Source: Felis catus (Eukaryota). Taken from it: a stretch of DNA of 64,000 bases. Shown here in pieces: positions 1 through 64,000 of this stretch. The stretch spans positions 85,376,001-85,440,000 of the forward strand of contig NC_058368.1 in the NCBI RefSeq assembly GCF_018350175.1, read 5' to 3'. A model generated the notes under the pieces. The model ran no database searches. It was not told where the DNA came from and was given only the letters and a program-made list of their open reading frames with translations. A program made the position numbers and the translations under genes. Each line of letters begins with the position of its first letter. The stretch's first letter is position 1.

Positions 1-234
1 ATAACAAAACTACAATAACAAAACAAAATGAAAAAAATCTCTGATGGACATCAAACTTGGAAACTAAGAATAGCAACAACAACATTTTTTTAAAGCAGGT
101 ACATATGGAAGCAATGGTTTTCTTTTCTCACCTATGGGTTTTGTCTGATAAAGAAGTCAGACAAAGCATATCTCCTATGACATCTTGAGGAAATTTATCC
201 ATTCTCCTCACAAAGAGTATTTGTGGATGCTTTG

Positions 235-310
235 CTCTCTCTGTCTCTCTCTGTCTCTCTGTGTGCACGTGCATGTGTGTGTGTGTGTGTGTGTGTGTGC
301 ATGTGTGTGT
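235..310. repeat. (CT)n-(TG)n compound microsatellite
   Basis: Directly visible in the sequence. Confidence 0.9.
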
Positions 311-1995
311 AAAGCTTTGTGCTGAGCTAACCTGTATGTCCACTGTTGTCCTTTCTTGCCCAGGTGGATACAATGCTCAGCCACTGTAATCACTCTTTGT
401 TATATACATTTAACGTGTCACTTTTCTTTACTTTCCTTTTCTTCACTGTCAGAGCTAGTCCTGGTTAAAGGCAACATCCACCTGCCATACATGAGCTTCC
501 ATGCAATAAAGGAAATGAGAGACAACACATAATGTTGCTATTTCAAAATTCATAACCAATAACTCCAGTGTGTCTCTAGTGCCATGGAACAATGAGTGCA
601 CACTTCCTGCATCTATTTACTCTTCCATTCTCCTCAGTGACTATTTCCTATGTGTTTTTCTCTTTTCGAACTTTCAACACTTCCTTGTCTATCTATGCCT
701 TTGGCAAAGTTCTGAAGAGAACACTAAAATCCTCCAATGGGAATATCCAAATGCTCAGACCACTAAATTCCCTAACCTCCTTTTGTTCCTCTGTGTCTGT
801 TTCCTACGACTTACTCCAAATAAGAGGGCCACTTCTTCTCACCTGGATTCTTTGATAGTCTCCTTACAGCCCTCTGTATCCATCTGCCCTGGTTTAGGAA
901 ATTCTCAATAAAGCAGCCAGAATGAGACTTTGAAACACAGTGCAGAGTGTGTCACTCCTCCGCTCAAAGCCAACAGTGGTACTCAGCCTCCAGAGTGTCA
1001 TGGGAGCATACGGTCCTGTGAATCATTCCTGACAAGTGAATAAAATAACGTGGCCAACCGATTTATCCACGCATCAGGAACCAATTGTTCTGTCAATTCA
1101 GTGTTGTTTCAGTTTACTAGTTTTGCTGTCTTCTGTTTCCTCCTTACATACTTGAGCAAAATCTTTAGGAAGATTATCTTCATTTGACCAGGAAAAAATC
1201 ATATAGAATGAAAATGATACTGTAACAAAATCTATGCCCTTGTTATCAGGGATATAATATTGGATGTGTCTTATACATCTTGAACTATATAATATGTGAT
1301 TTCTTAAAGCCTAAGAAAGAAAAGCCAAAGACTTCACAGTGTATGAGACCCTACTTGTTGTCTCCTCCCATCTCCTCTGCAATCTCTTTGTATACTTTTT
1401 CCTATTCTGCTTCCAGAATTCCAGCTCCCTCAGTATTGTTCAAACAACATGGGTCTTTTTTTTTTTTTTGAGAGAGCATGAACCAGAGAGAGGGGCAGAG
1501 GGAGAGAGAGAATACCAGTCAGGCTGCACACTAAGTGCAGAACCCAACACAGGGCTCAATCTCACGACTGGGATCATGACCTGAGACCAAATCAAGAGTG
1601 TGATGCTCAACTGACTGAGCCACCTAGGTGCCCCAAATAGCATAAGTCTTGACTCCCTTTCTATTCAACACATTCAGTTTTTGGGGACATTATACCTGTA
1701 TATTTCTAAGTGGCTTATATCCTTTCAGTCTGCTCAGATATCACCAATTCCATGACACCTTCTCTAAGCCATTCTGGGAGCTTAGGACATCAATTCAAGA
1801 TTCAAATGCTAGAAGTACCTTAATTATACTGAAGTAAAAAAAATATTTAAAAATATAAAATAAAACAAATAAAAATGAAAAGGTCTGCCTCCCAAAATTC
1901 TGAGTCCACTTTAGCAGCCAGTATAAGCTTAGATGTAATTCTGTAGCTCTTTTTGAAATTATATGAAAATAAACATTAAAAAATGTTATTGTTGT

Positions 1996-2206
1996 GGGGC
2001 GCCTGAGTGGCTCAGTCAAGCATCTGACTTCTGCTCAAGTCATGATCTCACAGCTTATGAGTTTGATCCTCACACCAGGCTCTGTGCTGACAGCTCAGCT
2101 CATAGCTTGGAGCCTGCTTTGGATTCTGAGTCTCCCTCTTTCTCTGCCTGTCCCCCGCTCACATCCTCTCTCTTTCAAAAATAAATAAACATTAAAAAAT
2201 AATTTT
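1996..2206 (+). mobile_element. CAN-SINE
   Basis: GGGGCGCCTGAGTGGCTCAGTC head and A-tail. TSD AAAAATGTTATT(G/A)TTG. Confidence 0.88.
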
Positions 2207-3267
2207 AAAAATGTTATTATTGCAATCTTGCCTAGGACCAACTAAATGGCCTTTGACTCCCTAAGAATTCTTTCTTGATTACTTTCTGTTACTACAGATT
2301 TATATGCTAGGCAATTGAGGTAAAATCATTTACTTAGTTTTTACATCAGCAAAGGCTCCAACTGCCTTGGTAGTGAGGAATAATTTATTGAAGTCTATAA
2401 TTTTAGAATTCAACATCAAAAACCAAAGCAAACACTACAATAGCGTTTATGTCACGTGACACTAAAATATACACCATGTTGATTTCCATCTGAAAACCTT
2501 TGTGCCTATCTACATGAACCTCCCTTACCTGTCTTTCTTCCCAACGTGGAGAGCCCTAATGTGCCACTGCTCCACAACCTGCCTTGCCCTCCTCATACCC
2601 AAATTTGGGCTTTCTTCCTGCAAGTTGGAATTTGCCATGTCCTCTGCTGGGGTTTGATGCTGGGTGAAGCAGGCTTTTCCTCTCAATAACTGGGTGTCTT
2701 GGGGACCTGACCCTTCTGAGAATCCTGGTCCCCAGATATTTTTCTGTAATTTGTTGATCAAGTTAGTAAACAATGGAATGAATCTTCTGAGATTCAACCC
2801 TGCCCACTGAGGCTTGGATATCTATAATACATTCAGGATAGATGAATTTTTACATTCTTTTGGAGTTTTTTTTTTAATTAGAATTTGTCTCAAAAATTGA
2901 ATCAAACAAGAATTCTTTGCTAAAATATTGCAAGCAAGCAAATGGTGAATCACCTATCCTGAGAATTGGACATTTGACAGTCACTTTTTGTTAAGTGGCA
3001 TTTTGCCATCATATTTTAATTGCAATTACATCTAAATGAAAAGCAAAAACATAATTTATGATTAAAATTTAATTAATTCATGCAACAAAAGCAGTCAGTA
3101 CCCAAGCTTAATCTAAATGTGACTCTGTCAGTTTAACAACAAAAATATGCAGTATCTGAGTTTGTCTGAGAGGTTGTCTTAGTTTGGGTTTTGGAAGATG
3201 GAATTGGAACAGAAAAGGTTCTCAATCTGCCTGTGGCATAGCAAGACTAAAAACAAAACCAAACAGA

Positions 3268-3705
3268 AGATGTGCCAAATATATACAATGGAATATGAGT
3301 TGGTGATCAAAAAGAATGACATCTTGCCATTTGCAACAATGTGGGTGTAACTAGAGTGTATCATGCTAAGCGAAATAAGTCAGAAAGACAGATATTATAT
3401 GATTTCACTTGTGTGTGGAATTTAAGAAACACAACAGATGAAAACAGGGGAAGGGAATGAAAAATAAGATAAAAACAGAGAGGGAGGTAAGTCATAAAAG
3501 ACTCAAATACAGAGAACAATCTGAGAGGGTTCTTGGAGGGGAGGTTGGTGGGGGATGGGTTAAATGGTTAATGGGTATTAAGGAGGGTACTTGTTGGGAT
3601 GAGCACTGGGTTTTATATGTAAGTGATGAATCACTGAATTCTACTCCTGAAGCCAATAGTATACTGTATGTTGCCTAACTTGAATTTAAATAAATTAATA
3701 AAAAA
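3268..3705 (+). mobile_element. LINE-1 3' end fragment (carnivore L1)
   Basis: L1 ORF2-end and 3'UTR signature ATATATACAATGGAATAT...AAAAAGAATGA..TCTTGCCATTTGCAACAA...ATGCTAAGCGAAATAAGTCAG, ending in an A-rich tail. Confidence 0.85.
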
Positions 3706-3854
3706 TATAAAGTCATACAAAGTAAAAAAAAACACTAAACAAAAACTAAAATAAAACAACAACAAGCAAAACACACACACACACACACATAAATCCAAGT
3801 GTATGACAGGCATTATAATCTGATGCATTGATATGTTATTTAATTAATATATAT

Positions 3855-3891
3855 TTTTAATTTTTAATTTGTTTTAATATTATTTATTTTT

Positions 3892-3935
<44 letters not shown>

Positions 3936-4099
3936 GCAAGTGGGGGAGGGGCAGAGAGAAAAGGGGACAGAATCTGAAGCAGGCTCCAGGGTTCGAGCAG
4001 TCAGCACAGAGCCCCATGCAGGGCTAGAACTCATGAACTGTGAGATCATGACCTAAGCATAAGTTGGATGCTCAACTGAATGAGCCACCCAGGTGCCCC
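3855..4099 (-). mobile_element. CAN-SINE
   Basis: T-rich tail, (GA)n, ending ...GAGCCACCCAGGTGCCCC. Confidence 0.88.
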
Positions 4100-4473
4100 A
4101 ATATAACTTTTTTTAAATAATATGATTCATGTGTATAGTTTTCAGAAAACTTGGAAATAGAAAGATGTAGACAAAAGTATCAGTAAATTTATTTTGGTGT
4201 GATGCACATATATGGATGTTTATTTTTAAGTCAACATCTTTCTTAATATGTAGTAAGTTACAGTAAAAATAATTTTAAATGAGAAACTGTGGTGAAATAA
4301 AATGCATAGCAAATGGCCTTGGGATGCTCCTTCGGATGTGTTGTATACCATACTATCAGAAGCTATGGTGCACACAGGTAATAAAATATTAGCAAGAATA
4401 TCCAGGTTACTTGGGGGTTGGCTTTATAGTACTGTCTTCCAGAGTTATCTACCTGATGTCTTACCTTCCAAAC

Positions 4474-4475
<2 letters not shown>

Positions 4476-4511
<36 letters not shown>
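4476..4511. repeat. (TG)n microsatellite
   Basis: Perfect TG array. Confidence 0.95.
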
Positions 4512-4513
<2 letters not shown>

Positions 4514-5454
4514 CTACATATGGGTAATACAGTTGGGTCAGTACTGTATAGCCTATATCCTGGCTGTTTTTATAGCTAATTTTATATAGTCTATATATCT
4601 TGGCATTTTTGACACTACTTTTACAACTAATTTCCATAATAGCTGTTTTATAGTGCTATTAAATTTGGGAAAACAAAGTTAAGCACCATTTATAAATGAC
4701 ATAGTCTTACGTGAGGTGGGTTTTTCATATCCCCCCCATCCCCTGCCTTTCTTAAGAAAGCTCCATGCACAGTATGGAGCCCAATGCAGGACTCAAACCT
4801 ACAACCTTGAGGATCAAGACCTGAGCCAAGGTCACGAGTAAGACGCTTAACACACTCAGCCACCCAGTCACCCCTGGGCTTTTCATATCTAATCTCAAAT
4901 CCAGATTTTTAATTCCTGTATGTTTGCAGAAAAAAGAAAAAAAGACATGACAGAGTTTTCAAAGCAGATATATACTTTGACAGTTTTCTCTAGTACTTTT
5001 ATCTATACACCTCAGCCACAGCTCTACTCATGGAAATGGAAGAGTGTCCATTCCTACAAAGATCATCACTGCCAATGCATGAGGGACAGCCAGCCAGAGG
5101 GCGCATGGAACATGAGCAATATATATATATATATATACCTACTACCAGAAAGTGTCAGGCTTCACAAATCAGCTTGGCTGCCTAGTGAGAGCGAACCATG
5201 GGAGATAGGGGGCACCAGGAAGCTTCTTTCTATCATTTAAGCATGTTGTGACAGCGTGGGTGTCTCTTCTCTGGCAAGAGAAGATATTAGAGCACAGGTG
5301 GATAGACATCGCCTCTATGACTAAGGTGGATAATGAGAATTAAAAACATATCATTAAATATATAAATTGCAAGCTATGGTTACATTTGTAGGTTTCAAAT
5401 GATATTAATGACATAAACACTTAGAAACCTACAAATGTGTACCTTAAGAACTTA

Positions 5455-5665
5455 ATTTAAATTTTTTAATGTTTTATTTATTTTTGAGAGACAGACAGAC
5501 CACGAGAGAAGGAGCAGCAGAGAGAGAGGGAGCCACAAAATCTGAAACAGTCTCCGGGCTCTGAGCTGTCAGCACAGTGCCGGATGCAGGGCTTGAGCTC
5601 AGGAACCATGAGATCATGACCCCAGCTGAAGTCAGACTTAACCAACTGAGCCACCCAGGCACCCC
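5455..5665 (-). mobile_element. CAN-SINE
   Basis: Typical reverse CAN-SINE ending GAGCCACCCAGGCACCCC. Confidence 0.88.
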
Positions 5666-8640
5666 AATAACTTAATTTTTGAGGTCTCTTTCTGTGTCTC
5701 TCCTTCACTGGGTCATCTTTCCCTCACTACTGCTGGCCCTCAGTTATCTTGGGTATTCTATCCAGTAGCTTTTATTTCCCAGAAGCATCATGGCTTCTGA
5801 TAGTGCAATACACAATCTATCCTAACAAATGTTTATGATGGCCATTTGCTCTGTATTTTATTTCATAGTGCAGGAAGAATTCTGTTATTGATTTCTTATT
5901 TCAAAAATTATAAGCTTATTTTAACTAAAGTTTATTGCATATTAATTAACAATATTGTTGCCTTAAAAATAAATATCCATTTCTATGTATCACATCAAAA
6001 CAAATTTACAGATAATTTTAAATATTCAAATTTTCATCCAGAATAACATTTTAAAATTCCTCTTTTATATTGCCCAGTAAAGTTGATATTTTAGAGTTTT
6101 TTTTCATTGATTTGTTTATCAATGCACAGAGAAATTTGAAATTCAGTAGTTATCACTTTGATATGAAGGATTATGTGAAAATTATAGATATTAAATAGTA
6201 ACCAATATATATTCATACAGATATAGATAAAAACGGATGCTTAGAACTAATCAAATGTTACTAAAAATCCTTTCAAATGTTTCAGAAATCCTTTCAAATG
6301 AAAAAAATTTGATAATATCCCATTGTATTAACAACGTAATTTCAATGTAAAATGAAAAATAACCATTCTTTTATTATATAATAGAACCAATATTTCTTGA
6401 CCATTTGTTTAATTTGAGTCATGGTGCTTTATATGTATTACTTCATCTCACATTAACAATAGGTCTACATATTGGGCACCAATCTACAAGTAAGAAAGCT
6501 AAGGCCTAGAAATAAGTGATTCAATCAAGGTAACTGAGCTTAAGGACAGTACGAAACCATAAATTCCAACTAGAATGTCTGGATATAGAGGCCATGTTGG
6601 AACAGAGTTCTTTCTTGCTTCTTTAGGTATAGAGTGATAGAGCCTTGTCTTATGAAATATACTTGTTTACAAAATAAGGAAGGAGAGGCAAGTATGTGTA
6701 AATCAATAGACGACTCACATTTAACCATGGAGACAGACAGCTTCATTTGCAGCCTTCCTGTAACCCACTGCCTTTACTTTTGAGTGTATTCTTGAGAAAC
6801 TCCTAGACAATATGGTACGTGCTCAATGGTGAAAGTGGTGAAGTTTTACAATTATGGAATGAAAAAGAAGTGGGAGTATCTCATCTGATTTGAAGAATAT
6901 AAACATGGATGATTTTATAGGAGATATTAAATAGTTTTATAAAAGAAGTTAAAACGACTCTATTTCATCTTAAAAGTAGAGATGCCATTAACAGATAGTG
7001 CCTTTAGCAAAATATATTTTCATTCAATAAAAACAAGGACATTCTAAAACTCAGGGTTGATATTGTTCAAACTCAGGAAATATCATCACTTGCCTAGGTA
7101 TTATACAGGGAAACAATTATTGAATAGAGAGAATAGATATCCAAGTGTTTTGAAAAATGTGATTCTATGATATCATAGACAAAAGGTTTTTTTTTTTTTA
7201 ATTAAATTAGGGGCATAGTTTTCTGACAACATCTAAATTCAACTTTATCAGTATGATACTGCCTTTGTAGGACTACAGAAATGAGGGGGATTTTCCAGAA
7301 TGCATTCATCACAGACCTTTATTTCCAAAGTGGAGTCACCACCTCCCTAAAATGCCATTCTAATCCCGTAACATTGTTTATCTTTTATAGGGGCTTGAAG
7401 AATGAAGGATGGAGACAGAATTCTCAGTCCATCAATTTAAATTATTTACAGAGTTATTTTCAAATCTGTTTAACTTTTTTTTTTTGTAAAATAACAATGA
7501 GAATTATCCAAACATTATATCTCATTGCTTGTTGCATTCTGTACATATTCATATAATGTGGTTAGTCCATTATGGGTATAAGGGATGCTTTGTGCTATAT
7601 TTGCAATACAGTGATTGATGATGTTGTATTTTTTAGAAATCCCTAATATCCAAGGACAAACTTGGGCAATGTGTTTTTTTAATAATTTACAGCTACTCTC
7701 TAGATTCAAGTAACCGAAAAAAGCTGATGAAATAATTGAAGCAACCAGCCAAAAGCCAGTACAGATGTCAATGATTATTCTTTTCAAGACAGCCATGTTT
7801 TAAAATAAGCAGATAATGTGTTATTATCTTGATAAACCTTCCAGCACATAATGATGAAGAAAACGTTGGCTTCTGAACATCTCCATGTTGAACAGACTAT
7901 AGAGACAAGGAAATTCAGAACAATTACCTCTGCATGGAACTGAACAGATTATGTCCCCAAAGATTTTCACTTTCCTTACTTTCTCTCAGGTGCATTATAT
8001 GACTGGGGAGTGAGGGTTTTAGGCAAGACTTGTTGAGTGTGTATTAGATGCCAGGCCCTCCAAGCACAAAAACCCATATAAGGCTTGTGTAAGGACCCAT
8101 TTCACCCACAAAGACAGTCAGAGAGGCTTGCATAACTCACCAGGGTCACCAGAGGGATATTTGCATAACAAAATGCCACTCACCAGGGTCAGAGCACCAA
8201 TATTTGAATGCAGATCTATTTCAGCTTCAAATCCGTAGTAATGTTCTGGTCTTAGGGCAATTCTGAGAATTGTACCAGCAATATTAGTGGAATCAAGCTC
8301 AAAGGATACCAAAGGAAATGAGTAAATGCTCATTATACTAATGATAGAAGGTTTGTTATCCTGCTGGCTAATGCAGGAGCTACCCAGAGACAAAAATGAG
8401 GAAGAAACTTATATCTGCAGTAAAAAGAATTTCTACCACAGAAGTGGTGAGGTGGCATCTGAGGGGATGGGTGGTTAAAAAAGCCCTCCTCAGGGAACTA
8501 GGAAGAGTGTGCAGACATAGCTCCTGGGGCTGATACCAAGACACTCATCTAGGAAGATCTGCTTTTCAGCGAAACTACTTTACAATTGTTTCTGATTTTT
8601 TTTTTTAATTTTACTTTTAAGAGGCCCAAACCAGATATTA

Positions 8641-9070
8641 CAGGTATTCCCTGCTTTTTCAAAGTGTGAATTTCTACATTTGGCTTTTATGAGAGACATA
8701 CATCTGCTTTTGCTAACCAAAAGAAATCTGAGGAGGATTTTCACTTTTACAAAAAATGGTGAAAAGCAAAAATCACATTCATTGTTTGTTTTTTAGGGAG
8801 CCATTACAGAGGTAGCATGCACCCTGTGCACAAGAGTGGCCCCACCAAGCTCCTTCCCCAGGAACTATACTCAGCATCAAGCCACCATAGCTTTGAACTT
8901 TGTGAGCCTCTGTGCTTTATCTCTATTTAGTTTTGTGAGTTTGTCAGCAAGATGCATCCCTACCAGACAAGCCTAAGATTATTTTGTGGGTCTGGGAATC
9001 TTCAAAAATGTTTCTGTGTAAGTTTTTTTTTTTAATGCTATTTCAGTTCATGAAAGGTTTCATATGAACA
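8641..9070. mobile_element. TcMar-Tigger-like DNA transposon remnant
   Basis: Starts TA|CAGGTATTCCCTGCTTTTTCAAAGT, and the body resembles a CpG-decayed Tigger-type element. Subfamily is uncertain. Confidence 0.55.
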
Positions 9071-9773
9071 TTACACTTCTTTACTTATACTTTCAGAAAA
9101 CGTTCACTTATTTTTTAAAAAAATGAGGCTAAACTTGGTAATTTTTTTTTTAAATTAAGTGCTTTGTGTCCTGCTATTTCCACTCTTGGGAAACCCTCTT
9201 CAAATATCACCATGAATTCTTCCTGATTTCTCTCTCACCCTGCCACTAATTAAAACTATGTTCTCTTCTCTTTTAAATCTTATAGGAAGCTGGAAAAAAT
9301 TCTCTTTTATGTCTCATTTTTTTCTCCTTATGCTATAATGGGTTTGTAGAAGACTCTTGAATTCAGGCATTCTTAGCATAGGGCCTATTATGTGAGTGCT
9401 AAGTGACAATGCATATGTTTGTAACAAAATGATTTAGAACAATAGCATTATATGAAACACTGGATTCCATACTAGACCATTAATTGTGAGTGTGTGAAAA
9501 TCTACATATAAATGAGGAAATGCCTCAGTGCCTTTTCTCATGTAGAATGGAAATAGACTAAGGGGTTGGGATAACATTGCACTCATTGAAGAGTCTTTCA
9601 TGGGCCTTGCTTGGTGTGGCCAGAGAGGTCTAGAAGGTCTATTGGATACAGATTAATGGAATCTATATAAATACAATTGAGTCCAGGCTGCCTCTACAAT
9701 TTTGGAGAAACATATGTGTACCATTTCCCCCCACGTCTCCAGCCATACTGGAGCATCCCTGAGGACAAAGCCT

Positions 9774-9945
9774 CTAATTCACAGTGACCCATAGAGCTCC
9801 AATACCCAAACCACTAGGAAAGACAACAGCAGGGGCTGGGCATAAATCTGTCGTCAGTACTAATTCACAGTGACCCATAGGGCTTCGACACCCAAACCAC
9901 TAAAAAAGACAACAGCGAGGGCTGGGTATAAATCTGTCATCAGTA
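9774..9945. repeat. Tandem duplication, 2 x 86 bp, 88% identical
   Basis: Units 9774-9859 and 9860-9945 align without gaps, with 10 mismatches. Confidence 0.95.
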
Positions 9946-12530
9946 ACCATTACCCACAAATAAAAATCTAAACATATTTGCATAGCATGCAACACTGGTC
10001 ATCAGCTGGTCTTGCCTCAGTCCCAGTCTGAACAGGAGCCACATCAAACTACAGGAAGTTCCAAGACACCCAATGTTGCTTCATACCTCCCTGGATTTTG
10101 CACTTGTGTTTATTCTGGCCTGATTCCACCAGAAGTACAGAGGCAAGCTGACAGTCCAGGTCTTCCTGGACACTGTGTTCCAGTAGTAGTTACTTTATGA
10201 ACTTTTTCAGACCCCTTTCTCCACATGCATACACATACATGGTATCTTCATTCTGGTTGTCCTGCTTGTCCATCCTACAAACGCCTGGTAACATGTGCCA
10301 TCACCTTGTTATTTTGGCCATGTGCCAGTTCTCTCTTATAGCTGGATGTAACTCTGAGTTCTTCCTCTTAATTTTTTTAATGTTTATTTATTTTTAAAAA
10401 AGAGACAGAGACAGAGACAGGCTCCACACTGTCAGTGCAGAGTCTGATGCAGGGCTTGAACTCATGAACCGTGAGAGATCACGACCTGAGCCCAAATCAA
10501 CAGTCAGGTGCTTTACGGACTGAGCCACGCAGGTGCCCTCTTAATTAGCTCTGCATTTGATCCCAATACCTGGCTCCACGTTCCTAACCCCATCTACGGA
10601 GGAGGAGTATCATATCTGCACAGGCCTGCAGAGGACACTAGCATCATCATCAAACATTAGACATAGAAGTACAGTTAAGACAGGGTCTGCTTCCACTCTC
10701 TGCATGTGTTCCCATCTCAGATATCTCCTAATATATGGATGGGGTTTACAACATTTCTTTCAGAGAAAGATTGCATATCTCACCTGGGACATTGTATTTG
10801 TTATTTTATTCCAGAAACTACATGGGGCCCTTACTCTGGGCAAACCCAGAGTGAAGGGACTTTGGAATAAAAATATGAACAGGATACATTTTTGTCCTTC
10901 AATACATCAAATTAATTACAAGAAAATTATAATGTAAGTCACTTTTTAAATATAAATTTACTGGGGCTGGCTCAGTCTGTTAAGCATCTGAATTCAGCTC
11001 AGGTCATGATCTCATAGTTCATGGGTTCGAGCCCTGCAACAGACCCTGATTTGGATCCTCTGTCTCCCTTTCTCTGCCCCTCCCCTGCTCACTACCCACC
11101 CTCCCCTCTCAAAAATAAAAGTAATAAACATTAACAAAAATATATATAACATTACTACATAAGTCTTTATCTGTCAACAAGCACAGACAGAGCTCATGTG
11201 TGTGTGAAACGGGCCAAGCGGTGGCATTTGCCCACTGTACCCTTGGTTCTCCCTTACAGTCATGAGGAAACTTCTCTACTTCAACTTTTCTTTTTGGATT
11301 CCTTCCATGAAAACACAGAGGCACACTGGATGCAGGTGCCTCTTACCTAACTAGGAAAACTGAGGCTGTGTCCATAGAAGACATTTGAAAATGTTAGCTC
11401 AATGACTCACCAATGTAGTCTCTGGGGAAAAAGGAACCACAAAAATGCAGGGTGTAACTGCTGAATGAAAACCAACCAAGATCCTTTTAAAAGCCACAAA
11501 CAGGAAGTAATGTGCTCTGTCAGTGGCTGTTGCTTTTGAGGTTTGCACTTTTTTTTTTCCTGTGGAGTAGGATGAGCTTGGGTCCAGGAGATAGTGAATC
11601 CCCAGAGCTGAGGCAAATGGTATGGCCAGGGAGGGCTGAGAGTCCTGGTGAAAGGACATAGAACTCAAACTGGGGGAGAAAATATGGATGTCTGAGAGAG
11701 CCTTCTTTTATGCCTAAGAAGTTAGGAAAGGTGATTAGGGAGGAATACTAAAAAGGTGGAGGACCCCATATTGTTAGAGATGGCAGGACACAAATGGAGA
11801 GAATTAGAGAAGGAATATTAGTGAGGTTTGGGGGAGGGCATTTGGAGCTATGCAACCTGAAAAAGAGCCCAAAGTAAGAGAGGAGCTCACCAAAATATGG
11901 TTGTATCAACACACAGAGGTGTTTTATTCACCTTAGAAGAAAGATCATGAGAAAATACAAATTTAAGTTAGACCAACCCTATTAAATAAGACAGTGCTCA
12001 GGGAGTCCCTTCACATAGCATTTTAATTACAATGAAATCAAATTATAATCCAGTCCACAATTTATCTGTACAAGGGAATGTGTTTTTCTAACAGCAATGA
12101 AGGCACAGACCTCATTCCTAGGCTAACAAGTCTGGAGACAAAACAGATCTTAAACGCTGCTAGCCTAGAATCAGTGGGAAGAAATGCCATCTGACATCAA
12201 TTCACTTACTCTGCCTCACCCTTCTGAAAACCACTGTGATTCTTAAACTGGAAGCCAGCAAGCTTCTCTAAGCCTCCTAGGAATTAGGAAATCTACACGC
12301 AAGTGAGCTGTGTTATGAATTCATCCATACATTTGAGCAAATATATTGTTTTATTGTCTCCCAATAAAATGCAAAGGTTTCTAGCATCACTGAGAGTCTC
12401 AGGAATATAAATAAAAAAAAACTAATATTTGTAAACTTTAGAAAAATATAGAACTCGCTTTTTAATTTTTTTTTTGCTTTATTCATTTTTAGAGACAGAG
12501 AGAACACAACTGGGAGAGGGGCGCAGGAGG

Positions 12531-12570
<40 letters not shown>

Positions 12571-15099
12571 CTCAAGTAGGCTCCACATTCATCCCGACTC
12601 AGGGTTTGATCATAACGTGAGCCAAAATCAAGAGTCAGAGACCCAGCCGACTGAGCCACCCAGGCACCCTTGAACTCACTTTTGACATAATATTTTCATC
12701 TTTGAAATTCCCTCATCCATTATCTTCTAGGATAAACTGTACTGATTCTGTTCATTCATTTATTATTTATTCAATTAGTATTTAGTGAGTGTCCAAATGT
12801 GCCAATCACTCTTCAAGGTACCAGGGGATACAGCATTGCAAAAAACAGAACCCCCCACCTTTTGCAAAACAACAACAACAACAACAAAAAACCTCCTTAT
12901 TTCAATGTGCTTAAAGTGTCTCACCAGGCTTCTTCCATTTATGTTGCTACTTTTCTTTTCTCTTTTTTTCTTTAGGTTTATTCATTCACCTTGAGAAAGA
13001 AAGAATGTGCATTAGTGAGGGAGGGGCAGAGAGAGAGGAGAGAGAGAGAGACAGAGACAGAGATAGAGACAGAGACAGAGAGAGACAGAATCGCAAGCAG
13101 GCTCTATGCTACCAGCACAGAGCACGATGAGGGGTTTGAACCCAGGAAACCATGAGATCACAACCTGAGATAAAACCAAGAGTTGGATGTTCAACTGACT
13201 GAGCCACCTGTGCACCCCTTTGCTATTTTGCTATTTCTTGAATTAAATATACTTACTGCCAGAGAGTGACCTGAATGTGTGGTATCTATGAATTCATTTG
13301 ATCCTCTGAACAGTCCTGTATGAGTAGCACTAACAATGTCCTCATATTTTAGAGGAAGTTTGGCACAGAAATGTGGACTTGGCTTTATCTAAACCTCGTT
13401 AGCTAGAAAATAGAATTTCCCCGACTGGTGCTCTTAAAAATAACCAGCTCATTCAGCCTGGGCCAGGGTCTGCTTTTCTAGCGAGAAGCCCTCTGTTTTT
13501 TGCTTTCTTTTCTAACTCCACATCTCTGTTGTTCAGCTCATACCTGCATCTGTTTGTTCTCAAAGAATCTTTTTTTTTTTTTTTTTTCATCCACCGAGAC
13601 TCTGGACAGATAAACCTTTCAGACCCTGCCCACCACCAAAACTTCAGGCTAAGAACTTATCCTTAGAATAAGGACACACAAACCTCACATCAGCCCCAAA
13701 CACCTGAGTCATGTGTCCCAGCCTCTCACTGGGACCTTATCGGCAGCCACTCATCGTCATCTGGTCCCACATACCAGCCTGTTTGGATGGCTGTCAGGTG
13801 GTGTATGCTGCTCCCTCCCATACAGTTCAGTTCTGTGCACCCTGTGTCCTCTGTGTGTGGCTTCCCTTCCTACTTACTGCTTGTACTCACACCTCAGTTG
13901 TTAGCTCAGAGACTCCCTGAGGGCTACAGCCCAACCATGCAGGCTAGTTCAGAGTCCTCTATTATCTTCTTGTGCATGGGTGAACATCCTTTCTCCTAGT
14001 TAGTTCTTTGTAATTGCCTGAGTGCTCATGACGTGTCTTAAGGCTCCTTGAGAGATGCCGGTTATATCTTTCTCTTACACTTGTGTCCGAGACCCTGACT
14101 ACTGACACACGTGTGCTGAGGGAGACCAGATAATTAGGTCCAGGCATACCCACCATCACTCCAAACTCCACAGAATGGAAATTACATGTTGCACAGTGAC
14201 AGACACTCCCTGTATTTGCCACCTTCCAGATGACCTAATGGCCTCACCATGCTTATCCTGAGTGGCATCATATCCTGTCTTCAAATTATCTTGCTCCTTA
14301 TGCCTTTTTCTCAGTCTCCCCATCTCAGAGGTGAAGGAGCACTGATGGACTCTGCTTGAATTATTCCTTCTGAGGAAAGCCTCAGCCTACAGTTTTGCAA
14401 CAGTAATAACAAGTATGCAGTCCTTATGGGACCCTCATTGAACTATGCCAGATACTTATGTTCTGAATCATTGCTGGTCTATACACCTATCATTATCCTA
14501 CACACATTTGCAACATCTCCACAGCAGCCTACTTCATCTACTCATTTCATTTTTTTTTGTTTTTGTTTTTGTGTTTTTTTTTTTTAATTTATTTATTTTG
14601 GGAAAGAATGAAAGAGAGAGTGGAGAGGGGCAGAGTGGGGAGAGAGAATACCAAACAGTCTCTGTGCTGGGAGGGCAGAGCGCCACCCACTGCTCCAACT
14701 CACAAACACAGAGATCAAGAGTCAGGTGCTTACCAGAGTGAGCCACCCAGGTTCCCCTACTCATTTCTTTATCATGAGCTAATTAAACAGGAGTAGACAA
14801 ATTAAAGTTTGGAACATATTTTAAGAACTTATTATGTCTTATAAGGATAAGGAGACCATGGAATAGTTCAGAAAGTAACAAAAGGCAGGAGCTCAACCAT
14901 TCTCCAAATGCACTGACAGTGAAAACATGAGATTAGGGACTCCATTAAGGTACAGTGTGAGGGATTCCGTTAGAAATGTTCAGTTTCCCAGGAGGCCAGG
15001 GTTAACATTATTAAACACTATTTTAAAATGTTAATTTTATCCTTGTAACTGAGGGTTGCCTGAGCTATGACTTTTCCCAGGGAGTGGCTGTTTTGCACT

Positions 15100-15780
15100 C
15101 TTGGAGCCGAGCCAGTGGATAAAACCCTTCCTGGGCCTGCATCTTCTGACGCTGTAGAGTCCCTCCCTTCTGTGCCAGAGCACTGGCCCAGATAGCGTGC
15201 GCAGCTGGGGAAGAGAGCGCTGCTATCAGCGGGGCCAGGCGACTTCCAGCCTGCCATGGCCTCTGGGGCACCTGGGGAGCGGTTGCGCGAGGAGGCTAGG
15301 TGCCCGGTGTGTCTGGATTTCCTTCAGGATCCGGTCAGCGTGGCCTGTGGCCACAGCTTCTGCCTCAGGTGCATCTCGGAGTTCTGTGAGAAGTCTGACA
15401 GCGCGCAGGGCGGCCTCTATGCCTGCCCGCAGTGCCGGGGCCCCTTTGGGCTGGAGAGCTTTCGGCCCAACCGGCAGCTGGCCAGCCTGGTGGACAGCGT
15501 GCGGCAGCTAGGGCTTGGCGCGGGGCCGGTGGGAGTGCGCCTGTGTGCGCAGCACTGCGAGGAACTGACCCTCTTCTGCGAAGTGGACCAGGAGGCACTG
15601 TGCTGGGTCTGTGACACGACTGCTGAACACAGGAGTCACCACACCATGCCTCTGCAAGAGGCAGCTCGGTGTTACCAGGTGAGAGTCCCTGTGCGCACCC
15701 TGCAAAGCACACGTGGAGAGGCCCCCACTGCCAGTCTGCAAATGCGGCCCAGACATCCGAGCGGACTGAGCCACAGGTGT
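15100..15780 (+). promoter_or_regulatory. TRIM58 CpG-rich promoter/first exon with GATA and E-box motifs
   Basis: Local GC/CpG enrichment in an AT-rich window. AGATAG at 15190-15195, CAGCTG at 15202-15207, and minus-strand CTG-N7-TGATAG at 15223-15238. Confidence 0.6.
15256..15678 (+). CDS. TRIM58: TRIM58 coding exon 1 (RING + B-box2), 423 nt
   Basis: Kozak GCCATGG at 15256. Translation MASGAPGERLREEARCPVCLDFLQDPVSVACGHSFCLRC...CPQC (C3HC4 RING) and CAQH...CWVC...HRSH (B-box) closely matches human TRIM58. Donor CAG|GTGAGA at 15678/15679, phase 0. Confidence 0.96.
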
Positions 15781-16659
15781 TAGTGACAAACCCTAGGGAC
15801 AAACCCACATGATACTATCCTGATCTGTGCCCTTCCCACATCCTGTCTCTCACAGCCCACATTCAAGTTCGGTCCCCTTGCCTTATAGTAACCCCCTTTT
15901 GGGACCTCTATTCAGGAGTTCAAATGCACCCTTATTTTAGACTGTCCCTTTTCCCATGAAGCCTTCCCTAGCTTTTTAGTTTCATCTTTTTTTTTTAAGT
16001 TTATTTATTTATTTTGAGACAGAGAGAGCAGGGGAGATGGCAGAGAGAAAGGGAGAGAATCCCAAGCAGGCTTAGTGCAGAGCCCCTAGTGGGGCTCAAA
16101 CCCATAGGCCTTCAGATCATGACCTGAGCCAAGTCAAGAGTTGGATGCTCAACTGACTGAGCCACCCAGGTGCCCCTTCTCTTGGTTTTATTCTTGCTGA
16201 TGCTGACATTCTGTTTCCAACAGCAAGACCTCTGGTGTGGAGGGTTGTGTTATCCAATTGGTTCTTGGTTACAGGTGTGTGTCTTTATTTTAAATACTTC
16301 TTAATAACTCCCAGTTGTATAATGCCTTGCTTTTTCATAATGCTTCTATGTTGATTAATATTGTCACCAAAACAATGCCAGTGTTTGGACACTTGTTAAG
16401 AATAGTGTCTGTGAGTACACAGCTCTGATCACTTGTAAAGTCTGCAGATGCATATGTACCCTGAAGTAAGAGTCCAGTAGGTAAGCACACAGGCCAGTCT
16501 CTCTTCAACACCTATTTGGCAGCTGATGATGTAAGCATCCTCAATGCAGACAGGACTCGTATTGGAGTATTTGGCCCTCAAAGTGGCATCTGTGAAACTC
16601 TAACAGAATTTCCCCTACTGATGCTCTTCAAGAGTTCTTTGACATATCCTGATCATGTC

Positions 16660-16907
16660 TTTTTTTTTTTTTAATGCTTATTTATTTTTGAGGGAGGAAC
16701 TGAGAGAAAGAGAGAGAGAGAGAGCAGAGGAGGGACAGAGAGAGAGAGGGGACAGAGGATCTGAAACAGCTCCAGGCTCTGTGCTGGAGCCTGGAGGATC
16801 TGTGCTGTCAGCTCAGAGCCTTGATGCAGGGCTCAAACTTACAAACAGTGAGATCTTGATCTGAGCCGAAGTCGGATGCCTAACTGACTGAGCCACCCAG
16901 GCACCCC
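16660..16907 (-). mobile_element. CAN-SINE in TRIM58 intron 1
   Basis: Reverse CAN-SINE flanked by CTGATCATGT on both sides (TSD). Confidence 0.88.
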
Positions 16908-18257
16908 ATCTGATCATGTTTAAATTCCCAACATCTGGAACAGCTACTACCACAAAGGAGATCAAAGTCATCTTTAATCTACTGACATGTCTAACTGAAT
17001 ACTATCACAATGAAATAATTTGCAAACATTGAATTTCTAAAATAATAATAATGTTATTATTTTAATTTTGTTTTACTTTTTAAATTTTCTTAATGTTTAT
17101 TTTTGAGAGAGAGACAGACAGAGCATGAGCAGGGGAGGGGCAGAGAGACAGGGAGACAGAGAATCTGAAACAGGCTCCTGGCTCTGAGCTGTCAGCACAG
17201 AGCTGACTCAGGGCTCAAACTCAGGAACCTGAGATCTTGACCTGAGCCAAAGTTGAATGATTAACCGATTGACCCATTCAGGTGCCCCTTAACTTTGTTT
17301 TAAATTAAGGTTTTGAGACATTTCTTACCTCAACTTCCTTGTTGACACACCTAGAAATATCTCTTAGTTTTGTTTGTTTGTTTGTTTGTTTTTTGTTGTT
17401 GTCATCTACAAAATTCAGGTGCCAGCTACTTTCCACCTACACTTTTAAAGCATGTTGTCCCTGCTTTCTTTTTATCCAGAAGTTACCTCAATCTAACTTG
17501 ATTGCATGTAATATGTCTCAAGAAGTTCCTTATATTTCAGTAGTCCTTAATTAAATGCCAGATAAATATCTTTTAAACTCCTTCACCTGTCAGTCAAGAC
17601 TTTCTAGGGCCCCAGCTTCTGTTTCCACAGTTCTTGTCTTAACCAACCATGAGGTCCAACAAAACCAGCCTGATCACTGTGGTCCCCAAACAGGCCACAT
17701 CTTTTTCCCCTCCTTGCGTTTGCTCACAGTTTCTTCTGCCCAAGGGAGCTTTCCTCTAAGTGTCACAGTTCTATTTCTTGCAAACACTAAAACCAATGCC
17801 ACTTCCCCCATCTTGTCAAACGTTTCCATAAATTCTACTGCTAGTTTATGTAGAGCGCTATGGATAAGATTATAGAAGTTCCTTTTTAAAGTCAAGTGTT
17901 GTTTAAGACTTATTAAATGGCTTTAGAAAGAGTTTCCCCCCCTCATTTTTCCTAAGATTTATTGAATGACTTGGGACAAATTTAAAAATATGCATATTGC
18001 GTATCTTTATGGGTGTTCTCTGTAGATAAAATGTATGTGTTTATTTCTAGCAGTGGTTGAAAGGAGATATAGTTTCTGTTTTTTTTTTTTGTTAATTCCT
18101 CATAAGATTTATGACATTCTCTATCTTCTTTTCATTTAAGCATTAGTAATTTGCAAGGTTTCAGTTGACCAAATAATAATAAACAATTTTCTTATTATAA
18201 ATCAATAAATAATTTTAAGAAGTTTAAATATATAGATACAAGGAATAACATCACTTT

Positions 18258-18472
18258 TGGGGTGTCTGGGTGGCTTAGTCAGTTGAGCATCCAACTTCAG
18301 CTCAGGTCATGATCTCACAGTTCATGAGCTCAAGCCCCACATTGGGCTCTCTACTGTCAGTGCGGAGCCTGCTTTGGATTCTTTCTCTCCCTCTCTGTCT
18401 GTCCCTCTCCTGCTCACTCTGTCTCTCTCAAAATAAGTAAATGTTAAATCAGATTATTTAAAAAAAAAAAAA
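18258..18472 (+). mobile_element. CAN-SINE, the only full sense-oriented copy in TRIM58 introns
   Basis: GGGGTGTCTGGGTGGCTTAGTCAG head, (CT)n, A-tail. Confidence 0.88.
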
Positions 18473-18749
18473 GGTATACACTTTCAACCAAGCACTAATT
18501 AAGATGCAATTTTGTCTACTGAACATTTGATGCTAACTAGTTTTTATATATCCATTGCAAGTACTTTTTTTTCCCAAAATTGGTGGCATATTATATAAAA
18601 TACACTTATTTCAATTTATTTTATAATTGTGAATATTTCTTGTCATTTGGTATTTTGCAACACACTATTTTAGTTCCATCATGTTAATATAAAATATATT
18701 TTTCTCACTCTCTTATTGTTGACACTTGAAGTTACAATTCTACTATTTT

Positions 18750-19308
18750 GTTTATTTTATTTCATTTTATTTTATTACTTACTTAATTTATTTATTTTGA
18801 AAAGCACTTGTTAGCATTTCAAGCTACCAGGATGCAACCTCCCAACACCCCATCACCACACCCTTAATCTTTTTCTCAGTTCTTCTGCTGAGGAATTTGA
18901 CCTTCTCCATAACAGACTGTATTGGGACCTTTCTGTTTCCCCAAACTTTGTAGTAGCCGGATCATACCACATCAATGATAGGGGCAGCTCCAGTCTTGTT
19001 TCTTACAGCATTTCCCGGTGTCTGCTCAATGACGTGTCCACTGTCTATCAAGGCTAACAGTAGAGCAGACACTCTGGTTCCTCTTTAAGTGGTAACGTCT
19101 CACTTATACCACCTTTTCCAAAGTAACCTGGGCAATATTTTTCGAGGTTAGTTGATAACTATGGCGATTCATGAGGCCAGCATTACCCTGGCCTCCTGGG
19201 TGCTTCTGTGCTTCCCAGTGCAGCCATGGCTGTGGCTCATGTGGCCCCTAAGCTTCAAGATCTTCTGCAATATGGATGGTATGTCCACAGCCCAAAGGAA
19301 AGAGAGTC
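18750..19308 (-). pseudogene. RPL27A: RPL27A processed pseudogene, antisense in TRIM58 intron 1
   Basis: The minus strand gives decayed RPL27A peptides ([67 protein letters not shown]). The start is mutated to ATA (19282-19280) and the stop is at 18821-18819. There is a pyrimidine-rich 5' TOP-like leader, a decayed poly(A) at about 18750-18798, and TSD CTACTATTTT at 18740-18749 and 19309-19318. No introns. Confidence 0.9.
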
Positions 19309-19542
19309 CTACTATTTTAAATTATGCTGCAATGAACACATATTTAGATAAACCTTTAATTATACCTGGCATTAATACTTAAAAATATATTTATATTTTA
19401 CTTAATCCTTAATGAGGTTAAACATTTTTATGTGCTCACTAAAGCCTGTTTTAATTGATCTTTGTATTTCCTGGTTAACCTAGTTGATGCCAGGTACTGA
19501 AATAGGGCATATACAATGGGTTCAGTGTATCTTTCCAAACAG

Positions 19543-19638
19543 GTAAAGCTCCAGAGGGCCCTGGAAATGGTAAGAAAGAAGATGGAGGAGGCCTTGACTC
19601 AGGAGGTCAATGTGGGGAAGAAAACTATCATTTGGAAG
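19543..19638 (+). CDS. TRIM58: TRIM58 coding exon 2 (coiled coil), 96 nt
   Basis: Acceptor ttccaaacag|, translation VKLQRALEMVRKKMEEALTQEVNVGKKTIIWK, donor AAG|GTAAGA. The 96-nt size is typical of TRIM-SPRY genes. Confidence 0.95.
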
Positions 19639-19977
19639 GTAAGAGATTCTTGGAACTTCAGGAGGCTTGCTTTTCCGAAAGATCCAAGTTTGGGTCATTA
19701 AATTACTGTTCAACCATTTTCCCTGCTCCAGTACTTTTGTTCCATTTATATACTTGCTGTTGGGAAACATCTCAGTGTCATCCTGGGTCATCCCATCCCC
19801 GCAAATTACATCATGTATGTGTGTTCTTTTTATCTCTATTAATAGTACCCCAATCCAAATTGTAAATAGATAGTTTTACTGATCTTAATCTTACTATAAT
19901 TTACTGCTCTATTCCTAATACCTAGAAAAGAGTCTCATACTATCATCACTAGTTTAAAATATATGTATTTGTGTGTG

Positions 19978-20016
<39 letters not shown>

Positions 20017-20186
20017 ATAGGATGAATGGCATAATAAATACTTCGCAGCATTGATAGATATGAAATATAGCTAATAGTGATCATCTTACAGTTAGGAAGA
20101 TAATGTGAACTTTCACCTCTTTTCAGTAATTCATATATATGTCCTTTTTTTTTTTTACAGTTCATCAGTTTTTTCACTTAACTCTT

Positions 20187-20412
20187 TTTTTTTTATAATT
20201 TTTTTTTTCAACGTTTATTTATTTTTGGGACAGAGAGAGACAGAGCATGAAAGGGGGAGGGGCAGAGAGAGAGGGAGACACAGAATCGGAAACAGGCTCC
20301 AGGCTCTGAGCCATCAGCCCAGAGCCCGACGCGGGGCTCGAACTCACAGACCGCGAGATCGTGACCTGGCTGAAGTCGGACGCTTAACCCGACTGCGCCA
20401 CCCAGGCGCCCC
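20187..20412 (-). mobile_element. Young felid CAN-SINE (SINEC_Fc-type) in TRIM58 intron 2
   Basis: CpG-rich and near consensus. TSD TTCACTTAACTCTT at 20173-20186 and 20413-20426. Confidence 0.92.
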
Positions 20413-20461
20413 TTCACTTAACTCTTCATACACACACACATGCATACACACATACCACACA

Positions 20462-20937
20462 CAGTGATTTCAATCTGTAGTGATTTTGCCCTCTAAAGGA
20501 TATTTTACAATATATGTAGATATTTTTGGTTCTCACAATTTGGCAGGGGGGAGTGGGCTTGCTACTGGAATTTCATGCGTGAAGGGCAAGCATGCTGCCA
20601 AACACCATACAAAGCACAGGACAGCCCATGGAAGCTCATAATTAAAAAAATAAATTTAATGTTTATTTATTTTTGAGAGAGATACATCATGAGTGGGGGA
20701 TGGGCAGAGAAAGAGGGAGACACAGAATATGAAGCAGGTGCCAGGCTGTGAGCTGTCAGCACAGAACCTATGCAGGTCTCAAACCCACTAACCTTGAGAT
20801 CATGACCTGAGCTGAAGTCGGATGCTTAACCGACTGAGCCACTCAGATGCCCCATTTAAAAAAAAAAAAAATTAATGTGAAACTCATAATAAAGAGTAGT
20901 CTGGTAAGATATCATTAGGGTCAAGATTGAGAAACTA
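20462..20937. mobile_element. MER20 (hAT-Charlie) interrupted by a CAN-SINE
   Basis: CAGTG...GTGATTTTGCCC...GATATTTTTGGTT.TCACAA...TGCTACTGG...GCACAGGACAGCCC, then a SINE (about 20650-20853), then ...AAGATTGAGAAAC. Confidence 0.7.
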
Positions 20938-21081
20938 TACATAGAAGTTATATGTAAATAATATATAACATATATAGGATTTATTTTATAGAGTATTTCT
21001 ACTATTTGTCTGTCTCCAAATAACCCTTATTCTGTGATCATATTCTATAATGTTTCTAATTATATTTTTAAGGTTATTTAT

Positions 21082-21121
<40 letters not shown>

Positions 21122-22469
21122 CAAGCACATGAATGCACACCAGAGTGGGGGAGGGGCAGAAAGAGAGGTAGAGAGAGAATCTCAAGCAAGCTCTGTACTG
21201 TCAGCATGGTGATGAGCCCAACGTGGGGCTTGAACTCACAAATTGTGAGATCATGACTTGAGCTGAATGAAATCAAGAGTTAAAGGCTTAATGGACTGAG
21301 CCATTAGGTGCTCCTATATTTTTCTAATTCTTTCCTTACTCTTTTCTTAAAATTTTTGTTTTATACACTATCCTCAGACAGATATTTCCATAAAAGGACC
21401 AGATATTTCCTAAAAGGACCATTTAGGCTACATTTTTCTTCTGTGTTGAGTCTTATCTTTTTCTATTGCTATGCAATATATAGTTAATGTATGTAGTTAC
21501 ATGTACTTAAATACTTAATGATAATTTTTGTTCTTTTTGGGCTAATCCAAGTCTCTCTCCCTCCCTCTCTCTCTGCTCTGCTCCCCAACTTGTGCTCTCT
21601 GTCTCTAACATAATAATGATAATTAAAAAATAAAATAAAAAGTGATAGCTTATGCCCTTTAATCAAACCAAGGCATTATAATGTTTAGCAATGAGCCTGG
21701 GAATCCAAAATGAGAGACTGTGGGAGGTTAACTTGCCACCTATACTCAGTTTAAAGCTAGTTTTCCACATATCAGTATGAAGAGAATAAAATTTATGTCT
21801 CTGTGTATAATAATGCTGCATCAAAGCATATTCCTTAGGTCTATTTAAAAAATGTAGATGTGAGATTTGGGTGGAAATCAGTATTAATTTCCTGAAGTCA
21901 ACTCTGCGGTAAATGGCCTGACAATCATTTATTTACTTTTGGGCTATACAGAGAATGTTAGCCTTAGGTTTCACAATTACGATATTACTAAGTAATATTC
22001 ACATCTCTACTCTCTAAGACTCTTTTTCACATTTACAAATCTAGTTCTCTGTAAGCTCTTAAGTTATTTCCACCCTGTTCTCATTCTAGTGAATATTTTT
22101 TTTTTAAATCAGGCTCTTTTTTGTTTAAATTTATTTATTTATTTTGAGAGAGAGTGCAAGTCGGGGGGGGGGGCAGAGAGAGAAGGAGACAGGGAATCAC
22201 AAGCAGGCTCTGCACTGTCAGCACAGAGCCAGACATAGGGCCTGAGCCCACCAACTTTGAGATCATGACCTGAGCTGATCCCAGTGCTTAAGGAACTGAG
22301 CCACCCAGATGTCCCTCAAGTGTAATAATCTATAATGTATTTTATGTATAGTATAATAATGTATTTTAACTTCATTATGCAACTATTCCTTGTTAGTCAT
22401 TCTGCTCAGCAATTTAATAGATATGCAATTTTAATTCCCATACCGTACACCTGTTTCCCCATATTTTAT

Positions 22470-22895
22470 TTATGTTTTATTTTACCTTAGAGAGAAGACA
22501 CAATCAGGGGAGAGGGACAGAGGGAGAGAGAGAGCATCTTTTTCTTTTTTTAAATTTTTTTAACATTTACTCATTTTTGAGTGACAAAGACAGAGTATGA
22601 GTGGGGGGAGTGGCAGAGAGGGGGGAGACACAGAATCTGAAGCAGGCCCCAGGTTCTGAGCTGTCAGCACAGAGCCTGATGTGGGGCTCCACTTCATGAA
22701 CTGCGAGATCATGACCTGAGCCGATGTTGGACGCTTAACAGACTGAGCCACCCAGGTGCCCAGAGAGAGAGAGAGAGAGAGAGAGAATCTTAAGCAGGCC
22801 TCATGCTCAGCAAGCTTGATCACATCACCCTGGGATCATGACCTGAGACAATATTAAGAGTTAGAGGTTCAACTGACTGAGCCATGCAGGTACCT
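22470..22895 (-). mobile_element. Nested CAN-SINEs (inner copy about 22539-22761 inserted in the GA-rich part of an older copy)
   Basis: The outer SINE is split at GAGAGAG(C/A)ATCTT, which appears on both sides of a complete inner SINE. Confidence 0.8.
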
Positions 22896-23357
22896 CTCTC
22901 CATATTTTATTTTATTATTTTTTAAAATAAAGTTTATTTATTTATTTTGAGAGAGACAGAGTGAGTGGGGGAGGGGAAGAGAGAGAATTGCAAGTAGGCT
23001 TCATGCTGTCAGCGCAGAGCACACAGGGCTTGAACTCATGAAGTACAAGATCCTGACCTGAGCCGAAATCAAGAGTGGGATGCTCAACCAACTCAGCCAC
23101 CCAGGTGCCTCTCCCCATATTTAAAATGTGGCTCCAAAACTTGCCTATAAAAGTGCCTTGCACCCAACTCCATGGCAAAATGGGAACCCAAATCCAACTG
23201 TCTTCTCAAACTCTAGTGGCCTCTGGTTCCTGCATGTTGTAAAATGCAGCCCATTCATTCACAGACATTGCCTCCAGCCTCACTGTCCCACACCTGCATG
23301 GGGAAGCCAGACGCTGTGCCCCCACTGCTGATGCTCTGATCCCCTGTGTCACTCCAG

Positions 23358-23588
23358 GAAAAAGTGGAGATGCAGAGGCAGCGCTTCAGGCTGGAGTTTG
23401 AGAAGTATCGTGGCTTCCTGGCCCATGAGGAGCAGCTCCAGCTGCGGAGGATGGAGGAGGAGGAGCGAGCCACCCTGCAGAGACTGCGGCACAGCAAGAA
23501 CCTTCTGGGGCAGCAAAGCAGGGCTCTGAAGGAGCTGGCTGAGGAGCTGGAGGAGAGGTTCCAACGCCCAGCTCTGGGGCTGCTGGAG
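23358..23588 (+). CDS. TRIM58: TRIM58 coding exon 3 (coiled coil), 231 nt
   Basis: Acceptor actccag|, translation EKVEMQRQRFRLEFEK...RPALGLLE, donor GAG|GTAAGC. The 231-nt size is typical. Confidence 0.95.
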
Positions 23589-23933
23589 GTAAGCCTGGGC
23601 GCCTCCGGCACAGGGAGGCTCAAGTGCCAGACCACAGGGACAAATAGCCGCTTTCAGAGACAAGTCACATAGTCATTCATGCTTTTTAGCAAAAGGACAC
23701 CCTAGAATGTATGTGTGAGGCACCTTAATTCGAAGTCCTAGCATCAGAATGAGAAGGGACCCTACACAATTCTATAAAATAGTTCATAGTAGAGAGAAAA
23801 GTTTAAGTATTTTTTAAAAAGTAAAATTAATTCGGTATCTTACCTATAAAGTTAACCAGAAAATGGACAATCTATGCTATGTTTCCTGCAAAACACTTCT
23901 TTTTAAATTTTTTAACATTTACTTTTTTTTTTT

Positions 23934-23972
<39 letters not shown>

Positions 23973-26317
23973 CAGGGGAGGGGCAGAAAGAGAGGGAGAC
24001 ACAGAATCTGTAGCAGGCTCCAGGCTCTGAGCTATCAGCACAGACCCCACTGCCAGGCTCAAACTCATGAACCTTGAGATCATGATCTGAGCCTAAGTCA
24101 GACATTTAACTGTGAGCCACCCAGGGGCTTCATGAAAAACACTTCTTAAAACTTCATAGTCAATCTGTCAATGATGATATGCTGTATTTCAGTGATGGCC
24201 AATTCCAAAAGTCTTTGGTAATCCATTTCAATGTCAGAGCTGAAAATATGAATGATGGTTTAACTTGTTCAGCTTGAAGTTTTCCTGTTAAATCTTATAG
24301 CAAACACTAATTTCCTTGTCCATATTGCATGCCTATTCCAGGCAAAGTGAAGAGGGATTCAGTGGGTTTCGTGCAGTTTCCTTATAATCAGTAGGGATTA
24401 TACAGCAGAGACACAAATAACAAGAAAAAATATTTGTTCTTAACCCTCCAGGAGGTCATCAAAATCCCAAGTGAACTGAGAAAGGCATTGTTGTTAATGT
24501 ACGCATATTATCATGATAGAATCTACTGCAGTCAAAGATTTCTGGGCATATTTCATTCTGTCTCATCCCCAGTGACTCATCAGGATATTCTGAACTAAGT
24601 AATTCATATCATCCCTTAGCCACTGACCCACAGATTCCACCTTGCCTGAGTTAGTTCCAGACACTGAAAGTACCATGAAATACATATTCATATTAACTAT
24701 CTATATAATGTTTACAAGTACAATGAATAAACAGCACTGGTTACATAGTTGGAGGAGGTCATTGAATGAATGAACTTACAATGCATTTTTATTTATTTTG
24801 TCTAATTTAATTCATTTTGTCTTCAATATATCTGTATCTACACAAAATTTATTATTATTATTACTATTACTATGCTCATTTCCTTGTGAGCACACTAAGT
24901 ATGAGAAAGGAATTAATTTTCTGAATTTCAGACAGTAAATATACACAGAAAGTTTAACATTTTCCTTTTTTCTAATTTTTATATATATTTTTAATGTTTA
25001 TTCATTTTTGTGTGAGAGACAGAGTGTGAGCATGGGAGGGGCAGAGAGATAGAGGGAGACAGAATCTAAAGCAGGCTCCAGGCTATGAGCTGTCAGCACA
25101 GAGCTCGATGCAGGGCTCAAAAACACAAGCTGTGAGATCATGACCTGAGTTGAAGTCAGATGTCCAACCGACTGAGCCACTCAGGTGTCCTTAATATTTT
25201 CAATAATAATATTCATCATCTTATCTTACTATATCTCAAAACACACCATTACTTATTTTTTACATTTATTTATTTTTGAAAGAGAGAGAGCACAAGTTGA
25301 GGAGGGGTACAGAGAGGGAGACAGAATCTGAAGCAGACTCCACGTTCTGAGCTGTCAGCACAGAGCCAGATGAGGGGCTTGAATTCACCAACCATGAAAT
25401 CATGACTTGAGCTGAAGTTGGAAATTTAACCAACTGAGCTACCCAGGTGCCCCACAAAACACACAATTTAAAACTAGCATTTATTAGCACCAAAAGTTGT
25501 TAAAATGATTTATAGTACAAATCTTAGGGAGAATATATTCTAAAATTATTTATGTTGATTGTTATATCCACAATTGCCTTTCTTCCTCAGTACCAGTAAG
25601 CAGCATTTTACCCTCCCACCCCCCAAAGCCTGCCAGTCCCATAAAAAATAATTATTTCCCTGCGTTTATGCCTTCTGAAAATTATCTACCACGTGGGTAT
25701 TTTTTAGAGGGAAAAGGAAAATTTAAGGCAGGTGATTTATTTAAATAATCTCCTTTGAGATAAAATGTTGTTATTAATTAATGACTTTCTTTTTTATCCA
25801 GTTAGTAAACCTACTTCCATATGAGTTCGTAGCTATGGTAGGTTGGTTCAACGAATGAGGAATTTGGGGTTTTCTTACAGAGACATTGAGAGTAATATTT
25901 TTTTGTCTATACCTTTCATCATCCCTCAAATGAATTCTGGAGAATTTATGGTCTATTTTTACCTTCATTTCATCCACATTAGTTACCAGAATGTATTTCT
26001 CTATTAAAATATCCAAATGTCGGAATTATCAATTCAAAAAATAAGTTGGTTGATATCATAGGAGTTAACCTAAACTTTGTGTAGTCTGATTCTATTCAAA
26101 TAGAGGCAAACTGATTCTATTATGTTAAAATTCATGAGAAAAGTCAACAGCCAAGTTTTGGATTTGGTTAAGAGAGATTCATGTCTCCTCTATTTTCATC
26201 GTCATAGTTAATTATTTCTGATCATTCCTAAAGAGATGTTCATAGTTTGTTTCCAATCTGTCAAAAGCAGTTCAGAGGGCTGACTCACACCTGCTTGTAT
26301 TTCTCTTTTACTTTCAG

Positions 26318-26340
26318 GGTGTGAGAGAAGCATTGAGCAG
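26318..26340 (+). CDS. TRIM58: TRIM58 coding exon 4 (23-nt micro-exon)
   Basis: Polypyrimidine tract ending ctttcag|GGTGTGAGAGAAGCATTGAGCAG|gtatgt, encoding GVREALS(R). The 23-nt exon is characteristic of this TRIM class. Confidence 0.92.
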
Positions 26341-26437
26341 GTATGTTTACTTTCTGAATCAGGGAATGGGTTTGGAGATGACAAGGAAGGTGGTTGATAA
26401 GTCCTACTGAGAATTATTGGTTCTGTGTCCTTCTCAG

Positions 26438-26538
26438 AAGTAAGGATGTCACACAGGTGGAACTGGAGAACATCCCCATGGAGCTGAAGACAATGTGTCA
26501 CATCCCTGGGATGAGGGAAATGTTGAGAAAGTTCCAAG
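26438..26538 (+). CDS. TRIM58: TRIM58 coding exon 5 (linker), 101 nt, ends in phase 1
   Basis: Acceptor ttctcag|, translation SKDVTQVELENIPMELKTMCHIPGMREMLRKFQ, donor CAAG|GTAGGC. Confidence 0.93.
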
Positions 26539-27214
26539 GTAGGCTGCGTCTTTGAGCTTGGAGAACTATGGAGCCCAGGGTTTGGCTGTTTTTGTAATGT
26601 GTTACTGCAGAAGTCAGTCTGCAGAAACAAACAGAACCCAAAGTTTACTGACTAAAATCAGTAAAGGGCTATTTTTAAATCATGTCATTGGCTTCTTTCT
26701 GGATTGTGGAGGCTTTTGTTTCACCTCATCTCCCTCTGGGAGCCATGCAGATAGAGCCCAACCTCCTTTCCGTTGCTGGTAGCTTTGGGAAAGGGCACGG
26801 TTATGGTGATTTGGGCACTGCTCATAAAGGCAACCACACTACAGTGGAACACTGGCTTCCCTAAAGATTTTATTAAGTAAAGTGAGTCACATGGCCATGC
26901 CAAGTTATAAGGGTGGGTGGGAGAGAACACTTTGTTCAGAAGAAAGAAAACTGGGATATGTGTATAATTATAAAAAATATCAGAGGTACTAACACACATT
27001 TTAGCTACATTTAGTTAGAACAACATAGACTTGAAAGTGTGTTTCTTAGTTTATTAACTGTGATTTGAGTAAAATTAGTTCCAATGAATATTCATTTCCC
27101 TGTTTATAAAATGCTGAAAAATGTATTATTGTTTGGAAGACTAAATGAATGATATTTGAAAGCAGAAAAATAACCAATATAAAAGCCTTAAGGTACATCA
27201 AATAAGAGATTTGA

Positions 27215-27433
27215 TTTTTTTAAATTTTTTTTAACGTTTATTTATTTTTGAGACAGAGAGAGACAGAGAATGAATGGGGGAGGGTCAGAGAGAAGGAGAC
27301 ACAGAATCTGAAACAGGCTCGAGGCTCTGAGCTGTCAGCACAGAGCCCGATGTGGGGCTGGAACTCATGGACCACAAGATCATGACCTGAGCCGCAGTCC
27401 AACGCTCAACTGATTGAGCCACCCAGGCGCCCC
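27215..27433 (-). mobile_element. CAN-SINE in TRIM58 intron 5
   Basis: Reverse CAN-SINE flanked by GATTTGATTT on both sides. Confidence 0.88.
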
Positions 27434-28039
27434 AGGATTTGATTTATTATTTGTCACTTGAGGAGGAGCCAATGATATTCAATCAATTACTTTTGTGTAC
27501 GAATAACTGTGGTGACATAAATTTGTCTATTAGATTTGATTATTCTGTTCTTTAAAACAATATAGATTCAATATTTGTATTTATTTTTTATTTTGTGTAT
27601 TTTTAATGCTTATTTTTATTTTTGAGAGAGAGAGAGAGAGCACGAACAGGGGAAGTGCAGAGAGGCAGGGAAACACAGAATCTGAAACAGGCTCCAGGAT
27701 CTTAGCTGTCAGCACAGAGCCTGATGCAGGGCTCGAACTCACAAATTATGAGATCACGACCTGAGTCAAAGTCGAACACTCAACTGACTGAGCCACCCAG
27801 GTACCACTGTATTTATTTTTTAAAATTCACGTTATATGCAGCAATGAAAACAAACTGTGGCTAAATACTGGTTTCACTACTTACAGGGAGACAGCTTTGA
27901 CCCATATTGAGAAAACCCATGTTACCAGTCCTGCTCCTGCTTAATGATGGGAAAATTAATATATACCAACTGCATGAATTGTTACAATTTATTAAACTCT
28001 CATAATCAGTGTCATAATATTCCCATTTCTTTTACTGAA

Positions 28040-29520
28040 TTAAATAATTAATGAATCAATTCAATAAAATGAATTTATGCCAGTCACTACTCTAAGTATT
28101 GAAATATATTATTGAACAATAACAAAAAATCCTACAAATCCATAACTTTGTGTTGTAAATATTTACTTAAATTATGCAAAATACACAGAATGTTAGAAGA
28201 TTATACATAATATAAGGTAAGGGTAGCCAGAAGTTCGTGGGGTAGGGCATCTAAACTTGAATTTGACAATAAAGGAGGGCCCCTTCAAGGATAACTCATC
28301 AGATATCTAATCTGAAAGAAAACATTCCAGGCAATAGAAACAATGAGTGCCCATGCCTGAGATAGAAATATAGAAGATGTGTTTCAGGAACTATGAGGTC
28401 TCTGTAGCTGGGGAAGAATTAACAAGGGGAGAGTCAGAGAGGCCAAGACAAGACCAATTAGCACAGGGTGGTATGGACAGGTCACTGTGAGCAGGAAGCT
28501 TTACCTTTGAGTAAACAGGAAATCAGTAAAAAACTGTGAATGGAGGAATAGCATGATTATATTAATGTTTTGAGAGGCTCACTCTGTATGCTTCACTGAG
28601 AATAAATTCAAAGGGGCAAGGCTTTATGTGGGAAAAGCAATTAGGAGCCTTTGCAATAATTCCATTAGAGATGATTGTGGATTGGATCGGAGTGGTACTG
28701 TTGGAAGTGCTGAGGTGTGTACAGAATCTTGGAATATTTTGAAGGTAGACCTGGCAAGATCTGCTGTTGGATTAGATGTGAGTTGTCAGAGAAAGAGAAA
28801 AGTCCGAAATGACCCAAAGATTTAAATCTCTAGAGCTGGTGTAAGGAAGTTGCCATTTACATTGACGGTTAAAGGGCAGGTGAGGCAGAAGGAGGGGAGT
28901 TGGGTTTTGAGCATATCAATCTTGTGATGAGTATTAAATCTCAAAAGTTTGATGTCAGGTAGGCAAATGATTTTGCAAATATGGAGTTTCAGGAGGAAGG
29001 TCTAAGGTAGAGATATGCATTTGGAGTCAGTAAGCATATGAATGGAATTAAATTAAATCAATGAGCCAACCAGCCCAAGTACTATTGTGTGCTGAGACAG
29101 AAAGAAGAGGTCCAGGTCCTGAGACCACTGGTTTCTCCAATGGCAGTGATGGAGAAGAGGAGAAAACAAGAAAGGGGATCAAGAAGGAGTGAGGAGAAAA
29201 GAGGGAAGGAAAGCATGATGATGGCTGTCTTTGGGAAAGAGAAAGGAGGTTTTTCAGAACAAGGATATTCTCTACAGCATTAATGCTACACAGAAGTAAT
29301 TTAAGGTGAACTCATCAGTGTGGAGGTCACTGAGGAGATGGACACGGACAGTTTGATTACAGTGTTGTTATATCATGATGAGCAATTGAATCTAACAGAG
29401 AAGGGTTGGGGAAGGAATTGGAGACAGACCATATTAGAAACCATGTCACAGATTTATTTTCTTATAAATGGAGCAAGGAAGTGTGGTGGCTGGGAAATAA
29501 TGTGTAAAGACATAACATAC
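28040..29520 (-). mobile_element. Old LINE-2 remnant in TRIM58 intron 5
   Basis: Purine-rich L2-like tracts (CATTCCAGGCAATAGAAACA..., AGAGATGATTGTGGATTGGA..., GGATTAGATGTGAG...). Confidence 0.6.
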
Positions 29521-29924
29521 ATCAAATACACCTAGCACAATTCCATGGAAAACCATGTCTCAGTCTGTTATTTATGACTTCTAGAATATGGAGAGACCAC
29601 ATAAGCTCTGATTCTGAGTCTCCTCAGCTGTAATGTGGGGATGATAATGGCTACTCTATGGGTGGGTAAATGCATTAGCAGAGATGAGGTATTATTTATG
29701 TGACCAACTCAAGTTTGGGTTTCAACACAAGATAGCTAGAAGTGGTCATTGGAATAGTATTTGTTATTATGATATCAAAAATAAAACTATGTTGATGAAA
29801 TTTATTATTTTGAATATTTATAAGACAAGACACTGAATATTTTACATCCTTCCTTCTTCACTGAGATTTCACACATGCACAAGTAAAACTTCACATCAAT
29901 CTGACTGGGACTTCACAGCATCAA

Positions 29925-30314
29925 TATTGGTTTTCTATTGGTGTATAACAAATTACCACAGACTTAACTGCTTAAAACCTCACATGCTTATTAGCTCATA
30001 ATTATACAGATCAGACATCCATGTGGGATCAGCTAATTTTTCTCCTTATGGTTTCACAAGATCAACATTAAAGTGTTGGCCAAGCTGGTCTTCTCTGAAG
30101 AGTCTGGGGAAGAATCCACTCCCAAGTTTATTCAGTTTATAGGCATAATGTAGTCCTGACAGTTGTAGGGCTGAGATCCCCATTTTAAGAATTTGTGTGA
30201 TTATATTATATCCACTCAGATAATCTTCCTCTTTTCAAATAACATAACATAATCCTGAGAGTAGCACCAGGGTCTGAAGGTCATGGAGCTCATCTTAGAA
30301 TTCTGCCTACCACA
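29925..30314. mobile_element. MLT1 (ERVL-MaLR) LTR
   Basis: TTTCTATTGGTGTATAACAAATTACCACA...CTTAAAAC start and CATCTTAGAATTCTGCCTACCACA end are typical of MLT1. Confidence 0.7.
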
Positions 30315-30723
30315 GTAACATAACTTTGAAAGTAGTGAATTTCAAATTAATGAAATTTTCCTATGGATTTTGAGAAAAAAAAATAAATGCGGAAAATCTT
30401 CCTAAGAACACCCAAGTGCTCTGAAGTTAGATGAAAGGAATCTAAATGGCCATGCACATGGTTTGTCATATTATCAATGGTTATGTTTTTATTGAGGCAA
30501 TAATGAGTTCTGAATCATGTAGAGGTAACTGAGGAATACACAAGTGAGTGAAGAAAATAGTCAGCCACCTGCAAGGTAAAATATTTATTTCACTTTCTCT
30601 AGGAGTTAATAGAGAGAGAGGAGATGGGGAGTATTATGGACTATTATCCATAATATTGTGGCTTCCTAAGTTTTTACCTGTCTTTTCTGACGTTTCATAT
30701 GTCCCACAAAATTCTTCCCACAG

Positions 30724-31313
30724 TTGATGTCAAGCTGGACCCTGTCACAGCGCATCCTAGCCTCCTCTTGACTGCTGATCTGCGCAGTGTGCAGGACGGA
30801 GAGCTGTGGAGGGATCTCCCCAACAACCCGGAGCGATTTGATACATGGCCCTGTGTCCTGGGTTTGCAGAACTTCTCCTCAGGAAGGCATTACTGGGAGG
30901 TCATGGTAGGAGAAAGAGCAGAGTGGGGTGTAGGTGTCTGTCGAGAGACGGTGCTGAGAAAGGGGGAGACCACACCCTCTCCTGAGAACGGAGTCTGGGC
31001 CATGTGGCTGCTGAAAGGAAATGAGTACATGGTCCTTGCCTCCCCATCTGTACCTCTCCTCCACCTGGAACGGCCTCACTGCATTGGGATTTTTTTGGAC
31101 TATGAAGCAGGTGAAATCTCTTTTTACAATGTAACAAATGGGTCTTACATCTACACATTCAACCAACTGTTCTCTGGTATTCTCCGACCTTACTTTTTCA
31201 TCTGTGACACGATTCCTCTTACCTTGCCACCTATGACAGATGTGGAGTCAGAAAATTGGGCATCCAGGGGTCATCTTTACTCTGCTTCTAATGTTGGACA
31301 TGATCATTCCTAA
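30724..31313 (+). CDS. TRIM58: TRIM58 coding exon 6 (PRY-SPRY/B30.2) to stop TAA
   Basis: Acceptor cccacag|, translation (V)DVKLDPVTAHPSLLL...GRHYWEV...IGIFLDYEAGEISFYNV...LRPYF. Exon lengths sum to 423+96+231+23+101+590=1464 nt, i.e. 487 aa plus stop, with the frame open throughout. Confidence 0.96.
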
Positions 31314-31829
31314 AATTCTGTTCCTGAGAATTTTATGCCTAGCAAGTTTTCCTGGAGTGGAATCGGGAGGATGCAAATATGCTAAGCCCCAAAATGTCCC
31401 CATTTAGATCAGCACTTTAAACCTTATTGCTATGGACATTTTTCCATGAGGACAAAACAGAAAATATGAAATATTTGCATCTGGAGGAGGATTACAGAGC
31501 ATAATAATTTTAGAAATGCAGCAATCTCCTCAAGTCTTTCCAGGTGGTGCTACAGATTTTCTTGATGAGGCTTTCTTCAAGTGAATGGACCTGGTGTTAA
31601 ACAAAGATTTCTATACATTCATTATAATTTCACATTCATTTTTATATCCTTTTGTTCCAAGTCTTCGATCTATTGAGAATAAGAAATGTCATTTTTTTTT
31701 TTTTAGAAATGGCAATTCCTAAATTCGTGGAGAACAGTCCAATACAGCATCAGATCTATAATTCTGTTTCTCCCTCTCCTTATTTCCCTTCTCTTCTCTC
31801 ATTCTTTCTGTGTGTTTGTCTCCGTCTCT

Positions 31830-32052
31830 TTTTTTTTTTAATTTTTTTTCAACGTTTATTTATTTTTGGGACAGAGAGAGACAGAGCATGAAAGGGGGAG
31901 GGGCAGAGAGAGAGGGAGACACAGAATCAGAAACAGGCTCCAGGCTCTGAGCCATCAGCCCAGAGCCCGTCGCGGGGCTCGAACTCACAGACCGCGAGAT
32001 CGTGACCTGGCTGAAGTCGGACGCTTAACCGACTGCGCCACCCAGGCGCCCC
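31830..32052 (-). mobile_element. Young felid CAN-SINE downstream of the TRIM58 stop codon
   Basis: CpG-rich and nearly identical to the 20187 copy. TSD TCCGTCTCT at 31821-31829 and 32054-32062. Confidence 0.92.
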
Positions 32053-32680
32053 ATCCGTCTCTAACTTTTTATCTTTCTTGCTCTTGACTTTTTTTTTTCT
32101 CTCTACCTCTTGTATAGCCTTCCATTTTTTTCTAGATTAACAAATTCAGGACCATTTCTTTTTATTCAATTTTCCTATGACTACATTCATTTACTCTTTG
32201 AATCCTCTTTGTACTGAGACTAATTTCTGAGGATTCTGGAATCCATTTCTTTCATTCTGATATAACTGATTACCACACCATACCCCTCTGAGACTGCCAT
32301 TTTCCCCTTGATCTTTGGAGACATGTTTTAGAGTAGGAATTTCTCAGAATTCTGATGCAACTAGTTCTTTGACTTAGCCATTTACTATTTTAAGACCTCA
32401 ACACCTTTCTCTTTAGGTCTCAGCTACTTAATATGGTTCCTATATGTGGAAAAATGATATGGATCTTAGAATTCTATGGCAAATATTTAAGATCATGATT
32501 GATATGATTGGTTTTAATTAAACTTTTTACTTAAATACAATTTAAAGATGATGATGACGATTATGATGATGATCTGCTAATAATATTTGACTTATCTTTA
32601 AAATATACTCTCTACTTTCCTAACAAAATTCTTAAGTCATTGAAGGCTAACTTTGCTGTCATATTTCTCTGTATCTGTCT

Positions 32681-32686
32681 AATAAA
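32681..32686 (+). terminator. Candidate TRIM58 polyadenylation signal AATAAA
   Basis: First canonical AATAAA I can find after the TRIM58 stop codon. Usage is not demonstrated. Confidence 0.3.
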
Positions 32687-33819
32687 AAATTGCGAGGCAA
32701 ATGCTAAAATTCAAATGTTTAAGTGCCAAACAATTACTAATGAATGGCAAATTTAGTTAACAGTATTTTGATAATAATCTGCCAACATTTTAATCTTCCA
32801 CTTTAATTCTACCTTGAATTTTAAAGTATTTTTCTCTTCCAGAGAGATCTCTTTGACTAAAATCTTTCACTTACTTTCCAATAACATTATTAACATAGTT
32901 TTCTTTCTGCAATTTTTCAATATTTTTCTTTCCAGACGTTTTTCTTACATTTGGAGGACTATCATGAAGTATAATAATTTTAGAAATGGTATGATCTCAT
33001 AAACTATTACCAAATGACTCTATGAACTTTATTGATGAATCCTTGCATTAAAAAAGATTTATATACATTCATATTTGGTATATTTATATTTGATCATAAG
33101 CAAACAATTCCTCTCTCCATCTCTCCTTTCCAAATGGGGGTATTAATGTATTCTTATCTCCATCTTGGTGACATTTTATAGACCATGAATGCCCTAGGCC
33201 TCTTCCATGCATGGTTTGAGTAGAGAACAGGCTCATGCCTTGGGTTTCAGCTCATGTTTCCCCATCATCAGGGATTAAACAGGAGCTGGCAACTTACTGT
33301 AACACCTGAGTGTTGATGTTACTGTAAGGCCAGGATCCATGACAGGAGTCAATGCAGAGAAAATACACTCAGAGAAGTAGAAACCCTTCCACATAGACAT
33401 CAGGAGAAACAGAGTCACTTTTCTGAGATCTCACCTCCTTGGGGGTTCCAACACCCATTCACTTATGCTTAATGGGTAGAAGGACAACACCACATAGTCA
33501 GGGTGTGAACAGAGAATAACTAGTTCCTATGAGAAAGCAAACATCCTGGTTTCCACTGTTTCCCTCTAATGCTGTTATCTTACTTTGCATCTTACTATGA
33601 TTTATGTCAATCATTAAGCCAACTTAAGTGTGCCTTTATCCCTTGTTTCCTAAACTTTGCAAGGTTTTGTGCATCTTCCTAAAGGTTCTTTCTCTTCTTT
33701 ATGGAATTCTGGTTCACTAACAGCAAACTTCTTTAAATCCTATTTAAAGATTTTTCCTAGTCTCCTGAAACATACAGGAATGTGAGAGTGTGCATATACG
33801 CATGCATGCACACACACAC

Positions 33820-34726
33820 ACAGACTTCTCCATCTCAGTGGAAAGCAACACCAACTTTTCAGTTGCTCAAGCCAAGAATCTGGTTGACTTCTCTCTTGAT
33901 TTCTTTGGCCCTCATCCAAACCATCAGCAAACCCTTGGTTCTACCTTCAGAACATATACAAAGCTTAGCCAGTCCTAACCACTCTGCTGCTATAACTAGT
34001 CTGAACTTCCATCCTCTTCCACTGAGTTGCTACATTCGGTTCCTAACATTAGCTGTACTCCAGCCCTTTGCACATCCATTATGGATGCTGCAGCTGGGTT
34101 ATCCTTCAGCTCCCAAGACAGTACTTTGCAATGACTTTCCATTCAACTTAGATAATCTTTACAGCAAAACTTCAAACCCTGGAGTATCTGAACACCAGCT
34201 CCTTACCTGATTCTGATTTTGTGTCCCTCCACATGCTTCTGTTTTTATCTTCCTCCCTCTATCCTGGCACCTAGGCTGGGTTTACATCAGACAAGGCACT
34301 TCCCACCATGGGTCTTTCTTCCAGATGAGCCCTCTACCTGTGGTTCCATTTTCCCACATATCTCCTTTACTCGTCCCATTTTTTTCATTAATCCTGCTCA
34401 AATCCAACTTCTCAGTTCAACTAAACTGTCTGAATCACGTTGGAGTCCACCCAGAACCCACTCTCCCAGTCCCCTTTACCAGGCCCAATGGAGCCTTTTT
34501 TTCCAATATTGTACTTAACAATTTCTAAATGTATTCTATTATATTGTTATTTATTGTGTTTATTTTTGTTTGTTTGTTTTGCCTTTTATTGGTAGAATGT
34601 AAGCACTCTGAAGGGAGGGATATCGGTCTATTGATAACAGTATTTCCAACATATCTCAAGCACCTTAAGTACTGGTTTGTACATGGTTATCACTCAATTC
34701 ATATTTGCTGAATAATAAATGATTGA
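33820..34726 (+). mobile_element. Old LINE-2 3' remnant
   Basis: CAGTTGCTCAAGCCAAGAATCTGG..., CATCCAAACCATCAGCAAA..., TAGAATGTAAGCACTCTGAAGGGAGGGA, ending ATATTTGCTGAATAATAAATGA. Confidence 0.7.
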
Positions 34727-37700
34727 CCTTCAGGGGAAGCATTAAATCATAGATCTAAAAGTGTTTTCTGAAATGTAACATATTATACTATTATAATTAT
34801 TATTTTATTATTATTACTATTATTTATAAGTACACAATCACTGTCCAGTAAAGTTTAATGCCAAGTGCTAAATGAGTAGAATCCATTTTTAGGTATACAG
34901 AAAATTTGAAAAGAAGGATCAATTTGTGAAGGTAATAAATTCTAGGAACATGATGACTTGCCATTCCCAGGTATGGTCCTATTGAGCCTCCTGTAGCTTT
35001 GATTCCTTATGACAATATACCAACACTTTTGAATTATGCATTACCTCATATGCACTCCGTATGCCACCTTTCATACCCACTAAGGGTGTGGGGAGAATTC
35101 TGTAAAATTATATGGACTAAAACCTTTTTTTAAATTGAATCTTTCATGCTTTATGAGACCCTCTTGATCTGAGGTTCACAGAAGAGCCAACTCCAACAGC
35201 TAAAGGGTGTCTTGGGTCTTCTCTCCTCCCCATCACTTCTTACCATCATGCATGTCTCTGGTATTATACATTGGACTTTTTGTCTGGCCCAGGTCACTTT
35301 AAGGAATGACTAAAATCATAAAGAATGATTCAAAAGTCAACTGCAAACCTTAGATTCTAGTTTTTCTGAAGCTATAGTTCTCAGAGTTAGGTTTACAGTT
35401 TAACAAGACTGCATAATCTATTCAAATAACTAATTTGATAATTTCCTACTCCACCCCCTCAATCAGGTGACTGGTTTGTCAAGTGAGTTAACCAAATAAG
35501 CTAATGATTCTAACATGTTAAGAAGGTCCTGAATGAAGAAAAAAGGGAGGAGAGAGATATATGGGGCTGGTTGGACATAGGAAGTGAAATAGCTGCATTA
35601 GGAGTTAGAAAGAACTTAGCAAATTTAGAGTTGTAATTTCAACTCTTAGTGTCCCAAAGGGCACAGAAATTGGGAACGCTGGGATTTATTAAACCTGTCT
35701 GCTCTTCAAGCATGGACCCCTCCATGCATATTTTCTGTGTGCTACTGGGTCCCTCTGTGGAATTGTTCAACAGGGAAGAGGGAACAATGGAGGTGGTCTG
35801 AATATGTATCCCATACACATTCTAGAAACCTACAAGTTATATTGATTCATTTATATGAAATATCCTCTTTGTTCCCTGACTCTGTAACTATATGTACTCA
35901 AAAGTACCCAAATAATCCTTTTGATAAATTCTCTAACTAGTTGATTCAAACTCATCTGATTTTTCTCTGATATTTCTTGGCTGATTGCATGGATTCAATT
36001 TCTATTTATCTATTTACTTTAGTGTTATTAAAAAAAAATCCAACCTCATGATGTCATATTTGCCTCAATAAGGGCATTAAAACATGGTCATGTATCCACA
36101 ATCTAATAAAGTTAGAATTTCATAATAACTGCTCAAATTACCTCTAGGTTTTTTTTTTTTTCTGAAACTATAAGGTATAAGTTAATATATGCTGACATCT
36201 TCCTTTCAGATCTAAAAATAAATAAGTAAATAAATGAATTAAACAAAATAGTTCACCTTATTAGCTCCTTAAATTAATAATAAAATGTATATTAGTTAAT
36301 GCATTTATGACATTTTTCACTAAGACAAAGAGTTCCGTGTCATCATATATAAAATTTTTAGTAAAAAAAAAAAAGGTCAAAATTCTTTTGCTAAGGAGGA
36401 AAAAAGGAAAAAAAAAAGCATGATCTTATTCCATGTAGTATGGAACTGATTAGTCCTCAATTGTTTTTCAGGCACATAAAAATTCTTGGTAACAGGGGAG
36501 CAAATGGCCCGTCAGGATTTATGTTTATGAAACAACAATGGATTGAGGCTTTAGTTTTACTTACATGAAGTAATAAATCTTTTTTTATACAAGGGACAAA
36601 TTATCATGGTACTCATTTTTTGTCTGGACCTTATGGGAAATTGAACACAATGTGATAGGTATCTACAGCACACCTCAGTGTATGTACTAATGACCCCTGT
36701 GGGCTCAGAAGTTTTCCCAGAGCTTAAGGCTGTTGATGAATCAAGACCACCATTATAATACCTCCCCAGTCTTTCCTCAGGAGAGCTACATCATACTATC
36801 ATTGCCCTCAGCATAAATATTGTGGTCAATTGCATTTAAAGAGGAATGAGCCAAGCCAAGGAGAGGTGCTTTCATTTCCTCCACATCTGGAATTATACCT
36901 GGCTAGAACACCCATGTGAACTCAGTAGTCATGGAGAGGGCATTGTAAAATCCCATGGAGGTCCTCCACCTAGATCTGTACATTCTGACTTCTGACTTTT
37001 AGTGGAACCTGGTGCACACAAATAAAGATGGTGAGTAGATTTCTGGATTTAGGGACTCAACTCATAAATCTGCAGTTATCTTTTGGTTTGTTAAAAAAAA
37101 GCTGTATGATATGAATCAAAGGAACACAAAAATATAAAATGAGGAGTATCCTCCTTGCTCTTGGAAAGTTTATGAATTATGACAGACAGACCAAGAGAAA
37201 AGCTACACATAAGCACATACATCACAACTCATGTTATTTAGCTATAATAGAGCAATAATCTACCAATACAAAATCATTTTAAAAGATAAACAAGTAAAAG
37301 TGCTAAAGAGACAATATATGAAGAAACACAATATACAAATTCCCCCCCCCCTTTTTTTTAATGTTAGAATTGGTGTCAAGGAAGATAGATTTCTCAGGCA
37401 GACATGAGAAAATGAGATCTGAGATGGGAGTTTCATTTTGGGGGAGAAAAAAAAAGACATTGAAAAGGGTGTTCTCAGCTTCCAGGAGGGAGATGGGGAA
37501 ACGTCATCCCTTGCTTGGGAAGATATAAGCCTGAACCATTCCTGCATCAAAACATCAATCCTAGTCCCTATCATCTGCCATTGCAGCCACTTTTTGTGAG
37601 CTTAAAACTCTTTATATGGATGCCTGGATGGCTCAGTCGGTTAAGATTCCGACCTTGGCTCAGGTCATGGTTTCACCTTTCTTGAGTTCCAGCCCCACAT

Positions 37701-40700
37701 TGGGCTCTGTGCTGACAGCTCAGAGCCTGGAGACTGCTTCCTCAGAATCTGTGTCTTCCTCTTCCTGCCCCTCCCCCATTCACGCTCTGTCTCTGTTTCT
37801 CAAAAATGAATAAATGTTAAAAATTTTTAAAACTCTTTAATCTTTAAAAATACTTTGTAAATAAACTAAAATCTTTGATTATATGACCATCTGCTTTCCA
37901 GGAACTGAAAAAAGTACAATTTCTTTGACTTATGGTTTCAGTGTGGGCATTTTTTGCCATAGAATGGTGCATTTGGATACAATGGTATTTCCAGTGTTTG
38001 ACCAGCACCTACTGGGAGAAATGTATTTTATCCTTTGGTACACACACACTGCCAAATACACAAGTTAAGCAGTTGTTTTACAAGGTAATAGTTCCCTTTG
38101 TGCAGGTGAGCTGCTCTTTTATTTCCAATTCCACACAAAATTATGTCTGAAAGACCAAATCTTTAGTGTGTGGGGAGAGGTCAGGTCTCTCCAGTTCAGA
38201 GTTTGATACAGCCTTTCAGTTTCTCTGGTTTTGTTCAATGAAAAGGAAATGCTTCTCCAGGGTAAGGCAAACCTGAAAGGCCATGTTAAGCAATTCATTG
38301 TTTATTCTTTTGAGCTGTGTCCATGTATAAATGATAAAATGATAGATGTTGCCCAGTCTCTCTCCTCACCAGGAGAATAATGACAAATTCACGTAACATA
38401 CAGTGAAATTTGCTATGTGCAGGAACAGGTGCACAATTAGGTTAAATATGAAGATATTCACAGTGGTTATAGAAGGCTGTTATGAAGAGAAAACTGCATT
38501 GGGAGGTGGGGAAGGTGGGGAGGTTGTTCATGCAGAACCAATATGCTGAGAATGATCTCTACACAGAGAAAAGAAAACTGATTCTATTCCTTTAAAAGTT
38601 TGAAATTAAAGGAAGAAAATATTTGTCCCATCCCCAGAACCATTCAGAAAATGACCATATTCCATATTCCCCATGAGAGACCTGTTTCTTCCATGGAGAG
38701 AAGTGTGTGCTAGCAGCTGGCCTCGTGGACCCTCCCTGTCAGAGCCCCAGGGGCAGGACAAGTGACTTCTGTCTCATTCTAAAGACAAGGAAAGAGTGGT
38801 GCCTGGGCAGCTCAGTCTAAGTGTCGGACTTCAGCTCAGGTGATGATCTCATGGTTTGTGAGTTCAAGACCTACGTATCTGCACAAAGCCCACTTCCGAT
38901 ATTCTGCCCCACCCCCTGCCCCTTCCTCACTCCCTCTGTCTCTCTTTCTCAAAATAAATAAACTTAAAAAAATTAAAAACCAAAAAGAGGCAGCATCCTG
39001 GTTAAGAGCTGGAATAGTGTGACATAATAACATTTATTCTGAGTTTCCATTGTTGCAAGTCTTTTTGTGAAGTCATTCTTGCCTCCCCATAGAAGATGTG
39101 AACACAGGTGCAGTGGGGGGCTCAGTAGGTTAGCGACAAACTCCTGATTTTGACTCAAGTCATGATCTAGTGGTTGGTGAGATCCAGCACCTTGCTGGGC
39201 TTCAGGAGACAGTAAGAAGCCTCCTTGGGATTCTCACTCTCTGCCTGCCCTCTCTCTCTGCCTCTCTCTCTCTCTGCCCCTCCCTGAGCTCCCTGTCTCT
39301 GTCTCTCTCTCAAAATAAATACGTAAAGTTAAAAACAAAGTTGTGAAAACAATTCAGGAGATTAGAACTCAAGTTATTTTGAAAGACAAACCCATGCCCT
39401 TTCATAAGCATATGGCTCATTTTCTGCTCCTCTTTCTACTGTTCTCTTATTTCACAGAAAACATAATTTTAGGACCATGAAGTTGTGCAGCTGTTTGTTA
39501 TAAAACACTGACACCATTACAATGATTGAAAATTTGTTCCTGCCTTTCTTCCTACATCATGCCTTTTTTAGTTTGTTAATAAAATCAGATTTTCTTAAGT
39601 CAGATGGGACAATGATCTCTCTAAAGGAGGAATGACAAAGTTAAAAAGACATATTAACAAATTCAGAAAAATAATCATAGGGGAATTTCCTAAATATTAT
39701 ATTATACTAAATACATGCATGGGCATGTGTCCTATCTGATTTCATAATTCATGATTATTGATGATTATTTAATAAAGAAGGAATCATGTACAAATGAAAG
39801 CCTTGTTTAAAATGCATCATACTCTTGAGAAGTAGGTCTTTTTCAACAATTCAGTGCATACTTCCAGATATTGTTTCTATTTTAATGTACATTTTATACA
39901 TAGAAAAATATATAATACATAGAGTTTGTGACCAAAAAATGGCAGCAAGGTACATATAATCTGATTATACATTATATTTCACTTTTCACTTGTTTGAAAT
40001 TAATCTAGGTTTTGGAAAAAAAATTGCAGGTGAAGTTATGTACCTATACTTATTTTCATTTAGTAGTTGTTTCTAGTTCATAAAATTGTCATTTTTAATC
40101 ATTTCAATAACTTTAAACATATTTTTCTATTATCCATTTCAATCAATGTTATAATAAAGTTTATTGATTTTTATTTACATAATGTGGGTTAATAAATGCA
40201 AAATAGATTGCTAGATTCACAATTAATAAGTCATAAAAATAACATGTAATTTTAAATTTTATAATAGGTGTTTCTTTTGTTAAAATTACATATACAACCT
40301 CAAGATATATGTGTACTTTTAATTAATGATCTTTATAAAGGTTGTTCCAAAGTTAATATTCCAATTTATTCCTATCAAAAGTTAATGAGTTTATTTCCCC
40401 ACACTTTCCCAGCTGTGTATGCATCACATCTTTAAATACTTACCAATCTAAAAAGTAAATAACTTTATATGTTATACTCTTAGTCACTAGTGAGAATGAT
40501 TTTAATATTTTTAAATCATGTTTTGTAAATCATTTGTTTTCCTGTGAACTTCTTCAAGTTGCTGCCTATTTTTCATTACATGTTTTTTCTCCAATTTCTT
40601 GAAAAAAAATTTACTAAACAAGGTAGCCTTTCGGCTGTCATATTGAATTGCTCTAGTATTATCATTATTCTTTAGGCTTTGTATTAGTATTTTCTGTGGT

Positions 40701-41704
40701 AGGATTCCTTATGGATTTTTTTAAAAATATGTAATCAACTTTATTTGTATTTTGCTTCATACCTTTTGATAGTTGCAACTTGTTTAGTGAGATCTAAGAT
40801 AATCAGGAAAAAAAGAGAACAACTATGATTCTTTCCTATATAGTAGTTTTATCTTTTTAAATAAGTCTAAATAAGTTTTTATGGTAAGTTTTTATGAAAA
40901 GAATGAATGAAGGATCTATGGTCTACCCACTCCAAATTCCTTGTCATTGATCATGTTTTAATTATTGCATTTCCGTAGTATGTCTGGATGTATATTAAAG
41001 ATAGTTTCCTCTCACTAGACTTTTTTTATCTTCAGAATTTCCTTGACTTTTCTCATGGGCTTATTTTCCCATTCCCTATTTGTATAACACATAACCTTTA
41101 TGTGACATACATATAAACTTTCATATTTATTATATTTCTTTCATATTAAAAAATCCCAAAACTTACCTGTAAAATAAATAAGATAGTTTGATTATTACAA
41201 TTTTAGATGAAAAAACTATAAAATGGTAAAGAAAAATTCTAAGGTTTCATAATTGTCTCTTGTTGGCTAAAGGATTGTAACATGGGAGATTGGAGTTATA
41301 GCCCAAGATATTTTAAATCTATTCTTCTATATTGATCTGCAAGAGTTGTGGTTTATGTTCTCAAAAATACTTTGCTTTGAATGTGATTCATTCTTGGAAT
41401 TGCAATTTGGTAGATGTTTCTACACACATATGTGATTATCACATCAAAGTTTTATTATTTGTTGCATAATATTGTGATTTTTCCCCTCAAACACTGTATA
41501 ATACTTTGGAAGAAAAAATACTCTATTTCTTGAATACCATACCCAAATGAGAGAGAGCAAGAGAAAGAGAGGGAGAGGTGTAGAGAGGGAATAATTTTAT
41601 GTGGATGTTGCTTTACTAATATTCTATTGTCTCATACATTATTTATCTACTCAGGTGCTGTAAAATTTCCTCAATAATAATACTGAAATAAATGAGATTT
41701 ACCT

Positions 41705-41924
41705 TTTGAATTTTTTTTCAATGTCTTAATTTTTGAGAGAGAGAGACACAGTACGAGCGGGAGAGAGGCAGAGAGAGAGAGAGGGAGATACACAGAATGG
41801 GAAGCAGGATCCAGGATCTTAGCTGTCAGCATAGAGCCCAATGTGGGGCTCGGGCCCACAAACCGTGAGATCATGACCTGAGCTGAAGTTGGACACTTCT
41901 CCAACTGAGCCACCCAGGTGCCCC
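41705..41924 (-). mobile_element. CAN-SINE upstream of OR2W3
   Basis: Reverse CAN-SINE with flanking GAGATTT(A/G)CCTTTTG TSD. Confidence 0.88.
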
Positions 41925-42362
41925 GAGATTTGCCTTTTGGATAAAGAGTGGATGATGTATTCTGCATATAGTGGAGATATTCTAAATACTATTAATTGGT
42001 TATTGTGGGGCTCCATCTGGGACCTTTGAGATTTGAGCAGGAACTTAGGAACATTTTCCTGTCACTGGAATTAGAATCAATTCCAGCAGTAAAGGAAGAA
42101 GGTTCTCAGTTCCATTCCCTGGGTTCCAAACCAGCTCTGCTCCTTTCTAGAAAATGATAATTTTCTTAACACATATCTGTGTCAGTTTCCTTTTCTGTAA
42201 GTCAGGAATACAAAGAGTGCCAACTGCAAATCATTGTAGTCGGAGGTTAAATGAGTAAATAAATGTAAAGAAGCACAGAAGAATGTTTGGCTCATTGTAA
42301 GTGTTCCCTTATAATGGATATAAGTATTATTAGTATCAATATTCCTCTCAGGTGCAGCAGAG

Positions 42363-43307
42363 ATGGATGGGACCAATGACAGCACCCAGGGAAATTTCAT
42401 CCTTTTGGGGTTTTCTAACCATCCCCATCTTGAGAGGATCCTCTTTGTGGTCATCTTGATTGCATACCTCCTGACTCTTATGGGCAACACCACCATCATC
42501 CTGGTGTCCCGGCTGGACCCCCACCTCCACACTCCTATGTACTTCTTCCTCACCCACCTATCTTTCCTGGACCTCAGTTTCACCACCAGCTCCATTCCTC
42601 AGCTGCTCTATAACCTGAATGGCCATGACAAGACCATCAGTTACACAGGCTGTGCCATCCAGCTCTTCCTGTTTCTGGGTCTAGGTGGCGTGGAGTGCTT
42701 GCTCCTGGCTGTCATGGCATATGACCGGTTTGTTGCAGTCTGCAAACCCCTGCACTACCTGGTGATCATGAATCCACGTCTCTGCATGGGCTTAGTGTTG
42801 GTGGCCTGGGGCTGTGGTGTGGCTAACTCCTTGGTCATGTCCCCAGTCACCCTGCAGTTACCCCGCTGTGGGCGCCACAGTGTGGACCACTTCCTGTGTG
42901 AGATGCCTGCCCTGATTCGGATGGCCTGTGTCAATACAGCTGCCATTGAAGGCACTGTCTTTGTCCTGGCAGTGGGCATTGTGCTGTCACCTCTAGTGTT
43001 TATCCTGGTGTCCTACGGCTACATTGTAAGGGCTGTGTTACAGATTCAACCAGTGTCAGGGAGACAAAAGGCGTTTAACACCTGTGGCTCCCATCTCACA
43101 GTGGTCTCCCTTTTCTATGGAAATATCATCTACATGTACATGCAACCTGGAAACAGCTCTTCCCAGGACCAGAGCAAATTCCTCACCCTCTTCTACAACA
43201 TTGTCACACCACTCCTGAACCCCCTGATTTACACCCTCCGAAACAAAGAGGTGAAGGGGGCACTGAGGAGAATGCTGCTGGATAACAGAGGGGTAGGAAA
43301 GGAATAA
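42363..43307 (+). CDS. OR2W3: Olfactory receptor family 2 subfamily W member 3-like, intact 314 aa
   Basis: Single-exon ORF with OR motifs LHTPMYFFL, MAYDRFVAVCKPLHY, KAFNTCGSHL, PLLNPLIYTLRN and N-terminal glycosylation site NDS. Sequence and position downstream of TRIM58 match human OR2W3. Confidence 0.95.
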   Translation: MDGTNDSTQGNFILLGFSNHPHLERILFVVILIAYLLTLMGNTTIILVSRLDPHLHTPMYFFLTHLSFLDLSFTTSSIPQLLYNLNGHDKTISYTGCAIQLFLFLGLGGVECLLLAVMAYDRFVAVCKPLHYLVIMNPRLCMGLVLVAWGCGVANSLVMSPVTLQLPRCGRHSVDHFLCEMPALIRMACVNTAAIEGTVFVLAVGIVLSPLVFILVSYGYIVRAVLQIQPVSGRQKAFNTCGSHLTVVSLFYGNIIYMYMQPGNSSSQDQSKFLTLFYNIVTPLLNPLIYTLRNKEVKGALRRMLLDNRGVGKE

Positions 43308-44270
43308 GTGAGAATGAAAGACCAACATCTCCATCTGGCTGTCACTCCATCAGGACCAATGATGGCATCTGGAACTGTTGGAACAGACCAGACAATAATC
43401 TTAATCTATTCTTCCCAACTTATATAACTTTTCCTAGACTTCTATAACTGTTTCAGTTCCAATACTATGTTTTAATGAGTGAACTGCACAACACATAGCA
43501 TTCCAAAACCACCAAATGATCTATCAAACAGGTCTGAAGAACAGTGTGTGATGAATAGTTATAAAGATGAGTTTTCACAACTTATACCAGAGTGCCAAAT
43601 AGAAAACTACTTTTCATAATCAGATTTTTTTTTCTTTTTTGTTGTTTGTTTTTAATTGGTTAACTTTCTGGTTTGTTTTTTTGTTTGTTTGTTTTTGTTT
43701 TTGTTTTTAGTCAGAATGATCACAGATTGATCACTTCTTTTACATGACAGCCATCCAATATGGGAATTCAACACATTGAGTATTTTTTTTTTTCAAATTC
43801 TCATCTGAAGCCTTTCATCAAATCATATTTTTTCTACCCTTTGTCCCCCAAGTCGGGTTTAAATTTTAGATAAACCAAGAAGTTAACTTGTACAAATGAC
43901 ATGTGGGTCATTCACATCTTAATGTACTATTATTTCTCAAGTATGTTTTTATTTCATTGGTGAGAAAAACCTGATATTTATTAAGTTCCTACTATGAGTC
44001 AGGTGCTCTTAATTCATCTAATCATCTCCACATTTGTCAGAGATCAGCATGATTATCATTATCTTTATTTTTACCTATGTGGTACTTGAGACTTCAGGTT
44101 AAATCATTTGCTCAAGTAGAAATGAACCAGAGATTTACTCCAAGTTTTGTCTGACCCCCAATTCCTGCTGCTTCTACTGCTACAAGAACGTTTAGAGAGC
44201 AAAAATCCTTAAGCATTTAAGTTGTCAAAAACCCTGTAGGTCTAAGGAGCATGACTTATGTCATACAGAG

Positions 44271-44758
44271 TGTAGGGGACAAAAAGTTTCCTGGACGTTT
44301 TTCATGTCCCTGTCTTGGTCTGAAAATTAAACTGACAAAGATATATTAATTAGAGAAAAGCATACAAATTTGTTTGATGTAAGTTTTACATGACATGGGA
44401 GCTTTCATAAGGAGGTGAAAACCCCAAAGTATGATTGTCATGCTAGATTTGATAAAGAGTAGACAGTGATGGAGAAATACGATATGATAAGTGGAGATAT
44501 GAACAAAATTTAATAAACAGGGGGAATCTTAACAATGCCTGTGTCCTCATATTCATTTCAGGGTCCCTCCCTCTTGGAAATAAAGATGTCCCTTTCCTCC
44601 AGGAACAGGGAGGGCTCCCACATGAGGATCTTCTGACCTGCTTCAGGGAGAAGATCAGAAAGTCCTTCCTCCAAAGCCATTTCACAAATTCCTTTATCTC
44701 AAAACATTCAGTACACCAAAGTGCCATATTTTGAGGTAGTGTGTACTGAACCCCATCA
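44271..44758 (-). mobile_element. MER34-like class I solo LTR
   Basis: TG...CA termini with near-TSD AGAG/AGGG. The minus strand starts TGATGGGGTTCAG...CCTCAAAATATGGCACTTTGG, like MER34-family LTRs. Confidence 0.65.
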
Positions 44759-45685
44759 AGGGCTTCTTCCACTTAATTTGCAAATGAATTCTCTGCAATC
44801 TTACTAACATGCAGATTCTGATTTAGGTGGTCCTAGGACAGGCTTGGGATTCTATATTTCTGCAAACCTCCCAGGGGATACCCTTATTCACAGCTGACCC
44901 TCAGACCACACTTTAAGGACATAGCATAAAGATCACCCTCAGCTCTTTTTGCAAGCATTTGGAGAGCAGACACATTCTAGAATAAGCTGAGATGGGATTC
45001 ATAGACTAAGGGGAGATAAGATGAGGAGGAAATGAGGCCAAGAGCCTGGCTGAGGGATATCCTTACTTCCATTCTCAGTAACTAAGTTTCATATTCTTCC
45101 CTATTTCACAATGACCTGTCATTCCCACCCTCACTTTCTAACATCCTTTATTCTCTCACCTCATTTCATTTCAAATGGCACCAGCCCTAGTGAGGATCAT
45201 TTAATTGTGGAAAATCCAGGGCCTCTTGAAAGAAGGCATACCATGTTTCAAGGGGATCCCTATCTGAATATTCAAAACTGCTGTTTTAAAGAAGTAGTGG
45301 TATCAATAGCTTGATGGGAGTTATCTGTAGGAGAGTTAGGGTTTCCTCCCAATGCCTCCTTGATACACAGTCTAAGGGGGTGATTTAATAGAGAATTGAG
45401 AAGTGGCCCCAGGACTTCTGCAAACCCATATTCTTTTTTTTTCTTAAAAAATTTTTAAATGTTTACCTGAGAGAGAAAGAGAGAGAGAGTGTGCACATGA
45501 GCAGAGGAGGGGCAGAGAGACAGATGGAGATACAGAATCTGAAGCAGGCTCCAGGCTCTGAGCTGTCAGCACAGAGCCCAACATGGGGCTTGAACTCACG
45601 AATCACAAAATCATGACCTGAGCCGAAGTCCGACACTTAACTGACTGAGCCACCGAGGCATCCCTCCCATATTCTTTTCTTAAGT

Positions 45686-45732
<47 letters not shown>

Positions 45733-46893
45733 TATTTTGAGAGAGAGAGAGAGCAAGCAGAGAAGGGGCAGAGAGAGAGGGAGAAAGATAATCCCAGGCA
45801 GGCTCCCCACTGTCAGCACAGAGTCTGATATGTGGCCGGAACTCAAGAACTGTGAAATGATGACCTGAGAAGTCAAGAGTTGGACATTTAACCAACTGAG
45901 CCACCCCACCCCCTGTAAAAACAATACCTTTCTGGATGCCCTGAGTGAACCTGAGGAGCAGCCACATGGGCTCTGAAGTTGCCATGTTTCTATCTCTGGA
46001 AAAATGTACCAGAGGGAATAAAGACGGTTTGCATAACTCTAAGAAATAAAAGTAGTCCTGTGCACTGTGGTGAGTAATTTTTGTTGTTTCCTCTATTAAG
46101 AGCAAAACCCAGTTGAATACATTTTAAGGATCTTATTGGCTTTATTCAGTGACTCGTAAATTGGACAGCATTCAATCTAATAGATAGAAAGGTGCTCCAA
46201 AGAGCTGTGCAAAATAAGAGGCTTTTATAGGCAGAAGAGAACAGGAACAGGGAAATCATTCTAGGCAAAAGTGAACTGATTATTGCAAGATTGCTTTCCT
46301 TCAAGAGATGGCAGAGGCTTCTCAGGCAGACCACCTAAGGAATGCTGACCAGGCAATTTCTGGTTGGCTGGTGAAAGTTTCGATCTCTGAGAGACGTGAA
46401 ACTCCAGTGAATTTTTGTTATTTAACAGATTTGGGTCAGTGATGGTGGGATCCAAAGGAAAGTTCTCACAGTGTTTCCATTTGGGGACAATGGGAAACAC
46501 AGGCATGGTGCCTGTGAACCCTTTTGAGTTGTTTTCCTCACCATTTCTGAGGGCTGTAGGTAATTACGTTCTTCTCAGTATTCTCTTTTTGCATCAACCT
46601 CCTTAAATGGCTTTCCAGTCAGTTCCCCATTTGTTTGAAATCACTATTTCCACATTAAGAACTGCTGAAAGTTTAGTCCACAATTCTCCATTTGATCGGA
46701 AACCCTCTCTTCTGTCCCTATCCCACATTGAGAACTGCTGGCTGCAGTTCCTCATTTGTTTGGACTCAGTCAGCAGTCGTTATTTATTAAGTTCTGTCTG
46801 TTCAATCCATTCCCCAGTCCCAAATTCTGAGAATTGTTGGCTGTGCACACAGGGACTTCTCTTGGTCAGGAGACAGTAACATCACTTGGTTAC

Positions 46894-47260
46894 TGTGATA
46901 AATAAGCCCACTGACCCAATCAAAGTAGGAATGAGGAGACTCAGAGCACAGAGAAGCAAGGCTTTAATCAACTTTCTTGTAAGAGCAGATGTCTGATGGA
47001 CAGGCGCGCTGGGGGCAGTTATGGGAGGCAATTTATCTCCTAGTATGTAAGTCCCTCCCCTGATTCCTCATTGGCTGAGTTCTACAGACTTACAGCCTTA
47101 CCAGGAAGTCGCCTATGCGACTGGCTTGGTAAGCATCGCATTGGTAAGCTGTGGCCTCCAAATAGAGCTGGACAGAAATGTGGTTTGCATCCCGTTTGTA
47201 ACCAGGTATGACTGGACAGAAATGTGGGTTAAATTCCATTTACAGCTAAGGGTCCTACCA
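46894..47260 (-). mobile_element. Probable LTR in reverse orientation
   Basis: Starts TGTGA, has a minus-strand ATTAAA and two CCAAT boxes, and an internal direct repeat CTGGACAGAAATGTGG. No clear TSD. Confidence 0.4.
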
Positions 47261-49799
47261 AACTGCTGCTGGCCCTCAGGGAAATTATAAGGGCCATTAT
47301 GAGGAAAATTCCAATTAGATAAGATTAGTTAAGTGCAATTGAAAGTAAGGGTGCCTCCAGAATTCTTCAAAATTCCAAAATAGCATCATTACAAAGATTT
47401 ATTACAAAAGGCTAATAAAAAAAAAAAGTAAAAGTGCAAGAGGTACCTAATACAAAATATTGTAAAACTGATGTAATTCCTACTGCTCCTGTATTTGAAC
47501 ACTCATTTTAATAACCCTCTATTGAGTTGTCTTTGCAATCTGAAGAGACTACCAGTCTATAAACAGAAGTCTGTCCTGTTAATGGCCTTACAGATAGCCC
47601 CATATCTACCTTTGGAGGGAGGCCCCTGGGGGCTCATTCCAGAGATGATGAGACTCTGAGGGATTTTCTGATAAACGGCTACATCATTCCCTAAACAGCT
47701 GAGGGAAACTAAATTAAAATAATAATAAAGTTCATTTTTGAGAGAGAGAGACAGAGCGCAAGCGGGGGAAGGGCAGAGAGACAGGGAGACACACAGCTCT
47801 AACCTCTGAGCTGTAAGCACAGAGCCCAGTATGGAGCTGGAACTCATGAACTGTGAAATCATGACCTGAGCTGACGTCTGGTATTCAACCAACCTGAGGC
47901 ACCCCGGTGCCCTGGGAAACTAAATTTAAAATTAATAAAAACCTTTCCAAATTCTGGTAAATATTGAAGTTATAATTCTCCACTAAAACCCCACTCAGAA
48001 GCTATAGATCAGATTCTTGACAAACTGACAAAAATATCTAAATATTCTTATAAGTCAGCCCTCCCAGATTGCCTGTATTTGTTCTGTCTCAAAATCAGCA
48101 AGATATTTAAAAGAAATTTATAAGTTGCTCTCTAAACAAAGGTTGGCCAAATTGGAAGCTCATATTCAGAGCCTGATAGTAATCATTGTTTTAGACCTTC
48201 TCGTTTAAGCAACTGAAGGTAGTGTAGTTGAATGTGTGGATGTCATTTATGAGGCCTTTTAGTTTGCAACTCAGTACTCAGAAATTGACAGCAACATACT
48301 CTTAGAAATCTTTGCAAAACTAGAAATGCAGCTCTAGAGGCAGTTCAAACTTTACCTATTCCTTTTTACCACTCCTAAAACCTTCCTTATCTCACAAGCC
48401 TTGTAAATATTGACCTTGGGAGACCAAAGCTCTATTTGAGAAACTTGTATTCCTTCTACATGATTCCTTCAGGAATTCTTAACTAGACCAGCCCCAATTA
48501 CTAAGACGAAAGAAACAAAAAACAATAACAAAAGGTTAAAGAAGTTTTTAAAAACTAAAATATGTTCCACAACTTCCATAAATTTACAGAACATTTACAA
48601 AGAAAATTTTTTTTTTTTTTTTAAATATGGAGAAGTACTACACTAAGGTATTAGATTGATGGAACATGTTTCGACAAGTTGGAAATAAAGACTAGAGTGG
48701 ACTCACATATTCCTGTGAGAAATTATTTGTTTCTAATGTTTATTTATTTTTGAGAGAGAGAGTGTACACACTCCCTTTACCTACCCAACAAGAACCCAGT
48801 GTGGTGCTCAAACCCATGAACAATGATATGACTTGAGCTGAAGTCAGATGCTTAACTTACTGAGCCATTCAGGCAGCCCGAACATATACAAATCTTATGT
48901 GTTCTCTCCAAAAACATTAGTAATAAAAACCTTTAGCCACAGAAACTATGAGCTGTCTGCATCTGCCTATATGTTCATGTATGTGTGTGTGTATATATAT
49001 ATGTGTGTGTGTGGGTGTGTGTTGTAGATGTGTGGTATTTTCTACATCTAGATGATATTGCAAAAATTAATTTGTAAAACAGCTGTATCTAATTCACTTA
49101 AAAATAAAGAAGTGGTTATATGAACTAAATACCCCTAAAATTCTCAGAAATATAATAAAAACTATTATGTAATAAAGACATGATATGGGAAAATATTCAA
49201 TATGAAAGCTAATTTAGGCTTGTGGGTTTAATTAAAATGGAATGTCTAGAGTTATCAACATTGAATATAATGCAGACATGTACTTTTTTCTATTTGAGTT
49301 TATTTGCCAAATAAGTTTATGTTACCTCTGCCCAAAAATTGTCATCAAGAAAAACAACATATTATGATGAAATTTCATAAGTAATGCAAAAATAATTGTT
49401 GAGAACAAGATAAAAGTTTTAGGTGATTTTTAAAAGGTTTTCCTCAATTTTTTTTTTTTTTTTTTTTTTGTAAACTGAATCCTTGAAGTTTTACCAAGTT
49501 AAACTGAATATTGGATAATCATTACATAGCTAAATCATTTCCAAAAAATGTAAAACAATGCAACATTAATTATTGAACATAGGATTACCTAGTTTTTACT
49601 TCTTATTGCAGAGGAAATAAATATTTGGAGTCTATTAGTAAATATATTTTATGCCATGCTGAAAAATTTTCATTAAAAAGCCCATGTTTCTAGAAATTAT
49701 GAGAAGTATTTATAAATTTGCCAATCTACAGAATGCTAATATAAAAGACAATTCATAATTGCTTACTCTTTAGTCTTGACTAGAGTTTAAAGAATTCTA

Positions 49800-50025
49800 G
49801 GGGCGGCTGGGTGGCGCAGTCGGTTAAGCGTCCGACTTCAGCCAGGTCACGATCTCGCGGTCCGTGAGTTCGAGCCCCGCGTCAGGCTCTGGGCTGATGG
49901 CTCAGAGCCTGGAGCCTGTTTCTGATTCTGTGTCTCCCTCTCTCTCTGCCCCTCCCCCGTTCATGCTGTGTCTCTCTCTGTCCCAAAAATAAATAAACGT
50001 TGAAAATAAATAAATAAATAAAAAA
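49800..50025 (+). mobile_element. Young felid CAN-SINE
   Basis: CpG-rich, with tRNA-derived head, (CT)n and A-tail. TSD TTAAAGAATTCTA at 49787-49799 and 50026-50038. Confidence 0.92.
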
Positions 50026-50553
50026 TTAAAGAATTCTAAGGGGGAAAATTATAATATATGTAATTGAAACACTAGAACTAATAAAAAACTAGAGCTGGCT
50101 AAGAATGGAATAAATTTAAGTAAATTTAATTGAATAATTTTTAGTATTGAAAGTAAGTTGGTATAAAGGGCAAAGTTTTTTTTTTTTTTTTTAGAAATTT
50201 TGCTCTGCTTTTAATGAGGAATTTAAATAAAGTTTTTTTTTTCCTTTACTTTTTAACTTATCTATCCAGAAAGTACATATTTTATGTTTAGTCAAAATAA
50301 TTCCCTGCATTTTTTTAATCAGGTCTCTAATTACTTTAGAAAATTAAGTATTTTCTGTTATAAACCTAAGTATTCTTTAACAATAAACTATGATTCTGTT
50401 TGACCAAGTGTTTTAAAACCTTTTGATATTTTGACAAACTTCCTCCAATCAAATTCTGAATGAAGTCTCTTTGATCTCAAACAATTTTTAGAACTTCCAG
50501 AGGGTCCCTGGAAAATTTCCAAAATTTTCTTTACTAGAATCTTTCTTTAGTAG

Positions 50554-50555
<2 letters not shown>

Positions 50556-50594
<39 letters not shown>

Positions 50595-50891
50595 CACACA
50601 CATATATATACATATATATACATACATATACATATATATATACATATATATGTATATACATATATATATGTATATATGTATATACATATGTATGTATATA
50701 TATTTATATATGTGTATATACACACATATATATGTATATATGTATGTATATACATATATATGTATATATATGTGTGTATATATATATACATATATACATA
50801 TATATACACACATATATATACATACATATGTATATATACACATGTATATACATACATATATATATATATACACACACAACACACATACATA
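50556..50891. repeat. Long compound (TA)n/(CA)n/(TG)n purine-pyrimidine microsatellite
   Basis: About 335 bp of almost pure alternating purine-pyrimidine sequence. Confidence 0.95.
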
Positions 50892-51026
50892 TTAGGGGTG
50901 CTGGGATGATTCAGTTGCAGTTGGTCAAGCTTCCGACTCTTGATTTCAGCTCAGGTCATGATCTCACAGTTTGTGAGTTCAAGCCCCATGTCAGTCTCCA
51001 TGATGACAGTGCAGATCCTGCTTGGG

Positions 51027-51069
<43 letters not shown>

Positions 51070-51074
51070 AAAAA

Positions 51075-51113
<39 letters not shown>

Positions 51114-52684
51114 ACAAACTTAGAAAAAAAGGACATGTTAAACTAATTAGGCTTATTTGATAAGTTAAATTATGTGGGAAGTATTGTCAAATAAGAAGTA
51201 ATAATAAGCTGTTTTTATAGGGCATCTGGGTGGCTCAGTTGGTTGAGCATCCGACCTCAGCTCAGGTCATGATCTCACAGTCTGTGAGTTCCAGCCCCGC
51301 GTTGGGCTCTGGGCTGACACCTCGGAGCCTGGAGCCTGCTTCAGATTCTGTGTCTCCCTCTCTCTCTGCCCCTTCCCTACTCATGCTCTGTCTCTCTCTG
51401 TCTCAAAAATAAATAAAAACATTAAAAAAATTTTTTTAAAAAGACTAAAAAAAGACTAAAAAAAAGAATAAGCTGTTTTTATGTAGTACTTGTATAACTA
51501 TGTTATGAGTTTTATAAATAGTATGAAACTCCTGAAGTTTGATATGTCCTTGTATAATGTTATCAGTAAGAAGTCCAGTTGTTATATTAAAACGTGGCAT
51601 GTTGCAGATATAATAAAATTTCCTTGTCAATTTCATTATAAAGAACTCTCACTAGATCTTTAACAATGGACATGTAAAAAGTCTTTTTAAATTGACAGTT
51701 GTTGTTTTACTCTGATACTTTGCAAAAGTGTTCATGTGAAAGTGCTCCATATTCAAGAAGATTCAAGGAAAAGACTTTTGACAAGTACAGGCTCTCATAA
51801 CTTTAAGATCATAAAACTGAACTGAGTAAGAATTACCAAAACTTATAGCAATATTTGATTAAAGTAGAATAAGAATTAACAGCATGGGACTGAATGAACT
51901 GAGGGAAACATAATTTTTATGACTTCTTGTTTGAAACATTGTTGGTTCTTTAATGCTTTGCTTTTCCAGTATTAAGGAACCTATTAGCTTCAGCTATCTA
52001 TGACTTACAACAACACGGTAAAGTACACATTTGTAGACAAAGGTGACGCATTTACTTTTTCCCCTAACTGCCCCAAATAGATTTCAGAAAACTCTTTATA
52101 GTAGTCTCTTCCTGGCAGTACTGTAAGCTATTTTTATAAGTTCAATGAGAACCTCTTTTCCTTGTAGTAGGACACATTTGGAATTATCAGCTATATTGTC
52201 AAGGATTTTATTAGTTTGTCACATTTGAGAGAGATGTTCATATGACTGGACAGGTTTCAGAAGTTAAGGTTGATTCTATGAAACCAATAAAGCCCCTCAG
52301 AAAATTTTCCAGCAAAACAGTCTTAAATTTCCAGCAAAACAGTCTTAAAAGTAGCTTCAAAAAGAGTAAAATCACTATTCCTGCTGCATCTGTCATTAAT
52401 CAGGCCAAGTTTGATTAAAAAAAATATTTTTTTACTATGACTATCTTTTAAAAATGGGGGGGATGGTAGAAAGAAAAATATATTTGTACCTTTGAAAATA
52501 TTAGATTCTAATCTTGTTACTTGTTTCTGAGGTTTTGTTACATACCTGTAAACTGGGATGTATCCTGAATTCTCCTAGTTTCATCAAATATCTGGCTATA
52601 TTTCTCCAAACTAACCTTTCCAGTTTCATCTAACTGTTCTGATTTGAAATCACTAAGAACAAAGACTGCCATTGTATCTCCTTG

Positions 52685-53800
52685 AAAGGGACTCTACAAA
52701 GTCCTCTTCACTACTTGGATGACAGCCAAACTTCAGGGCCTTGAACCCAAGATATACTTCTCACAGCTGTAGAAGACATTGTGTGACATTAGGCCCTATT
52801 TCACTACTGCAGACCTCCAAATCAAATAGACTAGGAAGAGATGTAGTTGACATCAAGGCAGGCTGCTTCCTCCTGAGACAGTGTATCAAAACTTCATGCT
52901 TTAAATAAACATAAAATCCTATTTCTCTCTTCTTTCCTTTACTCAGGCATTGGCCTGGAAAGAGAATGCCATAATCTTCCAGGCCATTGTTAATGGGAAT
53001 AAATTTTCAGACTGTTGGATTTGTCAACAAAACAAAACAAAACAAAACAACCCTCTGATCTGTTTATGGTGCTAGAGACCCCCTGGGCCCTTTCCTTGCC
53101 TCTGGTTAAGAATCCCAAACTTGGGGAATCTTATGTCTAGACTCTGTTCCAAGAAAGGGACACAAGTCAAGGGTATCCAGAATAAAACTACTTGTGTCCT
53201 GAGTGACAGATTCCAATGAGAACTTAAGGAGGCATTCATGATTCAGATTCACTTCCTTTAACAGGGTCATATTTCCCGGTTTAGGAGTAAATGTAAATGA
53301 GGCTATAATCAGGAACCTCTCCTTAATTCTTTAAAGTATTTTGGAATTTTTTTGCTAAGACAATATCTGCCCAAGAAAGAATCTTAGATTCTCTGTCCAA
53401 AGTTATTTTTGATAATAGGATAGCCCTTGATAATCTTTTAGTTGAACAAGGTGTCTGTGCTGTGAAAAATACCACCTGCTGTAATTGGATTAAAACTTCT
53501 GGGGAAGTTGAAATTCAACTAAGTAAAATCACTGAGCAAGCCACTTGGCTTAAAGAGGTAACTCCAGTAGGTTTTATCTGAATTATTTGATTTGTATTGA
53601 CTTGGATCTTAGAGACCATGGCTCCAAAGTGTGCTCCAAATATTGGAAACGATCCTACTTATAATCACCATAGTAATCTCCATGGTTTGTTTTATCCTCT
53701 CAAAAACCTTAGACACATGTTTGAAGCTGTTAGCCACCAACAAATTATCTCCCTAAGACTGGACTGCCAGAACAGGAATGAAGAAAATGAGTACTAAAAA
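52685..53800 (+). mobile_element. Decayed class I ERV: integrase C-terminus plus internally deleted env
   Basis: GLYKVLFTT..AKLQGLEP (GPY/F-like) at about 52688-52770. CWIC (SU CXXC) at 53013-53024. Stop-free TM segment at 53354-53578 with ISD-like DNRIALDNLLVEQG and CX6CC (CAVKNTTCC). Confidence 0.8.
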
Positions 53801-53993
53801 AAAAAAAAAAAGAAAAAAAAATGTTTACCTGAAACCATGACCCATGAATATCACAGAGATTAAACAAAAATGTCATGGCCTATGGATACTACAGAAAATC
53901 AACTAAAGCAGTAAGCAGTAGCTGAGGATAGTGCTAAGGCCTTAAATCTGATCACACTGTCAGACAAACAGAGTTTGATCAACAGTGGGGAGA

Positions 53994-54210
53994 TGGTTAA
54001 AACAAAACAGCAGACCCAAAATAGAGTCACTTATACTAAGTCCACAAGAGTGAAACAGGCTCAATCCCAGTTTCCACCTTCCCCAGGAATACAGACTTAA
54101 CTGGTCAGTCTGGAATTTTCTGTTGGTACCAGTAAGGTAATCTGCCACATGGACCCTTCCCATCCTCCCATAGGTAGATGAGGTAGTCCACTCTTTCCTG
54201 ATAACTTCCC
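53994..54210 (+). mobile_element. Probable 3' LTR fragment of the class I ERV
   Basis: Follows the env remnant and a purine-rich tract (AACAGTGGGGAGA). Contains the LTR-typical CCCAAAATAGAGTCACTTAT. Confidence 0.5.
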
Positions 54211-55384
54211 CTTAGGCTTTTCCTTCTACTTTTCTAGGTTTTTGTTTGCTCTAATAATCAGGTAACATAAGACAGATTAATAAGAGAAAAAAAAAAACCA
54301 AAACATTAGTGACATGTGTGTAGAGGTCCCCTAAAAATGTGAGACCCAAGGACAAATCAGGCAATTGAGGCTGATATGCCCTCCTGAACTAAGGAATGGG
54401 ATGGCTCCTAGGGAGGAAAAGTGATTCACAGGACAGAAAGAAGAGCAGATGTTTGGGGCACCTGGGAGGCTCAGTTGGTTGAGCATCCAACTTTGTCTTA
54501 GGTCATGATCTCACTGTTAGTTGGTTTAAGCCCTGCATCAGTCTTGGCACTGACAATGTGGAGCATGCTTTGAATTCTTTCTGTCTCTCCCTCACTCATG
54601 CTCTGTCTCTCTCTGTCTCTTTCTGTCTCTGTCTCTCAACAATAAATAAACATTAAAAAAAAAAAAGAAGCTTAGTAACTAGATGTTTTCTGTGCCAGAT
54701 AGGTAGGTCATTCAGATAAAATTATCTCTGCTAATTTCTGAACCAGGTCCCCTATCTAAATTCATTTATTAGTTAAGGAAGGATCAAAAATAACTACAAT
54801 AGCTGATATTTTTCTAAACTCCCAAAATTAATTTTTCTCCTTTGGCGATGATATTGCCAATAATATCTGATCTGGCAGAAATTACGCATCCACCACATAA
54901 GGAAAATTCCCATAATCTTTTAGAAAATTTATAGTACAGAAATTTAATGTCCCTAAGAGACCAAATCTTGTATTATGGAATATTTTCAAAGGGAAACATA
55001 ATCACAGCAGGCACTCTACTGCTGACAGTCTACAAAATTATGAAGTCAAATTTGATGATAAAAGTCCTTTTACCTCTGATTTTTGTTTCACTTTCTTACC
55101 TTTGCACACGTGTTGGTATCATTCCCACTGAAGGTTTTTACTGACTCTACCCCTACCCCAGTCATAGGAAGAACTCTCTAATGTTCTACTAAATCCCAAT
55201 TAATCTCATATGGAATATTTTACATAAAAGTATTAACAACATTTTCTATCTAAAAACACATTATTTACATATCTATTTAATCTGTGACTTATGTTTTTTT
55301 GTTTTTTGTTTTTTTTTTTTTACATATTACACACACATACACACACACATACACACACTTAGGTAAAATGTATACACATAATAT

Positions 55385-55819
55385 TGCAGGGGCAATAGGT
55401 GGGCTACCCAAGATGGGCCATCTGGCATGAACATTATTTGAGTTAAAAGCAACCAAAACCCACTAGATTCTGAAAAAGCTCTTTTTTCCCCCTTCAACTA
55501 ACTGTCTATACCAGAAAGAGAACTATTAATGGAGATTCCTCTTTAACTAAAGTATTTATCTACATAATAGGACAACATTTGCTTTCTAAACATCTCCTTT
55601 CACCTTCCTACTAATGTTTTTTCTCCCCTTTGTATTCTCAGACTCCCATCCTTCTTAGCTCATGAGCATCATGTTACCTCACTGCCTTTGAAATTTCTAT
55701 GTCTGTGTGGATTCCCTTATGAACACTATTAGGTTGATTTTCTCCTGTTAATCTTCCTCAAGTCCATTTGATTCTTAGGCTAGAACTGTAAAGGGTATGG
55801 GAATTATTGGTCCCTGACA
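55385..55819 (+). mobile_element. MER34-like class I solo LTR
   Basis: TG...CA termini with 4-bp TSD ATAT (55381-55384 and 55820-55823). MER34-like start ...CCCAAGATGGGCCATCTGGCATG...TTATTTGAGTTAAAAGCA. Confidence 0.7.
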
Positions 55820-58489
55820 ATATTTATACACACACTTGTGTGTATATCTGTCTTTGCATATACATGGTGTGTGTGTATGTGTGTGTGTGCGTGTGTGTGT
55901 GTGTTTGTGTGTGTGTTTGTACACATGCACTTAAGATAAAGGAGTTGCTCAGGAAGTTTGTTACAAGTAATGTATATATAATCTACACTCATTGGGTAGC
56001 ATTAGTGGAGAAAAAAATAATTATTCATTATGCTTCATATGATTTTGGGGGGGATTTTAATGTCCATCAAAACAAAAAATATGGCCTACCTTTTGGCTTA
56101 TTTTTTTAAACATATTTTGTACTCAATAGCCATAAAACTTATGGATCAACTGGCTCAGTATATATTGACATCAAATTTTCCACTACATTTGGACTTATTT
56201 AAATTCTTCCTTTATCATAGCTTTTTTTTCTAGTTTGAAAAAGTAAAGTTCTTTGTTATTCTGTATCCCAAGCATTTGATTACTGTAAGCTCTTCCTTCT
56301 CAATTTCATCCATCCTTTTTATTTATTTCAAATACTGCTTGATGAAAATTCCCTTTCAAAACATTGAGTTATTACAACTGGGCTATTGTAGCTATAACCT
56401 TGTCTTTGGCACTGATGTTTGTAGCTTTGCTCTTTTGTTATGATCAGTGTCAAATATGTCATATCCACAAAAGACACAGGCATTTGAAGAAGTAAAATGG
56501 GACATGAACTAGGAAATTGCACTTTGTTGTGTTTTGTCCCACCCACACCATCCTGCCAAAAGGGGTGTCATAATCACTGGATTGATTCTCATCTATGAGA
56601 CCAACCAACAGTCTTTATTTCCATTGAAGGTATTACCAAGGGGAACCACAACTGCATCTTCCTTCCACTGATGCACTCATCAGTTAAGCAATCTGTTGAG
56701 GACCTACTCTTTCAGAGATTAGGGTTATGAAGCCCCCTTGACTTTCTTAATTAGCATGGTGATCTTTAATAGGTGTTCTTAAGTTTATATGATTAATTTA
56801 CTAACCTTCCTTGTGTATCTATAAATCTTACTTTCCTTTCTAGAAGGAGAATAGAAAGCCCCCATGTTCCAGGAATTCCAGAACATGAATTAGACATCTT
56901 GCACAACACTCAAGCAAGCACTGAAAGCTGTGAACAGCCACTACCAAATCTACACACGATTAGGAACTTTTACAAATCACTGTACACTCTCATTGATTAA
57001 CTACCCCCATTCCTTTAAAGTCCTCTTGGTTAGACCCAAACTACCAATTTGGTTTTGGGACAAAAGTCCACCTCTCCCCAGGTAGATGGCCCCCTGAATA
57101 TGGCTCATATTCTTTTTCAATCAACCTTTATCTCTTGAGTATTGACCTTTGAGTGATGGGCAGACAAACTTGGGATTCTTCAACAGTTATAGAAGCAAAT
57201 ATGACTGCTAAATTCCTTGCTATTGGGTAAGATTGAAAACACACACAAATGTATAGATATACAATATAAAAAGAAAGATATAAAACTATTAGATGAAAAA
57301 ATCATAGGTGATACATTTGGGGCCAGGTATCTCTGTACAGGTTACAAACTTTGAGGGGGTGCAATTTTCTTTTAAGTGAGTTCTGTGCCCAATGTAGGCT
57401 TGACTCATGATGCCAAGATCAAGAGCCACATGCACTAGTGGCTAAGCCAGTTGGGTACCCTAAGGTTGCAAACCTTGAGTAATTTTTAAAAAAATTTTTA
57501 ATGTTTATTTATTTTTGAGAGACAGAGCCAAGCAGGGTTGGGGCAGAGAGAGAGGGGGACACAGAATACAAAGCAGGCTTCAGGCTCTGAGCTGTCAGCA
57601 CAGAGCCCAACACAGGGCTTGAACCTATGAACTGTGAGATCATGACCTGAGCTGAAGACAGATGCTTAACTGACTGAGCCATACGGGCACCCCATTGAGT
57701 AGTTTTTTTTAACATGTTGAGTCAGAGTGCCTTTTGGAAACTTTCATTTGTATAAAACCATCTGAACCTCTATGTAGAGTCTATGCCAGCTATTTATTTT
57801 TGAACTGTTTTTTACAATATTGGTTAAAACCATCTAGGAAATAAAGCCAAAGGAATAATTATAGGAAGAGTGAATACTGATATACTCAGCTGAGGCAGAA
57901 GACTTAGTGAGGGGCAAAAAAAAAGAGGTGACTGAAAAGGAGGTACAGATGGGGTGCCTTAATGGCTCAGTCAAGCACCAGCTCAGGTCATAATCTCGCG
58001 TTTTGAGATCAAACCTTGTATCGGGTTCCACACTGAACATGGAACCTGTTTGAGATTCTCTCTCTTTTTGCCTCTCCCCTGCTTGTTCTTGTGTGTGAGC
58101 TGTCTCTCTCCCTCTCAAAAAATAAAAAAATAAAAAAAGTAAAATAAAAATAAAAAAAGGAGGTACAGAACAAGCTTATGTGACAGAAGAAAATTTCCAA
58201 AAGGAAGCAGCATCGACATGTCCAGTATGCCAGGGACTCAGTAAAGGAAGCTGCAAAATTCCCAGTGAATCATTTGTGACAATCACAAAGACATCGTAAC
58301 CTTCAATCAAAGCAGTGTTAAGAAAGTTTAAAGAGAATAAGCCAGATTTCTATGTGCTGTAGACTTAAAAGGCGACAAGACTCTTCTTTTGTAAGAGAAG
58401 AAAATAAAGTTATAATTGAGTCCAGAGTTAGAAATGGAAGAAATGAGCTCTGTGCTAATTGATTTGTTTTTCTTTAAAAAGTATTAGTA

Positions 58490-58705
58490 GGTGCGCCTGG
58501 GTGGCTCAGTCGGTTAAGCGTCCGACTTCAGCTCAGGTCATGATCTCAGGGTCTGTGAGTTCGGGCCCTGCGTCAGGCTCTGTGCTGACAGCTCAGAGCC
58601 TGGAGCCTATTTCAGATTCTGTGTCTCCCTCTCTCTCTGCCCCTCCCCTGTTCATGCTCTGTCTCTCTGTCTCAAAAATAAATAAACGTTAAAAAATAAA
58701 ATGAA
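58490..58705 (+). mobile_element. CAN-SINE (fairly young)
   Basis: GCGCCTGGGTGGCTCAGTCGGTTAAGCGTCCGACTTC head. TSD AAAAAGT(A/G)TTAGTAG. Confidence 0.9.
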
Positions 58706-59009
58706 AAAAAAGTGTTAGTAGATGATGTTAAGGTTGAAAGTAGTCTGAGAGTGTGATTAAAAGTGGAGAGATAATGTGGCCAGTAGCATGTCATAGCAAG
58801 AGAAGTAGTGATAGATATGACTTAATACACATTTTAATTCAAGTAATAAATAAACAAAAATAAATTAATTGTAAAAGAGAAAAACTACTGGATGTAATTA
58901 TCAATAAAAACAAAGTTCTTACTAATGAGAAAGAAAATTAAATCTTTCCAATGTGTAAACTCCAAGAAATCTCCAGGGGCTAGCAGGCATTAAGTTCTAA
59001 TAAAATATT

Positions 59010-59049
<40 letters not shown>

Positions 59050-59388
59050 GAAAGACAGAGACAGAGACAGACAGAGAGAGGAAGTATGTGAGCAAGGGAG
59101 AGGGGCAGAGAGAGGAAGAGAGAGAATCACAGGCTCCATACTGTCAGCACAGAGCCCAATGCAGGATTCGATCTCATGAATCAGTGAGATCATGACCTGA
59201 GCCAAAATCAAGAGTTGGACACTTAACCAACTGAGCCATCCTGGTGCACCCTTGCCCTTCCTGGTGAAATATTTTTAAATAAATGAAGTATTAACAGAAT
59301 AAGTGAATGCAGAGTAAGTGACACTAGAGTTGTTTAATTACTGATGTAAAGGATGTAGGAGATAGGAAAGGAATGAATATGAAGGAGG

Positions 59389-59392
59389 AAAG

Positions 59393-59463
<71 letters not shown>

Positions 59464-59486
59464 AAAGAAAGAAAAAAGAAAGAAAA
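59389..59486. repeat. (GAAA)n tetranucleotide microsatellite
   Basis: Long perfect GAAA array. Confidence 0.95.
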
Positions 59487-59497
59487 GGGAACAGATA

Positions 59498-59572
59498 AAT
59501 CTATTTGAAGGAATAACAGCTGAAAACTTTCCTAATCTGGGCAGGGAAACATGTAGCCAGATCCAGGAGGCA
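59498..59572 (+). mobile_element. LINE-1 ORF1 fragment
   Basis: Translates LFEGITAENFPNLGRE..SQIQEA, the conserved L1 ORF1p motif. Confidence 0.75.
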
Positions 59573-59683
59573 GTTCTTTTAGGAGACAGAAGAGAAAGGA
59601 GAACAGATGGGAAAATCAGCCTTCTGTAGAATGAGGAACATTTCCTGCTGTGTGGTTACAGAAAGAAGGAGAGAAGGTAGCCC

Positions 59684-62150
59684 TTAGCTTATTGATGAGC
59701 CCATATGGATACAGCAGTGGCTGCTTTCTAAAGAAAAACTGGCAGCTTTAAAATCTTTTGTTTCTGAATAATTAGAAGTGGGACATATTGGACCTTTAGC
59801 TAGTCCCTGGAATTCTCCAGTTTTTGTTATAAAAAAGAAATCTGGAAAATGGAGAATGCCGAGTGATCTCCGAGCCATAAATAAAAACATACAACCTATG
59901 AGGGCTCTACAGCCTGGCCTTCCGACACCTGCTGCTATCCCTCGAGATTGAAAAGTTATAATTATTGATCTTAAGGACTGGTTTTTCTCCATTTCCTTAA
60001 ATCTTAAAGATTCAAAGATATTTGTGTTCTCCGTTCCTGTAATTAATCATGAGGAGCCCATAAACATATTTCAATGGAAAATTTTGTCTCAACGAATGTT
60101 AAATAGTCGTACTCTTTGTCAGCTTTTTGTTGCAGAACCTTTCCGATATTTATGATCTCAGTTTCCTCATGCTAAGATCATCCATTACATGGATGGCATC
60201 CTATTAGCTTTACCCGAACGACATGATTTACATGCACTGTTTTTAGCAGCTCAGACAACCCTCTCAGAATATGGCCTTATTATAGCAGAAGACAAAATTC
60301 AACTTGATGATTCCTTATTATATTTGGGTCAAAAATTAATACAAAATTCAACAATGCCTCAAATGTTTAAATTAATAAAGATACCTTGCATACTTTAAAT
60401 GATTTCCAGAAGTTATTAGGAGACATTAACTGGCTAAGTCCTACTCTAGGTATACCTACTTATCAACTGACTCATCTTTTTGATATACTTAAAGGGGATT
60501 CCAATTTAAATAGCCCTAGAAAAGTAACTCTGGAAGCATCCCAAGAATTACAATGGACTGAACAAAAAATCGCTTCCAGTCAGCTTACTCTAATTAGCCC
60601 CTTGCTACCTGTTTCCTTATTAATTTTACTGTCACCTCATTCTCTTACAGGAGTATTTTGGCAGGCTAATGGAATCATAGAATGGATATTTCTTTCCAGC
60701 AAAGCCTTTAAAAAATTAGCTACATATTTAGACAAAATAGGAATGTTAATTTTTAAGAGTCAGGAAAGACTTAAGGAAATAACAACACAAGACCCTGAGA
60801 CGATTATCGTACCTCTGTGTCATGCACAAATATCCAAGGCATATCGGCAATGCATTTCATAGCAACTTGGAGTTGCAGATTATATAGGTCACATAGACAA
60901 CCATTATCCCAAATCCAGATTAATTGAATTTATTAAAACCACCTCCTTTATCATGTCTCGAATTGTACAATCAGTACCTGCAAATGGACCTAATTATTTT
61001 ACAGACGCCAACAAATCCAGTTATTCTGCATATTATGGTCCTACTTCTACATGTATAAAATCCCCACAAGCCTCAATACAAAAGGCTGAACTCTTTGCCA
61101 TATTTCTATTGCTTAAGGATGTTCCCTCCTCCATCAATATCTTAATGGATTCAGCCTATTCTAAACAAGTGATTGAAAATTTGGAAACCATTAATATTTA
61201 TTCAGATGTCAGAATTGTCCGAATTGTCTGACTTATTTTTTCAGGTCCAACATTGTCTCTAACATCGATCCCATCCTGTATATATTGCTCACATACAATC
61301 TCATTCTGGCCTCCCTGGACCTTTGGCAGAAGGAAACGTTACAGCGGATTCCTTACTGGCAGCTCCTGTTATTACAGCACAAGATTTTCACAATCTGACT
61401 CATCTTAATGTTAAAGGCTTAAGTAAACACTTTTCTATTTCCCTAAAACAAGCTAGAGAAATTATCACACAATGCCCCACTTGTGGGCCTATTGTCATCC
61501 CTCCATATTCTCAGGGGGTTAATCCCAGAGGTCAATAACCTAATGATTTACGTCAAATGGATGTTACTCATGTTCTCCAATTTAGTCGCCTTGCATATGT
61601 ACATGTATCAATAGATACATATTCTTGTTTTATAAGGGCTACACCTTTGTCAGGAGAAAAAAATGGCCTACGTTATTTAACACCTTTTAGAAGCATTTGC
61701 CACGATGGGACTCCCCTGGAATCTTAAAACTGACAATGGTCTGGCTTATACTTCTCACACTTTTCTTATATTTTGCCAAAAATGGGGCATTCATCATACT
61801 ACAGGCGTTCCTTATAATCCACAAGGTCAAGCTATTATTGAACGTGCTAATTGTACATTAGAAACCATGCTACAAAAACAAAAACAGGGGGCTATGGCCT
61901 TTAATCCAAAGAATCAATTAATGAAAGCATTATTTACAATTCACTTTTTGGATTTAAGAGGTAAACGAGCTCACCGCAGCTGAAAAATATCACACAGTCT
62001 CTAAAACCAGACCCCTTTCACAACCAATATTTTGGAAAAAACGATAATAACCAATGGTACCCTAGGTATGTTAAATCGTGGGGTCGAGGATTTGCTCTTA
62101 TATGCACAGATAACGGGGATATTTGGCTCCCAGCTCGATGATTAAAACCA
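59684..62150 (+). mobile_element. pol: Class II (betaretrovirus, ERVK-like) ERV pol remnant: RT, RNase H, integrase; disrupted
   Basis: Motifs [40 protein letters not shown] (degenerate YMDD), TLNDFQKLLGDINW, YFTDAN/KAELFAI, zinc finger H..TH...C..C, QMDVTH, LKTDNG, GVPYNPQGQAIIERAN. Several stops and frameshifts. No gag, pro or 5' LTR upstream. Confidence 0.93.
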
Positions 62151-62157
62151 ACACAAT

Positions 62158-63889
62158 ATGAACAGATGGACGAAGAGAAAAAGAGGGACAATTTTCGACC
62201 ACTGGAGAAAGATATGGAAGAATTAAGCCTTGAATGGGAGATTAAAAGAACAGAAAAAACAACGAAAGCCAAACCTCCGACATGGGGACAAAGAAGATGA
62301 CTCTAGAAGCAGAACAGATCCTCCAAAAACCAGGAACACCTAAGACTTCTACTACTCTGTTCAGTACCATGATGTCAGTTCTTACTTTAACTGTGAGTAC
62401 TAAAGAGAATCACACATATTGGGTTTATATTCCAAATCCACCTCTTAATAGATTAGTTACATGGGATGATCCCTCTTTCTCAGTTTATGTAAATGATTCC
62501 GTCTGGTTGCCTGGACCTTATGATAATAGAAGCCCATTTAAACCAGAAGAAGAAGGAAAAATAATTCCTGAATATTCTGTAGGTGCAGATGGGCCACCTA
62601 TATGCTTTGGAACAGGCGACCACTGTGTTAAATTTTGTTCACAGGCATGGATAGCAGAAATACCCAATGGGACTAATGTCTCTATATTGTACTTACTACA
62701 GAGAGTCTCCATGAGAAGTCAAAGAATTACATATGATCACCCTCCTAAATTGCCTCGATGTCAATTAAGAAAGATCATAAATCCTGAGGAACGGGTTAAT
62801 TGGGAGCTCTATAGAGTGAAAGGGCAGGCCTACGCAGGCCAACTCCATCTTGTTCTGTGTCCTTCACCTTGACCACACCTCCTCCCCTTGAGCAACCCCC
62901 CCCCCACCTGCCTAACAGGACTCGGACCCTTCCCCAGCCAATTGGCTGAGGCCACAGCTATTACCTCACCAACTGCCCCTAGGCCCCAATAAAACCTTTC
63001 TCCTTTTGAAACTCGCTCTCTCTCCCAGGTATCTCACCGCTGCGTCGGTGCAGGTAGGGGACTGAGCTCGAGCTAGCTCGAATAAAGGCTCTTTTGCTTT
63101 TACGTCGGACTCGGCTCCCTGGCAGTATTTGGGGATCACGAATTCTGGGCATAACAAGAGGAGAGGTTTGTAGAGTTCTTCTTAATACTTCCAAAGGAAG
63201 TGTCATTAATTGGGCCTCTGTATGCTCTGCTCAGACCAAATACTCCAAAAAAGAGCTCTGATGGTGACAATATCAAGAAAACATAATTTCAGATGTAACA
63301 TCTGAACCCATTATATGGCATGAAGGACGATGACTCCCCCCAGACCATGTTTAGCCAGTTCATTCAGAACTTTGGAAAATTGGTACTGGATTATTAGGCA
63401 TGGCCACTTGGAAAGGCCACTTAATGAGTATTTCAAATAAATTCTCTATCTCTTTTAGATTAAATGAGGCTCATGAAATTCAACAAGTGTCAGACTTTCT
63501 TTTCTGTTTATGTTAGGCATGCCTCATTGGGACCCTGATAACAATCATCTTACTTTCCATAATTGTTCCTTTTATACTTGTCTTAATTCTACTATTTCTT
63601 TTAACCAGGAAAAACAAAGCTTACATATCCTTAAGGCAAGAAATGGGGTTCGGATGCCTGTAATCATGGATCGGTCTTGGCAACACTCCCCTGAAATGTT
63701 TCTCATAGATGAAATATTGAAATATGTCTTACACCGCATCCGATGGTTTATAGCTTTACTGGTAACTGTTGTACTTGGAATTATAGCCATTACAGCTACA
63801 GCGGCAACAGCTGGTTTTACACGGCATCAGACTGTACAAACAACCCACTTTATACAAAACTGGCATCAAGATTCAGAAAGGCTGTGGAA
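62158..63889 (+). mobile_element. env: Class II ERV env remnant (HERV-K-like signal peptide, SU, start of TM), interrupted by a solo LTR
   Basis: Peptides KPPTWGQ, NHTYWVYIPNPPLNRLVTWDDP.VYVNDSVWLPGP, KPEEEG, HSELWK, KARNGVRMPVIMDRSW, RIRW/FIALLVTVVLGIIAITATAATAG and NWHQDSERLWN resemble HERV-K(HML-2) Env blocks in the same order. Confidence 0.9.
62817..63156 (+). mobile_element. Young class I (gamma-like) solo LTR, 340 bp
   Basis: TG...CA termini, perfect 4-bp TSD AGAG (62813-62816 and 63157-63160), CCAAT, AATAAA at 62988 and 63081, many intact CpGs. Removing it restores the env frame. Confidence 0.88.
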
Positions 63890-64000
63890 TGTGGGACCCA
63901 AGGAATTTAACAAAAATCCTCTACCCCTGGACAAGCAGAGCAAGACTAACTCCATTTTGTGCTACACCCACCATCTCATGTATAACCCCCACCATGACCT
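63890..64000 (+). mobile_element. Start of a probable second LTR inserted in env TM (runs off the window)
   Basis: Env similarity stops after ...ERLWN. The following sequence begins TGTGGGACCC and contains AACTCCATTTTGT, close to AACTCCATCTTGT in the 62817 LTR. Confidence 0.6.

What the first reader, a model, noticed from the sequence alone, without database searches (positions are those of the whole stretch)
26438..43307. TRIM58 exon 5 can splice in frame onto OR2W3: a potential E3-ligase/olfactory-receptor fusion
Seen: TRIM58 exon 5 ends in phase 1 (CAA G|gt, 26538). Upstream of the OR2W3 ATG is an acceptor attcctctcag| (42351/42352) followed by 11 nt, GTGCAGCAGAG. Joining them reads ...RKFQ-G-A-A-E-MDGTND... 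with no stop, giving 874+11+945=1830 nt, a 609-aa protein. The two downstream CAG acceptors (exon starts 42358 and 42361) are also in frame. Donors of exons 1-4 would be out of frame. So the OR exon could act as an alternative last exon replacing exactly the PRY-SPRY exon, analogous to TRIMCyp domain swaps. Knowledge: TRIM58 is an erythroid RING E3 ligase. I recall human OR2W3 being ectopically expressed with TRIM58-OR2W3 chimeric reads reported, which should be verified. Inference and caveat: frame agreement has a 1-in-3 chance probability, and a folded 291-aa RBCC on the normally extracellular OR N-terminus raises a topology problem.
Basis: partly seen in the sequence, partly recalled or inferred. 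Interest (0 to 1): 0.72.

Follow-up and report, generated by a model that had tools for sequence, protein, structure and literature searches.

The report
TRIM58–olfactory receptor read-through splice
In a cat-family genome, the red-cell ubiquitin ligase gene TRIM58 could splice in frame onto the smell-receptor gene next door; the same join is known from human RNA and appears in public gene models of nine other mammals, and it is most likely ordinary read-through splicing rather than a working hybrid protein.

Summary
Observation confirmed: TRIM58 exon 5 (phase 1, 26538) joined to the acceptor at 42352 gives an open 609-aa RING/B-box/coiled-coil + OR2W3 frame. Alone this is a 1-in-5 event: 20 of 95 other ORs of this genome would also join open. 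The same join stands in public protein models of 9 species in 5 orders, one a marsupial, with a 4-residue spacer (5 in the marsupial). Human TRIM58-OR2W3 RNA, including the form lacking exon 6, was sequenced in 2013 and called out of frame; an in-frame TRIM58-OR2T8 form was predicted then (PMC3566163). No read evidence for the felid was obtained. Best reading (0.62): read-through splicing that skips a weak last exon and lands on the OR's own 5'-UTR acceptor; the folded cytosolic N-terminus should invert the receptor's first helix, so the protein is probably degraded. The TRIMCyp analogy holds for exon position only. A functional membrane-anchored ligase is not excluded (0.08). A testable lead: two human TRIM58 variants tied to reticulocyte traits are eQTLs for the downstream ORs, as a splice switch would predict.

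The parts
15256..15678 (+). TRIM58 coding exon 1 (RING, B-box), phase 0
   Evidence: domains on the identical protein P0291
19543..19638 (+). TRIM58 exon 2 (96 nt), phase 0
23358..23588 (+). TRIM58 exon 3 (231 nt, coiled coil), phase 0
26318..26340 (+). TRIM58 exon 4 (23 nt), ends phase 2
26438..26538 (+). TRIM58 exon 5 (101 nt), penultimate exon, phase-1 donor at 26538/26539
30724..31313 (+). TRIM58 exon 6 coding part (PRY-SPRY, last exon); lowest-scoring acceptor of the gene in a simple weight model; internal phase-1 donor after 31110
42338..42351 (+). Predicted 3' splice acceptor of OR2W3 (pyrimidine tract and CAG)
42352..42362 (+). 11-nt spacer between acceptor and OR start codon; stop-free in the OR frame (G-A-A-E); two further in-frame CAG acceptors inside it
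42363..43307 (+). OR2W3 open reading frame, 314 aa, 7tm_4; 81-91% identical to the OR part of the nine fused models

Best explanation
A read-through (intergenic cis-splicing) isoform. RNA polymerase running from the TRIM58 promoter sometimes passes the weak acceptor and poly(A) sites of the last exon (inferred); the exon-5 donor then takes the next good acceptor, which is the one OR2W3 uses for its own 5'-UTR intron, 11 nt before its ATG (junction shown in human RNA and in other mammals' models; inferred for this felid). The frame happens to be open and has stayed so because an 11-nt stretch held between an acceptor and a start codon rarely takes an indel. If translated, the folded RING/B-box/coiled-coil part cannot cross the ER membrane, forces the receptor's first helix into the inverted orientation, and the product is degraded (inferred from general topogenesis rules). 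Net effect: a minor loss of full-length TRIM58 message and apparent 'ectopic expression' of OR2W3 in TRIM58-positive tissue.
For: Same strand, 11 kb apart, penultimate exon to downstream coding exon: the usual pattern of such chimeras (PMC13501980 passage). Human RT-PCR and Sanger sequencing of forms with and without part of exon 6; authors call it a by-product of erroneous splicing (PMC3566163). Exon-6 acceptor scores lowest of the five TRIM58 acceptors (0.2-2.7 against 1.9-10.4; OR acceptor 1.9-4.5). Of 238 fetched proteins holding the end of exon 5, 188 continue into exon 6, 27 into OR2W3, 10 into an OR2T8-type ORF via an acceptor inside it (two gibbons), 12 into other acceptors and 1 stops there: the donor is promiscuous. 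Mouse Olfr322 (the OR2W3 orthologue by my recall) has six transcripts that start within a 240-base stretch and share one end about 10.7 kb away, so the OR has its own start and 5' intron. 21% of this genome's other ORs would join open as well. Under neutral indel rates that I assumed, an 11-nt spacer stays in frame over the sampled tree with probability 0.12-0.70. No hydrophobic stretch in the 291-aa N-part (maximum 19-residue hydropathy 0.97); a folded N-terminal domain prevents translocation and wrongly inserted receptors are degraded (PMC6269167 passages).
Against: The in-frame join recurs in 9 species of 5 orders, and the one length change seen (marsupial, plus one codon) keeps the frame. 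In this genome all 4 of 4 intact same-strand ORs within 200 kb downstream have a predicted proximal acceptor that is open in phase 1 (-11, -11, -14, -20 nt), above the 21% background; two of the four are close paralogues and the test was post hoc. Human OR2T8 has a curated 20-nt spacer (also 2 mod 3), although human OR2AJ1 has 22 nt. Several monkey and bat genomes carry three or more separate models with this junction, which suggests it is not rare there. No read evidence in the felid either way.
Confidence: 0.62

Rival explanations
1. The splice choice matters although the hybrid protein does not work as receptor or ligase: it is a switch that lowers PRY-SPRY-bearing TRIM58. Keeping the OR in frame sends the SPRY-less product to the ER for disposal, whereas an out-of-frame join would end in the last exon, escape junction-dependent decay and release a soluble RING/B-box/coiled-coil fragment able to pair with full-length TRIM58.
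For: A VNTR in a human TRIM58 intron is associated with reticulocyte count (P 6.6e-88), not with TRIM58 expression, but with OR2T8 expression in thyroid (PMC13263140 passages), the tissue where TRIM58-OR2T8 splicing was seen. The TRIM58 missense SNP rs3811444 is a blood eQTL for OR2W3 only (bioRxiv 2024.12.19.629385 passage) and is tied to reticulocyte readouts (PMC10786715). From the VNTR ends 5.1 kb upstream of that SNP; that it lies in intron 5 rests on my recall of the human exon coordinates. PRY-SPRY is the substrate-binding part (dynein; PMC10788936). 4 of 4 downstream ORs open in phase 1.
Against: The authors of the VNTR paper propose a transcription-factor site instead; the missense change itself, or linkage, can explain the blood traits; human TRIM58-OR2W3 was reported out of frame; no tandem repeat was found in intron 5 of this genome; no splicing QTL was checked.
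Confidence: 0.2
2. A functional, conserved hybrid protein: an E3 ligase module anchored in the ER or plasma membrane by the OR helices (N-terminus cytosolic, so with altered topology), or tethering full-length TRIM58 to membranes through the coiled coil; a TRIMCyp-like swap of the targeting domain.
For: Complete RING, B-box and 7tm_4 domains in camel, macaque, marsupial and gibbon models; join conserved in phase from marsupial to placental models; macaque TRIMCyp uses the corresponding exon position (exon 6 to CypA; PMC2279257; exon homology by my recall).
Against: Only in-frame cases can appear as fused proteins, so the nine species are a biased sample; none of the 15 of 21 felid-cluster members listed, nor any carnivoran entry fetched, is a fusion; reported out of frame in human; apes show a different OR partner with a different join; topology conflict; canonical exon-6 acceptor intact, unlike macaque TRIMCyp alleles; no other TRIM-OR fusion among the best 150 of 13849 representatives; no protein evidence in the papers found.
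Confidence: 0.08
3. The junction is not used in felids at all; the acceptor serves only OR2W3's own upstream exon (or the real acceptor is the one at 42206), and the frame match is chance.
For: 1-in-5 background; an acceptor at 42206 scores 2.5-6.6, as well as or better than 42352 depending on the model, and gives a stop after 308 aa with exon 5; no felid fusion model was listed; 32 AATAAA/ATTAAA hexamers lie between the genes.
Against: The orthologous -11 acceptor is the one used in all eight placental species with models, and the spacer peptide is alike; the junction is seen in human tissues by three papers.
Confidence: 0.1

Closest known systems
Human TRIM58-OR2W3 and TRIM58-OR2T8 chimeric transcripts (Flegel et al. 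2013, PMC3566163)
   Same: Same locus, same donor (exon 5), same downstream OR; forms with and without part of exon 6; an in-frame TRIM58-OR protein was already proposed for OR2T8.
   Different: Human TRIM58-OR2W3 was described as out of frame; here, and in nine other mammals' models, exon 5 to OR2W3 is in frame.
Public models of a 608-617 aa TRIM58-OR2W3 protein (e.g. XP_064340610.1 camel, XP_019572492.2 horseshoe bat, XP_024646406.2 pig-tailed macaque, XP_043857371.1 Dromiciops)
   Same: Same junction position, same domain order, 4-residue spacer (5 in the marsupial).
   Different: They are computer models; their read support was not visible here. No such model was listed for a felid.
Read-through (intergenic cis-spliced) chimeric RNAs in general
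   Same: [quoted passage not shown]
   Different: Most are out of frame or species-specific (passage for frame; the rest recalled); this one is in frame and recurs across therian mammals.
Macaque TRIM5-CypA (TRIMCyp)
   Same: Tripartite motif joined in frame, at the exon before the B30.2 part, to an unrelated downstream ORF.
   Different: CypA is a soluble retrocopy with a new acceptor, linked to a mutation that destroys the canonical acceptor, and has a shown function; here the partner is an old resident seven-helix gene with its own promoter, the canonical acceptor is intact, and no function is shown.

Membership tests
Read-through chimeric RNA | Two adjacent genes on the same strand | tested here: met
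   TRIM58 stop 31313, OR start 42363, both +; no other OR ORF between
Read-through chimeric RNA | Penultimate exon of the upstream gene joined by canonical sites to a downstream exon | tested here: met
   GT donor at 26539, CAG acceptor at 42349-42351; met as potential only
Read-through chimeric RNA | Junction present in RNA of this species | tested here: inconclusive
   Runs holding exon 5 were listed but no reads were laid; shown in human (PMC3566163)
Read-through chimeric RNA | Downstream gene has its own promoter and upstream exon | tested here: inconclusive
   Five strong donors and one O/E-like site between the genes, no assignment possible; mouse Olfr322 has its own starts (orthology recalled)
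TRIMCyp-type domain swap | Intact RING, B-box and coiled coil joined in frame in place of the B30.2/PRY-SPRY domain | tested here: met
TRIMCyp-type domain swap | New C-terminal partner is an inserted, soluble binding domain in the same cell compartment | tested here: not met
   Partner is a resident seven-helix OR present next to TRIM58 from marsupial to placentals; N-part has no signal or membrane segment
TRIMCyp-type domain swap | Linked loss of the canonical downstream acceptor (macaque alleles) | tested here: not met
   Exon-6 acceptor AG intact and full-length ORF open, though it scores weakly; compare PMC2279257
TRIMCyp-type domain swap | Fusion protein made and functional | not testable with these tools
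   No proteomic or cell data available
Split OR genes (Barnes et al. 2020, PMC7055050) | OR coding region spread over two exons, upstream exon adding a short N-terminus (up to about 30 residues), no separate upstream gene | tested here: not met
   The upstream part is 291 aa of another gene and the OR has a complete single-exon ORF

The most novel reading that the evidence does not exclude
Therian mammals have kept, for some 160 million years (date recalled), an alternative last exon that turns the erythroid ligase TRIM58 into a membrane-bound RING/B-box/coiled-coil-odorant-receptor hybrid, and the choice between the PRY-SPRY exon and the downstream OR exons is a genetically variable switch; this would explain why human TRIM58 variants that shift reticulocyte traits show up as eQTLs of OR2W3 and OR2T8 rather than of TRIM58.
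Probability: 0.12. Interest if true: 0.75.

Novelty: new member of a known kind. Interest (0 to 1): 0.36.

Why it matters
If it is only read-through, it is a caution: OR2W3 counts in blood and other tissues may largely be TRIM58-driven chimeric RNA, which bears on claims of ectopic OR2W3 function and on eQTL assignments at this locus. If the switch is regulated, it gives a directly testable mechanism for a strong human blood-trait locus. If the hybrid protein is stable, it would be an E3 ligase fused to a GPCR, an architecture for which no other TRIM example turned up here.

Tried and rejected
Reads: 24 runs were listed for the exon 4-5 stretch; the one call to lay four of them on the locus returned nothing, so the listing is no evidence and the junction is untested in felids. 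Orthologous DNA of other mammals: a scan of metagenome contigs gave 12 OR loci at 34-62% identity, none OR2W3, so an unbiased spacer comparison could not be made. Human frame: the primer table of PMC3566163 gives no product sizes for the chimeras, its figures are not held, and the human OR annotation lists OR2W3 as a bare ORF. Mouse exon coordinates: the mouse GTF supplement is cut before Olfr322. Other TRIM-OR fusions: none among the best 150 representatives; ESM Atlas gave only plain OR clusters; neither shows absence. Short tails that follow exon 5 in bear, pig and fruit-bat entries could not be placed in this genome. OR promoter scan was uninformative. The acceptor weights are approximate values from memory, not a trained model. 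A first exon set with exon 4 one base off was corrected. Phrase search for the hyphenated fusion names found 0 papers. Earlier scan notes: nothing on this locus. No structure or complex prediction was run, as it would not bear on splicing or membrane insertion.
Full report
Observation. The six TRIM58 coding exons were rebuilt from the window and give 487 aa, identical to the Felinae TRIM58 entry P0291. Exons 1-5 hold 874 coding bases, so exon 5 ends in phase 1 at 26538. The OR ORF runs 42363-43307 and matches Pfam 7tm_4. Joining exon 5 to 42352 gives 609 aa, to 42358 607 aa, to 42361 606 aa, each ending at the OR stop; exons 1-4 stop early at these acceptors. A donor inside exon 6 (31110) is also phase 1 and would give 738 aa; a panda model leaves exon 6 at this position.

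Is it more than chance? I took 108 other OR loci of the same genome (28, 80 more picked from its list) and applied one simple acceptor model with weights from memory. Eleven gave no usable start codon and two had no AG within 40 nt. Of 95, the best acceptor lay 2 mod 3 from the ATG in 32 and was also stop-free in 20, or 21%. In one genome the match is therefore a 1-in-5 event. Against pure chance: all four intact same-strand ORs within 200 kb downstream have an open phase-1 acceptor (-11, -11, -14, -20). Two are close paralogues and the look was post hoc; human OR2T8 has a curated spacer of 20 nt (same phase) but human OR2AJ1 has 22 nt.

Other mammals. A search for longer relatives of the OR found RING + B-box + 7tm_4 proteins; further searches and cluster look-ups gave the same join in nine species: dromedary, two rhinolophoid bats, three Old World monkeys, slow loris, Damaraland mole-rat and the marsupial Dromiciops. 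Seven are RefSeq XP models, two are GenBank predictions. The spacer is four residues in the eight placentals (GIVQ, GAVQ, AAVE, GAVE, GALV; the window reads GAAE) and five in the marsupial. RefSeq splice variants normally rest on RNA-seq introns (my knowledge); the support itself was not visible. Of 238 fetched proteins that hold the end of exon 5, 188 go on into exon 6, 27 into OR2W3, 10 into an OR2T8-type ORF in two gibbons through an acceptor inside the ORF, 12 into other acceptors, and 1 ends there. No felid or other carnivoran fusion was among them (15 of 21 members of the felid cluster were listed). The sample is biased, since only in-frame joins become fused proteins, and with indel rates I assumed an 11-nt spacer would keep its frame over this tree with probability 0.12-0.70. 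Recurrence thus shows that the junction is old and used, not that the frame is selected.

Literature. Flegel et al. 2013 (PMC3566163; outline, section 8, passages and two supplements read) found human TRIM58-OR2W3 chimeras by RNA-seq, RT-PCR and Sanger sequencing, with and without part of exon 6, described OR2W3 as out of frame, called it a by-product of erroneous splicing, and proposed a TRIM58-OR2T8 hybrid protein from exon 5. Passages of PMC4466559 and PMC5258773 report the chimera in some human samples and not in others; PMC4363838 notes shared exons. Barnes et al. 2020 (PMC7055050; passages and supplement rows) count 11 chimeric OR loci each in human and mouse, one with an intact coding sequence, and list six Olfr322 transcripts with their own starts. 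Searches for TRIM58 with OR2W3 (27 papers), with OR2T8 (7), with chimeric/readthrough (21 listed), OR2W3 with chimeric and sperm (9) and the hyphenated names (0) showed no paper on the in-frame join across mammals; for most I saw only the listing, and subscription journals are largely missing.

Mechanism. Shown: splice sites, frames, domains. [quoted passage not shown] The exon-6 acceptor is the weakest of the gene in my model, and other species' models show many escapes from it. Inferred: polymerase read-through over 11 kb, use of the OR's own 5'-UTR acceptor, translation. The 291-aa N-part has no hydrophobic segment; a folded N-terminal domain blocks translocation and forces the first helix to face the wrong way, and such receptors are degraded (PMC6269167 passages). 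I put 0.62 on a by-product with a degraded protein.

Rivals. (1) A regulatory switch, 0.2: a VNTR in a human TRIM58 intron is tied to reticulocyte count and to OR2T8, not TRIM58, expression in thyroid (PMC13263140 passages), and the TRIM58 missense SNP rs3811444 is a blood eQTL for OR2W3 only (bioRxiv 2024.12.19.629385 passage; PMC10786715 table row). Chimeric splicing would produce just this pattern. The VNTR ends 5.1 kb upstream of the SNP (from coordinates); that it lies in intron 5 is my recall. The authors favour a transcription-factor site, and I tested no splicing QTL. (2) A working hybrid, 0.08: macaque TRIMCyp joins exon 6 to CypA (PMC2279257 passages), the corresponding position by my recall of exon sizes, but it comes with a destroyed canonical acceptor and a soluble partner; neither holds here. 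(3) Not used in felids, 0.1: a competing acceptor at 42206 scores as well and gives a stop.

What is missing. No reads were laid on this locus, no orthologous mammalian DNA was obtained, and the human frame could not be derived. Figure 5C of PMC3566163, which draws the human junctions, and the cut part of the mouse GTF of PMC7055050 were not available and bear on the frame question.

Verdict. A real splice possibility, a felid case of a known read-through chimera; the cross-species in-frame recurrence and the eQTL link are the parts worth a follow-up. Interest 0.36.

Noticed in passing
G000:C1:85458706-85459650 (L002, L037), about 40 kb downstream of the OR in the window: A tandem OR2W3-like paralogue, 89% identical in protein and nearly identical over its first half (suggesting gene conversion), with the same 11-nt open spacer but a weak GAG acceptor; a short fragment of its 5' end lies 2.2 kb upstream (L003).
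   Followed up: partly
window 30724-31313: TRIM58 exon 6 behaves as a loose exon: internal donor at 31110 used in a panda model, and alternative acceptors upstream (30603 scores higher than the real one; a macaque model extends the exon similarly) and inside it in other species' models.
   Followed up: partly
P0544 (polar bear), P0565 (pig cluster), P0359 and P0365 (fruit bat): Models in which exon 5 is followed by 4-33 unrelated residues and a stop, i.e. SPRY-less TRIM58; bear and pig tails begin alike, hinting at a shared cryptic exon that I could not place in this genome.
   Followed up: partly
P0192 cluster: The colugo has at least seven separate 'TRIM58-like' entries on one chromosome, an apparent local expansion of a normally single-copy gene.
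   Followed up: no
window 60371-62872: Interrupted open frames whose translations resemble retroviral pol and env (resemblance from recall, not tested): an old endogenous retrovirus remnant between the two OR2W3-like genes.
   Followed up: no
G000:C1 about 85503700-85504800 (joined coordinates 127726-128777): A broken OR on the minus strand among the downstream ORs.
   Followed up: no
human locus, from papers: Two TRIM58 variants associated with reticulocyte traits are reported as eQTLs of OR2T8 or OR2W3 rather than TRIM58.
   Followed up: partly
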